Sequence record: LC819005.1
Reading direction: 5' to 3' (one strand)
Length of the DNA: 64,000 bases
Shown: one piece after another, positions 1 to 64,000 of the stretch
Position numbering within the stretch: position 1 is the stretch's first letter
How the letters are laid out: the number at the start of each line of letters is the position of its first letter
Notes under the pieces: generated by a model
The model's input: the letters and a program-made list of their open reading frames with translations, nothing else
Told to the model about the DNA's origin: nothing
Database searches by the model: none
Position numbers and translations under genes: made by a program

Positions 1-707
1 AGCAGCGGCCGAATCTTCAGCAAGCGAGCCCGAAGCGTCTGAGCCAGATCCACATAGTGCTTGAGCGCCGTGGAGGTTTTGCTGAAGGTGTCCGGAATCT
101 GCTTGGAGAGTGCGAACACCGTCTTGCGGAACAAGCCGGCCGCCATCTCAGTAAAGCCTTCGTTGCCCGGCATGAGGATGCCGTGAACCGCAATCGAACC
201 AACCACACCCGGACCCATACGAGCGAGCGCAGCCGGATCATCTCCCGGCATGGCAGCGGCCACCGAGGCTGCGAGCGGCTTCACGGGAACGAAGTCAGCA
301 TCGCGGTCCATGTGCAGCACACCCTTATGGTCCACGTACGCTTCCTGCGACGCCTGTACCGCAAACATCTCGGGCTCCGTCGTCGGCAGTGGCTGGACTT
401 CAGCAAAGCCACTGGATTCCCGATAGGTTTCCAGTGCGCCTTTATCAGCCACCGCGTAGACTTCACCCTTGTGGTTCTTCTGCAGCGCTTTAAACTCGTC
501 CACCCGTTGTTGCTGGTGATCGGTCAACTGCACCTTCTCATCGGACACCACTGCACCTGTTTGTGCACCGCCCGTCAGCGCTTCCAGTGAGCCCTGGATT
601 TCATGCAGATGCTGATAGCGCTCCTCGACTTCCGTGTCGAGGATTTCGCCACGCATCACTTCTTGCATCAAGTCGGGATTCCCGCTTGCATCGGAGGTAG
701 GGTACAT
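1..707 (-). CDS. Internal head/virion protein, 3'-truncated by the window edge (starts MYPTSDASGNPDLMQEV)
   Basis: Translated by hand: the ATG at 707-705 overlaps the upstream TAA (TAATG) and the frame is open to position 1. Contains SLE/ALE/GNE motifs like its neighbours. Confidence 0.75.
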   Translation of the reverse strand, partial: MYPTSDASGNPDLMQEVMRGEILDTEVEERYQHLHEIQGSLEALTGGAQTGAVVSDEKVQLTDHQQQRVDEFKALQKNHKGEVYAVADKGALETYRESSGFAEVQPLPTTEPEMFAVQASQEAYVDHKGVLHMDRDADFVPVKPLAASVAAAMPGDDPAALARMGPGVVGSIAVHGILMPGNEGFTEMAAGLFRKTVFALSKQIPDTFSKTSTALKHYVDLAQTLRARLLKIRPL

Positions 708-1891
708 TACTTCTTCACCTCTTCATACTTCTTGATGGACTGGGCACACCAGCGCAGCAAAGCCTGCATGGTGCGGACGGTATAGCGCAGATGCACGATG
801 TAGCTGTTCTGGCCGAGGGCGGTGATATTGCGCAGTGCCACGATCGACGTCTGATCAGCTTCTTTGGTCTTGGCAAACGCCGCGTCGCGCAGAATCTGCT
901 TGAGCAGTTCTTCATCACGAGCAAAGCGGATCACGTCTTCACAGACCTTGAGCGAAGTCCGGCAGATCGCCCGAATCTCATCCGGTGAGAGCAGCGGGAA
1001 GAAGTTCACCCGCAGCGAGACTTCGGAGTCGCGTCGGATGCCGCAGTGATACGTGAACGTCCCATTGTCGCGCACTTCATCGGTAATCACCCCGACGATG
1101 TGGTTCTGGCCAAACATCGCTTCCGTGGCGTAGTACGAATTGCCGGGTGCTTTCTTCTCGCTGAAGATGGCAGACAGGGAGCCCGGATCAACCGACTCCA
1201 TATCTTCTTCGATCCCGGACTTCAGCTTGTCGTGCAGGGCTTTCGCTTCCTGCATCACGCGGCCGTAGTTCTTCTCTTTGGCCGCAGACACCAGCTTGGC
1301 CGTTTCCGACACAGCCGAGAACTGTTGCTGCTTCTGGAAGTTGTGGGCAATCTGCTCCCACAGCTCGTGCGGCTTGCCAGGCGAAGCGCCGTCGACGTGC
1401 AGTGCATTCATCAACGACTTGTCCTTGATCACCAGCTGCGACGCCACTGAGGCGGAGATCGAATCAGCGTGGCCGATATAGGACTTGATCACGGGGATCA
1501 GTTTGCGTGCGGTGGACTTGTGCGTGCTGAAGAAATCGAACAGTGTCTTGAACACGCGCTCGACGATAGCGTACAGATACAGAATCACTTTCTTCAGACG
1601 GCCCGCTTTGGGCTTGTCGTCGTCATCGTCTTCGAGCGCCGCTGTCGGGATCTCGAAACGATCGATGTAGTTCTCTACTGCCACGTCGTAGAACTTGGTC
1701 GCCGATGCGTCGGCCTGGTCATAGTCGAGCTTGCCGAGCTTCTCGGCAGCGTCCAGGGCTTCGACAGCATAAGCGATGGCTTCTTCGACATGGTCCGGAT
1801 TGTCGATGGGATGCTGGTCCTCTTCGCGGGGATAACTGAACGACGCGGCCGACCCACCCATGGTCGAAAATCCTGCTTGAAACGTATCCAT
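707..1891 (-). CDS. Internal head protein paralog (phiKZ gp93-97-like family)
   Basis: 394 aa with an acidic N-terminus, AALED site, then amphipathic helix RLKKVILYLYAIVERVFKTLFDFF. RBS upstream. Confidence 0.75.
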   Translation of the reverse strand: MDTFQAGFSTMGGSAASFSYPREEDQHPIDNPDHVEEAIAYAVEALDAAEKLGKLDYDQADASATKFYDVAVENYIDRFEIPTAALEDDDDDKPKAGRLKKVILYLYAIVERVFKTLFDFFSTHKSTARKLIPVIKSYIGHADSISASVASQLVIKDKSLMNALHVDGASPGKPHELWEQIAHNFQKQQQFSAVSETAKLVSAAKEKNYGRVMQEAKALHDKLKSGIEEDMESVDPGSLSAIFSEKKAPGNSYYATEAMFGQNHIVGVITDEVRDNGTFTYHCGIRRDSEVSLRVNFFPLLSPDEIRAICRTSLKVCEDVIRFARDEELLKQILRDAAFAKTKEADQTSIVALRNITALGQNSYIVHLRYTVRTMQALLRWCAQSIKKYEEVKK

Positions 1892-1914
1892 GATGGTTCC
1901 TTAATAAACAAAAA

Positions 1915-1944
1915 GGAGTAAGGGAGCGCAAGCCCCCTTACTCC
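1915..1944 (-). terminator. Intrinsic terminator
   Basis: GGAGTAAGGG/CCCTTACTCC stem followed by a T-run on the minus strand. Confidence 0.75.
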
Positions 1945-1965
1945 TCCAGGATGTCGACTGAGCGC

Positions 1966-3357
1966 TTACTTCGCAGCAGGCTTGGCTTTCGACACTTCGA
2001 CCGATTTCTCGACGTAGCGAATGAAAGACGCGGCGTTCTGGATGTTCACGCGCAGCAGCTGCGGCACGACGACAGTCGCGATAGCGGTGAGCGTCTTCAG
2101 ATACAGCTCGACCATCTTCACCGACTGACCGCTTTCTGCGACCTTGGCAAAGCCTTCGATCTTGGCGAGACGATCGGCCAGATGGTTCTGGTCGGCGTTC
2201 CACTTCTTGACGAGTGCGAGCATGTCGGTGGCGAGCTTCTTCTCCACCACGGGGATGCTGCCGCCTTCAACGAGCGGCACTTCACCCGGAGCGACACCAG
2301 CCTTCACGACACCGCCCTGATCCATCGGCTTCGAGAAGGCGAGGTACAGTTGCAGGCCGCCGATCTGCGGCTCGGTCATGCCGCCTTCGAGCTGTGCATT
2401 GCTCGTGAGCTTGGGCTTGAGTTCGCTGACGATCGAGTCGGGGATCTTCGAGTATTCGAACACGTGCTGGCGCAGACCACCGAGGATCTTCGACAGTTCG
2501 ACGTACACCGGCAGGGCGTCTTCTTCGCCCTTCTTGGCGGTTGCCGACAGTGCGTTCAGGAACGAATCGTTGAAGAAGCCGTAGAGCGTCTTCGTGGCGA
2601 ATTCGGCGTAGCGACGGAACTGAGCGTTCGCATCGCCTGCGTTCTTCACCATACGCAGCGACTTGATGAACGCTTCGTCGTCGATCGTGGCATTGCCGTC
2701 GATCTGGTTGACGGCTGCGAGCGCGCGCTCGGCCTTGGCCGTCAGACCGTTGAACTTCTGCGCGATGCTGCGCACGACGTTGACGATCCAGGCGATGATC
2801 TTCTTGATACCGGCGAGCAGACGATCGAGAATGCTCTTCGACTTTTCCTTCGCTGCAGCACCGACGGCCGCCACTTGACCTTCCGGTCCGGCTTCGGCAA
2901 CGTCGCTGTCTTCCAGAGCAGCCAACGCATTGGGGATATCCACGCGCAGACAGATCTGTTCGAGTGCCATGGCGTAACCCGCCACGGTGGCCTTGTTGGC
3001 CTGGCCGGTCTTCAGCGCCATATCGCAGATGTAGGCGAGCTCTTCCAGAGCAGCGCCGGCGGAAACAGCTTCTTCCAGATCCTGATTGACGGAATCCGAC
3101 GTGTTGCTGATTTGTTCGACATCGTTATCGAACACTTCGCCCGACAGGTCGTCGTTTTCAGCAGCGAGCGTGGAGTTCTTTTCCATCAACGTGGCGACAG
3201 CATCCGTGTCGGAGTCGATGTTGGTTTGCGTAACGGGCGGAGCGCCCGCGCTGCCTGCCTGCAACTGAGCGACAGAGTCAACTGCGGATACATCCGTGCT
3301 CGCCTCTTGCTGCAGCTCTTCCAGAGCGGCAGTAATGAAAGGACTGCGTTTTTTCAT
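1966..3357 (-). CDS. Internal head protein paralog (start MKKRSPFITAALEE)
   Basis: Several ALE sites in an acidic propeptide, then helix ILDRLLAGIKKIIAWIVNVV. Start placed at 3357 by analogy with the neighbours. Confidence 0.8.
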   Translation of the reverse strand: MKKRSPFITAALEELQQEASTDVSAVDSVAQLQAGSAGAPPVTQTNIDSDTDAVATLMEKNSTLAAENDDLSGEVFDNDVEQISNTSDSVNQDLEEAVSAGAALEELAYICDMALKTGQANKATVAGYAMALEQICLRVDIPNALAALEDSDVAEAGPEGQVAAVGAAAKEKSKSILDRLLAGIKKIIAWIVNVVRSIAQKFNGLTAKAERALAAVNQIDGNATIDDEAFIKSLRMVKNAGDANAQFRRYAEFATKTLYGFFNDSFLNALSATAKKGEEDALPVYVELSKILGGLRQHVFEYSKIPDSIVSELKPKLTSNAQLEGGMTEPQIGGLQLYLAFSKPMDQGGVVKAGVAPGEVPLVEGGSIPVVEKKLATDMLALVKKWNADQNHLADRLAKIEGFAKVAESGQSVKMVELYLKTLTAIATVVVPQLLRVNIQNAASFIRYVEKSVEVSKAKPAAK

Positions 3358-3442
3358 GGTGTCTTGTCCGACTAGGTTATCAATGGAGGTCCGTTGAGTA
3401 CACATACCCACGGGAATTTGAGCCTCGATCACAATATAGCCA

Positions 3443-3475
3443 GCATAAAAGCGGCAGGCGAGGTGCCCGCCGCTT
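3443..3475 (-). terminator. Intrinsic terminator ending TTTTATGC
   Basis: AAGCGGC/GCCGCTT stem plus GCATAAAA flank. Confidence 0.7.
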
Positions 3476-3501
3476 CTACACTTACTACTGAGGCCGGAGA
3501 C

Positions 3502-4911
3502 TTATTCCTTCGAACCACGCGCCGCAGCTTTCGCTTCAGCGATCGAGAAACGAATCCAGCGCGACGCGCCGAAGTGGTTGTAGTACAGGCCGTGTGCCGA
3601 ACCGAACGTCGTACCCGCCACCAGATCCGACAACAGACGCATCAGGTTGGAATACTTCGAGAGCAGGCGACGTGCTTCATCAGCATTGTCGCCGCCACCG
3701 CTGCGATGCGGCTTCGACTTGGTGTCGTCACCGATTTCGAACAGGGCGTTGATCGCCATGTCGATCGCGCGGTCGGCCTTGCCAGCCGATTCCTTCAGCT
3801 TCGCGAGGTCTGCAGCCGAAGCACACTTGATGCCGGCGGAGAACTCGGTCTTGCCGTCGTCGAACGTGACTTGCTGGCCTTCCATGCCGCCCGTACCGTC
3901 GATCGTCAGACGATCCGGCAGGTTCACTTCGACCGTCACCGACGAATGCTGGAACTTCGAGCGACCCATTTCGGCCAACGGCTTTGCAGCGCTGATGGCG
4001 CTGTTCATGCGGTTGATGACGTCCTTCGGCTCGCTCAGCACCCATGCCTGGCTCATTGCGTGCATTTCGCTCGACACGCGGTTCACGAGCTTCAGCACTT
4101 CGTTGAACTCAGCCAACGAGTTGTCCACGACAGCGATCGGGGTCTTGGTCGACGAAGGCGCGTAGAAACGCTCCTGCACCGCTTTTTCCCACTTCGCGTT
4201 CTGGAACGGCTTGCCGGCGACGCTCGCCAGGATGCCCGCTTCCTTTTCCAGCTTCGCGTACACCGACACGGTGCCACGGAAGTAGTCGGCGAAACGCTTG
4301 AGCTTTTCAGCGGTCAGGTCGTACGCCTTCTTCATGAACTTCGCAGCAGCTGCGTAGACCTTTTCAGCGCGGTCACGCAGTTGTTCGACGAAGCTTTCCG
4401 TCGCGATGCGGCGGTCGAAGCCGAACGATTCGAGTGCGACCGATTCCGACAGGGGCTCGCCCACGCCAGCAGCGTCGAGCGCCGTGGTGAGCAGCTGCAC
4501 CGTTTCCGGGGTCAGGCCGTCGCCGCTGACAGCGGGCACCGGCTCGCCGGCGTCTTCGCCTTGCGTGACTTCCGTTTCAGCCGGCTCTTGCAGAGTGGCT
4601 TCAGCCTGTTCAGCGATTTCTTCGAGCGACGCTGCGTAACGGCAATAACGCATCGTCACAGCTTGCAGGTGTTCCAGGGCCAGGGTATGTTCCTGGCTTT
4701 CGGCGACCGTGTCGATTTCGTCGTGCTTGGCGATCTCGGCATCTTCGCCATAGGCCTTGTCGGCCTTGACGTCATCCGTCGACGGCTCTTCGAGGCTGCC
4801 GTCTTCCTTGAAGCCGGGCTTCGGCTGGAACGTCGACAGCTCGGTCACCTGAGCGATATCGACAGTACCGGCTTCGGCTTCCAGTGCTGCGGTGAAAAGA
4901 TTTCGTTTCAT
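3502..4911 (-). CDS. Internal head protein paralog
   Basis: 469 aa starting MKRNLFTAALEAE, with LALE, VALES and ATES sites. Same architecture as neighbours. Confidence 0.8.
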   Translation of the reverse strand: MKRNLFTAALEAEAGTVDIAQVTELSTFQPKPGFKEDGSLEEPSTDDVKADKAYGEDAEIAKHDEIDTVAESQEHTLALEHLQAVTMRYCRYAASLEEIAEQAEATLQEPAETEVTQGEDAGEPVPAVSGDGLTPETVQLLTTALDAAGVGEPLSESVALESFGFDRRIATESFVEQLRDRAEKVYAAAAKFMKKAYDLTAEKLKRFADYFRGTVSVYAKLEKEAGILASVAGKPFQNAKWEKAVQERFYAPSSTKTPIAVVDNSLAEFNEVLKLVNRVSSEMHAMSQAWVLSEPKDVINRMNSAISAAKPLAEMGRSKFQHSSVTVEVNLPDRLTIDGTGGMEGQQVTFDDGKTEFSAGIKCASAADLAKLKESAGKADRAIDMAINALFEIGDDTKSKPHRSGGGDNADEARRLLSKYSNLMRLLSDLVAGTTFGSAHGLYYNHFGASRWIRFSIAEAKAAARGSKE

Positions 4912-4946
4912 GTTTATCTCAGTTCTTGAAGTCGATGGAGGCTTCA

Positions 4947-4978
4947 GAGTAAAGCCCGTCGTAAGATAGGCTTTACTC
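4947..4978 (-). terminator. Intrinsic terminator
   Basis: GAGTAAAGCC/GGCTTTACTC stem just after the stop codon. Confidence 0.65.
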
Positions 4979-4992
4979 CTCTCTCAGGACGA

Positions 4993-6342
4993 TTACTCGC
5001 CCTTCTTGCCGAAGGCGCCTGCAACCTTGTCCTTCGCAGCGGAAGCGGCTTCACCAGCTTTCTCGCCGATCGACTTGTCACCGCGATGGGCTGCGATTGC
5101 AGCCATGCAGTATTGCAGTGCGATCGTCGAGGCCGACGTAGCGTACGCGTAGGCAGCGACTTGCGGACCCTTGATGATGCGCGGCACGACGGCTTGCATC
5201 TGCTTGAGGACCTTGCTGTCGGCTTCGCCGGCGCTGCCCTTGGCCTTGCTGGCTGCGCGGTCGAGTTCCTTGTTCAGGTCGTCGAGCTGCTTCAGATTGC
5301 TCTGATAGATCTTGACGAGCTGGCCGAGGCCGACGACGTATTCCGCGATCGCCTTGATCTCGTTGCCGTCGGGCGCAGCGATTTCCGCTTGCGGCTTGAC
5401 TTCGTCGAGCTTCTTGACGCCGTGGTTCCAGTGGTTGAGCGCGTCGACGTTTTCCGGCACCGTGAAGAAGGCGCGGTAGCCGCCGAAGAACGGCTTCGTG
5501 ACGAGGGTCTTCGTGCCCGCTGCGGCGCCCGCAGCTTGAGCTTGTTCAGCCGATGCGTCTTCGTCGTATTCGCCACCAGCTTTCGCCAGGGCTTCGAGGA
5601 AGCGATCCATCACGCCTTCAGCAGACGAGCTGCCGGCAGCCACGACGTCGATACACGTACGCGCTTCCTTCGTGAGTTCGACCGAAGCCTTGCCGCCTTG
5701 ATCGTTCGCGAATTCCGACACCGACATCATGACTTCGCCGACTTCGACGTTCTTGTACGTCGCGATCTTGTCGAGCAGGCCCTTGTCGGTGATCTTCGCG
5801 CCTTCGGTCGTCGCGAGCGTCTTCGTCGCTTCGATGATCTTCTGCGCCTGGTTGGCGTTCTTCACGATACGATCCGTGAACTTCGCCCACGTTTCGCGAA
5901 CCCATGCGCCGATCTTCTTGCCGAAGTTGCGCAGCATTTCCCAGACCTTGGCTGCGAACGCCTTGATGCGCTCCAGAACCTTGCCCTTGTCGGGGTTGCC
6001 ACCCTTGTCGCCCGTGAGGGCCATCGCGCCACCCGGCGTCGAAGCGACCAGGTCGTTCGATTCCAGTGCCACGTTCACAGCCTTGGCCGCGAACGGCTCC
6101 ATCGGCTGATCCATTTCGCCCGGTGCATCTTCCACCAGGCTGATGATGTCTTCCAGACCCTGTGCTGCGTCGGTGATCTGTTCGACGTCGCCGTCGATGT
6201 CACCCGATTCCTGCGGGAAGTCGACACCAGCGGTTTCTTCGCTGAAGTCGCCGTCCACCGGTTGTTCCGGCGCGATGGTCGCGTTCACGTCTTCCGCGAA
6301 CTCTTCCAGCGCAGCCATGGTTTGTGCGAAGGATTGTTTCAT
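4993..6342 (-). CDS. Internal head protein paralog
   Basis: 449 aa with AALEE, GLED and VALES, then helix VLERIKAFAAKVWEMLRNFGKKIGAW. Confidence 0.8.
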   Translation of the reverse strand: MKQSFAQTMAALEEFAEDVNATIAPEQPVDGDFSEETAGVDFPQESGDIDGDVEQITDAAQGLEDIISLVEDAPGEMDQPMEPFAAKAVNVALESNDLVASTPGGAMALTGDKGGNPDKGKVLERIKAFAAKVWEMLRNFGKKIGAWVRETWAKFTDRIVKNANQAQKIIEATKTLATTEGAKITDKGLLDKIATYKNVEVGEVMMSVSEFANDQGGKASVELTKEARTCIDVVAAGSSSAEGVMDRFLEALAKAGGEYDEDASAEQAQAAGAAAGTKTLVTKPFFGGYRAFFTVPENVDALNHWNHGVKKLDEVKPQAEIAAPDGNEIKAIAEYVVGLGQLVKIYQSNLKQLDDLNKELDRAASKAKGSAGEADSKVLKQMQAVVPRIIKGPQVAAYAYATSASTIALQYCMAAIAAHRGDKSIGEKAGEAASAAKDKVAGAFGKKGE

Positions 6343-6421
6343 TTTTCCAGTATCCGATTTTGGTGTGGAGATTTCAGACAGGGGAGATTCGCGTCTCCCC
6401 TGCCCTACTCACGAATTACGT

Positions 6422-8695
6422 TCAGGCCTTGGCCGCGACCGCGGTGCTCTTGTCTTCAGCAGCGCCACCGAGGCTTGCTGCGACGTAGTCGAGCGCGAAG
6501 CCCAGGTTACGCGGCAATGCACGGTTGATCGCGTGGATCGGCAGCTTCGGCGAGGTCATGAACAGCGAGTTGATGAACACCAGCGACTTGCGCAGGCCTT
6601 CACTCTTCGCACCGACTTCGTCGAGCATCTGCTTGAGCGCGCCATTGGCCATCGCCGTGACGGTGTCCTTGCGCTTCTTGATTTCCGCGTTCAGTTCCTT
6701 GATGCCACCGCGATTGCCGTCGCTTGCTTCGCGAGCGGCCTTGGCCAGTTCCGCCACCAGTGCGCAGATCTTGCCCGCTTGAGCTTGATCGAGTGCCTTG
6801 ACCGAGTTCGACGGAGCTTGCGCGCCGGAGTTCTGCACCGTGCTTGCCATACCGCGAATGCCTTCAGCCGATGCCGGGATGGTCGTGAACAGCACTTGAC
6901 CGTCGAGCAGCGAGAACACCAGCGACTTCACCAGGTTCTCTTGGCCGGCTGCGAACTTGAACTCGACCGGCTTGATCGAGGAACGGTGACCCAGCGCTTC
7001 CATCTGTTCGGCCCACTTCGCGAGCACTTCCGAGATCTTGCCGCGCAGTTCTTCTTCCTTCTCCGGCGTCTTGACCATTTCTTCCGCGAGGTCGAGTGCC
7101 TGGAGATACGGCGCGTAGGTCTTCGGATCGTTCAGCGACTTGGCGAATGCAGCCAGCTCGCCCAGGTACTTCGGCAGATCTTCGATCGGTGTGTCGCCAG
7201 CGGTCAGCTTCTTCGCGAGAGCCTTGCTGTCGATGTCGCCTTCGACCATCTTCGCACCCTTGACACGCTCGGCGAGCTTGTTGGCACGTGCTTCGACAGC
7301 GGCGAAAGCGTTCGTGAGACGTTTGTACGTTTCGACGATCCACTGCGTGAGGCGTTCGAATGCGTCTTGCAGCGCCTTGATGATGCGGCGGATGAACGCA
7401 ACGATCTGGTCCTTCGCACCGTTGGCACCGTCGATCTTGGCCGACGGCGTTTCCATGTCTTCCAGCGCCGGGATCATCAGCGGCTTGACCTTCAGCGACT
7501 TCGTGACCGTGTTCAGGTTGTTGCGCAGGAACGAAGCACCGAAGATGTCCAGGCCACCGCGTTGAGCAGCAGCGTCGAGAATCGCCACGCAGCCTTCGAG
7601 CGACTCGGTTGCGTCCGTGAGCTTGCTGACGTCGTCTTGCACGTCTTCGGACTGGTCTTCGATTTGGTCGACGGCGTCCATTTCGCCTTCGACTTCTTCT
7701 GCTTCTGCGTCGCCGATGTCGGCGTCGTCCACCACGTCGCCGGGTTCGCCCGTCGAAGCAGCATCGCTTGCAGCAGCGGCAGCAGCCGATGCGTCGGTCT
7801 GGTCTTCAGCGCTTTGTGCAGCGTCCGCGGCAGCAGCCGGATCGGTTGCAGCAGCGTCGTCAGCGCCCGGCGTAGCCGAAGCGTCGTCCGTCGCGCCTGC
7901 GGCGGCATCGTCGCCTGCAGCAGCAGCGTCATCGGTAGCGCCCGCCGAAGCGTCGTCACCGGTTGCAGCACCACCAGCAGCGTCTGCAGCGGCCGCATCT
8001 GCGTCCGGAGCAGCTGCGCCATCGCCACCAGCAGCAGCGTCGTCACCCGTTTGGGTCGCGGCGTCAGCGTTGGCATCGTCGCCTTCCGGCGGCGTCGCGC
8101 CGTCAGCACCAGCTGCGGCTGCATCGGCGTCGTCCGTCGATTCGTTCGCGGGCTTGGCCTTCGGCTTGGCCGGCTTCGCGCCACCCTTGGCACCCTTGGC
8201 CGTTTGCGTGGCCGCTTGATTCAGAATGCGATCGAGCTCGCCGCACTTCTGCTTGAGTTCCTTCTGCAGTTCTTCGATCTGATGGCCCTTGATAGCGCCG
8301 TAGATGCCGCCGAACAGGCCACCGAGCAGTGCGCCTTGGAAGATCGTACCGAAGCTTGCGCCTTCGACCTTTTCCTTGAAATCTTCCGCCGAGAGCTTGC
8401 CTTCTTTCACGGCCTTCTTGCCGTTGTCGATGGCTTGCGTCTTGATGGCTTCCGTGATCTGCTTGATTTCCTTGCGGAGCTTGTCCACTTCAGCAGCACC
8501 AGCACCGCCGACGATGATGCCAGCGCCCGGGATGACCCAGTTTGCGCCGCCCACGACGAAACCGAGCAGCGCGCCCGCGACGCCTTCATTGGCCGGAACG
8601 TACTGAGCGACTTGCGACGGTTTCGGCAAGTCGTCGGTGAGTTCTTCCAGGGCGGCAATACCCAGTTGCGACTTAAACTTCATGGTTTTCTCCAT
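6422..8695 (-). CDS. Large internal head protein paralog with a Gly-zipper N-terminal domain and an Asp/Ala-rich linker
   Basis: 757 aa with AALEE, ANEG, SLEG and PALED sites, hydrophobic GxxxG segments, a long D/A/G low-complexity tract and a paralog C-terminal domain. Confidence 0.8.
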   Translation of the reverse strand: MEKTMKFKSQLGIAALEELTDDLPKPSQVAQYVPANEGVAGALLGFVVGGANWVIPGAGIIVGGAGAAEVDKLRKEIKQITEAIKTQAIDNGKKAVKEGKLSAEDFKEKVEGASFGTIFQGALLGGLFGGIYGAIKGHQIEELQKELKQKCGELDRILNQAATQTAKGAKGGAKPAKPKAKPANESTDDADAAAAGADGATPPEGDDANADAATQTGDDAAAGGDGAAAPDADAAAADAAGGAATGDDASAGATDDAAAAGDDAAAGATDDASATPGADDAAATDPAAAADAAQSAEDQTDASAAAAAASDAASTGEPGDVVDDADIGDAEAEEVEGEMDAVDQIEDQSEDVQDDVSKLTDATESLEGCVAILDAAAQRGGLDIFGASFLRNNLNTVTKSLKVKPLMIPALEDMETPSAKIDGANGAKDQIVAFIRRIIKALQDAFERLTQWIVETYKRLTNAFAAVEARANKLAERVKGAKMVEGDIDSKALAKKLTAGDTPIEDLPKYLGELAAFAKSLNDPKTYAPYLQALDLAEEMVKTPEKEEELRGKISEVLAKWAEQMEALGHRSSIKPVEFKFAAGQENLVKSLVFSLLDGQVLFTTIPASAEGIRGMASTVQNSGAQAPSNSVKALDQAQAGKICALVAELAKAAREASDGNRGGIKELNAEIKKRKDTVTAMANGALKQMLDEVGAKSEGLRKSLVFINSLFMTSPKLPIHAINRALPRNLGFALDYVAASLGGAAEDKSTAVAAKA

Positions 8696-8825
8696 TCGAA
8701 TGGAATTGATCTTGAGGATTCGCGCGAATCTTGAATAGACAAACTTCCCGCCAGCATAAAGGCGGCGGAGTCGTTCTATACAATGGGTTTTGACTAGGCG
8801 ACGTATTTACATCGCCTAGCTGCGC

Positions 8826-9425
8826 TTAACGCGTGTTGTGTTCGCCGAAAAGCGTGTAGAGCGTGGTCACCATATCGGTGAAGCCGCCTTGGTGGGAGAG
8901 CCACCGGCAGATCACATTCGGCATGTTGTTGCTGGTCTGGATCTGCGAGCGGACACTGTACCCATCGGGCAACATCGTGAAGAGGCCGTCTTCGAAAGTC
9001 GGTGGGCTGTTCGGATCGTTCGAGCCCGGACCGATCAAGTGCTCCCACATCGAGACAGGCATCTGGCGCTTACCGCCCGTGATAAAGCGCACGGTATCGC
9101 TGATGAAGTCAGCGTGGGTTTGCGTGAAGGTCGGGGACTCTTTCTGCACCGCAGCCCAGAGGCCGAAGTTGTTGACGCCGAAAGCCTGACCGGCGATGCG
9201 GATCACGCGTTCCCGGAAATCGAAGTCGGTGTGAATCACCTGACGACGCACGAGCTGGTTGTAGACTTCCACGACCGACTCGTTAGCCACCACGTGGTCA
9301 ACGGCTTGCGGATCGAGATCGAAGACCGAGAGGATCGGGCGGGACTTCCACGTCTGGTAAGTCTCGCTCGAATTGGCCTTCGACCCGAAGAAGCCTCGCA
9401 CGTACAGTTTGAGGTCATCGCGCAT
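8826..9425 (-). CDS. Conserved virion-associated hypothetical protein (phiKZ gp91/92-like position)
   Basis: 199 aa ORF with phage-like codon usage, co-transcribed within the structural module. Confidence 0.65.
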   Translation of the reverse strand: MRDDLKLYVRGFFGSKANSSETYQTWKSRPILSVFDLDPQAVDHVVANESVVEVYNQLVRRQVIHTDFDFRERVIRIAGQAFGVNNFGLWAAVQKESPTFTQTHADFISDTVRFITGGKRQMPVSMWEHLIGPGSNDPNSPPTFEDGLFTMLPDGYSVRSQIQTSNNMPNVICRWLSHQGGFTDMVTTLYTLFGEHNTR

Positions 9426-9428
9426 GGA

Positions 9429-10328
9429 TCAGTCCTCGTTCAGTTCGGCGATCTCGCGGGAGAGGTCTTCCGTGAGGGATTGCAGGTAGGAGATCTCGCG
9501 CTCCAGTGCGGGATCTTCCTTACCCTGGCGCGTACGCTCCAGTTGCATCAGGCGGAGCTTGGCCATCTGCAGTTCGCTTTCCGCTTCCTTGGCCCGTGCG
9601 ACCTTCGCTTCGACAGCGTGCATGCGCAGACGACGGATCGGGTTCCAGGCGAAGTTGCTGATCGAGAACATGAACGGGTCGATCTTCGTTTCGCCGACCG
9701 TGTTCTTCAGGCTGCCGTAGTTGGTATCGTCCGCGAGGATGTCGGGGATCTGATCCAGACGGTCGACCATTTCGGTCGCCGGCTTCGCGAGCACGTTGAT
9801 TGCGTTGCAATACGGCAGCAGACCCTTGGTGAACCACTCGACTTCTGCCGGGATCATGTCCGTGGACGGAATCGGCTCCATCTTCTTCTCGTCACGTTGA
9901 GCTGCGACTTCCGTCTTGAGCGCATACGTGAAGAGCTTCGCGGTGAAACGCGCCGAGAAGGTGATCGCGTCGACGAGCTGGACCAGGTTGGCCTTGCGGT
10001 AGTTCAGACCCTTGGCGGCGATCTTGTCTTCGAACTCGCCCTGCACGATGGCTTCGAGCGCATCGATCGTGCCGGTGATATTGCTGGTGTTGGCGGCCAG
10101 ATAGCCGAAGATGCCCTTACCGCCGGCGCCTTTGACGACGCCAGCGAAGGTCGACTGGACCTTGCGCATCTCATCGCTCTTGAACTTCGAACCGAACATC
10201 TTGTCGGTGCGAGCCAGGAGGTCAGACATCTGGGTGAATTGGGTGCGGGCGAACCGCAGGTCTTCCAGCAGGCCGGATTTACCGAACATGGTGGAGATCT
10301 GTTGTTGGATATAGGTCGTGATCTTCAT
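9429..10328 (-). CDS. Virion structural protein (phiKZ gp90-like), start MKITTYIQ
   Basis: Helical protein with C-terminal coiled coil AKEAESELQMAKLRLMQLE. Syntenic with the gp89/gp90 pair. Confidence 0.7.
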   Translation of the reverse strand: MKITTYIQQQISTMFGKSGLLEDLRFARTQFTQMSDLLARTDKMFGSKFKSDEMRKVQSTFAGVVKGAGGKGIFGYLAANTSNITGTIDALEAIVQGEFEDKIAAKGLNYRKANLVQLVDAITFSARFTAKLFTYALKTEVAAQRDEKKMEPIPSTDMIPAEVEWFTKGLLPYCNAINVLAKPATEMVDRLDQIPDILADDTNYGSLKNTVGETKIDPFMFSISNFAWNPIRRLRMHAVEAKVARAKEAESELQMAKLRLMQLERTRQGKEDPALEREISYLQSLTEDLSREIAELNED

Positions 10329-10413
10329 GTTTTTACTGAGTCGCTTTCGGCGAAACAAAGATGAACGGTACAAACAATAGCAGGGCGCTAAGCCCCGCTA
10401 TCGTTCTTCTCTT

Positions 10414-11727
10414 TTACGCGCGGAACGAGGAGCCTGCACGGAACATGTTGAGCACGTCGCCAATGTCCGGGCCACCGTTCTTGTTCGAAGCCTTCAGATC
10501 GCGCTCCGAGAGTTCGGTGTATTCCGGGATATCCCGGGTGTAGACACGCACGCGGCCCCACTGCTTGTCGATGATGAACATCAGCATGCCGTAGCCTTGC
10601 TGGAAGAGCTTCTGACGCGTGTTGAAGTCCTTCAGCTTGCCGTAGATCTTCATCTCCAGCGCTTCGGCCGTAGCCGACGACATCACAACGATGTTCGAAG
10701 CGTTGTTCGCCGACACCGAAGCGGAGAGCGCTGCGGACAGACCGTTCTGACGACGCTTTTGCATCATCTGCAGGTACACGCCCGTCTTGTCAGCCTTCAG
10801 GTTCTTTTTGTGCGCATCGATCAGGTCCTGGCAGAACACGAGATCACGCCAGAAGTCGATCCCGCCGAGACGCCACTTCTTGAAGCGTGCGCCGAAGCTG
10901 ATGTCTTCCGAGCCCGAAGCGAGAATAGCCACGAGCGGAGCCGTGCCGATGTACATCGCGTTCAGACGGATCACGACCGGCACCGTCACTTCACGTTCGT
11001 TCTCTTTGATCGTGAGGTTGATCATGCGGCCAGCGCCGAGGTTGACCGGATCGCTGATGTCGACGGCCTTGCCGATCGACACCTGACCCGCGTAGTTCAG
11101 CGCGGATTGTGCGCCAGCCTTGGCACCGGCTTTGGCGCCACTGGCAGCATCATCGATGGCGGTCGAGAACGGCGTGGGCGTGCCCTTGCCGACGGGTTGC
11201 TGGCCTTTGATCGACCACGGATCATTCGATTCGAGTGCCGGCGTTTCTTCGACGTCCGCAGCACGCTTGGCAGCGGCTTCGGCATCTTTCTTGACGGCGG
11301 CTTCGAGGTCTTTCAGGTCCTGCGGCAGTTCGCGCACTTCGCCGTCGACCACGAGCCGATCGTCGAACTCTTCGAGCGCGGCCGAAGCCAGTCCGCCGAT
11401 GGTGCCGATCGCCGAAGCCGTCGGGTTGCGACGCGTGGCAAACTTGTCCAGACGCTGCTGCACGGAGGCATTGCCAATGCTAATGTTGTGCATTGAAAAT
11501 GCCCGGAGGTAATAGCCGGCGAAGATCGATTGTGCCAGTTGAAGCGTGTCCGGCAACAGGTCGGAATTGCGCAAGTCTTCATCAACCAAGGTCGTCGGAG
11601 CGATCTCGCCTGCCTGGGCATACCCCACCAACGAGTCACCCTTGGGCAAGTCTGCCAGCATCTTGAAACCGTGCTCGATAGCAGCACCGGCTACCTTCAT
11701 TCCGTAGTTTGCTGCAAGTGTGTTCAT
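10414..11727 (-). CDS. Internal head protein (phiKZ gp89-like), start MNTLAANYG
   Basis: Contains AALEE/PALES sites and GGIDFWRDLVFCQDLID. Divergent from the gp88-like gene as in phiKZ. Confidence 0.7.
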   Translation of the reverse strand: MNTLAANYGMKVAGAAIEHGFKMLADLPKGDSLVGYAQAGEIAPTTLVDEDLRNSDLLPDTLQLAQSIFAGYYLRAFSMHNISIGNASVQQRLDKFATRRNPTASAIGTIGGLASAALEEFDDRLVVDGEVRELPQDLKDLEAAVKKDAEAAAKRAADVEETPALESNDPWSIKGQQPVGKGTPTPFSTAIDDAASGAKAGAKAGAQSALNYAGQVSIGKAVDISDPVNLGAGRMINLTIKENEREVTVPVVIRLNAMYIGTAPLVAILASGSEDISFGARFKKWRLGGIDFWRDLVFCQDLIDAHKKNLKADKTGVYLQMMQKRRQNGLSAALSASVSANNASNIVVMSSATAEALEMKIYGKLKDFNTRQKLFQQGYGMLMFIIDKQWGRVRVYTRDIPEYTELSERDLKASNKNGGPDIGDVLNMFRAGSSFRA

Positions 11728-11754
11728 TTTTTGTTTCCCAAAAAGAAGGATTTG

Positions 11755-12939
11755 ATGATGTCTAATTTGTTTACTGATGTCTGGGGGAGGACATTCACCC
11801 AGGGTGGAACGGTAAACGGTGTAGATGACGTGTGGGCGCGCAGTCCGGTGGGTAACCCGAACACTGCAGTTACTGAGACGTTGTATGGTATTAACCACCG
11901 CAGTCTGAGCAACAGTATTCCCATCAACAAGGACTACTATGGTCTGGCCTTTTTCACCAAGCCGGATTTGCGCTTCACCACGGACAATCTCATTAAGCTC
12001 CGTAAGTTCGCACCCATGCTGACTTCACGTGAAACCTCGCTACCGCGCGCAATTCGCGCGATGCTGGATTTTCGCCACAACACTCATAATGAAGATAGCT
12101 ACAATTGTGCCCTGATTGATCCGAAGCAGATCTTCATTCCGATCCTGACCAACCAACTGGTGTCGATGTCGGGCTGGCCCGACGTCGAAGCACCGACCTT
12201 CAAGAGTGATGCAGGCGTCTACGGCGAGGAACATTCGTTCGTCGACGGGATCACAGACATCTACCGGACGTGGGACATGACGGCCAACTTCCGGAACATT
12301 CCCGGCGATCCTATCACGGCGATGTTCTGGTACTGGATCTCTTATGCTTCAGCGGTGTTTGAAGGCACCCTGACCCCATACGCAGATAACATTGCGGAAA
12401 ACGTGATCGACTACCAGACTCGGATCTACCGGGTGGTGTTGGATTCGAGCAAACGCTTTGTTCAAAAGATTGCGTGTACGGGCGCAGCGTTTCCGACGGG
12501 TGTACCGATGGGGATGTCGTTCAACTTCGAGACCGATACCCCGATCAACCGGTTGGACCAGATTCCGATCTCTTTTCGCTGCATCGGCGCCGAGTATCTG
12601 GATGACATGATCATCCACGATTTCAACAAGGCGGTGGTGATTGGCAACCAGGATATGGCGGATGACCAACGCGATGGCGCAGGCCTCGTCAAGGTGCCGT
12701 ACGAGTTCATCTACCTCTTTAACTACCTGGGCTATCCGCGCATCAATATCCAGACCTTTGAGCTGGAGTGGTGGGTGTACAACAACACCTATCAGGAGAT
12801 GACGGGCAGCTCGGGTGATGGGGCTTCGATGCCGGACGTGGATCTGGCGGATGTGGACTCGGGCGATCTGAATACCTACACGGGCATCCCGATGACTGGC
12901 ACGTCCTCGACCTCACCGGGTGGCGTCCCGAACAAATAA
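11755..12939 (+). CDS. Virion structural protein, tail-tube/tube-initiator-like fold (phiKZ gp88-like)
   Basis: Motifs YQTRIYRVVLD, ACTGAAFPTGVPMG and QIPISFRC resemble tube-fold proteins. Start at MMSNLF. Confidence 0.65.
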   Translation: MMSNLFTDVWGRTFTQGGTVNGVDDVWARSPVGNPNTAVTETLYGINHRSLSNSIPINKDYYGLAFFTKPDLRFTTDNLIKLRKFAPMLTSRETSLPRAIRAMLDFRHNTHNEDSYNCALIDPKQIFIPILTNQLVSMSGWPDVEAPTFKSDAGVYGEEHSFVDGITDIYRTWDMTANFRNIPGDPITAMFWYWISYASAVFEGTLTPYADNIAENVIDYQTRIYRVVLDSSKRFVQKIACTGAAFPTGVPMGMSFNFETDTPINRLDQIPISFRCIGAEYLDDMIIHDFNKAVVIGNQDMADDQRDGAGLVKVPYEFIYLFNYLGYPRINIQTFELEWWVYNNTYQEMTGSSGDGASMPDVDLADVDSGDLNTYTGIPMTGTSSTSPGGVPNK

Positions 12940-12952
12940 TCAGGTAACCACT

Positions 12953-15889
12953 ATGACTGCAACATTTTCCGATCTCTCAACCAGTCTGAATGCGTTTCGC
13001 TATAACCCGACCCGGATGCAGGCAGTGATCCTGCGGGCGGTGCGCGACGTGTACGACGGCAAGTACGACATCGTCGATCCGAGCAATCCCTTCGTGCACT
13101 TGGTGGAAGCTACGGCGACCGTCGGGGCTTCGGTGATGACTGAGTCGGCGGCAAATAACCGCAAGCAGTACGCCAAGGTTGCGCAGAACATGCAAGACCT
13201 GTATCGCCACATGAACTATGGCGACTTCACCGACATCTTCGCTTTGCCTTCACAGGCAGGCTTTGTGATCGGCTTCGACAAGGACGAGCTGATCTCCCGG
13301 ATGGTCTCCGTGCCTGGCACCGAGATCCGCAAGATCGTGATTCCGCGTAACACCACGATCTCGATCTCGGGGGTGTTGTTCTCGTTGCAATATCCGATCG
13401 AGTTGCGGCAGTTGGCGCACGGTGGTTTGCAAGTGGTGTACGACGTCTCCAAGACGACCCCGCTTAAGACCATCGAGTCGAACGTGATCGACTGGAAATC
13501 GATCCGGGACAGTTCGGGCAACGAACAGATCTTCTTCCCCGTGATGCTGGACCAGTTCAATATCACGACGCTGAGCGACGTGGTCAACAGCACGCAGAAG
13601 TTCTCGCTCTCCACCACGATCTCCGATCAGTTTTACTTTGCTCGGGTGTGGCGCGAAGCGTCGGATGGCAGCTGGGTGGAAATGGATACCACTTACAGCC
13701 AGGACATCTACAGCAACAACGGCCCGGTGGCAATTGTCAAGGTGGTGGACAAGCAGGTGACGGTAGAGATTCCGATCGTGTTCGTGAAGACCGGTCAGAT
13801 CTCGGGCAAGATCCGCATGGACATCTACCAGACCAAGGGGCCGCAAACGCTGGACCTCTCCAGCTTTGACTACAAGCAGTTCGTGGTCAACTGGCTGGCG
13901 ATTGACGTGAACGAGCGGGACCAGTATGTCTCACCGTTGAAGGCCATGACCTCGACCCAGGTGTATTCGAGCGCCATGACGACGGGCGGCCAGGACGCCA
14001 TGACCTTTGACGCCCTGAAGGATCGGGTGATCTCGAATGCGTTTGGCTCCACGGTGCTGCCCATCACGCCGGCACAGGCTCAGAAGAAGCTGGAGCGCGA
14101 TGGCTACAACATCGTGAAGAATCTGGACCACGTGACGGATCGGGTGTTTGCAGCAGCTCGTGCGATGCCGGACCCGACGGACACGGATCTGATCACCCCG
14201 GCCTCTGCCGGTATTCACACGCTCTCGGACACCATTGAACATCTGAGCGTGTTGTCGACCACCTACAGCAACAACAACGGCGTGAGCCTGACGGTGACAC
14301 CCAATACGCTGTACAAGGTGGTGGGTGGCGTGTTGCAGGTGTGCTCGGATTCCGAAGTGCAGTTGCTCAACTCGTTGCCGGGTGACAAGAAGGCCACGGC
14401 GATCACGCAGGGTGGGTATTTCTACTCGCCGTTCCACTACGTGTTCGATACCGACAACAACACCTTCGACTCGCGGGCCTACTACCTCGACTCGCCGGTA
14501 GTCAATTCGCGCAGCTACGTGGATGAGAACGATCTGACGCTGCTGTCAGTCGCCACAGGTTCGGCTGTCTTGCAGCGTACACCTTCGGGTTGGTCGTTGA
14601 CGCTGGCGACGTCGTCGAGTGCTGAGTTCCAACAGCTGGATGACGAGAACGTGCACGTCACGCTCGCCTACCAGCCGGATCGTTCGGGTGACTACGCCTA
14701 TACCCTGGGTACACTGCTGGGTAAGCTGGATACGGGTGAGCGGGTGTATCAGTTCGACATCAAGACGAGCTACGACATCGATGCGAATAACTCGATGGAG
14801 TTGACCAACTTCATGATGTACGAGAACACTCAGCAGTTCCTGCGCACGACGCTGGAGCAAAGCTTTGACGTGTTCTGGTCAGTGTCGGTGCCGATGCCCT
14901 CGGGCTGGGAGCCGGCTGCATTCGATCCGTTGATTGGCCGCTTCCTACTGCCGGAAGGTACGGTCGGTGTCTCGCGTGAACGAGTGGACCTGATTCTGGG
15001 TTATGCGTTGACGAACCTGTGGACGCGGGCCCGGACGGTGGTGGGTGAGAACGACTACGCTGTGTGGGATGTGGATGTGCAAGCCACTTACGAGAAGGAC
15101 GTCTACCAGGCCGATCCGGTCACGGGTGCTGCGTTCACGATCGTTAATGGCCAGCTCGTCTACACCAAGCTTCACGCTGCGGGTGATCTGCAATTTGAAG
15201 CGGACGGCACGACCCCGATCTACAAGTATCACAAGGGCGACATCAAGAAGGATGCCTATGGTAATCCTGTCGTGGTGGGTGGGCGCAAACTCACACGTCA
15301 GATCGATCTGTTCCTGCTGGAAGCGCAGTATTTCTTCGCGACCAACAAAGTCACGACCGATTACCGCAAGCAGCTGGTGGATACGATCGTGGGCTGGATC
15401 GCTAACGATCTGAAGAGCCTCTCGACGATGCTGCTGGACAAGACCTCGATTTACTTCTATCCGGTGCAGAACGTGGGCTCGGTGGATGTGGTCTATGGCG
15501 CGGGTCTGAAGTCGACGATTGATGCGGGGCAGTATTTCAACCTGCGTCTGTACGTGAAGGACTCGGTCTACAAGAACGACAAGCTGCGTGACGCACTGAC
15601 GCGGGCAACGGTGGTGACCTATAGCGAATGCTTGAAGTCGAAGACCGTGTCGAACTCGCAGATCGTGGATGCGCTGAAGACGACCTACGGCGATGACGTG
15701 GTGGCCTTTGATCAGGAAGGCTTGGGTGGTGAGGCAGCTCTGTCCATCTGCACGATGGTGGATGACTCGGCCCGTCTGACGTTGCGTAAGAAGCTGGAGT
15801 ATCGTCCGGACCAGACGTTTGCGTTGCGGGAAGACGTGAACATCGAGTTCGTGGCGGCAGAACGCGCTGGCGTGGTGTTCGACCAGTAG
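12953..15889 (+). CDS. Large baseplate wedge-like virion protein (phiKZ gp87-like; T4 gp6-like)
   Basis: About 980 aa beta-rich protein. GGQDAMTFDALKDR resembles the gp6/baseplate-J GG-x-D-x-E motif. Confidence 0.65.
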   Translation: MTATFSDLSTSLNAFRYNPTRMQAVILRAVRDVYDGKYDIVDPSNPFVHLVEATATVGASVMTESAANNRKQYAKVAQNMQDLYRHMNYGDFTDIFALPSQAGFVIGFDKDELISRMVSVPGTEIRKIVIPRNTTISISGVLFSLQYPIELRQLAHGGLQVVYDVSKTTPLKTIESNVIDWKSIRDSSGNEQIFFPVMLDQFNITTLSDVVNSTQKFSLSTTISDQFYFARVWREASDGSWVEMDTTYSQDIYSNNGPVAIVKVVDKQVTVEIPIVFVKTGQISGKIRMDIYQTKGPQTLDLSSFDYKQFVVNWLAIDVNERDQYVSPLKAMTSTQVYSSAMTTGGQDAMTFDALKDRVISNAFGSTVLPITPAQAQKKLERDGYNIVKNLDHVTDRVFAAARAMPDPTDTDLITPASAGIHTLSDTIEHLSVLSTTYSNNNGVSLTVTPNTLYKVVGGVLQVCSDSEVQLLNSLPGDKKATAITQGGYFYSPFHYVFDTDNNTFDSRAYYLDSPVVNSRSYVDENDLTLLSVATGSAVLQRTPSGWSLTLATSSSAEFQQLDDENVHVTLAYQPDRSGDYAYTLGTLLGKLDTGERVYQFDIKTSYDIDANNSMELTNFMMYENTQQFLRTTLEQSFDVFWSVSVPMPSGWEPAAFDPLIGRFLLPEGTVGVSRERVDLILGYALTNLWTRARTVVGENDYAVWDVDVQATYEKDVYQADPVTGAAFTIVNGQLVYTKLHAAGDLQFEADGTTPIYKYHKGDIKKDAYGNPVVVGGRKLTRQIDLFLLEAQYFFATNKVTTDYRKQLVDTIVGWIANDLKSLSTMLLDKTSIYFYPVQNVGSVDVVYGAGLKSTIDAGQYFNLRLYVKDSVYKNDKLRDALTRATVVTYSECLKSKTVSNSQIVDALKTTYGDDVVAFDQEGLGGEAALSICTMVDDSARLTLRKKLEYRPDQTFALREDVNIEFVAAERAGVVFDQ

Positions 15890-15899
15890 CGGCTAAGCG

Positions 15900-15934
15900 G
15901 CATAAGGGCCGGGGTCACCCCCGGCCTTTTATGC
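15900..15934. terminator. Bidirectional terminator with GCATAA...TTATGC flanks
   Basis: AGGGCCGGGG/CCCCGGCCTT stem between convergent genes. Confidence 0.8.
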
Positions 15935-15946
15935 TGTCGTGAGACT

Positions 15947-17023
15947 TTATGCGGTCAACACGTCGTAGGCGATCTTGTGGACCGTATCCAGACGCGTGCA
16001 CAGTCCGACGTAAGCCGTCATGTCGGAGAGCACCTTTTGCACCAGCTGAAGCTTCTGCACCGATTCTTCCGAACCGTCACTTTGCAGCTTTTGCACCTGA
16101 CCCTGGAGGCTCTCGATATACTTCGTGAGCGTGTCCAGCGTGTAGGTGGCTTGTGCGTAGGTGATGGCTCGGCCGAGGATAGCGTTGTTCAGACCGTAGA
16201 CAAACTTCATCAACGTGTCGTCGTTCTTGCTGCCTTCCTTGGCCTCGGTATTACAGACAGCCACCGCACGCATCAGATCAGCGATGTCGTCTTCGACGCC
16301 GTCAAGGTGTTCGACATCGGTCCGGGCGATCTTCTTGGCCAGACCCATAGCCGACTCGTAGGACGCATGGAAGGTCTGGTCCAGCGAGACGCAGAACAGC
16401 ACCAGACGTTCAGCCCCGAGGTTCTTCTCGATGGCTTCGGTCTTCTCTTCCATGAACTTCTCGACGGCTTCCTTGCGGGTGAACTTCTTGCCGAGGTAAC
16501 CCTCAGCCCGCGCGAATGCTGTTTCGAGCACGTCCTTGCTGATCACCTTCTCAGCGACGACGACATCACCTTGTTGCTTGGCAGCCTGGGCCGAGGAGTC
16601 CTTCGCCTTGTTGATGGCCGTCGCAGCATGTGCTGCTGCCGCGGCTTCACCGGACTTGGCTTGACGGATCACGTTATCGACCACCTTGGCCAATTGGTCA
16701 TCCGTCGGACCCTTCAGATGTTTCAGTCCTTCTTCCCGCGCTTTCGCATCCTTACCGCGACCACCCAGGAACTTCTTGATGTGGTCGACGATACGACGGA
16801 TAAACGCCATGATCGCTTCAACCATGCGCTTGACCACGCCCAGCTTTTCCTTGCCGTCCTTCTTGGTGTCGGAGTCGGTGGATTCCAGCCCCACCGAGTA
16901 CCACGACTTACCGAGCTTGACGCTGGTGCTGTAGTAGTCAAGCGTGCCTTGCGACACGGCCTTCTCCAACGCCTGGGCTTCCAGGGCGATAGAGTGTGCG
17001 AATTCTTCTGTGTTGTTATTCAC
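15947..17023 (-). CDS. Internal head protein paralog, second cluster
   Basis: IALEA, ALEK and GLES sites, followed by helix GVVKRMVEAIMAFIRRIVDHIKKF. Confidence 0.7.
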   Translation of the reverse strand: MNNNTEEFAHSIALEAQALEKAVSQGTLDYYSTSVKLGKSWYSVGLESTDSDTKKDGKEKLGVVKRMVEAIMAFIRRIVDHIKKFLGGRGKDAKAREEGLKHLKGPTDDQLAKVVDNVIRQAKSGEAAAAAHAATAINKAKDSSAQAAKQQGDVVVAEKVISKDVLETAFARAEGYLGKKFTRKEAVEKFMEEKTEAIEKNLGAERLVLFCVSLDQTFHASYESAMGLAKKIARTDVEHLDGVEDDIADLMRAVAVCNTEAKEGSKNDDTLMKFVYGLNNAILGRAITYAQATYTLDTLTKYIESLQGQVQKLQSDGSEESVQKLQLVQKVLSDMTAYVGLCTRLDTVHKIAYDVLTA

Positions 17024-17037
17024 GATGGCTTGTCCTA

Positions 17038-18468
17038 TTAGCCGAGAATTGCTTCCGCTTCACCCTGCTCCATGCCGAGGTTCTTGGCTTCTGCCAGCAC
17101 TTTCTCACGCAGCTTGGCGGAGACCGCTTGCTGCAGAGTTGCTTTCAGATTGGCCAGACCGCGCAGGAAGCCGATCAGCTGTCCGATCACCGAGTACGAG
17201 AACGCGATACGTTGCGTGGTCGGAATGATGACCTGCTTGTTGAAGTTCTTGAGTGCGTCGAGCGAGGCCTTGGCCTGTTGCTCCAGCTGCTTGTCCGGCG
17301 TGTACAGCTCCATGCGGTACAGCGACTCGGTCAACGTCTCCATTCCGGAGAGGAGCTTTTGCTGGTCGTGCATGTCCGACTCCAGCATCTCGCGACCGTA
17401 GATGAATGCGGCAGTCATCTTGGGCGACGCAGCCAAGCGGTAAAAGTCTTCCCACTTCTCAGCACGGTAGTCCGAGTTCAATTGCTTGAACGCGATCAGG
17501 GCTTTGGCGTGCGCGTCAGCAGCCGCGACGATCTTGCTGAAGTGGTCGCCCGTCACTGCTTTCTCGACGCCGTCGTAGTCCTTGCGGGACACTGCGCGTT
17601 GCAAGTCAGCGAGCAGGATGTTCACGTTGACGATGCTGTCTTCATGCGTGGCCATCAGCGGAGCGATACTGTCCTGATCACCCAGGAACTTGGTGACGAA
17701 CGGCAGCTTCGAGAGCATCGCGTTCAGCTCCATCAGCAACGCTTCGTTGAACACTTCGGCCGGACGCATCGTATCGACCACCTGCAACAGCTTGGCGGTC
17801 TTCTCAGCCTTGGCTTTGGCTTGTGCGGCGACTTCCTGATCGTGCTCGGCTTGCTTAGCCGCTTCGTCAGCCTGACGCTGCAGCACAATCGCACGTTCCT
17901 TAGCCTGCTGGATGATCTCGGCCGTTTCTTTCTCGTAGCCGCCGAGTGCGGCACCCACTTGCTGCACTTCTTCCTTGGCCGTGCCCAGCAACTTCACGTT
18001 CTCGGGCGTGGTGATTTGCTTCTCACCGACACGCGAGACCAGGCCCTTGAACCAGCCGACGATCTTGCGATACATGTCGACGATAAAGTCCTTGATCTTC
18101 TGCAGGATGCCGCCCTTCTTTTCCTCGACCTCTTCGTTCGCCACTTGCAACAGCGTACGGCTCGGGTGTTTGGTGAAGAATTCGACCGGCCGGTCGTCAT
18201 TCAGGAAGCCGGGCATCAGGCTTTCGCATTCCAGGGCGATAGTCTGATCCATGCCCTTGTTGGCCTTGATGCTGCCTTGCAACAGTTCGAGATCGCGCAG
18301 CTGCACTTCGAGGTCTTCGACGCCGACCGCGATCAAGTCGATGTCATCACGCAGCTCGGGAAGTTCCCCGTTGTCGCTTTCCTTGAAAGCGTTGACGGTA
18401 ACCGCCGGGGCTGCTTTCGGTTCCATGCTGTCGTCTGCCAGCAGGAATTCGTCATTCAATCCGGACAT
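17038..18468 (-). CDS. Internal head protein paralog, second cluster (start MSGLNDEF)
   Basis: IALEC and ANEE sites, followed by helix GILQKIKDFIVDMYRKIVGWFKGL. Confidence 0.7.
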   Translation of the reverse strand: MSGLNDEFLLADDSMEPKAAPAVTVNAFKESDNGELPELRDDIDLIAVGVEDLEVQLRDLELLQGSIKANKGMDQTIALECESLMPGFLNDDRPVEFFTKHPSRTLLQVANEEVEEKKGGILQKIKDFIVDMYRKIVGWFKGLVSRVGEKQITTPENVKLLGTAKEEVQQVGAALGGYEKETAEIIQQAKERAIVLQRQADEAAKQAEHDQEVAAQAKAKAEKTAKLLQVVDTMRPAEVFNEALLMELNAMLSKLPFVTKFLGDQDSIAPLMATHEDSIVNVNILLADLQRAVSRKDYDGVEKAVTGDHFSKIVAAADAHAKALIAFKQLNSDYRAEKWEDFYRLAASPKMTAAFIYGREMLESDMHDQQKLLSGMETLTESLYRMELYTPDKQLEQQAKASLDALKNFNKQVIIPTTQRIAFSYSVIGQLIGFLRGLANLKATLQQAVSAKLREKVLAEAKNLGMEQGEAEAILG

Positions 18469-18544
18469 GGTGGATGTTCTCTCAATAATCAATGGAATAA
18501 AGCTCCAGTGGACCGCGTCCACTGGAGCTCTGTGTTGCTGAAGC

Positions 18545-19873
18545 TTAGAACTCGATCTGGAAGCCCTTGCCGTTCAGTGCCTTGACCAGCTGGGCTTTCT
18601 GCTCTTGCGACAGACCCGAGCCAGCGTTGACTACCGCCTTCTCGAATGCGTCGACCAGACCCATCAGGGACTTGCCCACTTCGTTGATCGAGGACACTGC
18701 ATCAGCCCGCACTTTCCACAGGCGCAGAATGTCTGCGCCGAGCTTGGCAAGACGACGATAGAGGCCAGCGATCTTCTGCGCGAAAGCATTGCACTTCTCA
18801 GCCGGGACATCGTCCGGGATCATTTCCAGGATGTCTTCGAGCTTGGTCATGTCGCTCATCTGGATCACGTGCTTGACCGCGCCCACCATGTTTTCGACCT
18901 GTTGCTGGATCGACACGCGTTTGAAGTCTTCGGCGGCCTGGGAGACGTTCTCGTACAGCTGATTGAACGGCACCGGCTTGTCATCGCCCATCTCGGACGA
19001 TTCCTGGTCGTTGACCACCATGTTCTTCTCGAACGCGTCCAGCTCGTGGGCAATCCCGTCGATGCCTTCGATGGCCTGATAGAACTGCTCGGCGCGGCGC
19101 GTCTTCATTGCCGTGTCTGCAGCCTTGCTGGCCTTGAAGAGGATCTGGGCGATCGCCGAGTTGGCATCTTCCTTGAACAGCTCCTGTACCGAGACAATGC
19201 CCTTGGCCAACCGGTAATGCACCGGGTTTTCCGACATCTGTTGTTCCAGACGTTCAGCTGAGGAATGCAGGCCGTTCAGCTGATCGGTCAGGCTCGCTGC
19301 GTAGGCTTTGGAGTCGCCATCGATCCAGCGCGCGATTTCATCCGCGGCTTCAGCGGGATCATCCGGCAGGCTGGTGATATAGGCGATCGCTTCCTTGTTG
19401 CGGCGCTCAGCGACGAACTGCTGCAGGCTTTCGTCCAGCTCGGTAGCACCGGGCTTGGAGAACTTGGCTGTGAGCCAGCTCATGAAACGCTTGTACAGAT
19501 CCGCCACGAAGGTACGTACCTTCTGCACAATGGCCTTCAGGGTCTCTGTAACGGCCTTCACGCCGTCGTTGAGCCCTTCCAGCGACGGACGGTGCGTAAA
19601 TACGGCGTGGCCGCCTGCGCGCTTCAGGAAGCCCGGATCGAGCTTGTCGAGTTCGCGTGCCATATCGAGATTGATGCCTTCGATGGCCATGCGCGAGCCC
19701 AGTGCTTCGAGGGCGCACGCGGCGTCATCCAGCACGTCGAGATCGTCCTGCACCAGGTATTCACCCGGCAGCTCCATGTCCGCGTCTTCCGCCCGGTCTT
19801 CTTCACCGGAGAGCGGTACGTTGGTGATTTCGAGTTCCGGTTCGTCCTCGATAACGAGAATCTTCAGGGACAT
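18545..19873 (-). CDS. Internal head protein paralog (phiKZ gp86-like position)
   Basis: ALEA and SLEG sites, followed by helix LKAIVQKVRTFVADLYKRFMSWL. Confidence 0.7.
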   Translation of the reverse strand: MSLKILVIEDEPELEITNVPLSGEEDRAEDADMELPGEYLVQDDLDVLDDAACALEALGSRMAIEGINLDMARELDKLDPGFLKRAGGHAVFTHRPSLEGLNDGVKAVTETLKAIVQKVRTFVADLYKRFMSWLTAKFSKPGATELDESLQQFVAERRNKEAIAYITSLPDDPAEAADEIARWIDGDSKAYAASLTDQLNGLHSSAERLEQQMSENPVHYRLAKGIVSVQELFKEDANSAIAQILFKASKAADTAMKTRRAEQFYQAIEGIDGIAHELDAFEKNMVVNDQESSEMGDDKPVPFNQLYENVSQAAEDFKRVSIQQQVENMVGAVKHVIQMSDMTKLEDILEMIPDDVPAEKCNAFAQKIAGLYRRLAKLGADILRLWKVRADAVSSINEVGKSLMGLVDAFEKAVVNAGSGLSQEQKAQLVKALNGKGFQIEF

Positions 19874-19882
19874 GTTCGCTCC

Positions 19883-20335
19883 TTATGCCGTAGCGAAGTT
19901 GTCTTCGATGACGTTGCAGATGTGCAGATACACGCGGCCGATGGCCTGGTTGTTCGTGTTGCAGAACGCGATCGTTTCCGGCGAGAAGAACTTCGGCACG
20001 CCGAACACCGAGCAGAAGAAGTCGCCCGGGACTTGATCCATACGCGGGCACTTGTGGATCGCTTCGTAGCGCAGCAACCAGAAGTTGCGGGCGAAGTCGA
20101 GAGCGAGTGCCGTATCCAGCACTGACACTTCGTTCAGCGAGCTGACCACGCGCTTGGCGAACGATTCCACCGTCATGCGGTAGTGCGTTTCAGCGTCGTC
20201 CACTTCCGAGGACGGCAGCACGGCGTTGCACGCGCAGGCATAACCGATAGCGATGGCGGCGATACGATGACGCTCCTGCACGGGGCCCTGGAGCGATTGC
20301 ATCACATTCACGAAGGGAAAGAGTTTTGCATTCAT
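19883..20335 (-). CDS. Hypothetical virion protein (phiKZ gp85-like position)
   Basis: 150 aa ORF between the gp84-like and gp86-like genes, with RBS upstream. Confidence 0.6.
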   Translation of the reverse strand: MNAKLFPFVNVMQSLQGPVQERHRIAAIAIGYACACNAVLPSSEVDDAETHYRMTVESFAKRVVSSLNEVSVLDTALALDFARNFWLLRYEAIHKCPRMDQVPGDFFCSVFGVPKFFSPETIAFCNTNNQAIGRVYLHICNVIEDNFATA

Positions 20336-20400
20336 GGTGAACTTTGTAAATCTGAATGGGGTGGTAAAAGCCAGGGATATACTATCCCTGGCCTGTGCAT

Positions 20401-21672
20401 TTAACTTGCGCCGAGTTGTGCTGCGCGCACGAAGAGATCGTTGGCAGCCAGGCTTTCGAGACGGTCCGTGTACTCACGCGAGGCACGGGCATCCATCTTG
20501 CCACGACGGAGCATGTCCATGAATTTGACGATCAGCGCCGGGTCCGTATCACCCCGGTAACCCTGGATGATCTTGTCGGTAAGCTCGATGCTGGCGATTT
20601 CTTCCAGCAGCTCTTCCTTGGGCAGATCCATCGTCTTGATCTTCTCGACGAACTGGTTGCGCATCTTCGTTGCGTTCTGCTTGAAGGTCGTGATATCCGG
20701 CGCGTTACCGGCGTCCTTGAAACCGCTGAAGACTTCGTAGCCACCGAAGAGCAGGATACCCAGACCGACGGGTCCCAGGATCGGCGTCGTGATAATACCG
20801 AAGAGGGCCCAACCGAGACCCTGCAGGATACCGTAGCTGCGCGGCTCGCCGCCCATGAACTTCGCACGCATCGTGACGATCGCGCGGCCTGCGCCGTGAC
20901 GGGCTGCGAAGATGTCGGCGAGTTCTTCTGCGGTGTCCATCGAGAAGTAGCGCTTGTTGTCGAGCTTGCGCGGCTCGATTGCCACAGCGGTCGCCAGCAC
21001 ACGGAAGGCCACTTCGGCCGACGCGTTCTCGTCGATGCTTTCCAGCCAGTCCTTGTTGTCGATGGCCATGTCGTCCGCGGCCTTCGTCAAGATCAGCTTG
21101 ACCTTCTTGTCGGCTTGACCGTTGGTCAGTTCCGCCCAGGTACGCTGAAGCACGATGCTGGTGACGACCGTGTCGGTGAGGAACTGCAGGAACGTGTAGG
21201 CGTGACCCACTTCGTGCAGAATCACCCCCGCCGTTTCTTCCGGCGTGAACGTCGTGCCAAACAGGAACATCTGACCGATGAACATGCGATGCATGATCTC
21301 GGAGAGCGCGCCACCGACGCGGGCGTTCGCCGGGTCGATCCAGCCCTTCTTCTCCAGGTTGTAGAAGGAAAGCTTGTCGGCGTTGAAGTTCTTTTCGAGG
21401 AACTTGTTGAGTTCCGCACGGTTCAGCGCATTGCCACGCGTGAGCGACGGAATCATCACACAGGCGTTGTCGTAGTTGGGGATCACGCGGGCATTGGTGA
21501 GAATGCCGGTGTGCTCGTACACACACTTGTCGATGCGGACGCTGAACTTGTTGACGGCGTCTTGTGACTTATCGCCAGCCGCACGCACATCCTGGACGAT
21601 CAGTGTAAGGGCCTTGAAAAAGGCGTCGGACTGGAAAGCAATGCTTTCGTTCCCGATGAAGAGGAGGTTCAT
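20401..21672 (-). CDS. Virion protein with a zincin HEXXH motif and hydrophobic segment (phiKZ gp84-like)
   Basis: ILHEVGHAY, downstream EELADIFA, and a hydrophobic stretch GILQGLGWALFGIITTPILGPVGLGILLFGG. Confidence 0.75.
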   Translation of the reverse strand: MNLLFIGNESIAFQSDAFFKALTLIVQDVRAAGDKSQDAVNKFSVRIDKCVYEHTGILTNARVIPNYDNACVMIPSLTRGNALNRAELNKFLEKNFNADKLSFYNLEKKGWIDPANARVGGALSEIMHRMFIGQMFLFGTTFTPEETAGVILHEVGHAYTFLQFLTDTVVTSIVLQRTWAELTNGQADKKVKLILTKAADDMAIDNKDWLESIDENASAEVAFRVLATAVAIEPRKLDNKRYFSMDTAEELADIFAARHGAGRAIVTMRAKFMGGEPRSYGILQGLGWALFGIITTPILGPVGLGILLFGGYEVFSGFKDAGNAPDITTFKQNATKMRNQFVEKIKTMDLPKEELLEEIASIELTDKIIQGYRGDTDPALIVKFMDMLRRGKMDARASREYTDRLESLAANDLFVRAAQLGAS

Positions 21673-21854
21673 AAACTCTCAGCCATGAATTGTTGAAATT
21701 GACGCCTGCTCGGAGCTTTCCGTTAAAGAAAAACCCCTTGGTCTATTGTTTGATCAGCGGGCATATGGCTCGCGCTAACCATCACAAGAATACCCTTACA
21801 AACGCAGCGATAGTGTCATACTAAAAGGCACGGTCCGCGGTTCGAGCACAAGTT

Positions 21855-23738
21855 ATGTCATCGAAAAAAGTAGAGATTGCCAAGGAAGACATCGCCGGCA
21901 TTGAATGCCGTCACGTCGTGTTTATTCCTCCTTCCAACGACTCACCGGACGACTATCACTTAATCAAAGAAGTAATCCACACCAAAGACGGCAAGCGGGT
22001 GCCGAATGTGCGGATCGTGAAGAACTACCAGCGCCCCTTCTGGATTGCCAAGGAAGGGTTCCGTCGCTACAAGCAGAAGAAGGAATGGGAGGATATCTCC
22101 AAGCTGAAGGAATTCCGTTGCCCCCAGTCTCAACTGGTCGAGCGCGCCTCCAAAGCGTTGGGGATCTTCAAGCCTCCCCGGAGTTTGAAACAACTGTCCC
22201 GCAGTCCTTACCTGTATGGTTCGGACATTCTGTCGACTTCGGTCATCAAACAGGAAGTCTACCGGGATCGCTGGCCTGAACTGAATACACCGTCCAGTAT
22301 CGCTGCCTCGGATACGGAAACGGACATGATCAAGGGTCATGGTCGCGTGATCATGCAGACTGTGTCGTACAAAAACAAGGTCTACACGGCGGTGGTGCGG
22401 GAGTTCCTGGAACAGGTCGGAGGGGATGACAAGTTCAAGATCGAGAAGTGCAAGGAAGCGCTGATCAAGTATCTGGACGTGGACGAGCCGGTCCTGGAAA
22501 AGGACGGTAAGACTCCGGTGCTCAATAAGGACGGCACGCCGAAGGTCACTAACGTCTTCCGGGATCGCAAGCTGGAATGGGAACTGGAGTTGGTCGAGAA
22601 CGACGGCGTAGCGGTCTACCGGGCGTTGCAGAAGACGCACGAGTGGCAACCTGACTTCCTGACCTTCTGGAACATGGACTTCGACATCGGTAAGATGAAG
22701 GAGTCGCTCGATTTCCACAAGATCCCGTTGGCTGATGCGTGGTCTGATCCTGCCGTAGCACCTCAGTACCGTTTCTACGAGTATAAGCAGGGTTCGAGCC
22801 AGAAGGTCACGGCTTCGGGTAAGGTCACACCGATTGCCCCGCATGCTCGCTGGCATACGCTGTATGTGCCGGCTTCGTTCTACGTGATGGATGCGATGTG
22901 TGCGTACAAGCAGGTGCGTACCGGTAAGCAGGAAGAGCGTTCGTATTCGCTTGACTTCATCTTGAACAAGCACCTGAAGCGCGGCAAGCTCAAGTTTGAT
23001 GCAGCAGACGGATTGGCCAAGTCGGACTGGCACGTCTTCATGCAGCGTCACCATCCGATCGAATACATCATCTACAACGTGTTCGATTGTATCGGTATTG
23101 AACTGCTGGACGAGAAGACCAAGGACTTGTGTGTGTCGGTGCCCTCGGGCGCGGCGATGTCGGATTACTCGAAGTTCAACTCGCAGCCGCGTCGTGTGGT
23201 GGATAAGCTTCACTACTTTGTGCAGGCACGCGGGAAGGTGATCGGGACGACCTCGGACGAGATGGCGGTGGAGTTTGATCAGAGGACGATCAATCTACGC
23301 AACTGGATCGTCATGCTACCGGCACACTTGGTGGCCGATAACGGACTCCGAATCATCAAGGAGTATCCAGAGATCTGCAGTAACCTCCGACTTCACATCG
23401 GTGACTTGGACGTCTCGGCGTCTTATCCGAATGGTGAGTCGGTCTTCAACATCTCTCGCGAGACGACGAAGAAGGAACTGCTGTCGATCGAAGGGGTGTC
23501 CGAGTCGGTACGTCGGATGCAGGGTATCAATCTGTCTGGTGGGGCAACGAACGCTGTCGAGTTCTGTACGGGTATGTTCCACATGCCTCAGATGACACAA
23601 TGGTTGGAAGCCTACAAGCGTCAGGACGATCTCGTGGCAGTTGCACGGGATATGGCTGAGTGGGTGGACGATAGTGCAGCAGCTGCCGATGCAGTGATGG
23701 TGGTGGCCGATCTGGAATACGAAGACGAAAACGCCTAA
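21855..23738 (+). CDS. Split family B DNA polymerase subunit: 3'-5' exonuclease plus motif A (phiKZ gp82-like)
   Basis: ExoI SDTET, ExoII WNMDFD, ExoIII YNVFD, and PolB motif A DLDVSASYP. Motifs B and C are absent. Confidence 0.88.
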   Translation: MSSKKVEIAKEDIAGIECRHVVFIPPSNDSPDDYHLIKEVIHTKDGKRVPNVRIVKNYQRPFWIAKEGFRRYKQKKEWEDISKLKEFRCPQSQLVERASKALGIFKPPRSLKQLSRSPYLYGSDILSTSVIKQEVYRDRWPELNTPSSIAASDTETDMIKGHGRVIMQTVSYKNKVYTAVVREFLEQVGGDDKFKIEKCKEALIKYLDVDEPVLEKDGKTPVLNKDGTPKVTNVFRDRKLEWELELVENDGVAVYRALQKTHEWQPDFLTFWNMDFDIGKMKESLDFHKIPLADAWSDPAVAPQYRFYEYKQGSSQKVTASGKVTPIAPHARWHTLYVPASFYVMDAMCAYKQVRTGKQEERSYSLDFILNKHLKRGKLKFDAADGLAKSDWHVFMQRHHPIEYIIYNVFDCIGIELLDEKTKDLCVSVPSGAAMSDYSKFNSQPRRVVDKLHYFVQARGKVIGTTSDEMAVEFDQRTINLRNWIVMLPAHLVADNGLRIIKEYPEICSNLRLHIGDLDVSASYPNGESVFNISRETTKKELLSIEGVSESVRRMQGINLSGGATNAVEFCTGMFHMPQMTQWLEAYKRQDDLVAVARDMAEWVDDSAAAADAVMVVADLEYEDENA

Positions 23739-23742
23739 GCGT

Positions 23743-23779
23743 CATAACGGAGAGAGGGGAAACCCTCTCTCCTATTATG
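23743..23779. terminator. Bidirectional terminator with CATAA...TTATG flanks
   Basis: GGAGAGAGGG/CCCTCTCTCC stem between convergent genes. Confidence 0.8.
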
Positions 23780-23782
23780 CTG

Positions 23783-24610
23783 TCAATTGACAAACGCGGT
23801 TGTGGGTGGAATAAAATAACTCCCACCTGCGACGCGCGCCAAACCGTTGGTGTACCGGACTTCATCAAAGATCAGGTCCGCGGCCTGACTGGTCAGTGTC
23901 CAGTTATTACCAAAGTCCAGCTGGGTGTTGTATCCCGGTCCTGCCCATGCCGGATTGGCTACTGAGTAGATCAGCTTGCCATCCACATAAACCTGGAACT
24001 GTTTGTTCTTCATCTGGATCAGGAAGAGTCTTGACTGAGTCGTGCTCAGCAGATTCCAGAGATTCACGCCAGTATCCAAAGTCGTGTTATACCAGGTCGA
24101 GCCTGAGCCCGTCAGTCCCTTGAGCGAGAGACCGAGGTTACCGTTGGCTGCGACAAAGACATAGCACGACATCAGGACAGAGGACGTATAGGTGCCTGAG
24201 GGCGGATAGCCGTAGCTCGGAAAACTCGTCGTGAGATCAGGCGAGTACCGGTCACAGAAAATCGGATTGAGCTTGGAGAGCGTTGCGTTCTTCTTGCTCA
24301 AATAGACTTCGACTGTAAAGTCATTCGCGTGGACAAAATCGCCCACTTTATTGGCGTTGACAAAGATTACCGATGTTGATGCAGGCGAGCAATCCACACC
24401 GGTGGTGCCATACGCTCTGCCTGCCGCAACATACTTGGCCGACGAATAGAGCCCTGCCGAAGGGTGGCCATGCACGTCAGGAGTAACGATCGAGGCAGAG
24501 CCACTACCGGCTGCCTGTCCATCCGTACCATCCAAGTGCAAGAGCACACCACTGGCAGAATTGAAGTCGTAACTCGCAATCTGATTGCCGCCAAGGAGTG
24601 CTTCTAACAT
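23783..24610 (-). CDS. Concanavalin A/LamG-like virion accessory protein
   Basis: VLLHLDG, DFTVEVY and FDEVRYTNGLAR...IPPTTAF are typical of phage LamG modules. N-terminus MLEALL. Confidence 0.75.
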   Translation of the reverse strand: MLEALLGGNQIASYDFNSASGVLLHLDGTDGQAAGSGSASIVTPDVHGHPSAGLYSSAKYVAAGRAYGTTGVDCSPASTSVIFVNANKVGDFVHANDFTVEVYLSKKNATLSKLNPIFCDRYSPDLTTSFPSYGYPPSGTYTSSVLMSCYVFVAANGNLGLSLKGLTGSGSTWYNTTLDTGVNLWNLLSTTQSRLFLIQMKNKQFQVYVDGKLIYSVANPAWAGPGYNTQLDFGNNWTLTSQAADLIFDEVRYTNGLARVAGGSYFIPPTTAFVN

Positions 24611-24620
24611 GTTCTTTCCT

Positions 24621-25460
24621 TTAAACGTCCAGGACGTTCTGGGAGGGGTAACTGCGGTTATTGCCCCAGATCAGACGCAGACCGCCGTCTAAGCCTGGTG
24701 AGTTCGGGTTGACTGCACGAGAAGAGGAAGAGCCACCGCCAAACTCTCCTGAGCCGGTGAGCTTCGAGCCGGGGTTACCGTTGGTGTTGCGTGTTGAGAC
24801 AGCTGCACCACTCGCTCCTAAACCTAGCAGTCCAGTGCCGCCGCCTCGACCACCAATACCGTTGTCGGTGTATGAAGAGCCACCTGTACCGCCCGAAGCA
24901 CCGCCGCCACTACCGGCAACGCTGGCAGAAATATCCGATCCATTCCCGCCCGGGCCGTTGTATCCACCTGCACCGCCACCACCCGCAACCGCGTAGTCAT
25001 AGGCCACGCCATTGCCGCCGTTACCGCCCCCGTCGCCCAGATAGCTACCACCCTTGCCTCGGGACGAGTCAGAGCTCGTAGCGCCACCAGCATCCCCGCC
25101 ATAGCCCGCAAAGAGCTTAGTGGATGCACGAGCCAAATAAGTGTCACCGCCTCGTGTACCGATCGCTGCACCCACACCAGTAATACCGAGCGCGCCAACC
25201 ACCACAATCAAGTGTTCACCAGGTGTGACAGGAATCGCATTCTTCCAACCCAGTCCACCGCCGCCACCTGACGAACCCCAGTGGCCGGTGTCGGCATACG
25301 TGTTGACCCAACCGCCGCCACCCGCGCCGATACCTACACCGCAAAGGAAGTAGATGCCGTCGGGTACGACAAAGTCATACGTGCCCGGCGTTGTGAACGC
25401 CATTTGTCCCGGGACGCCTACCGTGGCTTTCTTCGGGACAGACATTAACATTTCAAACAT
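24621..25460 (-). CDS. Glycine-rich virion accessory protein
   Basis: AFTTPGTYDFVVP...GAGGGG...IPVTPGE...GLRLIWG pattern. N-terminus MFEMLM. Confidence 0.75.
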   Translation of the reverse strand: MFEMLMSVPKKATVGVPGQMAFTTPGTYDFVVPDGIYFLCGVGIGAGGGGWVNTYADTGHWGSSGGGGGLGWKNAIPVTPGEHLIVVVGALGITGVGAAIGTRGGDTYLARASTKLFAGYGGDAGGATSSDSSRGKGGSYLGDGGGNGGNGVAYDYAVAGGGGAGGYNGPGGNGSDISASVAGSGGGASGGTGGSSYTDNGIGGRGGGTGLLGLGASGAAVSTRNTNGNPGSKLTGSGEFGGGSSSSRAVNPNSPGLDGGLRLIWGNNRSYPSQNVLDV

Positions 25461-25477
25461 CAGACCTTCCCATGAAA

Positions 25478-26326
25478 TTAAACGTCAGGTACGTAGTTCG
25501 GATATTGACGACCATCGCCCCAGACAATCCGACAAGCACCGGACAAAGCCGGTATGTTGGCAAAGCCACTACCACCTGCTTCAGAGGCACCACCACCGAA
25601 CTCTCCTGAACCTGGATACTGCGAACCCGCTCCGCCGTTCGTGTGGGCTGATGAACCTGCGCCAGCACCATTAGCGCCCTGACCCAAAATACCTACACCG
25701 CCGCCGCGGCCACCAGAGCCAGCCGTACCGCCGCGCACTACACCGAAACCACCGCCACCGCCACCGCCAACACCATTACCGCCCGCCTGAGTGGCACCGC
25801 CGCCTGCGCCGCCGCTACCTGAGTAACCACCGGCTCCAGAACCACCGCCTGCCTGTTCCCAGAAATAGATGTTCGCACCACCATCCCCACCACCATCACC
25901 GACACCGCCAGCATTAGTGTTGGTAATGGTGGTGCTTTCTGTTTGTCCGCCGCCCGTACCGCCATTGGCCTGGAGAAGTACTGTGCTACCACGCAGAATC
26001 TGAGTGTTACCACCGTTGGCAGCGCGACCAGTCTTAACACTTGCCCCACGAAGGCCCACGACAACTGTCAGGATTTCACCAGGGGTAACCGGAATACTCG
26101 CTTTCCAGCGTAAAGAACCGCCGAAACCCGTCGAACCCCATGTACCGCTAAAGCCAGAGGTATGATCCCAACCACCGCCGCCTGCGCCGACTCCTACTGC
26201 TGAAATAGAGAACACTCCGGCCGGAACCTGGAACTGATAAGTCCCGGGGGTCGTAAAGGCAGCTTGTCCAGCGCCGCTTGTGCTGCCTCCCGATACTTTG
26301 GATGTTACTAATAAAGCTTCTAACAT
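25478..26326 (-). CDS. Glycine-rich virion accessory protein, paralog of 24621-25460
   Basis: Shares AFTTPGTY, IPVTPGE, GSGEFGGG and RIVWG with its neighbour. N-terminus MLEALL. Confidence 0.75.
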   Translation of the reverse strand: MLEALLVTSKVSGGSTSGAGQAAFTTPGTYQFQVPAGVFSISAVGVGAGGGGWDHTSGFSGTWGSTGFGGSLRWKASIPVTPGEILTVVVGLRGASVKTGRAANGGNTQILRGSTVLLQANGGTGGGQTESTTITNTNAGGVGDGGGDGGANIYFWEQAGGGSGAGGYSGSGGAGGGATQAGGNGVGGGGGGGFGVVRGGTAGSGGRGGGVGILGQGANGAGAGSSAHTNGGAGSQYPGSGEFGGGASEAGGSGFANIPALSGACRIVWGDGRQYPNYVPDV

Positions 26327-26369
26327 AACCCTATCCTCGGCTGGGTCTATTTAACATAGTATTTTGACA

Positions 26370-26402
26370 GCATAAATGGGAAGAGGGGGCTACCCTCTTC
26401 CC
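26370..26402 (-). terminator. Intrinsic terminator ending TTTATGC
   Basis: GGGAAGAGGG/CCCTCTTCCC stem after the GNAT gene. Confidence 0.75.
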
Positions 26403-26406
26403 GTGA

Positions 26407-26907
26407 TCACCATGCGTACCTGCGACGACGCTTCGTTTCGACGTATTCTTCCATGGCGACTTCCTGTTTAGGCAGGATGTACCAATGGCCTTTTACGCCT
26501 TCGTAGCTCAAAGGCTTACCTTTCTCGAAACCGAGTTTGGTAAAGAGCTTGATCGATTTCTCGTTGCTCTCTTCAATCCAGACAATGCCAGGACTGTGCG
26601 TTGTGAAGAAGTCTCTTAACGCCCACTGCATAATACCCATGCCCCGATACGCTGGGTCCAGATACAGTGCGCCTGAACGCCAGTGCCGCACATCCCTCAC
26701 CATCGTAGTGTACGGCATAAAGAAGCCGGCTATGCGCCCGCTAGCCATATCTACGATGACTTGTTTGATACCTGGTCGACGCAGTTCTTCAGAGTCAAGA
26801 AACGGATCTTCTTCCGCATCGGCGATCGTCTGCATCAACTTCTTCTGCATGGACAGAGGGAGTCTTACATTCTTGATCACTTGATACTGCTTAAACTCGT
26901 TACTCAT
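26407..26907 (-). CDS. GNAT-family acetyltransferase
   Basis: Acetyl-CoA motif A LYLDPAYRGMGI and motif B NEKSIKLFTKLGF. Confidence 0.85.
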   Translation of the reverse strand: MSNEFKQYQVIKNVRLPLSMQKKLMQTIADAEEDPFLDSEELRRPGIKQVIVDMASGRIAGFFMPYTTMVRDVRHWRSGALYLDPAYRGMGIMQWALRDFFTTHSPGIVWIEESNEKSIKLFTKLGFEKGKPLSYEGVKGHWYILPKQEVAMEEYVETKRRRRYAW

Positions 26908-26928
26908 CCCTCCTCTCCCAAATTGGCG

Positions 26929-26962
26929 GCATAAAAGAAAATCGGATGGTTTCCCACCCGAT
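26929..26962 (-). terminator. Intrinsic terminator closing the candidate ncRNA
   Basis: ATCGGGTGG-GAAA-CCATCCGAT then TTTCTTTTATGC on the minus strand. Confidence 0.75.
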
Positions 26963-27037
26963 TCCCTGTATTGCTAATGGACAGCCCGCGCCCTACAAAC
27001 CTCCCAATATAAGGCGACCCTACGAATGTAAAACCAG

Positions 27038-27356
27038 GTGGAGGACATCTTAACGTAGTTGGTCGATTACGCTGCTGTTACTACCCAAGGGGCAGGTTCC
27101 TGCAAGTGGATTGAATGCCTTCGTCCTTTTGCGGGATACTGGCATTCGAACCGTACAAATTGTGAAAGAGAAGAGCACCGCGTCTCCCGACGTGGGTGCG
27201 ACTCTGTGGATTCTACGGAACGTGATTGGACTTCCAAATGATTACTTCTTAACGGCATGCCCTGTCCGCGCATCAGTCTCAGTGTCTTTTGCCTTCGCCG
27301 TGTCCCTGAGGATTTACGGCCATTACGCGACGTTCGAGACCTTACTTCGTTTCCAC
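27038..27356 (-). ncRNA. Candidate structured non-coding RNA, about 320 nt
   Basis: ORF-poor gap. 5' GTGGA pairs with 3' TCCAC, an H-type pseudoknot is possible, a TATG ends exactly at the first base, and an intrinsic terminator follows. Confidence 0.4.
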
Positions 27357-27376
27357 ATAACATACGCTAAGCACTG

Positions 27377-27724
27377 TTAATTTTTACCCTGCCCTTTCTT
27401 CATCTCATTCAAGAGATCGTTGAGCTCCTGGGTTTCTTGAGGTGCGTGCTTTTCCATCACCTCCAGCATCAAGTCGCACATGTAGGGCGGCTGATTCAGG
27501 AACTCCGTAAAGGACATGTGAAACGCCGTTCCAACCCGAAGGTCACGGAACGCTTCCATGCGCTCGCGCAAGCGAGAGGCGACGATCGTATCCTCACACC
27601 AGTGATGTCTCACCAAAGCGAAGTGATCGTCGGGTTGTCCACGATGGTCGTAGATACCATGCGCCTGCTCATACCGCTCCCGCATCAAGATCTGTACGTC
27701 GGTGCTCACGAACCTTTTGGGCAC
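27377..27724 (-). CDS. Small tail/baseplate assembly chaperone-like protein; possibly the -1 frame extension of 27820-29553
   Basis: MSFTEFLNQPPYMCDLML resembles T4 gp51/GT-type chaperone tails. The frame stays open upstream past the slippery site with no other start codon. Confidence 0.65.
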   Translation of the reverse strand: MPKRFVSTDVQILMRERYEQAHGIYDHRGQPDDHFALVRHHWCEDTIVASRLRERMEAFRDLRVGTAFHMSFTEFLNQPPYMCDLMLEVMEKHAPQETQELNDLLNEMKKGQGKN

Positions 27725-27819
27725 GCGAGCAATGTCTCCGGTGTACTCCTCGATCAGGACGCCGTCGCCGAACTTCCAATCCCCAACATGCTTGGAATGG
27801 GCAATTTCGGCTTCGGTGG

Positions 27820-29553
27820 TCAGCGGCGGCTGATGATATCGACGCGCTGCGCGAGTAGGGTAAAAAAAGTGTTCACCACATCGAGCGGAATCAGGTGCGG
27901 GAAGCGGGGCAGACCCATTTCCTTGCCACTGGTTTCCGGGATCGCGACCAAGGCACGAGTTGAGTCGTCCTTGAACTTGTTGATCGCTTCTTCCAGGATG
28001 GCGGTGGCTTCCTCGTCCATCGACAGCACGTTCAGAATCTCCGCGATGTCCTCGCGGCTACTCGTTTCATGCCCTTCGATGAAGATCGACTTGATCCACG
28101 CACCGTTGTTCCGCAGACGCGACGCCTTGGCGTGCGTAGCGATCATCCGGTTGCGTTCCTGTTCGTTCGGGGCGGCCTGCGTGAACGTCGAGTCCACGGT
28201 CTGCACGATACCGGCGATCCAGTGCTCACCATCAGCGATGTAGTTGTCCACATCGGTTGCAGCCACCAGCACTTCCAGACCCTCACGGATCTTGACGCGC
28301 CGGCCCTGCGCCAGCGACGGAATGAACGTCGACTGGTATTCCTTCACGCGATCGAGCGTCATCGAACCACGCTGGCGGCTAACCATGTGGGAGCGATGCT
28401 TGGCGTCGAAGCTGGCGTTGTCCACCCACATCAGCTTGGCGATGTTGATCTTGGCCGAGATCGTCTGGGTATTCTCGATCCCTTCCTTGGTCACCAACGA
28501 GCGCACGTAGTCGAAACCACGCGGCCAGATGAGACACGCCATGCCCCAGAACAGGATGTTCAGATCCTGAATCTTGATCAGTGAACGCAACTCTTGATTG
28601 CTGTCCACCCGCACGCTGTGTTCGTAGATGTGCTCGAAACAGAAGTCGAGCAACCAGCTGTTGATGTAGCTCTGCTCGTTGGAGAACACCAAACCAAAGG
28701 TCTCGCGACCCAGCTCGATCTTCTCTTCCTGCAGACGACGTTGCAGCTCGATCAGCGACGACTCGGTCGGCGCCGACAGCGTGATCCAGAAGCCCGAGTG
28801 CCACAGCGGAATCGAGACGATACCACCGAAGCCCATGATCGAGCGCACCCGCAGGATCGCCTTCTCGCCGGTGTAACCACTGGCGCCAGCTTCTGCGAGC
28901 CGCGGCGGCGTAAAGCCGAGCTTGCCCGATTCGGTTTCCAGATACTGCAGGTAATTACTGCCTTCAGCTTTGACGGACGATTCGAAACGTCGATCGATGA
29001 ATACACTGCGCGAAGCAGCGGCCACGATCGACTGGTTCCAATCCGCACCTTTGCCGCTGCGCAAGGCATTCGGCGAGACGAACGCACGAATGCGCTCGTC
29101 GACTTCCTTGCCACGTTCAGCGAGGAAGAACATCACTTCGCTCGTCCCGTTCAGGTCCGTGCGATCGGCCAGAGGCACCGGCTGGCTGGCGTTGTATTCC
29201 ATCGTCAGCGTCACGCCCTTGTTCTCCGAGGGCTCGAACGTCAGGCCCTCGTAGTCGGCGTGCACGGCATCGGCCGCACCGATGTTAAAGCCGCCGCCGG
29301 TGGTTTGACCCACCAGCACCGGACGATCCTTCTGGTCCTTCGGCTGCGCTTGCGGAGCTGCAGCGGCCTGCTGCTGGGCAGGCGCAGCTGCTTGTGCTTG
29401 AACAGGCGCTGCCGGAGCAGCAGCCTGCGGTGCAGGTGCCCGGATGGGCGAGGGGACCTTCACCACCGGGTCCTGAGCAACCGGCTGGGCCGGCAACTCA
29501 GCTTGCGGGGTGACGTCGATCCCGGCCTGCACTTGATCGTTATTCTCACTCAT
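27820..29553 (-). CDS. Conserved hypothetical protein, putative tail/baseplate-hub assembly chaperone (T4 gp26-like segment)
   Basis: 577 aa with a P/A/Q-rich N-terminus. QDLNILFWGM resembles the gp26 DxxYLF motif. Ends just after T TTT TTT. Confidence 0.65.
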   Translation of the reverse strand: MSENNDQVQAGIDVTPQAELPAQPVAQDPVVKVPSPIRAPAPQAAAPAAPVQAQAAAPAQQQAAAAPQAQPKDQKDRPVLVGQTTGGGFNIGAADAVHADYEGLTFEPSENKGVTLTMEYNASQPVPLADRTDLNGTSEVMFFLAERGKEVDERIRAFVSPNALRSGKGADWNQSIVAAASRSVFIDRRFESSVKAEGSNYLQYLETESGKLGFTPPRLAEAGASGYTGEKAILRVRSIMGFGGIVSIPLWHSGFWITLSAPTESSLIELQRRLQEEKIELGRETFGLVFSNEQSYINSWLLDFCFEHIYEHSVRVDSNQELRSLIKIQDLNILFWGMACLIWPRGFDYVRSLVTKEGIENTQTISAKINIAKLMWVDNASFDAKHRSHMVSRQRGSMTLDRVKEYQSTFIPSLAQGRRVKIREGLEVLVAATDVDNYIADGEHWIAGIVQTVDSTFTQAAPNEQERNRMIATHAKASRLRNNGAWIKSIFIEGHETSSREDIAEILNVLSMDEEATAILEEAINKFKDDSTRALVAIPETSGKEMGLPRFPHLIPLDVVNTFFTLLAQRVDIISRR

Positions 29554-29568
29554 GTTGCGAGTTCCTGG

Positions 29569-30372
29569 TTACGCCGGTTCGGCTTCCGTTTCAGCAGCGG
29601 GTGCAGCTTGCGGATCTTCGGGGACCGGTACGGGATCAGCGCCCGTCGTATCGGCGACGATGTTCTTGATCTTCGCGAGATTCGACATCAGGCTGTGGTT
29701 CAGCTGGCTGGCGAGGTCGGGGTTGGTCTCCTTCAGCGCGATCAGAGCTTCTTGCAGCTGCTCCGAAGCGTGCACGACGATCGGCATCAGCGCCGAGTCG
29801 TAGCGTTCCATGAACTGAACGTATTCCGAGAACACCGCGCACGAGATCATCAGATCTTCCTGGCTGGTAGCGCCGGCGTCCTTGTCCTTGTGCTGGTTGC
29901 GGATCTTGTTCAGTTCTTCGACCAGACGCTTCGTGTCGTTCGTGATCGCATGGATGTTACGCGAGAGCAGGCGCTTGTTACGCACCTGCTCCAGCAGTTC
30001 TTGTTCGCGCAGCAGCGGCACGAGCGCGAGCGACGTACGCAGCAGGTCGACGCAGGCGAGGTAGATGCCGTTGACTTCGGCCCAGGCGTTGTTGGTCGCG
30101 AAATAGTGGTCCGCGTGCTTTTCCCACGAACGCTTCTCGCCCTTACGCGAGCGCTGGTCCTTGCCGATCGTGCCCTTGCCCATTTCCATGACGGCGTCGG
30201 ACAGGAGCTTCTTCGCGCGCGGCGACGGCACGGCGGCCGCTGCCGTCATCAGTTGACCTACCGTGGCGATCGCGGCGACGGAGTCTTGTTGCTGTTCTAC
30301 TTCTTTCAGCTGGGCAGCCGGCGTCTTGGGCCATTTGATGCCCGGATTCTTGGGTCGGGATTTCTTTGCCAT
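29569..30372 (-). CDS. Conserved hypothetical helical protein
   Basis: 267 aa with typical codon usage. First gene of the minus-strand operon. Confidence 0.7.
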   Translation of the reverse strand: MAKKSRPKNPGIKWPKTPAAQLKEVEQQQDSVAAIATVGQLMTAAAAVPSPRAKKLLSDAVMEMGKGTIGKDQRSRKGEKRSWEKHADHYFATNNAWAEVNGIYLACVDLLRTSLALVPLLREQELLEQVRNKRLLSRNIHAITNDTKRLVEELNKIRNQHKDKDAGATSQEDLMISCAVFSEYVQFMERYDSALMPIVVHASEQLQEALIALKETNPDLASQLNHSLMSNLAKIKNIVADTTGADPVPVPEDPQAAPAAETEAEPA

Positions 30373-30551
30373 GATAGTGGTTTGGTGAATCTGGGGTGTT
30401 GATGGAACATGTAATGTGGCGAATCTTTTGACACGTCGAAAAAATGACGTCCGCCAAATACAGCACTACAGAATTTCAAGCTAGGTAAATAATTACATGC
30501 AAACTATTTACCTACGATTTGGGTTCTATAGAAAGACATGAGGAAGTTTAA

Positions 30552-31430
30552 ATGCTCGCTATTCTGCAAGACCATCTGAGTCTGTCCGTCTCGCCGGAGT
30601 TATACTCCCTGTACGAGCGGGCCAATGACCTGTTCGACAAGTACGACCTCGAAGACTATCAGCTCGGCTACGAAGACCTGTTGGTCTCGGCTGATGGTGC
30701 GGGTGACGGAGTCTCGGTTGCCGACAATGACGCGATCTGGCGTCTGACCATGCAGTTCCTGCGACAGATCACTACCGAGCACCAGATCACGCTCTCGGAT
30801 GACGCGTCGCTCCTGAACTACATCCAGGTACTGGAGTTCGTGCGTCAGATCGAAGCCACGGAGTTGACGCAAGAGTGTCTGGATGCACTCTCCTGTGACG
30901 AGTTCGACAACAAGGACGCGTTTGAGCGCTGCATGCTGATTGTTTCCGACATTCCGGAAGAAGAAAGCATGCTCTTCATCGACTCGATCCCCGACTGTGT
31001 GATCGCGACGATGCGGGAGTATTTCTTCCGTCGCACTGAACTGGAGATCGAGACCGATCGTTTGGACCCGGCTTCCAAAGAGATCTACCGGGAGATGGAC
31101 AAGTTCGCCCGTGTGGTGAAAGGTCAGTCAATGCGCTGCTACCAGTATCTCTTCAACGATGAAGGGGCGCTGGGTCTGCCGTTTGAAGCTCACTGGCGTG
31201 AGAACGAAGAGTACCTGCTGCGTTTGCCGGTTGAAGCTATGGTCTACGAGTGTATCGGCTACGCGCTGATCTCCGAAGGCGGGCTGAACAATCCGCAGGC
31301 GACTATCATGGACTGTGTGGGCAAGGCTGTCTCGGATATCGAACGCACGACTGCCATCCAGTACCAAATTTCCAAAATCCTGATCGACTACCGGAATGAA
31401 GTGGCCTCCGGCATCGGTCTCGTTGTCTAA
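30552..31430 (+). CDS. Hypothetical acidic protein, co-transcribed with the vRNAP subunit
   Basis: 292 aa with RBS GAGGAA, ending 8 nt before the vRNAP beta' gene. Confidence 0.75.
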   Translation: MLAILQDHLSLSVSPELYSLYERANDLFDKYDLEDYQLGYEDLLVSADGAGDGVSVADNDAIWRLTMQFLRQITTEHQITLSDDASLLNYIQVLEFVRQIEATELTQECLDALSCDEFDNKDAFERCMLIVSDIPEEESMLFIDSIPDCVIATMREYFFRRTELEIETDRLDPASKEIYREMDKFARVVKGQSMRCYQYLFNDEGALGLPFEAHWRENEEYLLRLPVEAMVYECIGYALISEGGLNNPQATIMDCVGKAVSDIERTTAIQYQISKILIDYRNEVASGIGLVV

Positions 31431-31438
31431 GACCCGTC

Positions 31439-32779
31439 ATGAATAAACGAGAGTTTTATCTACGTGCGCTGAAGAATGACGCGTATCTGGTCACGGCCTG
31501 GAACATTGCCTGTTACAGCCTGATCGCCGAAGGCCACGAAGACTGGAAGAAGAACGCTTATCCGTACCGGCTGGTGCAGATGGCGAACGGCTACTACTTC
31601 GTGGACCCGGACGACACTTCGAAGCTGATTCAGATCGAGGACTCCGTACCCGGCAAACCGCTCTTCGCTCGTAACGAGCTGATCGAGCTGGACGTTGGCG
31701 AACTGGCTAACGTCTACGACAAGGTGATTACCACCTACGGCAACGTGCTGGCGAATCAGCTGATGTTGGTGCGTGCCTTTGGGGGCAAGATCAAGTTTAT
31801 GGTCGGCCGGATCAGCGTCAAGAAGATCGAGAAGATCATCGAGCTGCGTCTGGAAGACAAGCCCGATCCCAAGATGCTGGTGGAAGCCGGACTGGGTGCG
31901 GAGGAAGGCAGCAATCCGCTCAAGGCGCCGCTTTACGTCGACGAATACCTGCGCTTCTGTGACGGTGCGTTCTCGCTTGTGGCCTACACCCAGCTGTTCA
32001 CTCCTGCAGATACTCGCAAGACCATGACGCCGCCTCCGGGTGTCAAGGAACTGCGCGACATGCTGGTCAAGCAGAACAAGGATCACCTGCATGACCGGGC
32101 GGTGGTGGCCGACATCGGGGAAAAGCTGCAGAAGCTCGACGCCGAGTATCTGAAGGGTGACCGGGGTGAGGACTTCCTGATCTCCAGCAAGCTGCGCAAG
32201 ATCGTGCGACCGCGTCTGTTCCTGATGTACGGTGCAGAATCGGGCGTGGAAGAAAAGGTGGACGTCGACCTGATCCAGAACTCCTTGACGGAAGGCTGGG
32301 ACATCGACAAATTCCCTTCGATGAACAACGCCCTGCGTGCGGGCTCGTTCAACCGCGGTAAGCAGACCGAGCTGGGCGGTGAGGCTGTGAAGGATCTGTT
32401 CCGGGCTTCCGGTAACTTGAAGATCTCCAGTCCCGACTGTGGCTCGACCGTGGGCCTGCCTTCGTACTTCGAAGAGGAAGACGCCGACCGGATCATTGGC
32501 TTTAGCGCCATCGAGCCGGGTGGTCCGACCAAGATCACGCAAGAGAACGTTGGCAACTACCTGGGTAAGCAGATTCACTTGCGCTCGCCCATGACTTGTA
32601 AGAACTCGGTGACTGACTACTGCGCGGTGTGTCTGGGTGATCGTCTGGCGAACACGCCGACGGGTCTTTCGATGGCCGTGGCTGACTACGGTTCGGCGTT
32701 CCTGTACATCTACATGTCGGCAGCGCACTCGAAAGGTATTCAGGTGGCACGACTGGACATCAAGAAGCAGCTGATGTAA
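31439..32779 (+). CDS. Virion RNA polymerase beta'-like subunit (phiKZ gp80-like)
   Basis: SFNRGKQTELGGE and zinc ligands DCGST, RSPMTC, YCAVCLG match the beta' C-terminal half. Confidence 0.85.
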   Translation: MNKREFYLRALKNDAYLVTAWNIACYSLIAEGHEDWKKNAYPYRLVQMANGYYFVDPDDTSKLIQIEDSVPGKPLFARNELIELDVGELANVYDKVITTYGNVLANQLMLVRAFGGKIKFMVGRISVKKIEKIIELRLEDKPDPKMLVEAGLGAEEGSNPLKAPLYVDEYLRFCDGAFSLVAYTQLFTPADTRKTMTPPPGVKELRDMLVKQNKDHLHDRAVVADIGEKLQKLDAEYLKGDRGEDFLISSKLRKIVRPRLFLMYGAESGVEEKVDVDLIQNSLTEGWDIDKFPSMNNALRAGSFNRGKQTELGGEAVKDLFRASGNLKISSPDCGSTVGLPSYFEEEDADRIIGFSAIEPGGPTKITQENVGNYLGKQIHLRSPMTCKNSVTDYCAVCLGDRLANTPTGLSMAVADYGSAFLYIYMSAAHSKGIQVARLDIKKQLM

Positions 32780-32786
32780 AACGACG

Positions 32787-32822
32787 GCATATTGGGCAGG
32801 GCTTGCGCCCTGCCCTTTATGT
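32787..32822. terminator. Bidirectional terminator
   Basis: GGGCAGGG/CCCTGCCC stem flanked by GCATA and TTATG. Confidence 0.8.
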
Positions 32823-33403
32823 CAGCTTACCGGGAAATCTGCTTTCTTGATCTTCACCATGCGGCCATCAGGGTGATGCCACACAATGCCTTCAATCGGC
32901 AGATCCTTCAGGTACGCCCTCAACCCATCAAAGGTGCGCGGACAGTCTTCGATCACATCCTGCCCGTGCGGGTAGAGGCGATGTTCAGTCAGTCCTTCCG
33001 GATTGGCGCCATGACGCGTTCCAATTTTTGGCCCGCACGCTTCGTAGGTCCCATTGGGGATTCCATCAGGGTAGCTCTCACGAGCCCGGTTCACAGCTTC
33101 CATCACGTGCTTACCCGACGGGGTATCGGCAGTGACCCAACCCGGCCAGTGGCCGGTAATCGGATCAGGTTCCGGTTGGGCGGGGACAAACGTATCGGGA
33201 CGCTTACGACCTGTCTTCAGATCGTAACGCATGAAAACCTGGCCGTCCTGGATAAGCACGGCCACACCATCCCACTTACGCGTTGCAACGCCTTCTCCTT
33301 CAGCCACCCATTGTGCCGCGGGCATGACTTCATCACGCACACGACGGCTGCCGGTTTCATCACATTCAAGATTACGATGGAATAACGAAACGATCTTCTT
33401 CAC
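32822..33403 (-). CDS. RNA ligase-like nucleotidyltransferase (DUF5565-like); start GTG at 33403
   Basis: Motif I ATRKWDG, GTYEACGP, EGIVW and terminal KIK. GGAG RBS before GTG AAG AAG ATC. Confidence 0.75.
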   Translation of the reverse strand: MKKIVSLFHRNLECDETGSRRVRDEVMPAAQWVAEGEGVATRKWDGVAVLIQDGQVFMRYDLKTGRKRPDTFVPAQPEPDPITGHWPGWVTADTPSGKHVMEAVNRARESYPDGIPNGTYEACGPKIGTRHGANPEGLTEHRLYPHGQDVIEDCPRTFDGLRAYLKDLPIEGIVWHHPDGRMVKIKKADFPVS

Positions 33404-33533
33404 AACAACTCCGATAGTGGATAGAAAAGTTTCGAATCCCACCACCCCCACCGGAGCTACTACTTTACAACAGGACTATTACGGCAGCACAAACGCCGGG
33501 GGTCCCACCCCGGCGCCTGCGGTTAGCTAGGTT

Positions 33534-33705
33534 TGGTCATTGCTCTCTGAGGATGGATTCGAACCATCTTGCTTGGGCTGAGCCCGGACCCAATGACAGG
33601 CCGACTGTGTCGATTGCGCACACACAAGGAATGAATCTACGCAATCCCGCTTTAGGTATTCACAGTCCTGCAGACTTGGCTTACGCCTCCTCCACTTTGT
33701 ATACC
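33534..33705 (-). ncRNA. tRNA-like structured RNA candidate (non-canonical)
   Basis: Perfect T-arm GATGG-TTCGAAT-CCATC (33552-33568), GGC-GTAA-GCC hairpin, AGT-CTGCAGG-ACT arm, possible pseudoknot, and a downstream terminator. Confidence 0.45.
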
Positions 33706-33788
33706 ATTTTCACCCCTCGTCCCGCTAACGAGCACGAATGCATGCGACTGCTAGTGCTCCATGGTATTTCTGTTGCTGTAAAAAACTA

Positions 33789-34097
33789 CTAAATACTGTC
33801 TCGCGGAGCCAGCACCTCTTCGAGCACGACAGCGGGCGAGTACATCGCCAGCATCTTGTCATGATCCATGCCTTGCTCCATACGCATCTCGGCAAGCGTA
33901 TAGTCGTTTTCCAGGGCGACCTTGATACCGCGCGAGGTCAGCATTTCCTGGATCAGAGCGAGAATGGCGGTTTTGCCACTGCCCACGCCACCCGATACAG
34001 CGATCTTGACAATCGGGCGATCGGTATTCGCTAGTACGTCCGTGGCGAGACTAAGTTCCGGACGAACACGCACTTCTGCTACGGGGGTGTCAGACAT
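33789..34097 (-). CDS. Small P-loop NTPase/kinase-like protein
   Basis: Walker A KIAVSGGVGSGKT in a protein of only 102 aa. GGAG RBS. Confidence 0.7.
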   Translation of the reverse strand: MSDTPVAEVRVRPELSLATDVLANTDRPIVKIAVSGGVGSGKTAILALIQEMLTSRGIKVALENDYTLAEMRMEQGMDHDKMLAMYSPAVVLEEVLAPRDSI

Positions 34098-34157
34098 GAA
34101 GCTCTCCTTGGTTGGGTTAGTTACATCAATAACTTAAGCTCGGAGTAAAATCCGGCT

Positions 34158-34844
34158 TCAGTCAACGACGAACGTACCCGACGGCGCAGTAAAGGGACCT
34201 TTGTAACGTGCGACGTTGGAGATACGGAATTCATCCATGTAGCCGCCCAAGGAATAGGCACCTGCGAAGTCACCTCCAATCTGCATCGGCGAGGAGTTAT
34301 TACCAAAGGTCTGGGTGGTCACTGCAACCTGGGCCTGTTGCGCGCCGTCGATATAAATCGTCCACTTGCCGTTATAGCTTTCCAGGGCAAAGTGCTGGCG
34401 TGTCTTGACCTTAAGCGCTGAGAGCGGCGCATTGATAGTCGGCGTACCACCAGTGGCATCATCCGCACCAACGAACATACCACCTGACGTAATCTGAATC
34501 CGTGCCGAACTACCGGACGAACTCGACGCCTTGTAAAGCGCGGTCTGAAAGCCGGTGCCGACCGTATTGAGATACATGAAAAACTCAAGCGTGAATTCCC
34601 CGCTAAGACGAAGCTCGGGTGCATCAGCAGCCTGGACGTAACTCGTACCCGCCGTGACCGCGAGCGACGTGCTACCAATTAAGGGTTGGGCATTGGACAG
34701 AGCCGCAGAACCAAAGACAGAGAAGTTCCGTGCTGGGTTGGCGGCGTCGGTAAAGACGGTGGAACCATTCGCGCCCTCAAAGTGCATCAAGAGCTTGGTT
34801 TTGACAGCCCGTGTAAGAGGAACAGACAACAACATTTCTAACAT
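34158..34844 (-). CDS. Concanavalin A/LamG-like virion accessory protein
   Basis: LLMHFEG, EFTLEFF and MDEFRISNVARY. N-terminus MLEMLL. Confidence 0.8.
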   Translation of the reverse strand: MLEMLLSVPLTRAVKTKLLMHFEGANGSTVFTDAANPARNFSVFGSAALSNAQPLIGSTSLAVTAGTSYVQAADAPELRLSGEFTLEFFMYLNTVGTGFQTALYKASSSSGSSARIQITSGGMFVGADDATGGTPTINAPLSALKVKTRQHFALESYNGKWTIYIDGAQQAQVAVTTQTFGNNSSPMQIGGDFAGAYSLGGYMDEFRISNVARYKGPFTAPSGTFVVD

Positions 34845-34919
34845 GGCGGCGTACTCGTATTTAACATACGATTCCGCGAGTCCTTTGTATGAATTACCTC
34901 ACCCACCTAGGAGACACCG

Positions 34920-35054
34920 ATGCTGTACATGCCGACGATTGCTGCGTATATGGGCGTTCGCGCCTGTATGACCATGAGCTGGATGTGGCCCATGACCGTC
35001 ATGCAGATGTTTATGCCTGTCGCGCCGCAGGCTGATATTCGCCCTCGGCCTTAA
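34920..35054 (+). CDS. Met-rich small ORF (44 aa)
   Basis: TAGGAG RBS. Hand translation MLYMPTIAAYMGVRACMTMSWMWPMTVMQMFMPVAPQADIRPRP has 10 Met. Confidence 0.5.
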   Translation: MLYMPTIAAYMGVRACMTMSWMWPMTVMQMFMPVAPQADIRPRP

Positions 35055-35221
35055 ATTTACCGACCTACCTTATTGGATGCGAGTGCGTGACACCACTCGT
35101 GGGGATGCTGCGAAATGCACACCGGAGGTGTGGGAAATATTAAGCTATTATACCTAGTGCGTAAGCACTCTGGAATCTTATAGAACAACAATAACCTAAT
35201 CACACGTAGCGGAGATAGACC

Positions 35222-35443
35222 ATGAGCGGCTGCTGTATCGCTCCGGATACCACGGAGCTGGAAGAAGAATGCATGGACCGGCTAATGCCGTGGAAGTGCT
35301 ACTCGAATGATCTGCGTCAGTTCGAAGAGTTTCCTACCATCACTGCCATGGCTGCGGCTAAGGGCGTGAGCGTGGAGATGATCATGAATGCCATTGGCGG
35401 GAACAAGGGCAACTTCGAAGGCATGCATTTTGTCAAACGCTGA
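35222..35443 (+). CDS. Small protein with an HTH-like (NUMOD1-like) segment
   Basis: EEFPTITAMAAAKGVSVEMIMNAI. GGAG RBS. Confidence 0.55.
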   Translation: MSGCCIAPDTTELEEECMDRLMPWKCYSNDLRQFEEFPTITAMAAAKGVSVEMIMNAIGGNKGNFEGMHFVKR

Positions 35444-35522
35444 TCCGAACGGGGAGGGCAACCTCTCCGTTTATGCCGCCTATTCGATGTAGTACCTTTC
35501 CATCCACTTTAATAACAACGCC

Positions 35523-35882
35523 ATGCATCTCTTTCTCCATTTCACTTTCCCGGTCTTGTTCTTCTGCTTGATCGGCGGTCACTTCTTCGGCGACTTCGTG
35601 TTCCAAAACGATTTCGTCGCCAAAGCGAAGAACTTCACCCTCACGCCCGATCCGCGTTTCTGGGTGCCGGTGCTGCTCAGTCATTGCTGGGTGCATGCCA
35701 TGTTAGTACTGGCGATTACCGGTACATTCTGGGCAGGGCTCTTCATGCTCGTGACCCACTGGTGTATCGACTGGTTCAAATGTGCGGGTTTGCTCGGCAA
35801 AGACGGCTTTGGCTTCGTGCTGGACCAGCTACTACACCTCGTGGTCGTGTTCGTGCTTGCGTGGACATTGGCGCCGCTCTAA
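35523..35882 (+). CDS. DUF3307-like membrane protein
   Basis: HFFGDFVFQ...H..VH...THWCID...DQLLH pattern with 3-4 hydrophobic helices. Confidence 0.8.
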   Translation: MHLFLHFTFPVLFFCLIGGHFFGDFVFQNDFVAKAKNFTLTPDPRFWVPVLLSHCWVHAMLVLAITGTFWAGLFMLVTHWCIDWFKCAGLLGKDGFGFVLDQLLHLVVVFVLAWTLAPL

Positions 35883-35957
35883 GGCTCTATTGTGTGCTAG
35901 GGTAATCCCTCCATCTATTACCCGCATTTTCCATTCATTTTCTTGGAGTTTAATTCC

Positions 35958-36767
35958 ATGGGCAAGCAAAACGCCAAGGCTGGTGGTTTCCAGCTGGCGC
36001 AACAAGTCGCGCAACAACAAGCGGCTGAACAAGCCAAGCAAGACAACGCGTCGCAAGAAAGCACCACCCCGGTCGTGAAGCAAGAAGGCGTCGCTGACGA
36101 AAGCAAGAAGGACGTCGTCGAGCAAGGCGAGCAATCGCAAGAAGGCACGCAGGAAAGCACCCAGGAAGGCGCTGAAGGCACCGGTACGGGCTCGCAGGAG
36201 CCGACGGACATCATCACCATCCCGATCACGCCGGTCGCTCCTGCGGCCGCTCCGGTCGTGGAAAAGGCTATCGTCGTCGAGAAGTCGCAACCGGTTCCGG
36301 CCAATGCGACCCTCACCGAAAAGCTGTCCTCGATCCTGAAGGACGTGCCGCCGGCGCATCAGACGGATATCAACCGCATCCTCACGTATCTCGAACGCAT
36401 GACGCCGAAGCGTCCGATCGACACGAAGACGGGTGTGGCTGAACAAGTCGCGCTGTACCGTTCGATCCAGAACATCATCAACCGTCAGGAAGACTACTTC
36501 ACGCAGTTGTTCTCGGCGTTGCTGTTCATCTTCAAGAACGAAGCGCAAGGCGCGCTGGGCGATCGTTATCGCAATCGTTTCATGGACAACGTCACGTTGG
36601 CCGCGGGCGATCGCAAGGCCTTCGCACACATCGGTCATGCGCTGTTCCTGCTGGCCGATCCGCAAAGCCGTCAACTGGCGCTGCGCCAGCTGAACCTGGA
36701 AAAGGTTCTGGAAAACGGTCTCACGGCAGCGGGTCAGGCGCGCGTGCTGCATTACTTCGGCGTGTAA
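35958..36767 (+). CDS. Conserved hypothetical protein with an acidic, disordered N-terminus (start MGKQNAK)
   Basis: Helical C-terminal domain, typical codon usage, and a terminator downstream. Confidence 0.75.
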   Translation: MGKQNAKAGGFQLAQQVAQQQAAEQAKQDNASQESTTPVVKQEGVADESKKDVVEQGEQSQEGTQESTQEGAEGTGTGSQEPTDIITIPITPVAPAAAPVVEKAIVVEKSQPVPANATLTEKLSSILKDVPPAHQTDINRILTYLERMTPKRPIDTKTGVAEQVALYRSIQNIINRQEDYFTQLFSALLFIFKNEAQGALGDRYRNRFMDNVTLAAGDRKAFAHIGHALFLLADPQSRQLALRQLNLEKVLENGLTAAGQARVLHYFGV

Positions 36768-36784
36768 GCTTTCAGGCTTAATCC

Positions 36785-36820
36785 CTCCTTCTACTCCTGC
36801 GGGGGTAGAAGGAGTTTATG
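36785..36820 (+). terminator. Intrinsic terminator ending TTTATG, just upstream of the endolysin RBS
   Basis: CTCCTTCTAC/GTAGAAGGAG stem. Confidence 0.8.
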
Positions 36821-36842
36821 TCTTCTAAAAGGAGAAGCGACT

Positions 36843-37685
36843 ATGGCGATGACGAAATCGCAGGTCAAACAACTGCAACGTGCGTTGCGTGAAACGGTGA
36901 TGCCCAATATCTCCGTGGACGGCGCATGGGGCAAGCAGTGCGACGATGGCCTGGCAGCCTATGCTCAGACCACCGGCACAGATACGGCGGGCGCTACGGC
37001 CCTGCTCACGGCTTATGCGGAGCTGCGTTTCGTCAATGACGATGCGTTCGCTACCGCTGCTGCGGCTCTCAGTGTTCCCGAGAGTTATGTACGAGCTATC
37101 GCTCAGGTGGAGACCAACGGCGATGGTTTTCTGAAAGACGGACGCGTCAAGATCCTGTTCGAGCGGCACTGGTTCTACAAGGACCTCACCGCAGCTCTTG
37201 CTACGTCGTCCGATGCGCGCGCCCATGTGGCGGCGAAGCTGGGTATTGCTACGCAGTCCACTGTCTCCCAGCTGATGGCAGAGATGGTCAAACAGCAGAA
37301 TAACATCTGCGACCCGACCCGTGGCGGCTACAAGGGCAATGAACTGGAGTGGGATCGTCTGAACCTGGCGATGGACTACGACGTCGAAGCAGCCGCGCAG
37401 TCGGCTAGTTACGGTGGCTTCCAGTTGATGGGCTTCAACTTCAAGCAGTGCGGTTATCCCAATGCGCGCGCGATGATGATTGATCTCGCGGGTTCGGAGT
37501 CCAAGCAGTTCCTGGCTGTGGTGGCGTTCATTAAGGCCAACCCCAACCTGCTCTCGGCGGTGCGAGCAGCAGACTGGGCGAAGTTCGCCATGGGCTACAA
37601 CGGTTCCTCGTACAAGGAAAACAAGTACGACACCAAGCTGGCTGATGCAGTCACTGCTTTCAACAAGCAAACTGCACTGGCTTAA
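36843..37685 (+). CDS. Modular endolysin: peptidoglycan-binding domain plus N-acetylmuramidase (DUF3380/PF11860-like)
   Basis: VKQLQRAL...VDGAWG binding motif, AQVETNG, ILFERHWF, SYGGFQLMGFN and DWAKFAMGYNG. Confidence 0.9.
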   Translation: MAMTKSQVKQLQRALRETVMPNISVDGAWGKQCDDGLAAYAQTTGTDTAGATALLTAYAELRFVNDDAFATAAAALSVPESYVRAIAQVETNGDGFLKDGRVKILFERHWFYKDLTAALATSSDARAHVAAKLGIATQSTVSQLMAEMVKQQNNICDPTRGGYKGNELEWDRLNLAMDYDVEAAAQSASYGGFQLMGFNFKQCGYPNARAMMIDLAGSESKQFLAVVAFIKANPNLLSAVRAADWAKFAMGYNGSSYKENKYDTKLADAVTAFNKQTALA

Positions 37686-37704
37686 GCAAAAAAAAAAATA
37701 GCGA

Positions 37705-37748
37705 CATAAGCAGAGAGAAACGACCTCACGGTCGTTTCTCTCTTTATG
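37705..37748. terminator. Bidirectional terminator
   Basis: AGAGAGAAACGACC/GGTCGTTTCTCTCT stem with CATAA/TTATG flanks. Confidence 0.85.
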
Positions 37749-37758
37749 CCGTTAAGGC

Positions 37759-38895
37759 TTAGCGGGCAGCTTGCACACCGGCGGCGAACTCGTTCAGTTC
37801 CTTCAACAGACGAGCCGTGTAGGTAGCTGTCAGTTGAATCGGGCTGAACCAGCGCGGATGCTCGGGGTCCTTGTCCGACAGACCCACCATGTACACCGCG
37901 AGGTTGTCCGGTTCGAGGTGCGGCAGTGACCAGACGAGGATCGTGGTCTTCAAACGCACCACCACCGAGGCAGGCAGCGAATCACCGGCGAAGAAACCGC
38001 TCGGCAGGCCAGCCTTGTCTTGCGCCGCCAGTTGCAACGGATTGGCACGCTTGTACCACTTGAAACCATCCGAGCCTACCGTGATCGTACCGCGACCATT
38101 CGGCAGCCACGGACCGGCGGCGAAGATGTCGAGCAGCGGCGATTCCTGGCCGAAGATGATGCTGAGGCTGTTCTGCGCTGGTTCGGTGATTTGCACTTGC
38201 GCGACCGATGCATCGTTCAGAGCCTTGACGGGCGGCAGACCACCCGAGGTCGGTGCGAGGCTCAGGTCGACCGGCGAATGAATCGCCATACCAGCCGACG
38301 TCGACGCCGACGTGTAATCCGCTTCGCTCAGATCGAGCTTTTGCAGATCCTGGCGACGCGCTTCTTGTTCAGCTGCGTGAGCGGCGGCAGCGGCGCGTGC
38401 ACCACTAACCGTCGGCGTGCCGTCGGGCAACGTACCCGGCGCCGTGGGCGGAATCGTGCGACCAGCAGTCGGTTCATCGATTTCACTAGCCGGCGAGTGA
38501 TCCATGCCTTCAACAGGCGGCGGACGACGCGAGGCCAGTGCGGCTTGTGCAGTGTTTTCACGCAGGCGGGCGATGGCTTCGTCCAGCGTAGCGGCCGACG
38601 CGGCAGCCGCATCGACAGCCGGCGTTTCTTTGCCGCCGATCGAGTTCCGATAAGCTTGCAGGTGATTCGAGTAATACGCAGCCATCGATTCCAGATTGTC
38701 CTTGACGTTCTGGATATCGACGAGACCTTGCTTGGTCAGGATCGTCGGGCAAGTGTCACTACCCGGTTGCCACTGCACGGCGTCGCGCAGTACCGTTTCG
38801 AGAATCTTGTTCGCGTTGTCGGCAGCACGCGTGATCGCACCGTGGAGAAACTCCAGACGCTGTTGAACCGATTGATGGATATTCGTGTCGGACAT
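37759..38895 (-). CDS. Hypothetical protein with a Pro/Ala-rich central region
   Basis: 378 aa ORF downstream of the helicase, converging on the endolysin at a bidirectional terminator. Confidence 0.7.
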   Translation of the reverse strand: MSDTNIHQSVQQRLEFLHGAITRAADNANKILETVLRDAVQWQPGSDTCPTILTKQGLVDIQNVKDNLESMAAYYSNHLQAYRNSIGGKETPAVDAAAASAATLDEAIARLRENTAQAALASRRPPPVEGMDHSPASEIDEPTAGRTIPPTAPGTLPDGTPTVSGARAAAAAHAAEQEARRQDLQKLDLSEADYTSASTSAGMAIHSPVDLSLAPTSGGLPPVKALNDASVAQVQITEPAQNSLSIIFGQESPLLDIFAAGPWLPNGRGTITVGSDGFKWYKRANPLQLAAQDKAGLPSGFFAGDSLPASVVVRLKTTILVWSLPHLEPDNLAVYMVGLSDKDPEHPRWFSPIQLTATYTARLLKELNEFAAGVQAAR

Positions 38896-38938
38896 GATGA
38901 TGGAGAAAACGCCTGACGGATGGCTCCGTCAGGCTAGG

Positions 38939-40519
38939 TTAGTGGATCGTTGTATTACCTGCGTGCATCACTTCACCAACCACATACGGCAAGGTGATGA
39001 GATGACACTCTGCTGCTTTCTCAGCCAGCAGTAACTCTTTCTTGATGTGGTACTCCATGTGCTTGGGTATTTCCTCACAGATGAGATACTCAAACTCCAC
39101 ATCCACACCGTCGATCTTGCGCAATCGTCCGAAGCCCTGAATGTTAGCAGCCGACGCACTCACATTGTTCGTCAGCAACACCGTGATCAGGCCCTTGATG
39201 TCGTGCCCCGTACCGGCTGAGCCGATCGTAGACACACAGACTGTGGCGTTCATCAGGTTGTCGTACGGATCGTTTTCCACGTAACGCCGGATATCCAAGT
39301 CCGGATGACGCTTCTTCAGATACTCCACGATAGCCGTACACATCTGGATCGACGCTGCGTAAATCAAACACTTCTGACCTGGCTCGAAGCGCGTCAAGAA
39401 CCGCACCTGGAACCGATGATCAATCAGGTCAAGATAGTGCCTCAGCAACCAACCATAGCGATTCCCGAAGAAGTTCTTCTCGTACGCCATGTGCGAGTAG
39501 TTGGCTGACCCCATCTCGGTTGTTCGTAAGTTCTCCACGCCTTTGATGCGATACCGCACGGCGTAAGACTTCACGTACTTGTCTTCCACGACTACCTTAC
39601 ACCGTTCTTCCGGCGGATAGGCGATCTCTTGCATCTTGCGAATGAACTGGTCATCCGAGATCAGCGTGGCGGACAGAGAGATGGACCACTCGATATGCGT
39701 GTACAGGTCGATCTTGAAGTTGCAGTGGAAATCCTCGTGCACTTCATCGATGATACGCAGACCGGCCTGAATCACCTGACAGAACTGTTCGGGCAAACAG
39801 TCGTAACCCATATCCAGAATCGCATCGCCCTTTTGCTCATACAGGTCGATGTAGTTCTGGAAGGTCCGGTTCGACACGAGGATCGCTTTCGCTTCCAGCG
39901 TGCCTTCCTTAGCGGCCCGAATCACTTCCATCAGCATGGCGGAGCCTTGCACGACGATCACGTCACGCGAGGCTTTCATACCGAGCAACTCTTCCAAGTC
40001 ACTCGGCCACTTCTTCAGATACTTCGGCTTCAGAAACGCAACAATGCGCTTATCCAGCTGCGACGCAAACCACGACGCAACGAAGGTCTTCCCCTTGCCC
40101 GGAGGAATCCCCACAAACTTACGTCGGGAAGGCTCAGGCGAGATGTTGTACTGATTGATCTCGACCTGATAGTCACGAGGCGTTTTCTCCTTGGTGATCT
40201 CGCAGTCAAGCTTGGCGGCATCGACGTACCCGTATTCCTGCACTGTCCAGCCGTGCTCAGGTACACCTGTGTCTGCGAGGTAATGCTGAAAAGCCTTCCA
40301 CTGGCCAATGTGGAGGCGGATGTGGTTCTTGCGGGCCACTTTCGCCGCAAACACCTTGAGCGGGCCACGCTTGAAGAAGCGTCCCACTTTGATCATACCG
40401 AACTGGATATAGTTGCGGACAAACTTCTCCACAATGGCCTGTCCAGACGGCGACATGTTCTTCACCACGACGTGATGCGAGAACTTGTCGATCTCAAAAT
40501 ACTTGCTGACAGCACTCAT
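38939..40519 (-). CDS. Superfamily 2 helicase (phiKZ gp75-like)
   Basis: PRDYQ, Walker A PPGKGKT, Walker B IIDEVH, SLSAT, GTGHDI and motif VI QGFGRLR. Confidence 0.9.
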   Translation of the reverse strand: MSAVSKYFEIDKFSHHVVVKNMSPSGQAIVEKFVRNYIQFGMIKVGRFFKRGPLKVFAAKVARKNHIRLHIGQWKAFQHYLADTGVPEHGWTVQEYGYVDAAKLDCEITKEKTPRDYQVEINQYNISPEPSRRKFVGIPPGKGKTFVASWFASQLDKRIVAFLKPKYLKKWPSDLEELLGMKASRDVIVVQGSAMLMEVIRAAKEGTLEAKAILVSNRTFQNYIDLYEQKGDAILDMGYDCLPEQFCQVIQAGLRIIDEVHEDFHCNFKIDLYTHIEWSISLSATLISDDQFIRKMQEIAYPPEERCKVVVEDKYVKSYAVRYRIKGVENLRTTEMGSANYSHMAYEKNFFGNRYGWLLRHYLDLIDHRFQVRFLTRFEPGQKCLIYAASIQMCTAIVEYLKKRHPDLDIRRYVENDPYDNLMNATVCVSTIGSAGTGHDIKGLITVLLTNNVSASAANIQGFGRLRKIDGVDVEFEYLICEEIPKHMEYHIKKELLLAEKAAECHLITLPYVVGEVMHAGNTTIH

Positions 40520-40585
40520 GTTTTCTCGCCTTCATACAGGACTCTATGGGATATCTCTCCCAGGTAAGAAAATATGGGCTGCTGT

Positions 40586-40729
40586 TTAACCAGGTACATG
40601 GCAGTCATGGCCCCAGCAATCAGGGCATGGACCCGGCACCCGCGTGTCATAACGCGGACAGTAATAACGACGCACGGGTTGTTCTTGCTGCTGTACTGGT
40701 TGCGGCGCAGGCTTTTCAGGTAGCGTCAC
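40586..40729 (-). CDS. Small Cys-rich protein (probable start GTG at 40729)
   Basis: GGAGG RBS, overlap with the phosphatase stop, and YCPRY...PCPDCWGHDC. Confidence 0.4.
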   Translation of the reverse strand: MTLPEKPAPQPVQQQEQPVRRYYCPRYDTRVPGPCPDCWGHDCHVPG

Positions 40730-41351
40730 TTTCTGCTTCCTCCCGATCCATGTGCGCATGCAGGATACAGCTCCACACACGCTGGTTGCCGTGATCGCCG
40801 TCGTCACGGTAAGCGATGAGCTCACCGAAACGATTGTAGTGCTTCACCAGACGACCGGTGCATTCAGCGATTGCCAACGCAGCAGCCTTCGAGCGAGACT
40901 GTCCCATGTTGCAGTGAACTACGATAGTCCGGGCGTCCTTGTGCTTGAGCACAAAGTCGACGATTGCTTCGCCGTCTTCGAGACGACACCAGCGATCCCC
41001 CTGAGCCTCGCTACGAACGCTTACATGGTCATGGAAGCCCCGGTGCAATACTTCGACGTCTTCCGGCTTGCGGAAGAAGTGTGGGGGCTCTGCGTGCGTG
41101 TCGGTGATACTGATGATCGCATCGCCCGAACGGTATTGGAAGCCTGATGCGTCATTACGCGACAGGAAAATCACGCGCTTCGTGTCCGACGTCTCGGGAA
41201 CCGGCTTGAGCTTGTTCGCTTCAGCCCTGGCATTCTCTTGCGGGCTCAGGAAAGCCTTGTGAGGTTCAGGCTTGTCCTCGAAAGGAATCCCCGCTTTCTT
41301 TGCCTGATTGCGCATGGCAAAGCGCTGTTCGTATTTGCTGACTTTCGGCAT
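40716..41351 (-). CDS. Protein-tyrosine/dual-specificity phosphatase-like protein
   Basis: CX5R P-loop IVVHCNMGQSRS, plus AIISITD and FHD elements. Confidence 0.85.
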   Translation of the reverse strand: MPKVSKYEQRFAMRNQAKKAGIPFEDKPEPHKAFLSPQENARAEANKLKPVPETSDTKRVIFLSRNDASGFQYRSGDAIISITDTHAEPPHFFRKPEDVEVLHRGFHDHVSVRSEAQGDRWCRLEDGEAIVDFVLKHKDARTIVVHCNMGQSRSKAAALAIAECTGRLVKHYNRFGELIAYRDDGDHGNQRVWSCILHAHMDREEAESDAT

Positions 41352-41423
41352 GGTCTATTCCAAAAGAAAAAAGAGGCAACACAAAACCCGGAGGTTTCCC
41401 TCCGGGCTTCGCGCAACGTGTCG

Positions 41424-42626
41424 TTACTTCGTTTCGTAGAGCTTGATCACCGGCTTGCCAGCTTCGATCTGGATCGCGAGAACCCAGTCGTGCTTCTTCG
41501 CTTCTTCGATGAGTGCTTTCGCCCGCTTCTTGATGCTGACGCCAGCTTCGGCGCGCACCGTGATCATCGCACCGTCCTTGTCGAACGGAATCAGCTCGAC
41601 GATCGTGCCGCTCGGGCTGCGGTTGATGATCGGCCACAGGTCGAAGCTCTTCGCCAGGTCGAGCAGTTCGTTGATCTTGCCCATCAGCACTTGCTTCTTC
41701 GCCGTCTTGGACAGCTTCGCTTGTGCTGCGTGTTCACGGTACTTGAAGACGATACCGCTGAGCGTCAGGTCGCCATCGACCAGACCACCCGCCGCGCGGA
41801 TTTCCTTGACGACTGCGTCGAACTTGTCGAGGAGTTCCTTGCCCTTCTTCGCGTCTTCCGACACATTCACGAGCGTCTTGACCAGTGTCTTCTTGGCCGG
41901 AGCCTTCGACAGCGAATTGCTGACCGATTCGACGATGTCCGCGGCTTGCTTAGCCGTAGCGTTTTCCGGAATGCCGACATTGATGACGCGACGAGCGGGC
42001 TTCTTCGTAGCGACGGTCTTCTTAGCCGTCACGTCGATCACGCGTTTGGCCGGAGCAGCAGGTACGTCCTTCAACGCGTCAGCTGCTTTCTTGATGGCCT
42101 TCTTCGCTGCCGGAGCGATATCCGACTTCACTGCGCCGACAACCGGAGCCGGAACCTTCTTGGCCGGTGTCGAACGCACAACTGCTGCTGCGTCAGCCGG
42201 CACGGCCGTCTTCGTCGTGCCGACCGCGCGCTTCACACGACCGAGCTTTTGCGGAGCTTGTGTACCCGGAAGCAATCCGAATGAGCCGGAAAGACTTGCG
42301 TTCTGAATCTTCTTGTTCGAGCGCGTGGTTGCCATAGCCGTCGACGGCGTGACAACCTTGGCCATCGGGTCGTTCACCGGCTCGACTTTCTTCGCGAGCG
42401 GATCGGGCACTTCGATCTTCGTTTCCAGCAGGCTCTTAGCCTTTGCGCCCGCCGGATCGTTCACGAGACCCGTCTGCGAGGCCGGCGTGGTGCGCTTGAT
42501 GCGCTTCACAGCGGGCTTCTTCGGTGCAGGAGCCGAGGTCTTGTCAGCGGTCTTGACGGTGGTAGCTTTTGCTGCAACGCGTGCTGCAACTTTGGAACCG
42601 AACTGCGCTTTCTTGATGGTCGTCAT
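41424..42626 (-). CDS. Lys/Ala-rich histone-like protein with a globular C-terminal domain
   Basis: About 290 aa of PAKK/AAKK/TAKK low-complexity sequence, followed by an ordered domain of about 110 aa. Confidence 0.75.
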   Translation of the reverse strand: MTTIKKAQFGSKVAARVAAKATTVKTADKTSAPAPKKPAVKRIKRTTPASQTGLVNDPAGAKAKSLLETKIEVPDPLAKKVEPVNDPMAKVVTPSTAMATTRSNKKIQNASLSGSFGLLPGTQAPQKLGRVKRAVGTTKTAVPADAAAVVRSTPAKKVPAPVVGAVKSDIAPAAKKAIKKAADALKDVPAAPAKRVIDVTAKKTVATKKPARRVINVGIPENATAKQAADIVESVSNSLSKAPAKKTLVKTLVNVSEDAKKGKELLDKFDAVVKEIRAAGGLVDGDLTLSGIVFKYREHAAQAKLSKTAKKQVLMGKINELLDLAKSFDLWPIINRSPSGTIVELIPFDKDGAMITVRAEAGVSIKKRAKALIEEAKKHDWVLAIQIEAGKPVIKLYETK

Positions 42627-42728
42627 GGTTTGTCCTTTAGAGTAAATGACGTGGTGTGATTACTGCAGAGAATGATTGGGTGAAGTAAAAAGCAGCATAA
42701 AGCAGGGACCGAAGTCCCCGCCTTACAC

Positions 42729-44759
42729 TTAGTAGTTGCCGCGACCGCCAGCCAACCGGTCTTCCTGCTCCGCAACTTCACGCGGCATCAGAATCCCGTC
42801 GAACGGATGGTTCGGTCGATTCTTGAGACTGAACGACTCCGGTGCGTAGATCCCTTCGGCGTGATGTTCGTACGCCATGAACGGTGCCAGCGACCGGTAC
42901 GCGATGATGTTCCGCAGAACGCCCAAGCCGCTTTCCGTCCACGGCTTCGGCATCGAGTAGTCGTAACGTTCAGCAGAGCGGATCAATGCCCCACGCAACG
43001 TCACTGACACCACCGCGAGATTCACCCGCGCTTTACGGTTCATCAGCTCCGTCAGCTCCACGAGGGTCGAGGCAGGGTCGATCAGGCGATCGCGCTCCAC
43101 CACTTCCTTCACGGTCGACTCCAGCACCTTTGCGATGTCTCGCGAGTGGTCCGACATGCTGAAATCTCGCATCGGCAACGACGCGAACGGCACATTCCAC
43201 TTCCAGCCTTTCAGCGGGATCACGTAGCAGCCCAGTTCTTCATCCACCGTATAACTCACGGCCTTGATGTGTTCCAGGAATTCGTACGTGAGGAATGGTG
43301 CACGTTTGCCGTCCTTGATGGTGACTTCTTCGCCATCGCCATTGGCTCGCCGGATTGTGACTTCCGAGAGTTCTGACATGCGCGATTCCATCAACACCTG
43401 GACGTTGTCGACGTTGTAGATGTCGGACAGGTTCGGCGCCGCTTCGCAATCGAACAGCAGCGACAACTCGCCGTTCTTGCCATCGGGCTTGAGCGTATCG
43501 GCGAACAGATACCGATTGCCGTCGCTCGACAGCTTGACGAACAACTGCGTACGCGCGTCGAGTGTGGCGCCCTTGATGCTCTTGGACGAATCCAAGTGCT
43601 TCGTGGACAACACGCCCTGTGCGTTCTTTTCCGTCACGTGCGTACAGTTCGCATGGCCGATGTTGCTGTTGGACGGGATCAGTTCGCTCATCAAGCCGTA
43701 ACACGTCGAGCAGATGCCGTTCGGGTCCGGATGCGCACAGTACATCACATTGCGCAGCTTGATGCTTTCGCCGATCAGATACTTGTCGTCCCGATGCACC
43801 GTCTTCAGAATGCCATCGCTGTCGACGTAGTGGTTGCCTTCGAGAATCTCCAGATCGCTCGGTTTGTCCTCGTGCTTGCCTTGCACCCGCCAGTTCAAGA
43901 ACCGGGTCGTGCCGCAGTCCATGTGGTGCAGATTCTCCACCCCCATGTCCATTGTGCGCAGCTTACGCGAGAAGTATTCCGTATCCTGCAGGTCGCCCTT
44001 GGATGCATTCAAGGCCTTGGCTGCCGAGCGCGACTCGATCTGGATGTCCCGTTGCGAGCGGATACCCTGATAATAGCCGCGCATGATCGGAATACCGAAA
44101 CGCTCGTTGTTGATGTCTGTCAAGAAACCACGCGGTCCCACGCACTGATGCACCTGCTTGGCCGAAACCAGACCGGAGCGATACAGCTTCGAGAGTGCGT
44201 TGTTGCGCAACGACGCCTTGTGCATCAGCACCGCATCCACCGTGTAGTAGATATCGGCGATGGACTCTTCGTCCGGCTTCGCACGCTCGTACGCCGCCAC
44301 CACATCCGCATCCTTGAACACGGCGTGGAAGTCGAACAGATTCAGCGACGTGATATACGCGCCAAGGTAGCGCACCATGTCGTTGTAATGCTGGTTCGAG
44401 ATGTTGTACGCCAACTCTGCCAGTTCGAAACGCAAGTCCACCATGCGCTCGATCGTGTGCGTCTTGGACAGATAGTCAGCGCAATCCCAAAGGACGTTTT
44501 GGATCAGCTTGATGTGCGTCTCCATGCCCAACCGCTTACCGCCCAACGCTGTCGAGATATGATGCCGACGCGTAATCGGCAATCCAGGATATGCTGCGTG
44601 AAACTCCCAGAAGTACCGACTGTAGATGACCTCCTTGTGGTTGGTCTCGATTTCCTCACCGTCGTCAAAGACGAGAATGAAGGGTCCTGCCAGCGAACGC
44701 CAGGTATCCTGGACACTGAGTCCGAGAATAGTCCGGGCCGCGATACGTTTTAGTGACAT
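42729..44759 (-). CDS. Non-virion RNA polymerase beta'-like subunit (phiKZ gp74-like)
   Basis: QCVGPRGFLTD, ESRSAAKAL, DCGT, ICSTCYG and QGVLSTKH. Confidence 0.9.
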   Translation of the reverse strand: MSLKRIAARTILGLSVQDTWRSLAGPFILVFDDGEEIETNHKEVIYSRYFWEFHAAYPGLPITRRHHISTALGGKRLGMETHIKLIQNVLWDCADYLSKTHTIERMVDLRFELAELAYNISNQHYNDMVRYLGAYITSLNLFDFHAVFKDADVVAAYERAKPDEESIADIYYTVDAVLMHKASLRNNALSKLYRSGLVSAKQVHQCVGPRGFLTDINNERFGIPIMRGYYQGIRSQRDIQIESRSAAKALNASKGDLQDTEYFSRKLRTMDMGVENLHHMDCGTTRFLNWRVQGKHEDKPSDLEILEGNHYVDSDGILKTVHRDDKYLIGESIKLRNVMYCAHPDPNGICSTCYGLMSELIPSNSNIGHANCTHVTEKNAQGVLSTKHLDSSKSIKGATLDARTQLFVKLSSDGNRYLFADTLKPDGKNGELSLLFDCEAAPNLSDIYNVDNVQVLMESRMSELSEVTIRRANGDGEEVTIKDGKRAPFLTYEFLEHIKAVSYTVDEELGCYVIPLKGWKWNVPFASLPMRDFSMSDHSRDIAKVLESTVKEVVERDRLIDPASTLVELTELMNRKARVNLAVVSVTLRGALIRSAERYDYSMPKPWTESGLGVLRNIIAYRSLAPFMAYEHHAEGIYAPESFSLKNRPNHPFDGILMPREVAEQEDRLAGGRGNY

Positions 44760-44815
44760 ATTGCTTTACCTTTGAGAGAACGAGTCCGGTGGGTTAGGCC
44801 GGACCCAAGGAGTTG

Positions 44816-47119
44816 TCACGTAACGAACGTGATCGCCGACGGCTTCGGCTCCATTTCCTGGTACGGCGCATACGTGAACTTCCATCCGTTACACAGGGCC
44901 AGGTGCTTCACCAGTTCGAGCGGCTTCGCGTTGCCCAATGGAATCTTGCTACGATCCACGAGTACGTCGATGTCAGTCGGCTTGTCGGCCCGCAGGATGT
45001 TGTACACGCCCATGCGGTGTGCTGCGATGTTGTTGTTGCGGTCAATCAGCTCCGCCATCGGACGCCAGCCCATATAGGCTGTGCCAATTGCGGTTTCGGT
45101 TTCACCCCAAGCCCGGATCGCCTGTTGACGCCACGGCGACGCATGCTTGTCCTGGTTGTTGATGTGCGACAGGATACCGAAGTTCTGCAGCTTGCCAGAC
45201 GGTACTGCCGTCCAGTCATCACCCGTTTTCTCCAGCAGAATGAAGTACACCTCGCCGATCAGGATCTTTTCCTTCGTGGTGACGAATCCGCCCGTATGAT
45301 CACGATACGTCACGTGACCAATCTGCGGCATGAAGTGCTTCTGGATTTCGTCGACGACATCCGGCAACTCAGGATCGTTGTTACTCGGATGGAAGATGTA
45401 GATGCCATCTTCGAGGAACGAGGTCATGTGTTCATGAATCAACCCCGCCGCTGCTTCGCTCGCGTAGAACTCGGCCTGTTGCGGACTGACTGTCCGGATG
45501 AAATGCATGAACCGATCCCAGGCGCTCATGGCGGCCGGATCTTTGTTCTTGTATGCGATTTCCACCCGTGTCTTTTCCGCCAGGTTCAGCTTCTGACCAT
45601 GCGTGCCCGGATACGGCACGTTGAACAGATTGCAGAATTCCTTGTTCAGATCGCGACCGGCTGCGTTAAAGCCCTGTTCGTAGAGACGACCCAGGTTCTG
45701 ACGTGACACAGTAGCACCGCCGTCCATCGCGATATGCGCGCGATTGCCGAACTCGTCCACCGGCATGTCTTCCTTGGGCACCACCTTGACCACAACGCCC
45801 TTACCACCCCAGCAGTCGGTGATCTTGTAACCTTCCGTCGGTGTCGCTTCGTACTCGACCACGAACTCGATGGTGAAATCATCCATCGGGGAGGCACGGT
45901 AGATCATCTGCACGCGCTGTTCTTCGTTGGTGGCTTCCTGTTGCAGCACTGCGTACGCATGCTTGACCAGGTTCTTGAAGTTGTGTGTGATCTTGAACGT
46001 GCCTTTCGGGCGATTGTTCTTGAGCTCGTTATACTTCGCGAGCACCGCACGATAATAAACCCGTGCAGCCGCATCATACTTCAGGGCTTGATCGTTACAG
46101 ATGCTCGGCGAGAACGGTGCGCGCGATACGTCATGACTGACACGGATGTCAATCACACGACCCCGGCTTGTTGCAATGCCGGTTTCACGATCGATCTTCG
46201 CCGACGGCACATACGTCAGCTTGTCGAACACGTAGTTCACTTCACGCGAGGCCGTTGCCGACATCTCGACGGCCGAGTAGATGTCGCTGTAACTACGCAA
46301 CGCCATCAACAGACCATCTTCACGCACGTAGTCGCCGATCTCGGGGAACGGCTTGTACACCGTTGCGTCGCCATACAGGTTCAGCGGGAAATGCGTCGAA
46401 CCGTAAGCGACCGTGCGCTTTTCATACTTGTGAATCTTCAGCCACGGCACGGCTTCATCAGAAAGCAAAACACCGTCCTCAGCGACTTCCGGGAAGCTAC
46501 CGAAGATGACGTTCAAGTTAATACCGTAGCAGTAGTTGCCATCAGGACGCTTGGACGGCGAATCCTGCAGCACTGTGTCGCCGCGCCACATCGTGCCACG
46601 CGTCGTCGCACTCGGGACACGGATGTTGCGGGCATGTTCCGTGGGCTTCAACGGAAAGCCGAAATACTGGTGGTTCGAGAAGAAATCCTTCAACGACACG
46701 CAGTCGACTTCGTACACCGTCTTGCCATTGTGATCGAACTCGGACTCGACGATCAACGTCGTTTCCGGATTGTGCCGGATCGCATCCGCCCCAACCACCT
46801 TCGGGTTATAGAACGGAATCATGGCCAGCACTTCGCAATCGTGCTCAACCTTCGTCGAGAACGTTGCTTTGCCGTATTGAATCTCGGCCCCTGATTGAAT
46901 GCGTCGCGGTGTGGACTTATCGAACACCAAACACTGAGACGTGTGGCTTGCGCCAAACATCTGAGCACGAGATGACGAGATGGTGCCGGGGAACGGCGCC
47001 AAACTCATCACGTTCGCCAACTCCGGAAAGAGTTGGTTTGGTTCGTAATGATAGTTCCAGACCGACGAAAGCGCATGTGCCAGTGTGGTGTTACTGGCAC
47101 TAATGTTGTCCTCTGCCAT
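44816..47119 (-). CDS. Non-virion RNA polymerase beta-like subunit (phiKZ gp71-73-like), uninterrupted
   Basis: SSRAQMF, AEDGVLLS, GYKITDCWGGKGVV, SRQNLGRLYEQ and RAWGETE. Confidence 0.9.
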   Translation of the reverse strand: MAEDNISASNTTLAHALSSVWNYHYEPNQLFPELANVMSLAPFPGTISSSRAQMFGASHTSQCLVFDKSTPRRIQSGAEIQYGKATFSTKVEHDCEVLAMIPFYNPKVVGADAIRHNPETTLIVESEFDHNGKTVYEVDCVSLKDFFSNHQYFGFPLKPTEHARNIRVPSATTRGTMWRGDTVLQDSPSKRPDGNYCYGINLNVIFGSFPEVAEDGVLLSDEAVPWLKIHKYEKRTVAYGSTHFPLNLYGDATVYKPFPEIGDYVREDGLLMALRSYSDIYSAVEMSATASREVNYVFDKLTYVPSAKIDRETGIATSRGRVIDIRVSHDVSRAPFSPSICNDQALKYDAAARVYYRAVLAKYNELKNNRPKGTFKITHNFKNLVKHAYAVLQQEATNEEQRVQMIYRASPMDDFTIEFVVEYEATPTEGYKITDCWGGKGVVVKVVPKEDMPVDEFGNRAHIAMDGGATVSRQNLGRLYEQGFNAAGRDLNKEFCNLFNVPYPGTHGQKLNLAEKTRVEIAYKNKDPAAMSAWDRFMHFIRTVSPQQAEFYASEAAAGLIHEHMTSFLEDGIYIFHPSNNDPELPDVVDEIQKHFMPQIGHVTYRDHTGGFVTTKEKILIGEVYFILLEKTGDDWTAVPSGKLQNFGILSHINNQDKHASPWRQQAIRAWGETETAIGTAYMGWRPMAELIDRNNNIAAHRMGVYNILRADKPTDIDVLVDRSKIPLGNAKPLELVKHLALCNGWKFTYAPYQEMEPKPSAITFVT

Positions 47120-47269
47120 ACAGCTTTCCTTTATAGTCAGTCGCAGTAACGATGATATGTACGCCTGAACCTCCAGAATCCTCGTGTTTCACGACGAATC
47201 GCACCTGGCTATTCAAAGCACACCATACCGAAGCGTAGTATTTTTCCTACTCGACGGTCCCGTTCAATT

Positions 47270-47279
47270 TAGTAATATG
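47270..47279 (-). promoter_or_regulatory. Early promoter motif CATATTACTA upstream of nvRNAP beta
   Basis: Same 10-mer, about 150 nt upstream of the start. A variant CATATCATC lies near 47151-47159. Confidence 0.6.
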
Positions 47280-47308
47280 TGTTCGTAGTCATTTCCACTG
47301 GGACTCCT

Positions 47309-47653
47309 ATGCAAGCAAGTATCGAGAAGCTGGCTCAAGCACCAGCCGCCGTTACCTTCGATGATCCCGCCTTTCGGGCAGTTCTCGAAGATCACCTGAC
47401 GTGGTTCAATGACCACGGACAAACGCGCACCGTACCCGTTACTGCGCACCAGATCGAAGTGTACGACTTCGACTGGATTGGTCTCCTGCAAGACCTGAAG
47501 ATCGCATCGGACCTTCATTGGCTCACCATCCGCATGAACGGTGGGAAATCTCTCACCGATGTTCCGCAAACACTGCGTTCTTTGCGTGTGGCGGACTACA
47601 GCGTGGTCAAAAACCTGGTGATGCTCAACTCCAGCAGCAAGCGCATCAAGTAA
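47309..47653 (+). CDS. Small LysM-like/T4 gp53-like baseplate wedge-type protein (start MQASIEK)
   Basis: DLHWLTIRMNG resembles the gp53-family LHWVILLxN motif. Confidence 0.55.
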   Translation: MQASIEKLAQAPAAVTFDDPAFRAVLEDHLTWFNDHGQTRTVPVTAHQIEVYDFDWIGLLQDLKIASDLHWLTIRMNGGKSLTDVPQTLRSLRVADYSVVKNLVMLNSSSKRIK

Positions 47654-47744
47654 CAAAAAAGAAAAAGCAGCATAAGTACCCCATCCCCGCCAATGCATCC
47701 CGAAGGACGCATCGGTGAGGATGGGGCGCTATGCCGCCTTCACA

Positions 47745-49502
47745 TCAACGGAAGAATCCGCGCTGTGCGAGCTGGTTCTGCTGAGCCGTTTCCACGGCGG
47801 TGCGCAGATAGCGCGGCACCGTGGTCTGACGTTGCAGTTGCTGCGATTGCATCGCCGTTGCGCTTTGCACGTGCATCTGCGAGAGCAGGTTCTGGAACAT
47901 CACCGGATTCGCACGATACATCTGGATTTCGGCTTCGCTCAGTCCCGGCACTTGCGACGGATCGCTGATTGCCTGTTGCATGCCCATACGCTGCATGCCC
48001 ATCGGCTGACCCATCGGCACCACGCCGACACCTGCTTGCACTTGCGCCAGCGGTACGTACACCTTACCGTCGACGATTGCAGCACCTGCCGGCACGGCGC
48101 TCACGCCTTGACCTTCAACCGGGATATACAGCTGGCCGTTGATCAGACGTGCCGATTCCGGCACTTTCTGCGCCTGCGGTTGCATTTGCATCTGTTGTTG
48201 CGGAATCATGCCCGGCAACACCTGGCCCGGCAGACCCATTTGCTGCTGTTGCGGCGGTTGCTGTGCTGCGAGCAACGTACCAACCGGCGGCGTCGCCGGA
48301 ACGTGTGCCGACAGCGGCGGCTGGTGATACGAGAGACCGGCCACCTGTTTCGCTTGTTGATCGGTGATCTGATGCGTAGCGTGTTCGACGGTCGGGGCGG
48401 CAACACCCAGTTTGAATCGCGGCTTCACGGGAACGTGGACCTCTTGCTGTTGGGGGTGGTGAGCCACAAACGTGGCAGCGGGAACACCTGCGGTTTGCGC
48501 CGGTGCATTGGCGATCGAGGCCGAGATCGTCGGGGCGACGTCTGCTGCGACCACCGTACGTTGCAGCGGCGTATCGGTGATCTTCGCCGGCGCGAGCGCT
48601 TGCTGGATGCGTTCGCTCGGTGCATTGCCTTCGAGCAGCGGAATACGACGGATTTCCGGCAACAGCGGCGAGATATCCGCGAAGTCATCACGCCAGTCGT
48701 TGACGATCAGCAGCGCCGTGCTCGTGTTGATCACCGGCTCCAGAATAGACACCGCCTTGTTCTGCACTTCCGTGTACATACCGTACAGTTGCATCAGTGC
48801 TTCCATCGACGGCGCGATCTTCGAGTCCGAACCCACTTCGTAGAACTGCGGCTCACGAATGCCTGCGAAGAGGAATTCGTACATGCTGCGCAACATCTTG
48901 ACATCCGCGATGCGCAGCTTGTGACCGGCGACTTCTGCCGGCTTGTTGTCCTTCGGCAGCAGTTCGTACAGCGGGAAGTGACACACAGCCACACGCGAGC
49001 GCTTCTGACCCTGGAACACGCGGCCCTTGATCACCGAGAAGCGGATGAACTCCGCGTTCTTCTTCGACACGCGCTTGGCCGAGACGAGATCCGTCAGCAA
49101 CTTGACGAACTTCGCATCGGAATCCGAGAACGGGCCGAGGTAAGAAGCCTGTTCCGGCGTCAGGTCCTTGTGCATGTCCTTCTTCACGCCGAGTTGCGCG
49201 ATGTCCAGCAGCAACATGCCGAGCATGAAGTCCGAATACGCGTTCATGCGCTCACGGAACTTCTCCAACACACGCGATTCGCCGCCCGCGACGTTTTGCA
49301 GCAGCGGGTGGAAACCAATGCGACCCGACCAGTCCGTCTGTTTCAGCTGGTTGTCGGTGGGCAGCACCACGCGTTTCGAATCGACGAGCAGCGGCTTGGG
49401 GGTATCGCCGCCCGGCAGGATCGTGCTCACGAATCCTTCGCTGTCGGATACCATCCCGACAGCTGCCTGAACGCTCTTATACAGCTCGATGAGGGTTTTC
49501 AT
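47745..49502 (-). CDS. Conserved nucleus-block protein (phiKZ gp70-like) with a Gln/Pro/Met-rich C-terminus
   Basis: Synteny between the PicA-like gene and nvRNAP beta. Low-complexity tail visible in the sequence. Confidence 0.7.
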   Translation of the reverse strand: MKTLIELYKSVQAAVGMVSDSEGFVSTILPGGDTPKPLLVDSKRVVLPTDNQLKQTDWSGRIGFHPLLQNVAGGESRVLEKFRERMNAYSDFMLGMLLLDIAQLGVKKDMHKDLTPEQASYLGPFSDSDAKFVKLLTDLVSAKRVSKKNAEFIRFSVIKGRVFQGQKRSRVAVCHFPLYELLPKDNKPAEVAGHKLRIADVKMLRSMYEFLFAGIREPQFYEVGSDSKIAPSMEALMQLYGMYTEVQNKAVSILEPVINTSTALLIVNDWRDDFADISPLLPEIRRIPLLEGNAPSERIQQALAPAKITDTPLQRTVVAADVAPTISASIANAPAQTAGVPAATFVAHHPQQQEVHVPVKPRFKLGVAAPTVEHATHQITDQQAKQVAGLSYHQPPLSAHVPATPPVGTLLAAQQPPQQQQMGLPGQVLPGMIPQQQMQMQPQAQKVPESARLINGQLYIPVEGQGVSAVPAGAAIVDGKVYVPLAQVQAGVGVVPMGQPMGMQRMGMQQAISDPSQVPGLSEAEIQMYRANPVMFQNLLSQMHVQSATAMQSQQLQRQTTVPRYLRTAVETAQQNQLAQRGFFR

Positions 49503-49568
49503 CCTTTGTCCTTTCGTTATTTGAGGGAAGAAAAGGGAAACGGGTTGCCCCGTTTCCCCGTTCAGGCT

Positions 49569-51266
49569 TTAGTAATCGCCTGCCAGACCACCGATGCGGC
49601 CGCTACCGTCGCCTTGCACGGCGATAGCGCTCGACAGGGAGTCGTGGCTGCCCGGGCTGAGGATTGCTTTGCACGAATCAACCACCTGATCGATGGCTTG
49701 TGCCATTCCCGAGAGACGGCCCAGATCAGTTGTCACGATCGGAGCCAGCGACGAGGACGCGAAAGCCGGCACGACGTAGTCCATCCGGTCGTTTTGCCAC
49801 ACGAGCTGGATATACACGTCGTTGAATGCATCCGCGAACACGTCGACTTCAAACGGGATTTCATCGCGTTCACTGACGATGTTCAGACACTCCATGATCA
49901 GTCGGCCCTTGAGGGCTTCCAGACGCTGGAAGAGCATCCCGTCATTGTCCATCCCATCACACGCCTGAATGGTGACCTCGGTGACACCACTCAGATTGTT
50001 GGCGTTGAACGCCAGGGTTGCTACACCCGACATCGACATCAGCGCCAGCACGGTTTGTGCAATCGCCGTCGCGTGCAACGAGATCGTGTACGCGCTGCCG
50101 ATCGATTCCACCTGACGACCATCCGGAATCACGATCGCACCGGTTTCGTACGAGCGACCGAACACTTCAGCACGATCGTCGATGGTCGGATCGAGCATCA
50201 TCAGGTCGCTGTAGGTGAACTGCGCAGTCGTGCCCACGCCATTGCCCAGCTTGCGATTCATCACGTGGATGAAACCGCTGTTGGAGAACGGTGTGTCCTG
50301 AATGCGCTGGCTCGCGAGCGAACCCGTTGCCGTGCCGTCCATGTTCATCGGATCGAACTCTTGCAGCGAGTTCTCGAACAGACCCTTGACCATGCGGCTG
50401 GCGAACGTCGGCACCAGTTGGTTCTGGTCGGCCGACATCATCGGCACATGCGTGAGCAGGCTGTCAAGATCCTGATACGTCATCGCTTGCGGTTCGCCGA
50501 ACTGCGCCGCTTGCTGCATGCCGTTGTACAGCTGGACCTTGTCGACCGCCTTCAGCACATCCGACGGACGCGTGAGATACATGTTCTCACCCATCCCGTT
50601 CAGACCGCCGAAACCTTGGTTACGCACCACGGCATTCGTGCGACCAATCGTCGGCACCGGATTGCCGAAACCATCCATGCGACGCATGCGCGCTTCGGTG
50701 ACGTGGTTGATCACGAACACCATCTGCGGGCTGATGTGCACGCTGGTCATGCCCATGCCGGTCGCGGCTGCTTCGTCGGTGTGACCCGAGATGAATTCCG
50801 TGCGGGTGAATTTACCGTTACGGAACACGTCGACCACCATCGTGAAGCGGAAACGCTCCGCCCACCAGCCGTTGTCGATGCTCGCTGCGCCATCGGGCGT
50901 ACCCGAGAAACGCACGAAGTCACCACCCTTCTGACCCATCACGTTACCCATGTTGATCGGGTCGAGTGCCGAGAGACCGTTGCGCTGGATTTCATCCGCG
51001 AGGATGTTCAGGCTCGTGTCGCTCGCGACGATGTCGTAGGAACGACGTTGTTGGTCCGCTTGCGGACGCGTGAGACCCAGATAGAGTTTCCGGATCTCCA
51101 TGTGCATGGCGCCTTGCGCTTCGACCGACGCTTGCGGCATGCCGAAGTTGTACGTCTGCTGAATCAGGCTCGGAGCCCCGAGTGTCTGACTCGTTGCATC
51201 CAAGCTTCCGAAGCCCTGACCTTGACCGATCTGGGCGTCCAGGCTACCGAAGTTGAAGTTGCTCAT
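49569..51266 (-). CDS. picA: PicA/Imp1-like phage-nucleus protein import factor (phiKZ gp69-like)
   Basis: 565 aa, directly downstream of the gp68-like gene in the conserved Chimalliviridae order. Assigned mainly by synteny. Confidence 0.6.
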   Translation of the reverse strand: MSNFNFGSLDAQIGQGQGFGSLDATSQTLGAPSLIQQTYNFGMPQASVEAQGAMHMEIRKLYLGLTRPQADQQRRSYDIVASDTSLNILADEIQRNGLSALDPINMGNVMGQKGGDFVRFSGTPDGAASIDNGWWAERFRFTMVVDVFRNGKFTRTEFISGHTDEAAATGMGMTSVHISPQMVFVINHVTEARMRRMDGFGNPVPTIGRTNAVVRNQGFGGLNGMGENMYLTRPSDVLKAVDKVQLYNGMQQAAQFGEPQAMTYQDLDSLLTHVPMMSADQNQLVPTFASRMVKGLFENSLQEFDPMNMDGTATGSLASQRIQDTPFSNSGFIHVMNRKLGNGVGTTAQFTYSDLMMLDPTIDDRAEVFGRSYETGAIVIPDGRQVESIGSAYTISLHATAIAQTVLALMSMSGVATLAFNANNLSGVTEVTIQACDGMDNDGMLFQRLEALKGRLIMECLNIVSERDEIPFEVDVFADAFNDVYIQLVWQNDRMDYVVPAFASSSLAPIVTTDLGRLSGMAQAIDQVVDSCKAILSPGSHDSLSSAIAVQGDGSGRIGGLAGDY

Positions 51267-51325
51267 CTTGCTTTCCTTTCAAGTTTTTGATCCGAGAGTT
51301 CGCTTCTCCCGGACCGAGGTGGTGT

Positions 51326-53056
51326 TTAGTTGTACTGCCACGGCGCAAAATCCTGGGTGAGACTCATACCCAGGTTCTTCGCCATCAAATCTTGATACAC
51401 AGCCATCGGATCGATCCGAACCATGGGACGCTCCGCCAACCACTTCGCGTACTCCATGAACATCGTCACCGCTTTGGACGGAATGACGTACGTTCGGTTC
51501 GGCATGTTTCCTTGTACCCGACGCAGGGTTGCATCGCTGAAGGTACAATTAATATCGTACTCTTGTAAAGAACGCGCCAGTTCGTACACGTCTTCGAACA
51601 CGAAGTTGCGTACTTTCTTCTGGTTTCGGCTGCGCTGCTCCATCGGGAAGATGGCGCGATACGCTTCACGATCGGCTGCGCGCAGCGGCGCAATCGACTC
51701 ACCGATAAACCGCGTGCCTTCACCCGAGCTCGACATGCGCTCGTAAGCGCCGGTCACAAGCTTGGCCAGATCGATCTTGTTGTGGTGCAACAGAACCGCT
51801 TGCGCGAGTCCGAGCAATGCCACGACCCGTTCCTTGCGCAGGTTGCCGACAGTGCGAACCTGGCTATACGGATGGAACAACCACGCCGCGATGGTGATCT
51901 GTTCGTCAGCGAGTGCTGCGTTGTGCAGCGACTTCGACGATTCCAGTGCATCTGCCACCAGTTCGTAGTCGATACCCGGAGCAACACGCTCCAGCAACGA
52001 CATCGGATCACGCTCACCCTTCACCAGCATCTCGACCTGCCGTTCGAGATAATGATCGCCGAGTGCTTCCTGACCAACCGTCAGTGCAATCCGATTGCGG
52101 AATCCTTCCAGATACGACTGGTTGTTTTCATCCGCGGAATACGACGTTTCGGCGAACTTGTTCTTGATCGCCGGCTGGGAACTGGCAATCGTGGTGACGC
52201 GATGCCGCACGTAGTTATACAGTGCAGACACCACTGGCGTGAGGTTATTCACACCCATCACATCCACCACCGGCAAACGGTTGATCACGAGACTGGTCAA
52301 CGCCCAGTACACGAAATCGTCCGAACCGATCCCCATCAGCACCGCCGCGGGGTTATTCCGATCGTTGCCGATCGTGTGGTCCACGAACTGTTCGAGTCGT
52401 GCCATGGCTGCATTCTGCGCCGGCCACGCTTGTTCGATCAGGCTATACGTGAGCATATCTTTCAGTTCACGCGAGAGCACCGACTTCGTGAGCGCCGCAA
52501 AGTCGAACCAGAACGGACACGCCGCGCGCACGATAATCGCGAGCGGGATGAGTCCCTTGTAATCCTCCAGCAGGTAAGTACGCTCACGCGTACCCGGCAT
52601 CGTTTCCGGATTGAAGACGATGTTGATGTCCGCCGGAATGCGCGGCTTCAACGACGACCACACCCAGTTGTAGAAGTGCGTCGGATCGATCTGATCGAAA
52701 AGCGTCTTGGCCATCGGCCGAATGGCTTCGATCAGGTCTTCGCAGTCGTCCTGCTGCATGTTCGTTTCTCGCAGCACCTGATGGATGTTGCGATACTCGG
52801 CGAAGATGGCATCCTGCTTGTCCATCGGCAGCAGTGCGAAGTACATGTTGACCTGATCGAATGCATCCGCGTTCGTATCCGGGTCGGAATTCCACGTCCG
52901 TGGCGGGAAATTCCATTGCAGCTGGTCGGTCCCGTGTTCGATGATCATGAAACGCTTGCTACGGGCTTTGCCGTAGGAATGCGAGTACATCGCGAGATCC
53001 GGATCATCTGAGCCATCAAGCTGAAAATCAGCCTGGCTCACCACTTTGATCTTCAT
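51326..53056 (-). CDS. nvRNAP sigma-like promoter-specificity subunit (phiKZ gp68-like)
   Basis: FDQVNMYFALLPMDKQDAIF, RTYLLEDY, QSYLEGFR and QITIAAWLFH align by eye with recalled gp68 segments. Confidence 0.8.
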   Translation of the reverse strand: MKIKVVSQADFQLDGSDDPDLAMYSHSYGKARSKRFMIIEHGTDQLQWNFPPRTWNSDPDTNADAFDQVNMYFALLPMDKQDAIFAEYRNIHQVLRETNMQQDDCEDLIEAIRPMAKTLFDQIDPTHFYNWVWSSLKPRIPADINIVFNPETMPGTRERTYLLEDYKGLIPLAIIVRAACPFWFDFAALTKSVLSRELKDMLTYSLIEQAWPAQNAAMARLEQFVDHTIGNDRNNPAAVLMGIGSDDFVYWALTSLVINRLPVVDVMGVNNLTPVVSALYNYVRHRVTTIASSQPAIKNKFAETSYSADENNQSYLEGFRNRIALTVGQEALGDHYLERQVEMLVKGERDPMSLLERVAPGIDYELVADALESSKSLHNAALADEQITIAAWLFHPYSQVRTVGNLRKERVVALLGLAQAVLLHHNKIDLAKLVTGAYERMSSSGEGTRFIGESIAPLRAADREAYRAIFPMEQRSRNQKKVRNFVFEDVYELARSLQEYDINCTFSDATLRRVQGNMPNRTYVIPSKAVTMFMEYAKWLAERPMVRIDPMAVYQDLMAKNLGMSLTQDFAPWQYN

Positions 53057-53104
53057 GGCCTTCCTTTGTTGGTGAGAGTGTCCCTATCGCACATAGGTTC
53101 ACAG

Positions 53105-53114
53105 TAGTAATATG
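53105..53114 (-). promoter_or_regulatory. Early promoter motif CATATTACTA upstream of the gp68-like gene
   Basis: Same 10-mer, about 50 nt upstream of the start codon. Confidence 0.7.
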
Positions 53115-53177
53115 TTCCCAAAGAAACATTGGTTTTAACGGTATTTCTTTAGCCTGTTTGTCGCACGAAGGCTTTTA

Positions 53178-53215
53178 AGCCTGCGGTCCTTTTCGGGACC
53201 GCAGGCTCTTTATGC
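53178..53215. terminator. Terminator after the chmC-like gene
   Basis: AGCCTGCGGTCC/GGACCGCAGGCT stem with a T-run on one side and TTATGC on the other. Confidence 0.8.
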
Positions 53216-53234
53216 GCTGAAGTTCCGCCGTGGC

Positions 53235-53966
53235 TTACCAGGGGATGTCGTCGCTAGCCATGTCACCGCCGCCAGCATTGCTGAAGCTGCGACCGCCACC
53301 GCCATTACCGCCACCATTGCCACCGCCATAACCACCGCCGCCACCGTTACCACCACGGTTGCCGCCGCCACCGCCGAAGTTACCGCCTTGCTTCGGTTCC
53401 GGGTGCTTGTACTGCTCCTTCAGGATGATCGGCATCAGCTGACGGATCGAGGCAACCTGGCCGAGTGCCAGGAACTTCGATTCGAGCGCCTTCGGCATTT
53501 CGTTGCCGTCGCCGTCGCGGAAACGCGTCTTGGTGTCCGGCATGAAGCTGAACTTGATGTTCGGACGCTTGTCGAGCACGATCGAGATGAAGACGATGCC
53601 GTTTTCTTCACGGCCGACCACGAGACGGTAAATCAGCACCGGACCGTCAGTCATCTTGCCCGGACCGATGAACTTCTTGTCGTGATGCTCGTACGCCCAG
53701 CGGAACGGCTGGTCGGCGTTCGCTGCGTGCTCGATCATCGACAGGAACATGTTGAACTTGTCGAGCGGCACGTTCGCCTGAATACGACCGTAGTCGTTGT
53801 TCGCGTCGGCCGCAATGTTCGTACGCACCGTGATGATCGGATCGTTCTTCTTGACGTCGAACGACATGTTGGCAAACTTGCCTTCGCCGTTGGGCGCGTA
53901 CATCGACAGCGCACGATGGTTGAGGACGGTTTTCGGGCGCTGGTTTTGGTTGTTGAATTCAGACAT
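53235..53966 (-). CDS. chmC: ChmC-like single-stranded nucleic acid binding protein (phiKZ gp67-like)
   Basis: 243 aa beta-rich core plus a G/N/R-rich tail ending DDIPW, directly upstream of the gp68-like gene. Confidence 0.6.
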   Translation of the reverse strand: MSEFNNQNQRPKTVLNHRALSMYAPNGEGKFANMSFDVKKNDPIITVRTNIAADANNDYGRIQANVPLDKFNMFLSMIEHAANADQPFRWAYEHHDKKFIGPGKMTDGPVLIYRLVVGREENGIVFISIVLDKRPNIKFSFMPDTKTRFRDGDGNEMPKALESKFLALGQVASIRQLMPIILKEQYKHPEPKQGGNFGGGGGNRGGNGGGGGYGGGNGGGNGGGGRSFSNAGGGDMASDDIPW

Positions 53967-54035
53967 GGTGATGTTGAGATTGTAAAGTTATCCTATTCAT
54001 GCAATGAAAGGACAGGGTAAAAAACGGCTGTGGGA

Positions 54036-54866
54036 TTACCAGTGTCTGAGATAAAGACGCAGGTTTTCCGCCAGAAACTTGTCCGACAGGGAGTTCAGCC
54101 CGTAGTTGATCTTGTCCAGACTCGTGGCAAAACTCCAGTTGTACTTCTTGCCCAGCTCGATCAGGGCCTTGCGATAGGTCATGCCGATCGGCCGGAACAG
54201 CTGGTTGTCACCGAAGATGGACAGGAAGCCCTCACGGAACGGGATCATGGGCAGATCCTTGCCGTTGTAGAACTTCGTGTACCACATGCTCTTGTCCTTG
54301 ATATTACCGGTGTGGGACTCCAGCAGCGACAACGCGGGAAACGACTTGGTGGTGAGGTCAAACGCGAAATGCGTCAGCATCAACGTGTTGCCCACCTGGG
54401 GATCAGTGATCTTGAGCGGATAAAGTTTGATCAACTCCTTTTCGTTCTTGATGATTTCACCCAGCACGGTGGTCTGGCTCTTGGCGAAGAGGACCTGGTT
54501 GGGCGTACTGTCCACACGCAAAATCGCATGCGGGAAACGCCGTTCCAGGCCGATGTAGTCCGGACAGTACAACACCGTCTCGAACTTACCCTGGCTCTGC
54601 TCGTCCGCGATCTCCTTGTACTTATCCAGCTCATGCCGGAATGATTCGATGAGATCTTTCTGATCCACATTAGCGACCTGATCACGACCGATCGCTTCGT
54701 AGTAGTTGCGGAAAAGCGTTTTCACATTCACCCAGTGGCCCGTGAAGTCTTTCATTACCTTCGGACCAGCCGGGTGATCGGGGTGGATACCAATAGCGCC
54801 TTCCACCGCCAGTGACGTGGCGATAGACAGCGGAAAGTATCCCGTAGCGCGTTCGGATGCATTCAT
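54036..54866 (-). CDS. Conserved nucleus-block protein, possible FEN/PIN-like fold
   Basis: WVNVKTLFRN, MLTHFAFDL, LLESHTG and WYTK. Synteny with SbcD. Fold call is tentative. Confidence 0.6.
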   Translation of the reverse strand: MNASERATGYFPLSIATSLAVEGAIGIHPDHPAGPKVMKDFTGHWVNVKTLFRNYYEAIGRDQVANVDQKDLIESFRHELDKYKEIADEQSQGKFETVLYCPDYIGLERRFPHAILRVDSTPNQVLFAKSQTTVLGEIIKNEKELIKLYPLKITDPQVGNTLMLTHFAFDLTTKSFPALSLLESHTGNIKDKSMWYTKFYNGKDLPMIPFREGFLSIFGDNQLFRPIGMTYRKALIELGKKYNWSFATSLDKINYGLNSLSDKFLAENLRLYLRHW

Positions 54867-54869
54867 GTT

Positions 54870-56027
54870 CTATACCAGTTCCGCGAGCTTGCGCTCAGCG
54901 AGGTTAAAGATCTCTGGGTCCAATCCCATCAGAGCCAGCTTCTCGGACATCAACTTCTGTACGTTCTGCCGCGTGATCTCGATCGGTGTGTAATCCATCG
55001 CTTTCTGCAACATTTCTGTTTGCTCGGCAATGGACTTGTCTTCATCCGCTTTACCCAATCCCGTCCAGAAGAAATGGGGATGGTCCTTTTCATACTGCAC
55101 GACAGCTTGCAGGATGGGATTGCCCTTATCCGCCAGAATCCGGATATGAGAGCCATCGGGTAGCGGCTCGATCGCAGTGAGAATTTTCTCATGAGACGCC
55201 TCAACATCTAGCATCTTGCAATCGACCGTATGGAAGATCTTGGCGTCCTCGGTTTCCACGAACTGAATCTCGTAGTCATCCGCTGAACGCACAATCGCAC
55301 GCACGTGACCTTTCGCACCTTCTTCGCCATGCGAGATTCGATCAAACGAACCCTGCGCGATAATCCGGTCGAGCCGATTGAAGATGTGCACGTGACCGAT
55401 AAAGATCAGATACCGCACCAGGGCCAGATACGCTTCGGCCGAGTGTTTCTGCGCTTTCACCACTGGCGGCAATTGGAACTCAAACTGCCCGTGCATGATG
55501 GCGTAATCCACCTTGTCGATACCCTGCTGACGCATCAGGTCTTTGACTTCATCCAGCGTTTTGTCCGCGTCGTCCGTCCATTCATCCGGCACGAACAACA
55601 CGTGAATACTGAACTTCGGCATCCAGACGATTCGCAGCGTATCCACGTACAGCAGATCTGCATTGATATCCATGACTTTGTTCAGCCACTCAAAGCGAGC
55701 CGACTGATCCCGGTCATGACTGGGTGTACCGCGCAGCACCCACAGCTGAATATCCAGCGCCTTACACAAACGCAGCATGTAGATGATCCACTCATCAATC
55801 ACGCTTACGTGGTCCTGCGGCAGGTTCAGTAAGTGGTCGTAGACGTCCCCTGCTAAAACAATTACATCCAACTTCGCGGTTTCCGCATCGCGCGGAAACC
55901 GCTTCTTCAGTCTTTCCACCATTTCCTCGGGTGGGTTCTTCCCATGCCCGAGGTGGAGGTCGCTGGTCGAGGCGATGCGAAAATCCTTACGCGTGACCAG
56001 CAGTTCTTGTTCAGAGGAGGTCGCCAT
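54870..56027 (-). CDS. sbcD: SbcD/Mre11-like metallophosphoesterase nuclease
   Basis: SDLHLG, AGDVYD, GTPSHD, IMHG and GHVH motifs. Confidence 0.88.
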   Translation of the reverse strand: MATSSEQELLVTRKDFRIASTSDLHLGHGKNPPEEMVERLKKRFPRDAETAKLDVIVLAGDVYDHLLNLPQDHVSVIDEWIIYMLRLCKALDIQLWVLRGTPSHDRDQSARFEWLNKVMDINADLLYVDTLRIVWMPKFSIHVLFVPDEWTDDADKTLDEVKDLMRQQGIDKVDYAIMHGQFEFQLPPVVKAQKHSAEAYLALVRYLIFIGHVHIFNRLDRIIAQGSFDRISHGEEGAKGHVRAIVRSADDYEIQFVETEDAKIFHTVDCKMLDVEASHEKILTAIEPLPDGSHIRILADKGNPILQAVVQYEKDHPHFFWTGLGKADEDKSIAEQTEMLQKAMDYTPIEITRQNVQKLMSEKLALMGLDPEIFNLAERKLAELV

Positions 56028-56604
56028 CGTTGAAGTCGAGTTGCGGCTTCTCCTTGCTTTCGGGTGAACCATCAGCGGAACTGCCGTCCGCCACCGTGCC
56101 GTCGAGCTTCAGAGTCTTGCCGTAGCGAGCCAGGATTGCGTTCCAGCGCTCCTGACGCTTTTTGATGATTTCATCGCGGTTTGTTGCAATACCACGTCCA
56201 TTAAATTCATGTTCGAGGTACATTTCTGCGCGACGCGGCGACTGATGCGAAAGCATAGCGACGGTGATCATCATCGACTGCAGGGAACCGCGCTTCTCGG
56301 CCTGGATTCGACTGAAGATATTTCGCTCCAGCAACGCTGGCATTCTGAAGAGTACGTTTCCTTCGGCATCAAGAACATCGACTTCAGAGAACGGACTGCC
56401 GGCCACGGCCGCCATCAGCAACGGAAATTCCGTGCTGACGACGTCACCGCTGAGGATGGGCAATATTTCTTTTACGAATGTACCTTCGGGAATCTGCTTC
56501 ACTTCCGCATCCACAACGAGTGCTTTGTGGATGTTGGTGATGTCGCTTGCAAGCTTCTGTTCCTTGAAGCTTTGCATGCCACTTTTAGGCTGCTGTTGGG
56601 ACAT
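56011..56604 (-). CDS. Conserved hypothetical nucleus-block protein
   Basis: 197 aa ORF overlapping the SbcD start, with typical codon usage. Confidence 0.7.
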   Translation of the reverse strand: MSQQQPKSGMQSFKEQKLASDITNIHKALVVDAEVKQIPEGTFVKEILPILSGDVVSTEFPLLMAAVAGSPFSEVDVLDAEGNVLFRMPALLERNIFSRIQAEKRGSLQSMMITVAMLSHQSPRRAEMYLEHEFNGRGIATNRDEIIKKRQERWNAILARYGKTLKLDGTVADGSSADGSPESKEKPQLDFNDGDLL

Positions 56605-56693
56605 AGCGGCACAAAACCTTTATAAAAAGGAGAGAGGGAATGGGAGTAGGAGTATGTTTGCATACAATACTACTCCCGAATCGAAAAACGCTT

Positions 56694-57275
56694 TTACAGC
56701 AGATCGTGATTCACAGCGGGCAGCTGGTTCTCGCTTGCTTGCGGTTGCGCTTCGCCAGCCGGCGCATCCGGAGGCGTGTCTTGCGACAGACCGGTTTCTT
56801 CCGGCTTGAAGTAGTCCGACACCACCGTGCAGCACATCAGCGACACGCCATCGCCCTTGAGCACGTTGCCCAGCTGACGAATGATTTCGTTGCCCAGCTG
56901 ATCCGGTACGGCGACAAAGCGCGTCTTGCGCAGATCGAACTCGTCGGGCTGGTAGGCGTTGAACGAGAAGTTGCGCGCGCCGTCCAGTGCGGTGCTGGCC
57001 GTGATCAGGATGAGGAAGCTCTGCTTGGAGAAGAGCCAGCGGTGTGTGAGTAGTGCCGCGGTCGTATCGCCCGGCATCATCACTTCCGGCTTGCAGAGAA
57101 CTTCTTCCGGACGAATCGGCAAATACGGCGTGGAGTTGTTGAACAACAGGCTGCCGATGTGGCGCATTGCTTCACCCACCGTACGATTGACATGACGGGG
57201 ATCTTCGACAGCGTGGCCGACTTCGTGCTCCACCATGTCGTGGATGAATTTCTGCAGGTCGTTGGGTTTATCCAT
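56694..57275 (-). CDS. Hypothetical protein
   Basis: 193 aa ORF with a start overlapping the upstream stop. Confidence 0.65.
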   Translation of the reverse strand: MDKPNDLQKFIHDMVEHEVGHAVEDPRHVNRTVGEAMRHIGSLLFNNSTPYLPIRPEEVLCKPEVMMPGDTTAALLTHRWLFSKQSFLILITASTALDGARNFSFNAYQPDEFDLRKTRFVAVPDQLGNEIIRQLGNVLKGDGVSLMCCTVVSDYFKPEETGLSQDTPPDAPAGEAQPQASENQLPAVNHDLL

Positions 57276-57672
57276 TATTCACCTCGGTAATTGCTTTGAA
57301 CTTACCGTTAAAGTAAGTGAGCAAGCGGTTGGCGGTGTAGGTCACACCGTCCTCTGTAAAATTCAGAGCCAGTGTAATTTTTACCGTCGTTTGCGACTCA
57401 TTCGGATTGTCCAGCGCAAACTTGGCTTCCGCAATCACGTTTTCGTAATAGCGGCCGAGGTACAGCTGAATGGACCGTGCAATCTGATCGGCAGTGGTGA
57501 GCGGGTCGCCCGAATACTGTTCGATCGTGTATTGCAGGTTCGAAAGGTTACCGCGATACACATTGGACTGTTCCTGATCGGTGCTGATCCAGTTGGCGAG
57601 CAACAGGTCGATCTTGGAGGACAGTTCAGTCACCCAACCTTGGGTGGACAACGAAGGAACTGGAATGGCCAT
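57268..57672 (-). CDS. T4 gp25-like baseplate wedge-type protein (start MAIPVP)
   Basis: About 134 aa with helix IARSIQLYLGRYY followed by a beta-hairpin, the gp25-family layout. Confidence 0.55.
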   Translation of the reverse strand: MAIPVPSLSTQGWVTELSSKIDLLLANWISTDQEQSNVYRGNLSNLQYTIEQYSGDPLTTADQIARSIQLYLGRYYENVIAEAKFALDNPNESQTTVKITLALNFTEDGVTYTANRLLTYFNGKFKAITEVNNG

Positions 57673-57763
57673 GATAAAAAGAAAAAGAGTTGACATAAGA
57701 GCCCATACCATGCGCACCACCCGAAGGTAGCGCACACGGTATGGGTTAGCCTATGCCGGCTTG

Positions 57764-58066
57764 TTACAGCGACAGCGGACAGTCAAAGGTCCAGCCGAGA
57801 TCTTTGTACTGTGCTGCAAGCTGGCGACCATACGAGGACGCTTCAGCATGCGAGCCAAAATCGGCGACGGCCAAGAGGCGGCCATCCACGTGACGCACGT
57901 ACGTCGAGACGAACTCGGGATTCGTGTCGTCAATCTGCACTTCCTGTTTGCCGTTGGCGTCCTTCTCACCAACGCTGCGAACGCCGTGTACCTCGACGCC
58001 TTTGAAGTTTTCCGGAACACCAAGGATCACTTGGGACGCGTAAATCTGAGCTTCGAACGTTTGCAT
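57764..58066 (-). CDS. Small hypothetical protein (start MQTFEAQ)
   Basis: GGAAAG RBS and a terminator downstream. Confidence 0.6.
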   Translation of the reverse strand: MQTFEAQIYASQVILGVPENFKGVEVHGVRSVGEKDANGKQEVQIDDTNPEFVSTYVRHVDGRLLAVADFGSHAEASSYGRQLAAQYKDLGWTFDCPLSL

Positions 58067-58128
58067 ACTACTTTCCTTTCTGTGGTTAAGGGCATAGAGT
58101 GGCGGGTTTCCCCGCCACGCCATGATTG

Positions 58129-58749
58129 TTACAGACTTGCGCCGTATTGACTGGTCGGGTCCTGCTCGCCAGCTTCATACGCGGCTTCAGCGGCCTCGTG
58201 CGTGTCGAGAATCGCTGCGACCTTACGCAGAGTCAACATCTTGTCGCGATCGTCAGGACGGTCCGCATACAGACTGTACTGCCACGATTGAGTCTCGTGT
58301 TCCACGAACACGCCATTCATCAACTGACGATAGGCTTCTTGTTCATGGCCGACGCGACCGGGTTCCGGATCGACATAGGTATCGCTGTAACCTTCCAGCT
58401 TACCGTCGTACCACGCCTGCCGAATCACGGGGGAAGTCATCACCCAGCCCTGCATCAGACTTTGGGCTGCCTGCAGCTGCGGAATCGTCAGCAACGGCTC
58501 AATCATATCTTGTCCCATCATGGACTCCATCTGATTGAGCACAGCTTCCGCGGCAATCACCGCCGCGTCACTGTTGATTGCATCGAACATGGCCATGGAC
58601 CGTTCATAGATCCGTTTGCCATATTCCGTTCCCGCACTCGCCAGAGAATTGATCTGGTTCTGCAGATAATTCACCGTGTTACTGCTCAATGTCCCGAACA
58701 AGCCTTTCCCGAACAAGGAACCTGTTGGGGCGGCGACGAGTCGTGCCAT
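58129..58749 (-). CDS. Conserved nucleus-block protein (phiKZ gp59-like position)
   Basis: 206 aa ending QDPTSQYGASL, directly after nvRNAP beta'. Confidence 0.7.
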   Translation of the reverse strand: MARLVAAPTGSLFGKGLFGTLSSNTVNYLQNQINSLASAGTEYGKRIYERSMAMFDAINSDAAVIAAEAVLNQMESMMGQDMIEPLLTIPQLQAAQSLMQGWVMTSPVIRQAWYDGKLEGYSDTYVDPEPGRVGHEQEAYRQLMNGVFVEHETQSWQYSLYADRPDDRDKMLTLRKVAAILDTHEAAEAAYEAGEQDPTSQYGASL

Positions 58750-58789
58750 CTCTTTCCTTTATGTACCGAAATCCGAACTGCGCTTGCGA

Positions 58790-60319
58790 TCAGTGCATTT
58801 GAGCGATGGGTGGTGGCGCATCCGGCAAAGCCATCATGCGCGCCAACGCTGACTGATCAAGTTCTTCATCCGTGGTTTCCATCCAGTTGGATGTGGTGCC
58901 CACCACCGTCTTGGAATGCTCCAACGCAGACGAGATGGCTCGGATGTTGTCCAGGCTGAACGAGTTCTTGTACGGCGCCAGATTCTTGAGCGCATTGGCA
59001 ATGTAGCCGTCCAGTGCAAGCGTGAACTGGAGTGCGTCACCGTCAAAGTCGCAGTTAAGCGGCCTGACGATCAGAATCGACATCGACACCGTTTGTCCTT
59101 CGTCCGGCGCTTTCACGCGGGCGATGAACACAGCCTGAATGGAACCCCGCTTAAGCGAAGGCGGACGATTCAGCGTCGCGGCGATACCACGCGGGTCCGG
59201 TGATTCAGCGATCAACTCTTTGAAGAGGTAATCCATCAACGGATGATACGTGGTGGCGTAGCGATGCAGGAAGTCCTGTGCTTCGTTCGGCGTGAATCCC
59301 AACTTATACAGCTTGTTGGTCAAATGCAGCTGGAACACCGAAGTTGCCACACCCCACGGGATATAAATCTGCTCGTGATGATGCGGTTCGGTGATGGATG
59401 CCACCACAGCCCGGAAGCTGAAGTGACTACGCGTGGCGAACACGTGTTTCCGGAAGATCCCTTCTTTCTTCGCGAGTCGCTTACTGCACACGTAGTAGTA
59501 ATACTCGGCAAGACGCGCAACCGCACGTACTGCACGAGATTCCCGCAGCCGCAAACTGGTGGTCAGTTCGCCCTTCGACGACGGCGTATCGATGCCCGCA
59601 AGCGTGAGCACCGCATTGATCGCTTTCGGCGTGAATTCGTCGAGATACACGCCGCCAGATGTCCCGTCTTCCACCACCAACAACGACCGATGCGGAATCG
59701 GCAGATGGGAGGCAAACAGGCAATCCGGGTTTTCGTCCAGCATCTTGCGCAGGAAATCGGTCGTAACACGGCCTTTCACTCGCGACTTAAAGATGTTCAA
59801 CGAGAACAGGAATTCCTTGATCCCGCCGGGACCATCCCATTTCTCGATGAAGTTGTTCAGCCCGCGCTCGAACGGCAATTGATCCGTAATCGGCGTGAAC
59901 TTGCCCACCTGGTTCTCAGGAACACGATACTGCGTATCCGTAAGATATTGAATCAGGTTAAAAGAACCGATACTGAAGCGCTCGCTCAGCATCGTCCAGA
60001 CGATCGGATTGATCAGACCGTTGACGCCTGCTGGGGCGCGAATCCACGTAACCGTCTCCAGTTCTTCCGCCACCACCTCTCGCACTTCGGTGAAGCAGAA
60101 GGGACATGTAGTCCTTAGTCGAAATTCCCCTTTGCTCTTGCCGCACGTGCACGATGGCACGTTGGAGAGCATGTCCGGTGTATGGCGCGTATAGATCGTC
60201 TTGTGGATCATCTCCATGTTCTGCTCGGTGAACGCGGGCAGATCATTGACGATTACGGGCTCTACGGACAGGGTTCTGTGGACATAATTAAAGTCCACGA
60301 GACTCTGATGAATACCCAT
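58790..60319 (-). CDS. Non-virion RNA polymerase catalytic beta'-like subunit (phiKZ gp55-56.1-like), uninterrupted
   Basis: Zinc finger CTCG...CPFC, KKEGIFRKHV, SFRAVV, RPPSL and catalytic NCDFDGD. Confidence 0.92.
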   Translation of the reverse strand: MGIHQSLVDFNYVHRTLSVEPVIVNDLPAFTEQNMEMIHKTIYTRHTPDMLSNVPSCTCGKSKGEFRLRTTCPFCFTEVREVVAEELETVTWIRAPAGVNGLINPIVWTMLSERFSIGSFNLIQYLTDTQYRVPENQVGKFTPITDQLPFERGLNNFIEKWDGPGGIKEFLFSLNIFKSRVKGRVTTDFLRKMLDENPDCLFASHLPIPHRSLLVVEDGTSGGVYLDEFTPKAINAVLTLAGIDTPSSKGELTTSLRLRESRAVRAVARLAEYYYYVCSKRLAKKEGIFRKHVFATRSHFSFRAVVASITEPHHHEQIYIPWGVATSVFQLHLTNKLYKLGFTPNEAQDFLHRYATTYHPLMDYLFKELIAESPDPRGIAATLNRPPSLKRGSIQAVFIARVKAPDEGQTVSMSILIVRPLNCDFDGDALQFTLALDGYIANALKNLAPYKNSFSLDNIRAISSALEHSKTVVGTTSNWMETTDEELDQSALARMMALPDAPPPIAQMH

Positions 60320-60430
60320 AAGACCAGTGGTGAGTTGTGACTTGTGGAAAGAAAAAAAGAAAGCCGCCGAAGCGGCTTCCTTCTACTTCAGAACACTCGG
60401 CCGAGGATTGCTCCTCGGCTGTTGTGCTCC

Positions 60431-62539
60431 TTAGTAGTTGCCCGTGCCACCGACGTTGGTGGTGCGAGCGTGCGCGTAGCGACCGAACGAGCCGGCCGAC
60501 ACACCTGCTGCAGCGTTGCGACGCATGCCCGACGGCACGAACGAACCAGCCGAACCCAGGCCCGTCGGCAGGTTGCGCATGTACGGTGCAACCATACGTG
60601 CGGTGCCCTGCGGTGCCGAGACGCCGACCTTCGTTTCGTACACGACGCCAGCTTCCGCGACAGCGGCGGCCAGTGCGTAGATGAACGTCGGGTTGAACGT
60701 CACGCGAACCGAGCGACCGGTGATGGTCATCGATTCGAACATGCCTTGCTGGATACGACGCGTTTCCGTCAGACGGAACATCGGATCGACTTCTGCGTTG
60801 GCCTGCAGGTTCGACCAGTCGTTGATGGTGTCCAGCTCGCTGTCGCCCGTTGCGTTGAGCGTGCAGAGGTAGTCACCGTCGCGGATGTCGCGCTTGCCGC
60901 CGGCCGCGAAGTAGAAACCGTTGTTCACGTACATGTTGTCGTTGAACACCGGAGCCTTCATCTGGCCGCCGTTCGCTGCCTTGTAGATCGGCGTGAACTT
61001 GCCGCCCGTCAGCAGGTCGCTTGCGTCGAACAGGTCCTTGATGGCGTTCTGGTCACCGCGTGCAGCTGCAGCGAACACTGCCGTGATCCAGCTCGACGGA
61101 CCGCTTTCCGGCACGTCCATGGAGATGAGCAGCGGCTCCATGTGGAAGTACGTCTGGATGACGGCTGCCAGTGCTGCGTCGTTGATCTGCGCGCTGTTGA
61201 GCGGCAGACGACCGGCCTTCGGCAGTTCGCCGCCGATGTAGCCGAGCGGCATTTGCTGCGGTGCTTCCAGGCCGATTGCCGACAGGTCGCGGATGTTCAT
61301 GCCGCCTTCCTGATGGCTCGCGCCGTTCTTGTGCTGCTGAATCAACGCGCCGATCCAGCGGTTTTCGTTGTACAGCGATTGCGTCGTCGCGAGACCCTGC
61401 AGGATCACCGGCAGTTCGCACACGTCGTCCGGTGCATCGATGTTCGTGATGACCAGGCGCGGCGTGTAGATCTTCAGCTGATCAGCCGTTTGTGCCATGT
61501 TGCCCAGACCACCCAGTGCTGCGGGTGCGCTGGCCGACGACGGCGTCGACGTCAGGTCGATGTAGCCGAGGATCTGCGTGAGCAGCGTCTTCGCTTGCGA
61601 CGTGTTGTACTGGAACTCGCCGGTGTTCTGGGTTTGCTGCTTGCCCGTCAGCATCGACATTTCCAGCACGACGTCACCGCGCACCGGCTGGCCGTTCAGG
61701 TCGACGAAGTGACCCCACGACGACTTGATTTCGTTCTGGAACGTCTGTTGCGCCATTTCCGGCGTGATCGTCCACGAATCTTCGGCGACCATCGTCGCGA
61801 GCAGCACCGACGTTGCCGTCGTGGCGTTCGCGATCACGTTGCGGACTGCTTCTTCCGAGCGCAGGTCCAGGTCAGCCGGCACGACGTTCGATTCTGCGTC
61901 GATCAGCGTGTAGCCGCGGAACTTGTCCTGGATGATCTGCACAACACGGCCGCGCAGCGTCGCGTCGTATGCGTCCGCCGGAACGATCAGGCGTTCGAAC
62001 TTGATGCCGTTGCCGAATTGCGCTTCGACAGCGGTCTGGCCGCGCGCGGTTTGCGCGAGCAGCAGCGTGTGGTACGCGACGTACTTTTCAGCCGAGTTTT
62101 CCTGGCCCTTCAGCGTTGCCGCGACGACGAACGCCGAGATCAGCAGGCCTTCCTTCTCGCCGTCCAGCGCGAAGTAGTCGAACTTGACCGGCTGCTCGAC
62201 TTCGCTCTCGGCGATCTTGTCGGTCACTTCGACGATGGCGCGCATGGCCTGCGACGTAGCAGCGCGGGAGATGCCGTAGTTTTGACGGGTCGAGATCATG
62301 TTGCGGATTCCTTGCGATTGAGTATTGTTGGTGGTTTGTTGCGAAGCGGGTTGCTGGGTTTTCGGTGCGGCACCCTGCGTGCCGGTGGTCGTGCCAGCCG
62401 CGGCGGCGAAGCTCTGCTTCTTGCCGTGTTGCGCGGGCTGGTGTGCCGGTTTCGATTCAGACGTCGACGCCGATTTGTCGGCAGCCTTGTTGTCCTTGTC
62501 GTTACCGTTGCTACCGTCGTCATCGACTTCGATTGCCAT
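60431..62539 (-). CDS. chmA: Chimallin, major phage nuclear shell protein (phiKZ gp54-like)
   Basis: 702 aa immediately upstream of nvRNAP beta'. YTPRLVITN and RVTFNPTFI segments, disordered termini, and very biased codon usage suggesting high expression. Confidence 0.85.
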   Translation of the reverse strand: MAIEVDDDGSNGNDKDNKAADKSASTSESKPAHQPAQHGKKQSFAAAAGTTTGTQGAAPKTQQPASQQTTNNTQSQGIRNMISTRQNYGISRAATSQAMRAIVEVTDKIAESEVEQPVKFDYFALDGEKEGLLISAFVVAATLKGQENSAEKYVAYHTLLLAQTARGQTAVEAQFGNGIKFERLIVPADAYDATLRGRVVQIIQDKFRGYTLIDAESNVVPADLDLRSEEAVRNVIANATTATSVLLATMVAEDSWTITPEMAQQTFQNEIKSSWGHFVDLNGQPVRGDVVLEMSMLTGKQQTQNTGEFQYNTSQAKTLLTQILGYIDLTSTPSSASAPAALGGLGNMAQTADQLKIYTPRLVITNIDAPDDVCELPVILQGLATTQSLYNENRWIGALIQQHKNGASHQEGGMNIRDLSAIGLEAPQQMPLGYIGGELPKAGRLPLNSAQINDAALAAVIQTYFHMEPLLISMDVPESGPSSWITAVFAAAARGDQNAIKDLFDASDLLTGGKFTPIYKAANGGQMKAPVFNDNMYVNNGFYFAAGGKRDIRDGDYLCTLNATGDSELDTINDWSNLQANAEVDPMFRLTETRRIQQGMFESMTITGRSVRVTFNPTFIYALAAAVAEAGVVYETKVGVSAPQGTARMVAPYMRNLPTGLGSAGSFVPSGMRRNAAAGVSAGSFGRYAHARTTNVGGTGNY

Positions 62540-62621
62540 GATGCTGTTCCTTTACTAATGATGGTTAGATAAACAGGCTCTGCAGAGCTGTCTTGGAGCA
62601 TAGCGCACTGATACTCCAAGA

Positions 62622-62631
62622 TAGTAATATG
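62622..62631 (-). promoter_or_regulatory. Early promoter motif CATATTACTA upstream of chmA
   Basis: Exact 10-mer repeated three times upstream of nucleus-block genes. Contains the phiKZ early consensus TATTAC. Confidence 0.7.
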
Positions 62632-62886
62632 AGACTCAAAAATCTTTGAATCCAATTCCATCAGGTAGACAGCGTATGCCGAGGTGCCGCGACATCATAG
62701 TCGCGGGCAGAAGAGTGCACTTTGGCGGATTCTCTTCTACATAAAGATATATGGTGGTAAATTTTAACCTTTGTTCTTATTCTCCGTATGAAACACGGGT
62801 GAGCCACCCAATCTTGTAGACAAATTCAGCGGGACTCCCACTCTCAGAGGCCCAGCACCCAGAACTCACTATAGTCAGATCTAGCT

Positions 62887-63966
62887 ATGCAAAGCCTCTT
62901 TCGTCTTGAGCCCGATACCAATACGGGAAGTATTGAATTGCGGCAATGGCGGTACGCCAGTGATGGCTTGCTTCAGAACGTCGACAAAGTCGAGCAGTTC
63001 TACCGCGATTACCCCATCGCCGTTTCTGGCTCCCACCTTCTGGTACGCTTAATCCAGACGGTCAACGTGAGCCGCACACTCCCCTTCGATCGATATATCG
63101 CTAACTGCAGCGCTCGGTCATTGAATGTTGCACAGGCGTTAAAAATCACTTCAGCCCTAGGTAAGGGTCAGATGTGGGATGGCGTCTTCTATGGTGGTGC
63201 GCAGGAGATCATCCTCGCCCACGACACGTATTTCAACCTGCAAGACGCGTACGCCAACTGGAAAGACCTGCAACCCATCACGGTTTTGCTGCATCCCGAG
63301 TCGAATACGAATCTGCTGATCCCCGACGGTCGCAAGAACTCGCTCGATACGGGTGTGGCGGTCATTGCGGTGAACGTGCCGATGCTGATGGCCCAGTATT
63401 ACCGTTTTAATCAGGAACAGGACCAGAACGAACTGAACGGTAACCCTCGCCGGACACTGTATCAGTTCATCCACAGCTATCCGCTGACGAATATGATCCG
63501 CACCCAGCTGGATAGCGCGTGTTTCAACCGTCTGTATAACCGTACGACGGGTACGCCGAACGTGGATGCGATTCGCAAGCACAGTTTCTTCCTGATTGAC
63601 TACGATCAGGCGCTGGATACGACGGCAGAACAACAACTGGCGTGGCTGCGTCAGCAAAAACGGCGTTTCCCAGGCTTGATGGCAGCGACCAAACTGCCAA
63701 TCTGTGGTGATTTATGGGAATTCTCGCGTATGCCGACAGTTCCCTACACACTGCAGGTGTTTTGGGCCCTGACTGTTGCGCGGATGAAGGAAGTAGCGTT
63801 CATGTGTTTGGCTATGAAGGACATCGAAGCCAGCAACAAGCGGGAACTGGACACGATTCGTTGGTTGATGAAGTTGCATCAGACCAAACAAGTGGTCAAG
63901 AACTCGATGGGCATGGAAGCGTGGTTCAATGTAGCACCTTACTTCGACATCGTCGGCATTGAGTGA
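62887..63966 (+). CDS. Conserved virion protein divergent from chmA (phiKZ gp52/53-like position)
   Basis: 359 aa. IAVNVPMLMAQY and FIHSYPLTNM. Terminator downstream. Confidence 0.65.
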   Translation: MQSLFRLEPDTNTGSIELRQWRYASDGLLQNVDKVEQFYRDYPIAVSGSHLLVRLIQTVNVSRTLPFDRYIANCSARSLNVAQALKITSALGKGQMWDGVFYGGAQEIILAHDTYFNLQDAYANWKDLQPITVLLHPESNTNLLIPDGRKNSLDTGVAVIAVNVPMLMAQYYRFNQEQDQNELNGNPRRTLYQFIHSYPLTNMIRTQLDSACFNRLYNRTTGTPNVDAIRKHSFFLIDYDQALDTTAEQQLAWLRQQKRRFPGLMAATKLPICGDLWEFSRMPTVPYTLQVFWALTVARMKEVAFMCLAMKDIEASNKRELDTIRWLMKLHQTKQVVKNSMGMEAWFNVAPYFDIVGIE

Positions 63967-63968
63967 CG

Positions 63969-64000
63969 GCATAAAAGCGAGAGCGGGCATTTCGCCCGCT
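63969..64000. terminator. Terminator, truncated by the window end
   Basis: GCATAAAA flank then the AGCGGGC/GCCCGCT stem. Confidence 0.65.

What the first reader, a model, noticed from the sequence alone, without database searches (positions are those of the whole stretch)
26929..27360. Candidate ~320-nt pseudoknotted ncRNA with its own late-promoter TATG and terminator, showing tmRNA-like traits
Seen: a gap of about 430 nt between the chaperone ORF and the GNAT gene has no credible protein. On the minus strand, GTGGA (27356-27352) can pair with TCCAC (27042-27038). Further collinear 5'/3' pairings (GTA/TAC, GG/CC, TCGA/TCGA, ACG/CGT) form a long irregular closing helix. GCCGT/ACGGC crossed by CTCAG/CTGAG (27320-27278) gives an H-type pseudoknot near the 5' end. 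A 7-bp GAATGCC/GGCATTC stem lies at 27147-27113. TATG ends exactly on base 27356. Established: phiKZ nvRNAP late promoters are TATG with G as +1. Inference: size, early pseudoknot, GGTCTCGAAC (compare tmRNA GGTTTCGAC), a reading frame ending ...VVTAA-stop like an ssrA degron, and a 3' CTCCACC suggest a highly diverged tmRNA-like or a new RNA class. A canonical T-arm at the 3' end is missing.
Basis: partly seen in the sequence, partly recalled or inferred. Interest (0 to 1): 0.72.

Follow-up and report, generated by a model that had tools for sequence, protein, structure and literature searches.

The report
New structured RNA of jumbo phages
The gap holds a gene for an undescribed, highly folded non-coding RNA of about 300-430 nt that is conserved in RP12-like jumbo phages and stands out in soil RNA samples; it is not a tmRNA, and its function is still unknown.

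Summary
The 470-nt gap between gp275 and the GNAT gene of Ralstonia jumbo phage FLC1-1B holds a real gene for a structured non-coding RNA on the minus strand (about 27356 to 26933). A homologous element follows the gp275 homologue in all 15 relatives recovered (RP12/RP31, FLC4-3B and metagenomic lineages), whatever gene comes next.

The shared core is:
- a 5' helix (P1) that closes a multi-stem domain;
- a GNRA-tetraloop hairpin;
- a conserved single-stranded UUCUUUnACAAUUYGA (ACAAU invariant);
- a hairpin with an AGUA/GAA (loop-E-like) internal loop;
- an intrinsic terminator.

The tested helices covary far above shuffled and slid controls. The 5' flank matches the phiKZ middle-promoter layout (AAAATTAAC at -24, TATG with G27356 as +1). 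Three rhizosphere metatranscriptomes hold 156-317-nt contigs of a close relative that cover only this RNA, not the flanking genes.

The tmRNA idea fails. ARAGORN finds nothing in 14 loci. Rfam finds nothing on the element here or in 12 relatives. The 5'/3' closing helix, the pseudoknot and the 'VVTAA' frame are not conserved. Function is unknown; I favour a trans-acting, protein-binding RNA. The scan earlier found a different structured RNA elsewhere in this genome.

The parts
27376..27384 (-). AAAATTAAC, an upstream promoter element of the phiKZ middle-promoter type. It is centred 24 nt before G27356 and overlaps the gp275 stop codon.
   Evidence: the composite AAAAWTWAY-N8-20-TATG occurs at 2 loci in 64 kb against 0.05 expected. 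An AAAAWTA(A)C-like A-rich motif (consensus read by eye) stands at this place in all 15 relatives, also where the stop codon lies further upstream. The phiKZ motif AAanTTACc at -24 is described in PMC4666361.
27356..27364 (-). TATGTTATG; G27356 is the presumed transcription start.
   Evidence: It is conserved as [TA]ATG[TA]TAT[GA] in relatives. TATG with the last G as +1 in phiKZ: PMC4666361. The start has not been mapped.
27352..27356 (-). P1, 5' strand (GUGGA).
   Evidence: It pairs with 27210-27206. An equivalent helix is found in all 15 relatives with compensating changes (GUGAAA/UUUCAC, GAAAAC/GUUUUC, GUGGAAAUAC/GUAUUUCCGC).
27206..27210 (-). P1, 3' strand (UCCAC).
27275..27341 (-). P2 arm: P2a GGUCUC/GAGACU (27341-27336 with 27280-27275), P2b GUC/GAC (27331-27329 with 27286-27284), stem GCCG/CGGC (27320-27317 with 27300-27297) and tip UCC/GGA (27312-27310 with 27305-27303).
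   Evidence: Model R2: 99% of cells paired, 8 of 17 pairs with changes on both sides, 0 of 500 shuffles as high, slid controls 0.04-0.10 against 0.451.
27211..27274 (-). P3 region, a variable arm inside P1. It includes the palindrome GGCAUGCC and GGAAGUCCAAUCA.
   Evidence: Its structure is not resolved.
27175..27199 (-). GNRA-tetraloop hairpin: GCACC-CA-CGUC-GGGA-GACG-C-GGUGC.
   Evidence: Model R1: helix 1 is 86% paired and 7 of 9 pairs change on both sides. The loop is GGGA or GUGA in relatives.
27155..27170 (-). Conserved single-stranded motif CUCUUUCACAAUUUGU (family consensus UUCUUUnACAAUUYGA; ACAAU is invariant).
   Evidence: invariant columns. No repeat or complement elsewhere in the FLC1-1B genome.
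27113..27147 (-). Hairpin with an AGUA/GAA (loop-E or sarcin-ricin-like) internal loop.
   Evidence: and (helix 2: all 6 pairs change on both sides).
26963..27112 (-). 3' extension specific to the FLC/RP12/L120 clade. It holds the hairpin GCAGG-AAC-CUGC (27103-27092) and a long hairpin (27065-27015) whose 15-nt loop carries CCUCCACC. Short-form relatives lack the extension.
   Evidence: One compensating change is seen (CUACG/CGUAG to CCACG/CGUGG in RP12).
26933..26962 (-). Intrinsic terminator: AUCGGGUGG-GAAA-CCAUCCGAU followed by UUUUCUUUU.
   Evidence: A hairpin plus U-run closes the element in every relative.
26926..26935 (-). TTTATGCCGC: start cassette of the next gene (GNAT, start codon 22 nt downstream). 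It marks the downstream boundary and is not part of the RNA.
   Evidence: (11 matches against 3.3 expected).

Best explanation
This is an independently transcribed gene for a new family of highly structured, stable non-coding RNA found in RP12-like jumbo phages.

Transcription (inferred): it starts at G27356 from a phiKZ-middle-type promoter (AAAATTAAC at -24, TATG at +1) and ends at the terminator 26962-26933. That gives about 424 nt in FLC1-1B; the conserved core is about 290-310 nt.

Fold (supported by covariation):
- helix P1 (27356-27352 with 27210-27206) closes a multi-arm 5' domain;
- then a GNRA-tetraloop hairpin;
- then a conserved single-stranded UUCUUUnACAAUUYGA (ACAAU invariant);
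- then a hairpin with an AGUA/GAA loop-E-like internal loop;
- in this clade, an extra 3' arm.

Mechanism (inference only): I think it most likely acts in trans as a protein-binding RNA, either the core of a phage ribonucleoprotein or a decoy for a host factor. The conserved single strand and the loop-E module would be the binding platform.

Odds: about 0.9 that it is a real, independent structured RNA family; about 0.35-0.4 that it works as a protein-binding scaffold or decoy.
For: Synteny
- Every gp275 homologue with DNA in hand is followed by a 365-600-nt non-coding gap that holds the element.
- The next gene differs: GNAT, SNase, or DNA polymerase on the opposite strand.

Homology
- A covariance model seeded only on distant relatives finds window 27101-27206(-) at E 6e-7, FLC4-3B at 1e-6, RP12 at 8e-6 and L154 at 1e-5.
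- It gives a single hit in each of the whole FLC1-1B, FLC4-3B and RP12 genomes.

Covariation
- Core: 79.8% of cells paired against 60.2% when shuffled; covariation score 0.527 against 0.221 (0 of 500 shuffles as high); slid controls 0.07-0.14.
- 5' arm: 99% paired, 8 pairs compensated, 0 of 500 shuffles as high.
- P1 is present in all 15 relatives.

Ends and coding
- The promoter composite occurs at 2 loci in 64 kb against 0.05 expected; the phiKZ promoter architecture is described in PMC4666361.
- A terminator closes the element in every relative.
- No conserved ORF.

Expression
- In three rhizosphere metatranscriptomes the only long matches (156-317 nt) in a 5.4-kb stretch are contigs at 27018-27341, 27012-27310 and 26983-27138, at depth 13-24. 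Elsewhere there are only matches of 18-36 nt.

Strand
- The model hits, the U-run terminator, 6 G-U against 0 A-C cells in the 5' arm and the better z-score all point to the minus strand.
Against: - No experiment maps the 5' or 3' end. The metatranscriptome contigs carry no strand, come from a relative, belong to one study only, and were found by searching with this stretch.
- Only 15 sequences are available, and the two alignments used for pair counts were fitted to the models.
- L120 and L159 match the core model weakly (E 0.3-0.4).
- The model of the 5' arm does not recover the distant group, so homology of that arm across the family rests on P1 and on reading by eye.
- The G-U versus A-C count on the core alignment is not decisive (24 against 19 when the core and 5'-arm alignments are pooled; all 19 A-C cells lie in the core alignment).
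- Nothing tested here bears on protein binding; the one complex prediction was not folded.
Confidence: 0.6

Rival explanations
1. A highly diverged tmRNA or tmRNA-like RNA: the 5' and 3' ends form a tRNA-like domain, and an internal frame ending in ...VVTAA serves as a degradation tag.
For: The size is similar. GUGGA (27356-27352) can pair with UCCAC (27042-27038) in FLC1-1B. GGUUCGAAU resembles a T-loop sequence.
Against: - ARAGORN finds no tmRNA in the window or in 14 loci.
- No Rfam tmRNA model matches, even at E up to 10 here and up to 1 in 12 relatives.
- The 3' UCCAC is absent in L120/L152 and in the short forms, while the 5' end pairs internally in all 15 relatives.
- There is no G-U at acceptor position 3.
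- GGUUCGAAU overlaps the 5' strand of the loop-E hairpin's outer stem and is not kept in RP12.
- The tag frame is broken in FLC4-3B and differs in L120 and RP12.
- The proposed pseudoknot clashes with a covarying helix.
Confidence: 0.02
2. A catalytic RNA: a new ribozyme, for example self-processing or acting on another RNA.
For: The RNA is large and conserved, with a GNRA tetraloop, a loop-E module, a multi-arm junction and an invariant ACAAU. Such features are typical of compactly folded RNAs like group I/II introns and RNase P (own knowledge). Two of the three metatranscriptome contigs end at 27018 and 27012, just after the long hairpin.
Against: No similarity to any ribozyme family in Rfam. 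No tertiary contact or pseudoknot could be supported. Contig ends are not RNA ends, and one contig runs on to 26983.
Confidence: 0.1
3. A base-pairing regulator or sponge. The conserved single strand, or the CCUCC loop of the 3' arm (which resembles an anti-Shine-Dalgarno sequence), would pair with phage or host RNAs.
For: The AU-rich single strand is flanked by hairpins. CCUCCACC lies in a 15-nt loop conserved between FLC and RP12, and UCCUCCAC is also seen in L162.
Against: No complement of the 16-nt motif exists in the FLC1-1B genome within 3 mismatches, apart from one chance-level hit. The CCUCC loop is missing in the short-form relatives and altered in L120. Host targets could not be searched.
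Confidence: 0.12
4. A cis-acting element rather than a trans-acting RNA: a structured 3' UTR or processing and stability element of the gp276/gp275 transcript, a transcription insulator between modules, or an RNA or DNA element of replication next to the DNA polymerase gene.
For: It always lies directly after the gp276/gp275 gene. In many relatives it lies next to the convergent DNA polymerase gene. Hairpin-plus-TATG cassettes stand on both sides.
Against: It has its own promoter-like composite and terminator. The metatranscriptome contigs cover the element but not the upstream gene. Compensating changes with G-U pairs argue for RNA rather than double-stranded DNA. No iterons or AT-rich origin features were seen.
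Confidence: 0.12
5. A small protein gene that annotation missed.
For: A 98-aa ORF (27067-27363, -) is open in FLC1-1B.
Against: The ORF is frame-shifted in FLC4-3B and absent in the other relatives. The longest ORFs in relatives lie on either strand and are unrelated. Substitutions follow base pairing, not codons.
Confidence: 0.01

Closest known systems
tmRNA (SsrA)
   Same: Similar length. It is a stable structured RNA that some large phages encode (own knowledge), with its own promoter and terminator.
   Different: No tRNA-like domain, no T-arm, no conserved tag frame and no supported pseudoknot. ARAGORN and Rfam are negative.
Large ornate RNAs of unknown function linked to phages (ROOL, GOLLD; also HEARO)
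   Same: All are large, intricately folded RNAs often found in phages or prophages, with no known function. RNAs of this kind were also noticed through high abundance in metatranscriptomes (own knowledge; a cryo-EM preprint on GOLLD and ROOL was listed, abstract only).
   Different: No sequence or structure match to those Rfam models. This RNA is smaller (290-430 nt) and confined to one jumbo-phage clade, at a fixed place after the phiKZ gp77 homologue. Multimer formation was not tested.
phi29 pRNA
   Same: A phage-encoded structured RNA that works as part of a protein machine; it is a model for the 'RNP component' reading (own knowledge).
   Different: No homology. pRNA is about 120-174 nt and specific to phi29-like phages. 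No link to packaging is shown here.
The other structured RNA of the same genome (earlier scan note s1-157009; LC819005.1 218386-218727)
   Same: Same phage clade and a similar size (about 300 nt); reported as conserved in RP12-like phages.
   Different: It is a different family: model R1 hits only one place in the genome, and reading its sequence shows no shared motif. That RNA is described as a leader of a small membrane-protein gene, whereas this one has its own terminator before the next gene.

Membership tests
tmRNA | A tRNA-like domain: the 5' and 3' ends form an acceptor stem with G3-U70 and a 3' (A)CCA. | tested here: not met
   The 5' GUGGA pairs with an internal segment (27210-27206) in all 15 relatives. 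The 3' UCCAC is present only in FLC1-1B/FLC4-3B (ACCAC in RP12) and is lost in L120/L152. Position 3 would be G-C, not G-U.
tmRNA | A T-arm with a T-loop next to the 3' end. | tested here: not met
   GGUUCGAAU (27152-27144) overlaps the 5' strand of the loop-E hairpin's outer stem, is internal, and is not kept in RP12.
tmRNA | A conserved tag reading frame with a resume codon and a C-terminal ...AA followed by a stop. | tested here: not met
   The frame ending in VVTAA is shifted in FLC4-3B and reads differently in L120 and RP12.
tmRNA | Pseudoknot PK1 upstream of the tag. | tested here: not met
   The CUCAG/CUGAG stem is not conserved, and CUGAG belongs to the covarying helix P2a.
tmRNA | Recognised by ARAGORN or by the Rfam tmRNA covariance models. 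| tested here: not met
   (ARAGORN on the window and on 14 loci: none). (Rfam at E up to 10 here and up to 1 in 12 relatives: none).
Any Rfam 15 family (GOLLD, ROOL, HEARO, 6S, RNase P, SRP, group I/II introns and others) | A covariance-model match at or near the gathering score. | tested here: not met
   No match on the element in the window or in 12 relatives.
Group I intron | Interrupts a gene whose exons join after splicing. | tested here: not met
   gp275 reaches the end of its PHROG profile (114 of 115 aa against positions 146/147). Downstream genes differ between relatives.
Independent structured ncRNA gene (generic) | Conserved base pairing with compensating changes, and no conserved ORF. 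| tested here: met
Independent structured ncRNA gene (generic) | Its own promoter and terminator. | tested here: inconclusive
   The sequence motifs are present and conserved, but the ends have not been mapped by experiment.
Independent structured ncRNA gene (generic) | A discrete, abundant transcript. | tested here: inconclusive
   Contigs that cover only this RNA occur in three metatranscriptomes. They come from a relative, carry no strand, and give no end mapping.
phiKZ-type middle promoter | AAanTTACc centred near -24; some middle promoters also have TATG at +1. | tested here: met
   AAAATTAAC (27384-27376) is centred 24 nt before G27356. The definition comes from PMC4666361. Promoter activity is not testable here.
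Loop E / sarcin-ricin (bulged-G) module | An internal loop with 5'-AGUA-3' opposite 5'-GAA-3'. | tested here: inconclusive
   AGUA/GAA is present in 10 of 15 sequences. L156 has AGUG with CCAAG, and L159, L160, L162 and L173 have UAGGA with a short 3' side. The three-dimensional shape is not testable here.

The most novel reading that the evidence does not exclude
A new class of large, compactly folded phage RNA, specific to one clade of phiKZ-related jumbo phages, which may be the most abundant stable phage transcript in nature. It would work either as a ribozyme or as the RNA core of a so far unknown phage ribonucleoprotein that acts on host or phage gene expression.
Probability: 0.3. Interest if true: 0.9.

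Novelty: categorically new. Interest (0 to 1): 0.7.

Why it matters
Few large structured RNAs are known in phages, and nearly all were found in prophages or metagenomes without a culturable system. This one sits in isolated, sequenced phages (FLC1-1B, FLC4-3B, RP12, RP31) that infect a tractable plant pathogen, so it can be tested directly.

It has a well-defined architecture and an invariant motif to mutate, and it shows signs of very high abundance in soil RNA. Relatives of phiKZ separate transcription from translation and fight host defences mainly at the RNA level, so an abundant dedicated RNA could reveal a new layer of that biology.

It is 'new' at the level of RNA family. Whether its mechanism is also new is unknown.

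Tried and rejected
- DNA pattern scans of IMG/VR and of JGI metagenomes with the conserved 5' and 3' blocks gave only RP12, one IMG/VR relative and chance hits in coding DNA.
- MAFFT plus RNAalifold on the whole 5' domain of 15 sequences predicted no pairs, because the alignment was too poor. mafft-qinsi and mafft-xinsi are not installed.
- Model R2 (5' arm, close group only) did not recover the distant group, even with filters off.
- A pseudoknot between the conserved single strand and the P2 internal loop (UCAAA with UUUGA), or with CAGUAAAAC, was examined by eye and dropped as inconsistent among relatives.
- A CCUCC/GGAGG pairing in the 3' extension has one compensating change in L120 but only three lineages, so it is left open.
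- The idea of a tetraloop receptor (CCUAAG in L120) does not fit the canonical 11-nt receptor.
- The idea of a CsrA/RsmA sponge was dropped because the GGA loops are not conserved (GUGA in four relatives).
- The central motif as a repeated DNA promoter was dropped: it is unique in the genome.
- More distant phiKZ-like phages (phiKZ, 201phi2-1, FLC9, RTH11, RSF1, Xoo-sp14) have no comparable gap at the syntenic place and no credible model hit. The RSF1 hit is only a GNRA-loop terminator.
- A complex prediction of gp275 with the RNA core was not folded by the tool and counts for nothing.
- The G-U versus A-C strand test on the core alignment was not decisive.

Full report
**Origin and setting.** The window is part of Ralstonia phage FLC1-1B (LC819005.1, 290 kb), a jumbo phage related to RP12. 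The finding lies in the gap 26908-27376 between two minus-strand genes: gp275 (27377-27724) and gp274, a GNAT acetyltransferase (26407-26907; Pfam PF00583). The gene before gp275, gp276, is the homologue of phiKZ gp77, a gene shared by phiKZ-like phages. An earlier scan note (s1-158501, not tested here) says that gp276 and gp275 are joined by a -1 frameshift.

**Check of the observation.**
- The gap encodes no conserved protein. The 98-aa ORF is already split between frames in FLC4-3B and has no counterpart further away.
- Folding energy alone is only mildly unusual: z = -1.82 for the minus-strand RNA and -0.67 for the other strand.

**Conservation and synteny.**
- The gap aligns with FLC4-3B (92.7% identity) and with RP12/RP31 (about 76%), even though RP12 has a different downstream gene, an SNase-like nuclease. 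One IMG/VR contig adds another relative.
- A protein search with gp275 gave 35 clusters at 56-91% identity.
- All eleven clusters for which DNA could be fetched show a 365-600-nt gap directly after the gene. The next gene varies: GNAT, other ORFs, or the convergent DNA polymerase.
- Read side by side, all 15 distinct sequences share:
  - a small hairpin followed by [TA]ATG[TA]TAT[GA];
  - a 5' GUGGAAAC-like strand;
  - a GNRA hairpin (missing in L159, the weakest match);
  - the motif UUCUUUnACAAUUYGA (ACAAU invariant);
  - a hairpin with an AGUA/GAA-type internal loop;
  - a terminator hairpin followed by TTTATGCCGC-like sequence.
- FLC1-1B, FLC4-3B, RP12, L120 and L152 carry an extra arm of about 150-180 nt between the loop-E hairpin and the terminator. 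L155, L156, L162 and L173 are short forms of about 290-310 nt.

**Structure and covariation.**
- Model R1 covers the GNRA hairpin, the motif and the loop-E hairpin. It was built only from eight of the more distant relatives.
- R1 found the six relatives outside the seed plus the window at the syntenic place: window 27101-27206(-) at E 6e-7; FLC4-3B 1e-6; RP12 8e-6; L154 1e-5; L152 0.02; L120 0.3; L159 0.4. There was no other hit in the 64-kb window.
- On that alignment 79.8% of cells pair (shuffled 60.2%). The covariation score is 0.527 (shuffled 0.221, 0 of 500 as high; partners slid by 1-3 columns give 0.07-0.14). 14 of 18 pairs show changes on both sides.
- Model R2 covers the 5' arm in the six closer sequences. 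It gave 99% paired cells and 8 compensated pairs, with 0 of 500 shuffles as high.
- Both alignments are fitted to their models, which favours the structure. The slid controls and the many pair types per column argue that the signal is real.
- The 5' strand GUGGA(AAC) finds a partner about 150 nt downstream in every sequence, with compensating variants: GUGAAA/UUUCAC in L155, GAAAAC/GUUUUC in L161, and a 10-bp helix in L162 and L173.
Its second stem uses CUGAG, which belongs to the covarying helix GGUCUC/GAGACU, and CUCAG is not conserved.
- The homology of the 5' arm between the close and distant groups rests on P1 and on reading by eye; R2 does not reach the distant group.

**Ends (inferred from sequence).**
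- In phiKZ, late promoters are TATG with the last G as +1. Middle promoters carry AAanTTACc (AAAATTACC) centred near -24, sometimes together with TATG (PMC4666361).
- Here AAAATTAAC (27384-27376) is centred exactly 24 nt before G27356 of the second TATG.
- The composite AAAAWTWAY-N8-20-TATG occurs at only two loci in 64 kb, against 0.05 expected.
- The A-rich element is kept in all relatives, even where the gp275 stop codon lies further upstream. It is therefore a signal rather than a coding constraint.
- I read this as a middle-type promoter with its start at G27356.
- At the other end, the hairpin and U-run at 26962-26933 form an intrinsic terminator.
- The TTTATGCCGC that follows belongs to a recurrent cassette (strong hairpin, then TTTATGCYGY, then a long ORF 22-70 nt downstream) seen many times in the window. 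Here it serves the GNAT gene.

**Expression.**
- A search of public runs found three rhizosphere metatranscriptomes from one study.
- Laid on 5.4 kb (24800-30200) at 85% likeness or more, their only long matches are contigs of 317, 290 and 156 nt at 27018-27341, 27012-27310 and 26983-27138 (depth 13-24; differences in 12 substitutions plus 9 gapped letters over about 300 nt for the two longer contigs, 3 substitutions over 156 nt for the third). The other matches are 18-36 nt long, at 25696-25784 inside the glycine-rich gene and at 29290-29325; I read them as chance hits.
- DNA carry-over would cover the flanks as well. I therefore read this as a stable RNA of a close relative that far outnumbers the neighbouring mRNAs.
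- Limits: one study, contigs without strand, and contig ends are not RNA ends.

**What it is not.**
- ARAGORN finds no tmRNA or tRNA in the window or in 14 loci.
- Rfam 15 gives nothing on the element at permissive thresholds, here or in 12 relatives.
- The element is single-copy in FLC1-1B, FLC4-3B and RP12. It is not credibly present in phiKZ, 201phi2-1, FLC9, RTH11, RSF1 or Xoo-sp14, which also lack the gap at the syntenic place.
- The genome papers on RP12/RP31 and on FLC1-1B/FLC4-3B mention only tRNAs.
- Literature searches and two recent ncRNA-mining preprints gave no description of it.

**Mechanism.**
- Shown: a conserved, covarying, multi-domain RNA bounded by promoter-like and terminator signals.
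- Inferred: it acts in trans. The conserved AU-rich single strand between two conserved hairpins, the loop-E-like module (a common protein-binding and docking module; own knowledge) and the GNRA loop suggest a compact fold that presents a binding platform.
- I favour a protein-binding RNA, either a phage RNP core or a decoy for a host factor, at about 0.35-0.4.
- Alternatives: a ribozyme; a base-pairing regulator (no target in the phage genome); or a cis element of the upstream gene or of replication.
- None of these could be tested further with the tools. The complex prediction was not folded.

**Novelty.** This is a new RNA family with no detectable relative among described families, in cultured phages of a tractable host. 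A different structured RNA was reported by this scan elsewhere in the same genome (s1-157009). R1 does not hit it and its sequence shares no motif.

Noticed in passing
window, e.g. 26971-26926(-), 26402-26367(-), 42735-42692(-), 35432-35479(+), 37743-37701(-), 15913-15937(+): A recurrent cassette: a strong GC-rich hairpin, directly followed by TTTATGCYGY, then a long ORF 22-70 nt downstream. TTTATGCCGC with up to 1 mismatch occurs 11 times against 3.3 expected. It looks like a combined terminator and TATG-type promoter signal of this phage clade. RSF1 shows the same hairpin-plus-TATG layout (L184 about 1545-1508, minus strand).
   Followed up: partly
window 62740-62765 (-): The only other match in the window to the middle-promoter-like composite: AAAATTTACC, then 12 nt, then TATG. 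It lies about 80 nt upstream of the start of a 121-aa ORF (62296-62661, -).
   Followed up: no
L162 4701-4806 (-): A weak Rfam hit to the 3' part of a group I intron (23.6 bits, E 0.08), cut by the contig end, about 1.4 kb downstream of the RNA in a metagenomic relative.
   Followed up: no
L158 2903-2921: This relative has an extra self-contained hairpin GUGGAAAAAGCUUUUCCAC at the very 5' end, followed by a second GGAAAAG that forms P1. It looks like a local duplication of the 5' strand.
   Followed up: no
L155 about 3160-3215, L156 about 3140-3200, L162 about 3105-3125: In short-form relatives the loop-E hairpin is followed by G(C/U)GGCAU(A/U)A. That is the reverse complement, or nearly so, of the TTATGCCGC cassette, so the motif flanks the terminator hairpin on both strands. 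It could be an opposite-strand start site or an RNA-level pairing.
   Followed up: no
window 26407-26907 and the loci: The slot downstream of the RNA is a hot spot of gene turnover: GNAT in FLC1-1B and L154, an SNase-like nuclease in RP12, lectin-like or other ORFs elsewhere, or directly the convergent DNA polymerase gene.
   Followed up: partly
window 27095-27262 (several sites): Sequences conserved beyond their neighbours but not explained: the palindrome GGCAUGCC (27262-27255; kept in FLC1-1B, FLC4-3B, L120, L152) and GGAAGUCCAAUCA (27235-27223; also GGGAGUCCAAUCA in the distant L159).
   Followed up: no

What the first reader, a model, noticed from the sequence alone, without database searches (positions are those of the whole stretch)
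27377..27880. Probable programmed -1 frameshift (T TTT TTT) fusing the 577-aa protein to the downstream ORF
Seen in sequence: on the minus strand the 577-aa ORF ends AAC ACT TTT TTT ACC..., a perfect X XXY YYZ heptamer (27868-27862) 13 codons before its stop. I read the -1 frame by hand. It is open for 46 codons (YPTRAARRYHQPPLTTEAEIAHSKHVGDWKFGDGVLIEEYTGDIAR) straight into the 115-aa ORF, the last 30 or so codons look like real coding sequence, and no ATG/GTG/TTG occurs in that frame between the stop at 28058-60 and the GTG at 27724. The predicted fusion is 564+161 = 725 aa. A weak CGCG-CAG-CGCG hairpin starts 8 nt after the site. Established: lambda G/GT-type tail chaperones use such -1 shifts. 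Inference: this pair resembles T4 gp26/gp51-like hub chaperones. I know of no report of this in Chimalliviridae but cannot check. Caveat: a GGAG 11 nt before the GTG could allow independent initiation.
Basis: partly seen in the sequence, partly recalled or inferred. Interest (0 to 1): 0.82.

Follow-up and report, generated by a model that had tools for sequence, protein, structure and literature searches.

The report
Conserved frameshift in jumbo-phage core gene
A run of seven T's near the end of a 577-codon gene of Ralstonia jumbo phage FLC1-1B almost certainly lets some ribosomes slip back one base and add a 161-residue domain, and the same unannotated signal sits in the same core gene of every related nucleus-forming jumbo phage examined.

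Summary
The window is Ralstonia phage FLC1-1B. On the minus strand, gp276 (577 aa) carries an in-frame T_TTT_TTT 13 codons before its stop. The -1 frame runs open from there for 161 codons into annotated gp275, with no ATG/GTG/TTG for 46 codons.

One T7 run is not beyond chance. Comparison makes the case. In 60 of 60 loci analysed (GC 27-58%, 22-100% identity), the same Phe-Phe motif is written as a T5-T8 run. The 0-frame stop follows 8-37 codons later, usually 13-14. A 150-192-codon ORF follows in the -1 phase.

In 44 of 51 loci no canonical start precedes the first conserved motif of the downstream domain. TTT TTT is kept against codon bias. The -1 frame is stop-free across the overlap in 47 of 47 loci (26.6 expected).

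No stimulatory RNA structure or Shine-Dalgarno-like element was found. No in-frame fusion appeared among the hits listed.

The gene is the phiKZ gp77 / 201phi2-1 gp136 core family, of unknown function. The only functional lead is a borderline fold match to T4 gp26/gp51-type baseplate-hub assembly proteins.

No paper or sampled annotation reports this frameshift. Ribosomal slippage is favoured; transcriptional slippage is not excluded.

The parts
27820..29553 (-). 0-frame ORF, FLC1-1B gp276, 577 aa plus stop. It belongs to the phiKZ gp77 / 201phi2-1 gp136 / PhiPA3 gp074 core family.
   Evidence: PHROG 4585, E 4.5e-130. Family notes in records. 214 phage records hold a homolog.
27862..27868 (-). 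Slippery run T_TTT_TTT, covering the last base of ACT and two Phe codons. It is the proposed site of the -1 shift.
   Evidence: The run is conserved as T5-T8 in 60/60 loci. It is kept against Phe codon bias.
27823..27861 (-). Overlap of 13 codons that is read in both frames. In the 0 frame it is the conserved C-terminal helix tail of the short product. In the -1 frame it is the start of the linker.
   Evidence: There is 1 mismatch in about 80 nt against RP12, compared with 77% identity overall. Synonymous identity is 0.66 here against 0.52 in the gene body. The -1 frame is stop-free in 47/47 loci against 26.6 expected. The model places a helix at 559-576.
27377..27862 (-). -1-frame reading from the run to its stop: 161 codons plus stop. 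It comprises a variable linker and then an all-helical domain of about 135 aa that opens with the conserved His-Val..Pro.Phe-Gly motif.
   Evidence: PHROG 12109 covers residues 17-160. Alignment of the -1 pieces. 1141 representative clusters hold this domain.
27377..27724 (-). gp275 as annotated: 115 aa from a GTG, with GGAG 11 nt upstream. It is an N-terminally truncated call of the -1 ORF.
   Evidence: The profile match extends 30 residues upstream of this start.
28058..28060 (-). Nearest upstream stop of the -1 frame.
   Evidence: locus position 4944 maps to window 28057.
27843..27853 (-). It is present but not supported as a stimulator.

Best explanation
gp276 and gp275 form one recoded gene. 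Most ribosomes read the 0 frame through T_TTT_TTT and stop 13 codons later, which gives the 577-aa protein.

A fraction shift back one base while the two tRNA-Phe sit on the run. All their base pairs survive the shift. These ribosomes continue in the -1 frame. They replace the last 13 residues (the C-terminal helix) with a flexible linker and a helical domain of about 135 aa. The long product is 725 aa, roughly 80 kDa against 64 kDa for the short one.

Shown: the signal, the phase and the absence of a start codon are conserved across the whole phiKZ gp77 family. Inferred: that the ribosome is what slips, that the efficiency is low (no stimulator was found), and that both products are needed (no in-frame fusion was found).

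Function is unknown. The best lead is a T4 gp26/gp51-like role in baseplate-hub or tail assembly. In that case the pair would work like lambda G/GT.
For: - Heptamer in frame, with an open and start-less -1 frame.
- 60/60 loci analysed have a T5-T8 run on the same Phe-Phe motif, followed by a -1 ORF of 150-192 codons. Among the 51 loci typed, 42 have T_TTT_TTT or T_TTT_TTC.
- TTT TTT occurs in 40/51 loci against 10.3 expected. In genomes with GC >= 0.5 it occurs in 19/26 against 1.8 expected.
- 44/51 loci have no ATG/GTG/TTG between the run and the domain's first conserved motif. 39/51 have none anywhere in the open -1 frame upstream of that motif.
- The linker takes 14 different lengths (15-96 nt), always in the -1 phase.
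- The -1 frame is stop-free from the run to the 0-frame stop in 47/47 loci against 26.6 expected. The +1 frame shows 27 against 25.7 expected.
- In low-GC genomes the -1 frame closes 2-6 codons upstream of the run.
- Gene callers give the downstream protein 97-180 aa with scattered starts. About a third of the 150 best clusters begin 10 or more profile positions inside the domain.
- The tetramer Z_ZZN and the heptamer are the two recognised -1 motifs (PMC4066793).
Against: - There is no experimental evidence here: no peptide, no footprint and no transcript data.
- No downstream structure was found and no upstream Shine-Dalgarno-like element.
- In E. coli, U_UUU_UUU is much less shift-prone than A_AAA_AAG (PMC5009743).
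- RP12/RP31 and several close relatives have an ATG at or just after the 0-frame stop, so independent or coupled initiation may coexist with the shift.
- Ten loci have only T5 or a non-canonical heptamer.
- A homopolymer is equally a site for RNA polymerase slippage.
Confidence: 0.62

Rival explanations
1. Transcriptional slippage. The phage's own multisubunit RNA polymerase, or the host's, adds one U on the run in a fraction of transcripts. Standard translation of those mRNAs then gives the same long product.
For: - The signal is a pure homopolymer with no detectable translational stimulator.
- UUUUUUU is avoided in all three frames of E. coli genes, and transcriptional slippage is one proposed reason (PMC4066793).
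- The run length (T7-T8 in 41/51 loci) matters more visibly than any flanking element.
- The deposited RTH11 record has one frame discontinuity in this gene. That shows the run is unstable in length, at least for polymerases or sequencers.
Against: - From general knowledge, the runs used by bacterial RNA polymerases are usually 9 or longer. Here none exceeds 8 and some are 5-6.
- The run sits so that the two Phe codons occupy the P and A sites in nearly all loci, and 42/51 are canonical heptamers.
- The comparative data cannot separate the two mechanisms.
Confidence: 0.22
2. No recoding. The downstream ORF is a separate gene, started by coupling or re-initiation near the upstream stop, at a canonical or near-cognate codon or at the annotated GTG. 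The T run is only the Phe-Phe motif.
For: - RP12/RP31 have an ATG overlapping the stop.
- Several close relatives have an ATG just before the conserved motif.
- FLC1-1B has GGAG 11 nt before GTG 27724.
- The phase produced by overlapping stop/start arrangements is -1.
Against: - 44/51 loci lack any canonical start before the conserved motif. In L024 the first start is codon 136 of 161.
- Starting at the FLC1-1B GTG removes 30 conserved residues.
- This model does not explain T-run conservation against codon bias.
- It does not explain the -1 frame kept open upstream of the 0-frame stop.
- It does not explain linker indels that are always multiples of three.
Confidence: 0.1
3. Artefact or decay. 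The pair is a single gene split by a homopolymer sequencing error or by a recent frameshift mutation.
For: Homopolymers are error-prone. One relative's record (RTH11) does show a frame discontinuity in this gene.
Against: - The same phase appears in 60 loci from independent projects.
- The 0-frame tail and its stop are conserved at the amino-acid level and are modelled as a confident helix.
- No in-frame fusion occurs among 57 close homologs of the upstream protein (488-581 aa) or among the 150 best clusters of the downstream domain (97-180 aa).
Confidence: 0.02

Closest known systems
Lambda G/GT and the conserved -1 frameshift of tail assembly chaperone genes in long-tailed phages (described in PMC5009743)
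   Same: [quoted passage not shown]
- The 0 frame stops soon after the slip.
- The downstream ORF has no start of its own.
- The result is a short major product and a long minor product sharing an N-terminal body.
- The arrangement is conserved where sequence is not.
- The fold search gave weak hits to tail assembly chaperones, including the phage G gp181/gp182 pair.
   Different: - The upstream protein is 4-5 times larger (507-656 aa).
- It is not beside a tape-measure gene. Its neighbours are an RNA polymerase beta' subunit and hypothetical proteins. In SPN3US the tape measure is gp239, while by my arithmetic on locus tags this pair is about gp39/gp40.
- The chaperone fold hits are not significant (E 0.75-5).
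T4 gp26 and gp51, baseplate hub / hub assembly proteins (both Pfam PF12322)
   Same: - Foldseek matches of the 577-aa model to proteins named 'Baseplate hub assembly protein, T4-like' and 'Baseplate hub subunit': E 3.6e-3 to 7e-2, TM 0.44-0.51 on the target.
- A Cys-Pro-x-Cys motif lies near the C terminus in most chimallivirus members and in gp26.
- T4 gene 26 also yields two nested products, annotated as 26 and 26'.
- The Goslar hub closely resembles the T4 hub.
   Different: - T4 has no frameshift; its second product is annotated as a shorter CDS sharing the same stop.
- The T4 proteins are 208-249 aa.
- There is no Pfam hit.
- The profile comparison is not significant (probability 0.2-15%).
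E. coli dnaX tau/gamma and IS3-family orfA-orfB frameshifts (PMC5009743)
   Same: -1 ribosomal slippage on a homopolymeric X_XXY_YYZ heptamer, giving two products in a set ratio.
   Different: From general knowledge, those sites use A_AAA_AAG with a Shine-Dalgarno-like element and a downstream hairpin or pseudoknot. Here the site is a U run with neither. Also from general knowledge, in dnaX the shifted product is the shorter one.

Membership tests
-1 programmed ribosomal frameshift signal | In-frame slippery X_XXY_YYZ heptamer (or Z_ZZN tetramer) | tested here: met
   T_TTT_TTT at 27868-27862 in the 0 frame. 42/51 relatives have a canonical heptamer and the others at least T_TTT.
-1 programmed ribosomal frameshift signal | -1 ORF open from the site, coding, and without its own start | tested here: met
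   PHROG 12109 covers the start-less part.
-1 programmed ribosomal frameshift signal | Site and phase conserved in orthologs | tested here: met
   60/60 loci. The run is kept against codon bias.
-1 programmed ribosomal frameshift signal | Stimulatory element: a downstream structure or an upstream Shine-Dalgarno-like sequence | tested here: not met
   RNAalifold finds 0 pairs. Window z = +0.30. Windows after the site are no more stable than other windows of the same genes. A Shine-Dalgarno-like element occurs in 1/47 loci against 2.7 expected.
-1 programmed ribosomal frameshift signal | Trans-frame protein observed | not testable with these tools
   No proteomic or ribosome-profiling data were available.
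Lambda G/GT-type tail assembly chaperone pair | Chaperone fold of the upstream protein | tested here: inconclusive
   Only weak Foldseek hits (E 0.75-5, probability <= 0.44) to named chaperones.
Lambda G/GT-type tail assembly chaperone pair | Position immediately upstream of the tape-measure gene | tested here: not met
   Neighbours in FLC1-1B, RP12, 201phi2-1, SPN3US and others are not tape-measure genes. The SPN3US tape measure is gp239.
T4 gp26/gp51 family (Pfam PF12322 T4_baseplate) | Match to the family profile | tested here: not met
   No Pfam hit for 7 diverse members at E <= 5. hhalign probability 0.2-15%.
T4 gp26/gp51 family (Pfam PF12322 T4_baseplate) | Shared fold | tested here: inconclusive
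   BFVD hits named as T4-like hub assembly proteins, E 3.6e-3 to 7e-2, TM 0.44-0.51 on the target. Nothing in the PDB.
phiKZ gp77 / 201phi2-1 gp136 family with its downstream partner (gp135) | Profile match and record cross-references | tested here: met
   PHROG 4585 at E 4.5e-130 and PHROG 12109 at E 3.4e-49. Record notes. tblastn.
Transcriptional slippage site | Long homopolymer (typically 9 or more for bacterial RNA polymerase, from general knowledge) and transcripts of mixed run length | tested here: inconclusive
   Runs are T5-T8 and never longer. Transcript heterogeneity cannot be tested here.

The most novel reading that the evidence does not exclude
Every nucleus-forming jumbo phage (Chimalliviridae) makes a so-far unannotated trans-frame protein of about 80 kDa from a bare U-run signal in the gp77-family core gene. 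This gene is the family's missing T4 gp26/gp51-type hub or tail assembly factor. If so, the near-universal tail-assembly frameshift of long-tailed phages would extend, in a much enlarged form, to this family.
Probability: 0.3. Interest if true: 0.75.

Novelty: new member of a known kind. Interest (0 to 1): 0.64.

Why it matters
- Two 'hypothetical proteins' annotated separately in more than 200 jumbo-phage genomes would be one recoded gene with two products. These genomes include phiKZ-like therapeutic candidates such as OMKO1.
- The downstream ORF is systematically mis-started by gene callers. About a third of its best-matching clusters are truncated inside the conserved domain.
- The signal is minimal: a U run with no detectable stimulator. 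It is kept across hosts from Vibrio to Ralstonia and across GC contents of 27-58%, which makes it a useful natural case for how little is needed for set-ratio recoding.
- It gives a concrete, checkable handle on a core gene of unknown function, and a first hint that the gene belongs to hub or tail assembly.

Tried and rejected
- **Downstream RNA stimulator: rejected.** RNAalifold on 37 diverse sites gave no pairs. The window's own 99 nt have z = +0.30. Windows of 40, 60 and 90 nt after the site are no more stable than other windows of the same genes. Rfam found nothing in 27200-28200.
- **Upstream Shine-Dalgarno-like stimulator: rejected**.
- **Known protein families: none.** Pfam. PDB by sequence. 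PDB by fold for both models. The downstream model is of low confidence (pLDDT 67, pTM 0.35).
- **T4 gp26/gp51 homology by profile comparison: not significant**.
- **Natural in-frame fusions: none found**.
- **Technical failure.** The search for related loci with the 7-member diverse alignment failed for lack of a conserved stretch. A 3-member alignment worked, and the 201phi2-1/PS119XW pair found only 201phi2-1 itself.
- **Literature.** No paper found mentions a frameshift in this gene. The 'gp77' hits refer to unrelated genes of Goslar, PhiPA3 and PCH45.
- **Promoter and terminator scan of the junction:** nothing relevant.

Full report
**Identity and observation**

The window matches Ralstonia phage FLC1-1B (LC819005.1) at 100% identity. 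The finding lies on the minus strand.
- gp276 is the 577-aa ORF 29553..27820.
- gp275 is annotated as 115 aa from the GTG at 27724.
- The T7 run at 27868-27862 is read ACT TTT TTT ACC in the 0 frame. That is an in-frame X_XXY_YYZ heptamer 13 codons before the TGA at 27822-27820.
- The -1 frame is open from the stop at 28060-28058 to 27377. It contains no ATG/GTG/TTG before the GTG at 27724.

A single T7 is not remarkable: the window holds 7 matches against 5.6 expected, and the other runs are intergenic.

**The 'linker' is coding sequence**

PHROG 12109 (147 positions) matches residues 17-160 of the 161-residue -1 piece. The match therefore begins 30 residues upstream of the annotated GTG.

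Against RP12, the codons upstream of the GTG differ mainly at third positions (my reading of the alignment).

In RP12/RP31 the homolog is annotated as 146 aa with an ATG overlapping the upstream stop. In FLC1-1B, FLC4-3B and the metagenomic relative L010 that ATG is absent.

About 80 nt, from just before the run to the stop, differ at one position between FLC1-1B and RP12. The genes are 77% identical overall.

**The family**

The 577-aa protein belongs to the family of phiKZ gp77, 201phi2-1 gp136, PhiPA3 gp074 and EL gp47 (record notes). A tblastn search finds it in 214 phage records from Pseudomonas, Erwinia, Salmonella, Serratia, Ralstonia, Vibrio, Klebsiella and other hosts. All 60 sampled rows are annotated 'hypothetical protein' or carry no annotation.

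I collected 47 loci from IMG/VR and 15 phage records.

**Comparative test**

In 51 loci that could be placed automatically, and in the 9 remaining loci analysed separately, the architecture is the same:
- A conserved Phe-Phe motif at the start of the last helix is written as a T5-T8 run.
- The 0 frame stops 8-37 codons later, 13-14 in 32 of 51 loci.
- The -1 frame is open for 150-192 codons from the run.

These loci span GC 27-58% and 22-100% identity.

Heptamer counts in the 51 loci are T_TTT_TTT 35, T_TTT_TTC 7, G_TTT_TTT 5 and non-canonical 4. Run lengths are T7 34, T8 7, T6 7 and T5 3.

Four lines of evidence show that this is selected and not a by-product.

1. **Codon bias.** TTT TTT occurs in 40/51 loci against 10.3 expected from each gene's own Phe usage. 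In GC >= 0.5 genomes it occurs in 19/26 against 1.8 expected. In FLC1-1B the two ORFs otherwise use TTT 5 times and TTC 24 times.
2. **Start codons.** 44/51 loci have no ATG/GTG/TTG in the -1 frame between the run and the first conserved motif of the downstream domain. 39/51 have none anywhere in the open -1 frame upstream of that motif. In L024 the first start of any kind is codon 136 of 161.
3. **Phase.** The distance from the run to that motif takes 14 different values (15-96 nt), always in the -1 phase.
4. **Open frame.** Between the run and the 0-frame stop the -1 frame is stop-free in 47/47 non-redundant loci. Resampling synonymous codons gives 26.6 expected. The +1 frame behaves as chance, 27 against 25.7. 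In low-GC genomes the -1 frame closes 2-6 codons upstream of the run, in one case directly abutting it.

Synonymous sites are also more conserved in the overlap (0.66) than in the gene body (0.52).

**Both products seem to be kept**

The 0-frame tail is conserved at the amino-acid level and is modelled as a confident C-terminal helix at 559-576.

None of the 57 close homologs of the upstream protein is a fusion; all are 488-581 aa. A profile of the downstream domain finds 1141 representative clusters. The best 150 are all 97-180 aa. By my count of the table, about a third begin 10 or more profile positions inside the domain. Gene callers give the close relatives 100-149 aa with scattered starts.

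**Mechanism**

No stimulator was found. The run alone must therefore carry the signal, which suggests low efficiency.

The review PMC5009743 states that U_UUU_UUU is much less shift-prone than A_AAA_AAG in E. coli. PMC4066793 names Z_ZZN tetramers and X_XXZ_ZZN heptamers as the two motif classes. It also notes that UUUUUUU is avoided in all frames, possibly because of transcriptional slippage.

I favour ribosomal slippage because the two Phe codons sit in the P and A sites nearly everywhere. The comparative data cannot exclude slippage by RNA polymerase.

Close relatives with an ATG near the stop (RP12 and others) may additionally make the domain on its own.

**Function**

Pfam, PDB sequence search and PDB fold search gave nothing. 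The 577-aa model is good (pLDDT 76.9, pTM 0.76). The -1 piece is all-helical but of low confidence.

Against predicted viral structures, the hits after the orthologs fall into two groups:
- Proteins named 'Baseplate hub assembly protein, T4-like' and 'Baseplate hub subunit', at E 3.6e-3 to 7e-2 and TM 0.44-0.51 on the target.
- Much weaker hits to tail assembly chaperones. These include phage G gp181/gp182, which PMC12484599 lists among gp178-183, a block that includes a tail assembly chaperone and a programmed-frameshift tail chaperone.

T4 gp26 and gp51 both belong to Pfam PF12322. Profile comparison with them is not significant, and only the Cys-Pro-x-Cys motif near the C terminus aligns.

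The gene's neighbours are not tail genes. In 201phi2-1, gp136 and gp135 carry no virion mass-spectrometry note, whereas gp138 does.

**Novelty**

I found no paper reporting this frameshift and no sampled record that annotates it. The searches cover open-access papers and preprints only. As a kind, -1 recoding that adds a C-terminal domain is well known. What is new is its presence as a family-wide feature of a Chimalliviridae core gene.

The two frames were never joined. The pieces were searched and modelled apart.

For the relative RTH11, whose deposited record has one frame discontinuity in this gene, my notebook entry and my working notes say where it lies and what would restore continuity. 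That is more than the rule for broken genes allows.

Noticed in passing
L008 (Xanthomonas phage RTH11, OQ790161.1), upstream gene of the pair: As deposited, the gene body, its conserved C-terminal tail and the downstream ORF lie in three different frames. This amounts to one frameshift in the gene. The annotated ORF therefore runs on to 627 aa and overlaps the downstream ORF. It could be a homopolymer miscount or real variation.
   Followed up: partly
L035, L036, L038, L039, L041, L009 (and PhiPA3, L059): These are clades in which the run is shortened to T5-T6 or the second Phe is replaced. The -1 ORF is still intact. In L035, L036, L038, L039 and L041 it still lacks a start before the conserved motif; L009 and L059 have only a TTG there. 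Only a T_TTT-type tetramer remains. How efficiently these shift is unexplained.
   Followed up: partly
window 27345-27364 (-): An intergenic motif of about 20 nt, beginning TATGTTATGTGG, lies just after the stop of the -1 ORF. It is conserved in FLC4-3B, RP12 and RP31 although the flanks diverge. It may be a phage promoter or another regulatory site.
   Followed up: no
window 37688-37740 (-): A perfect 12-bp hairpin is followed, after 13 nt, by a T11 run. It lies in the gap between the minus-strand ORFs 37759..38895 and 36825..37670. It looks like an intrinsic terminator.
   Followed up: no
window 27437-28243 (+) and 28594-30402 (+): Long antisense ORFs (268 and 602 aa) lie opposite gp276. They are most likely GC-driven open frames and not genes.
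   Followed up: no
L066 (T4, NC_000866) 20803-21429 (-): T4 gene 26 is annotated with a nested second product, 26', a shorter CDS that shares its stop. This family may therefore have another way of making two related proteins.
   Followed up: no
L058 (Pseudomonas phage OMKO1, phiKZ-like) 2925-3440: The downstream ORF is annotated as only 80 aa, yet its frame is open for 91 more codons, starting four codons before the T7 run. In phiKZ-like genomes more than half of the domain is unannotated.
   Followed up: yes
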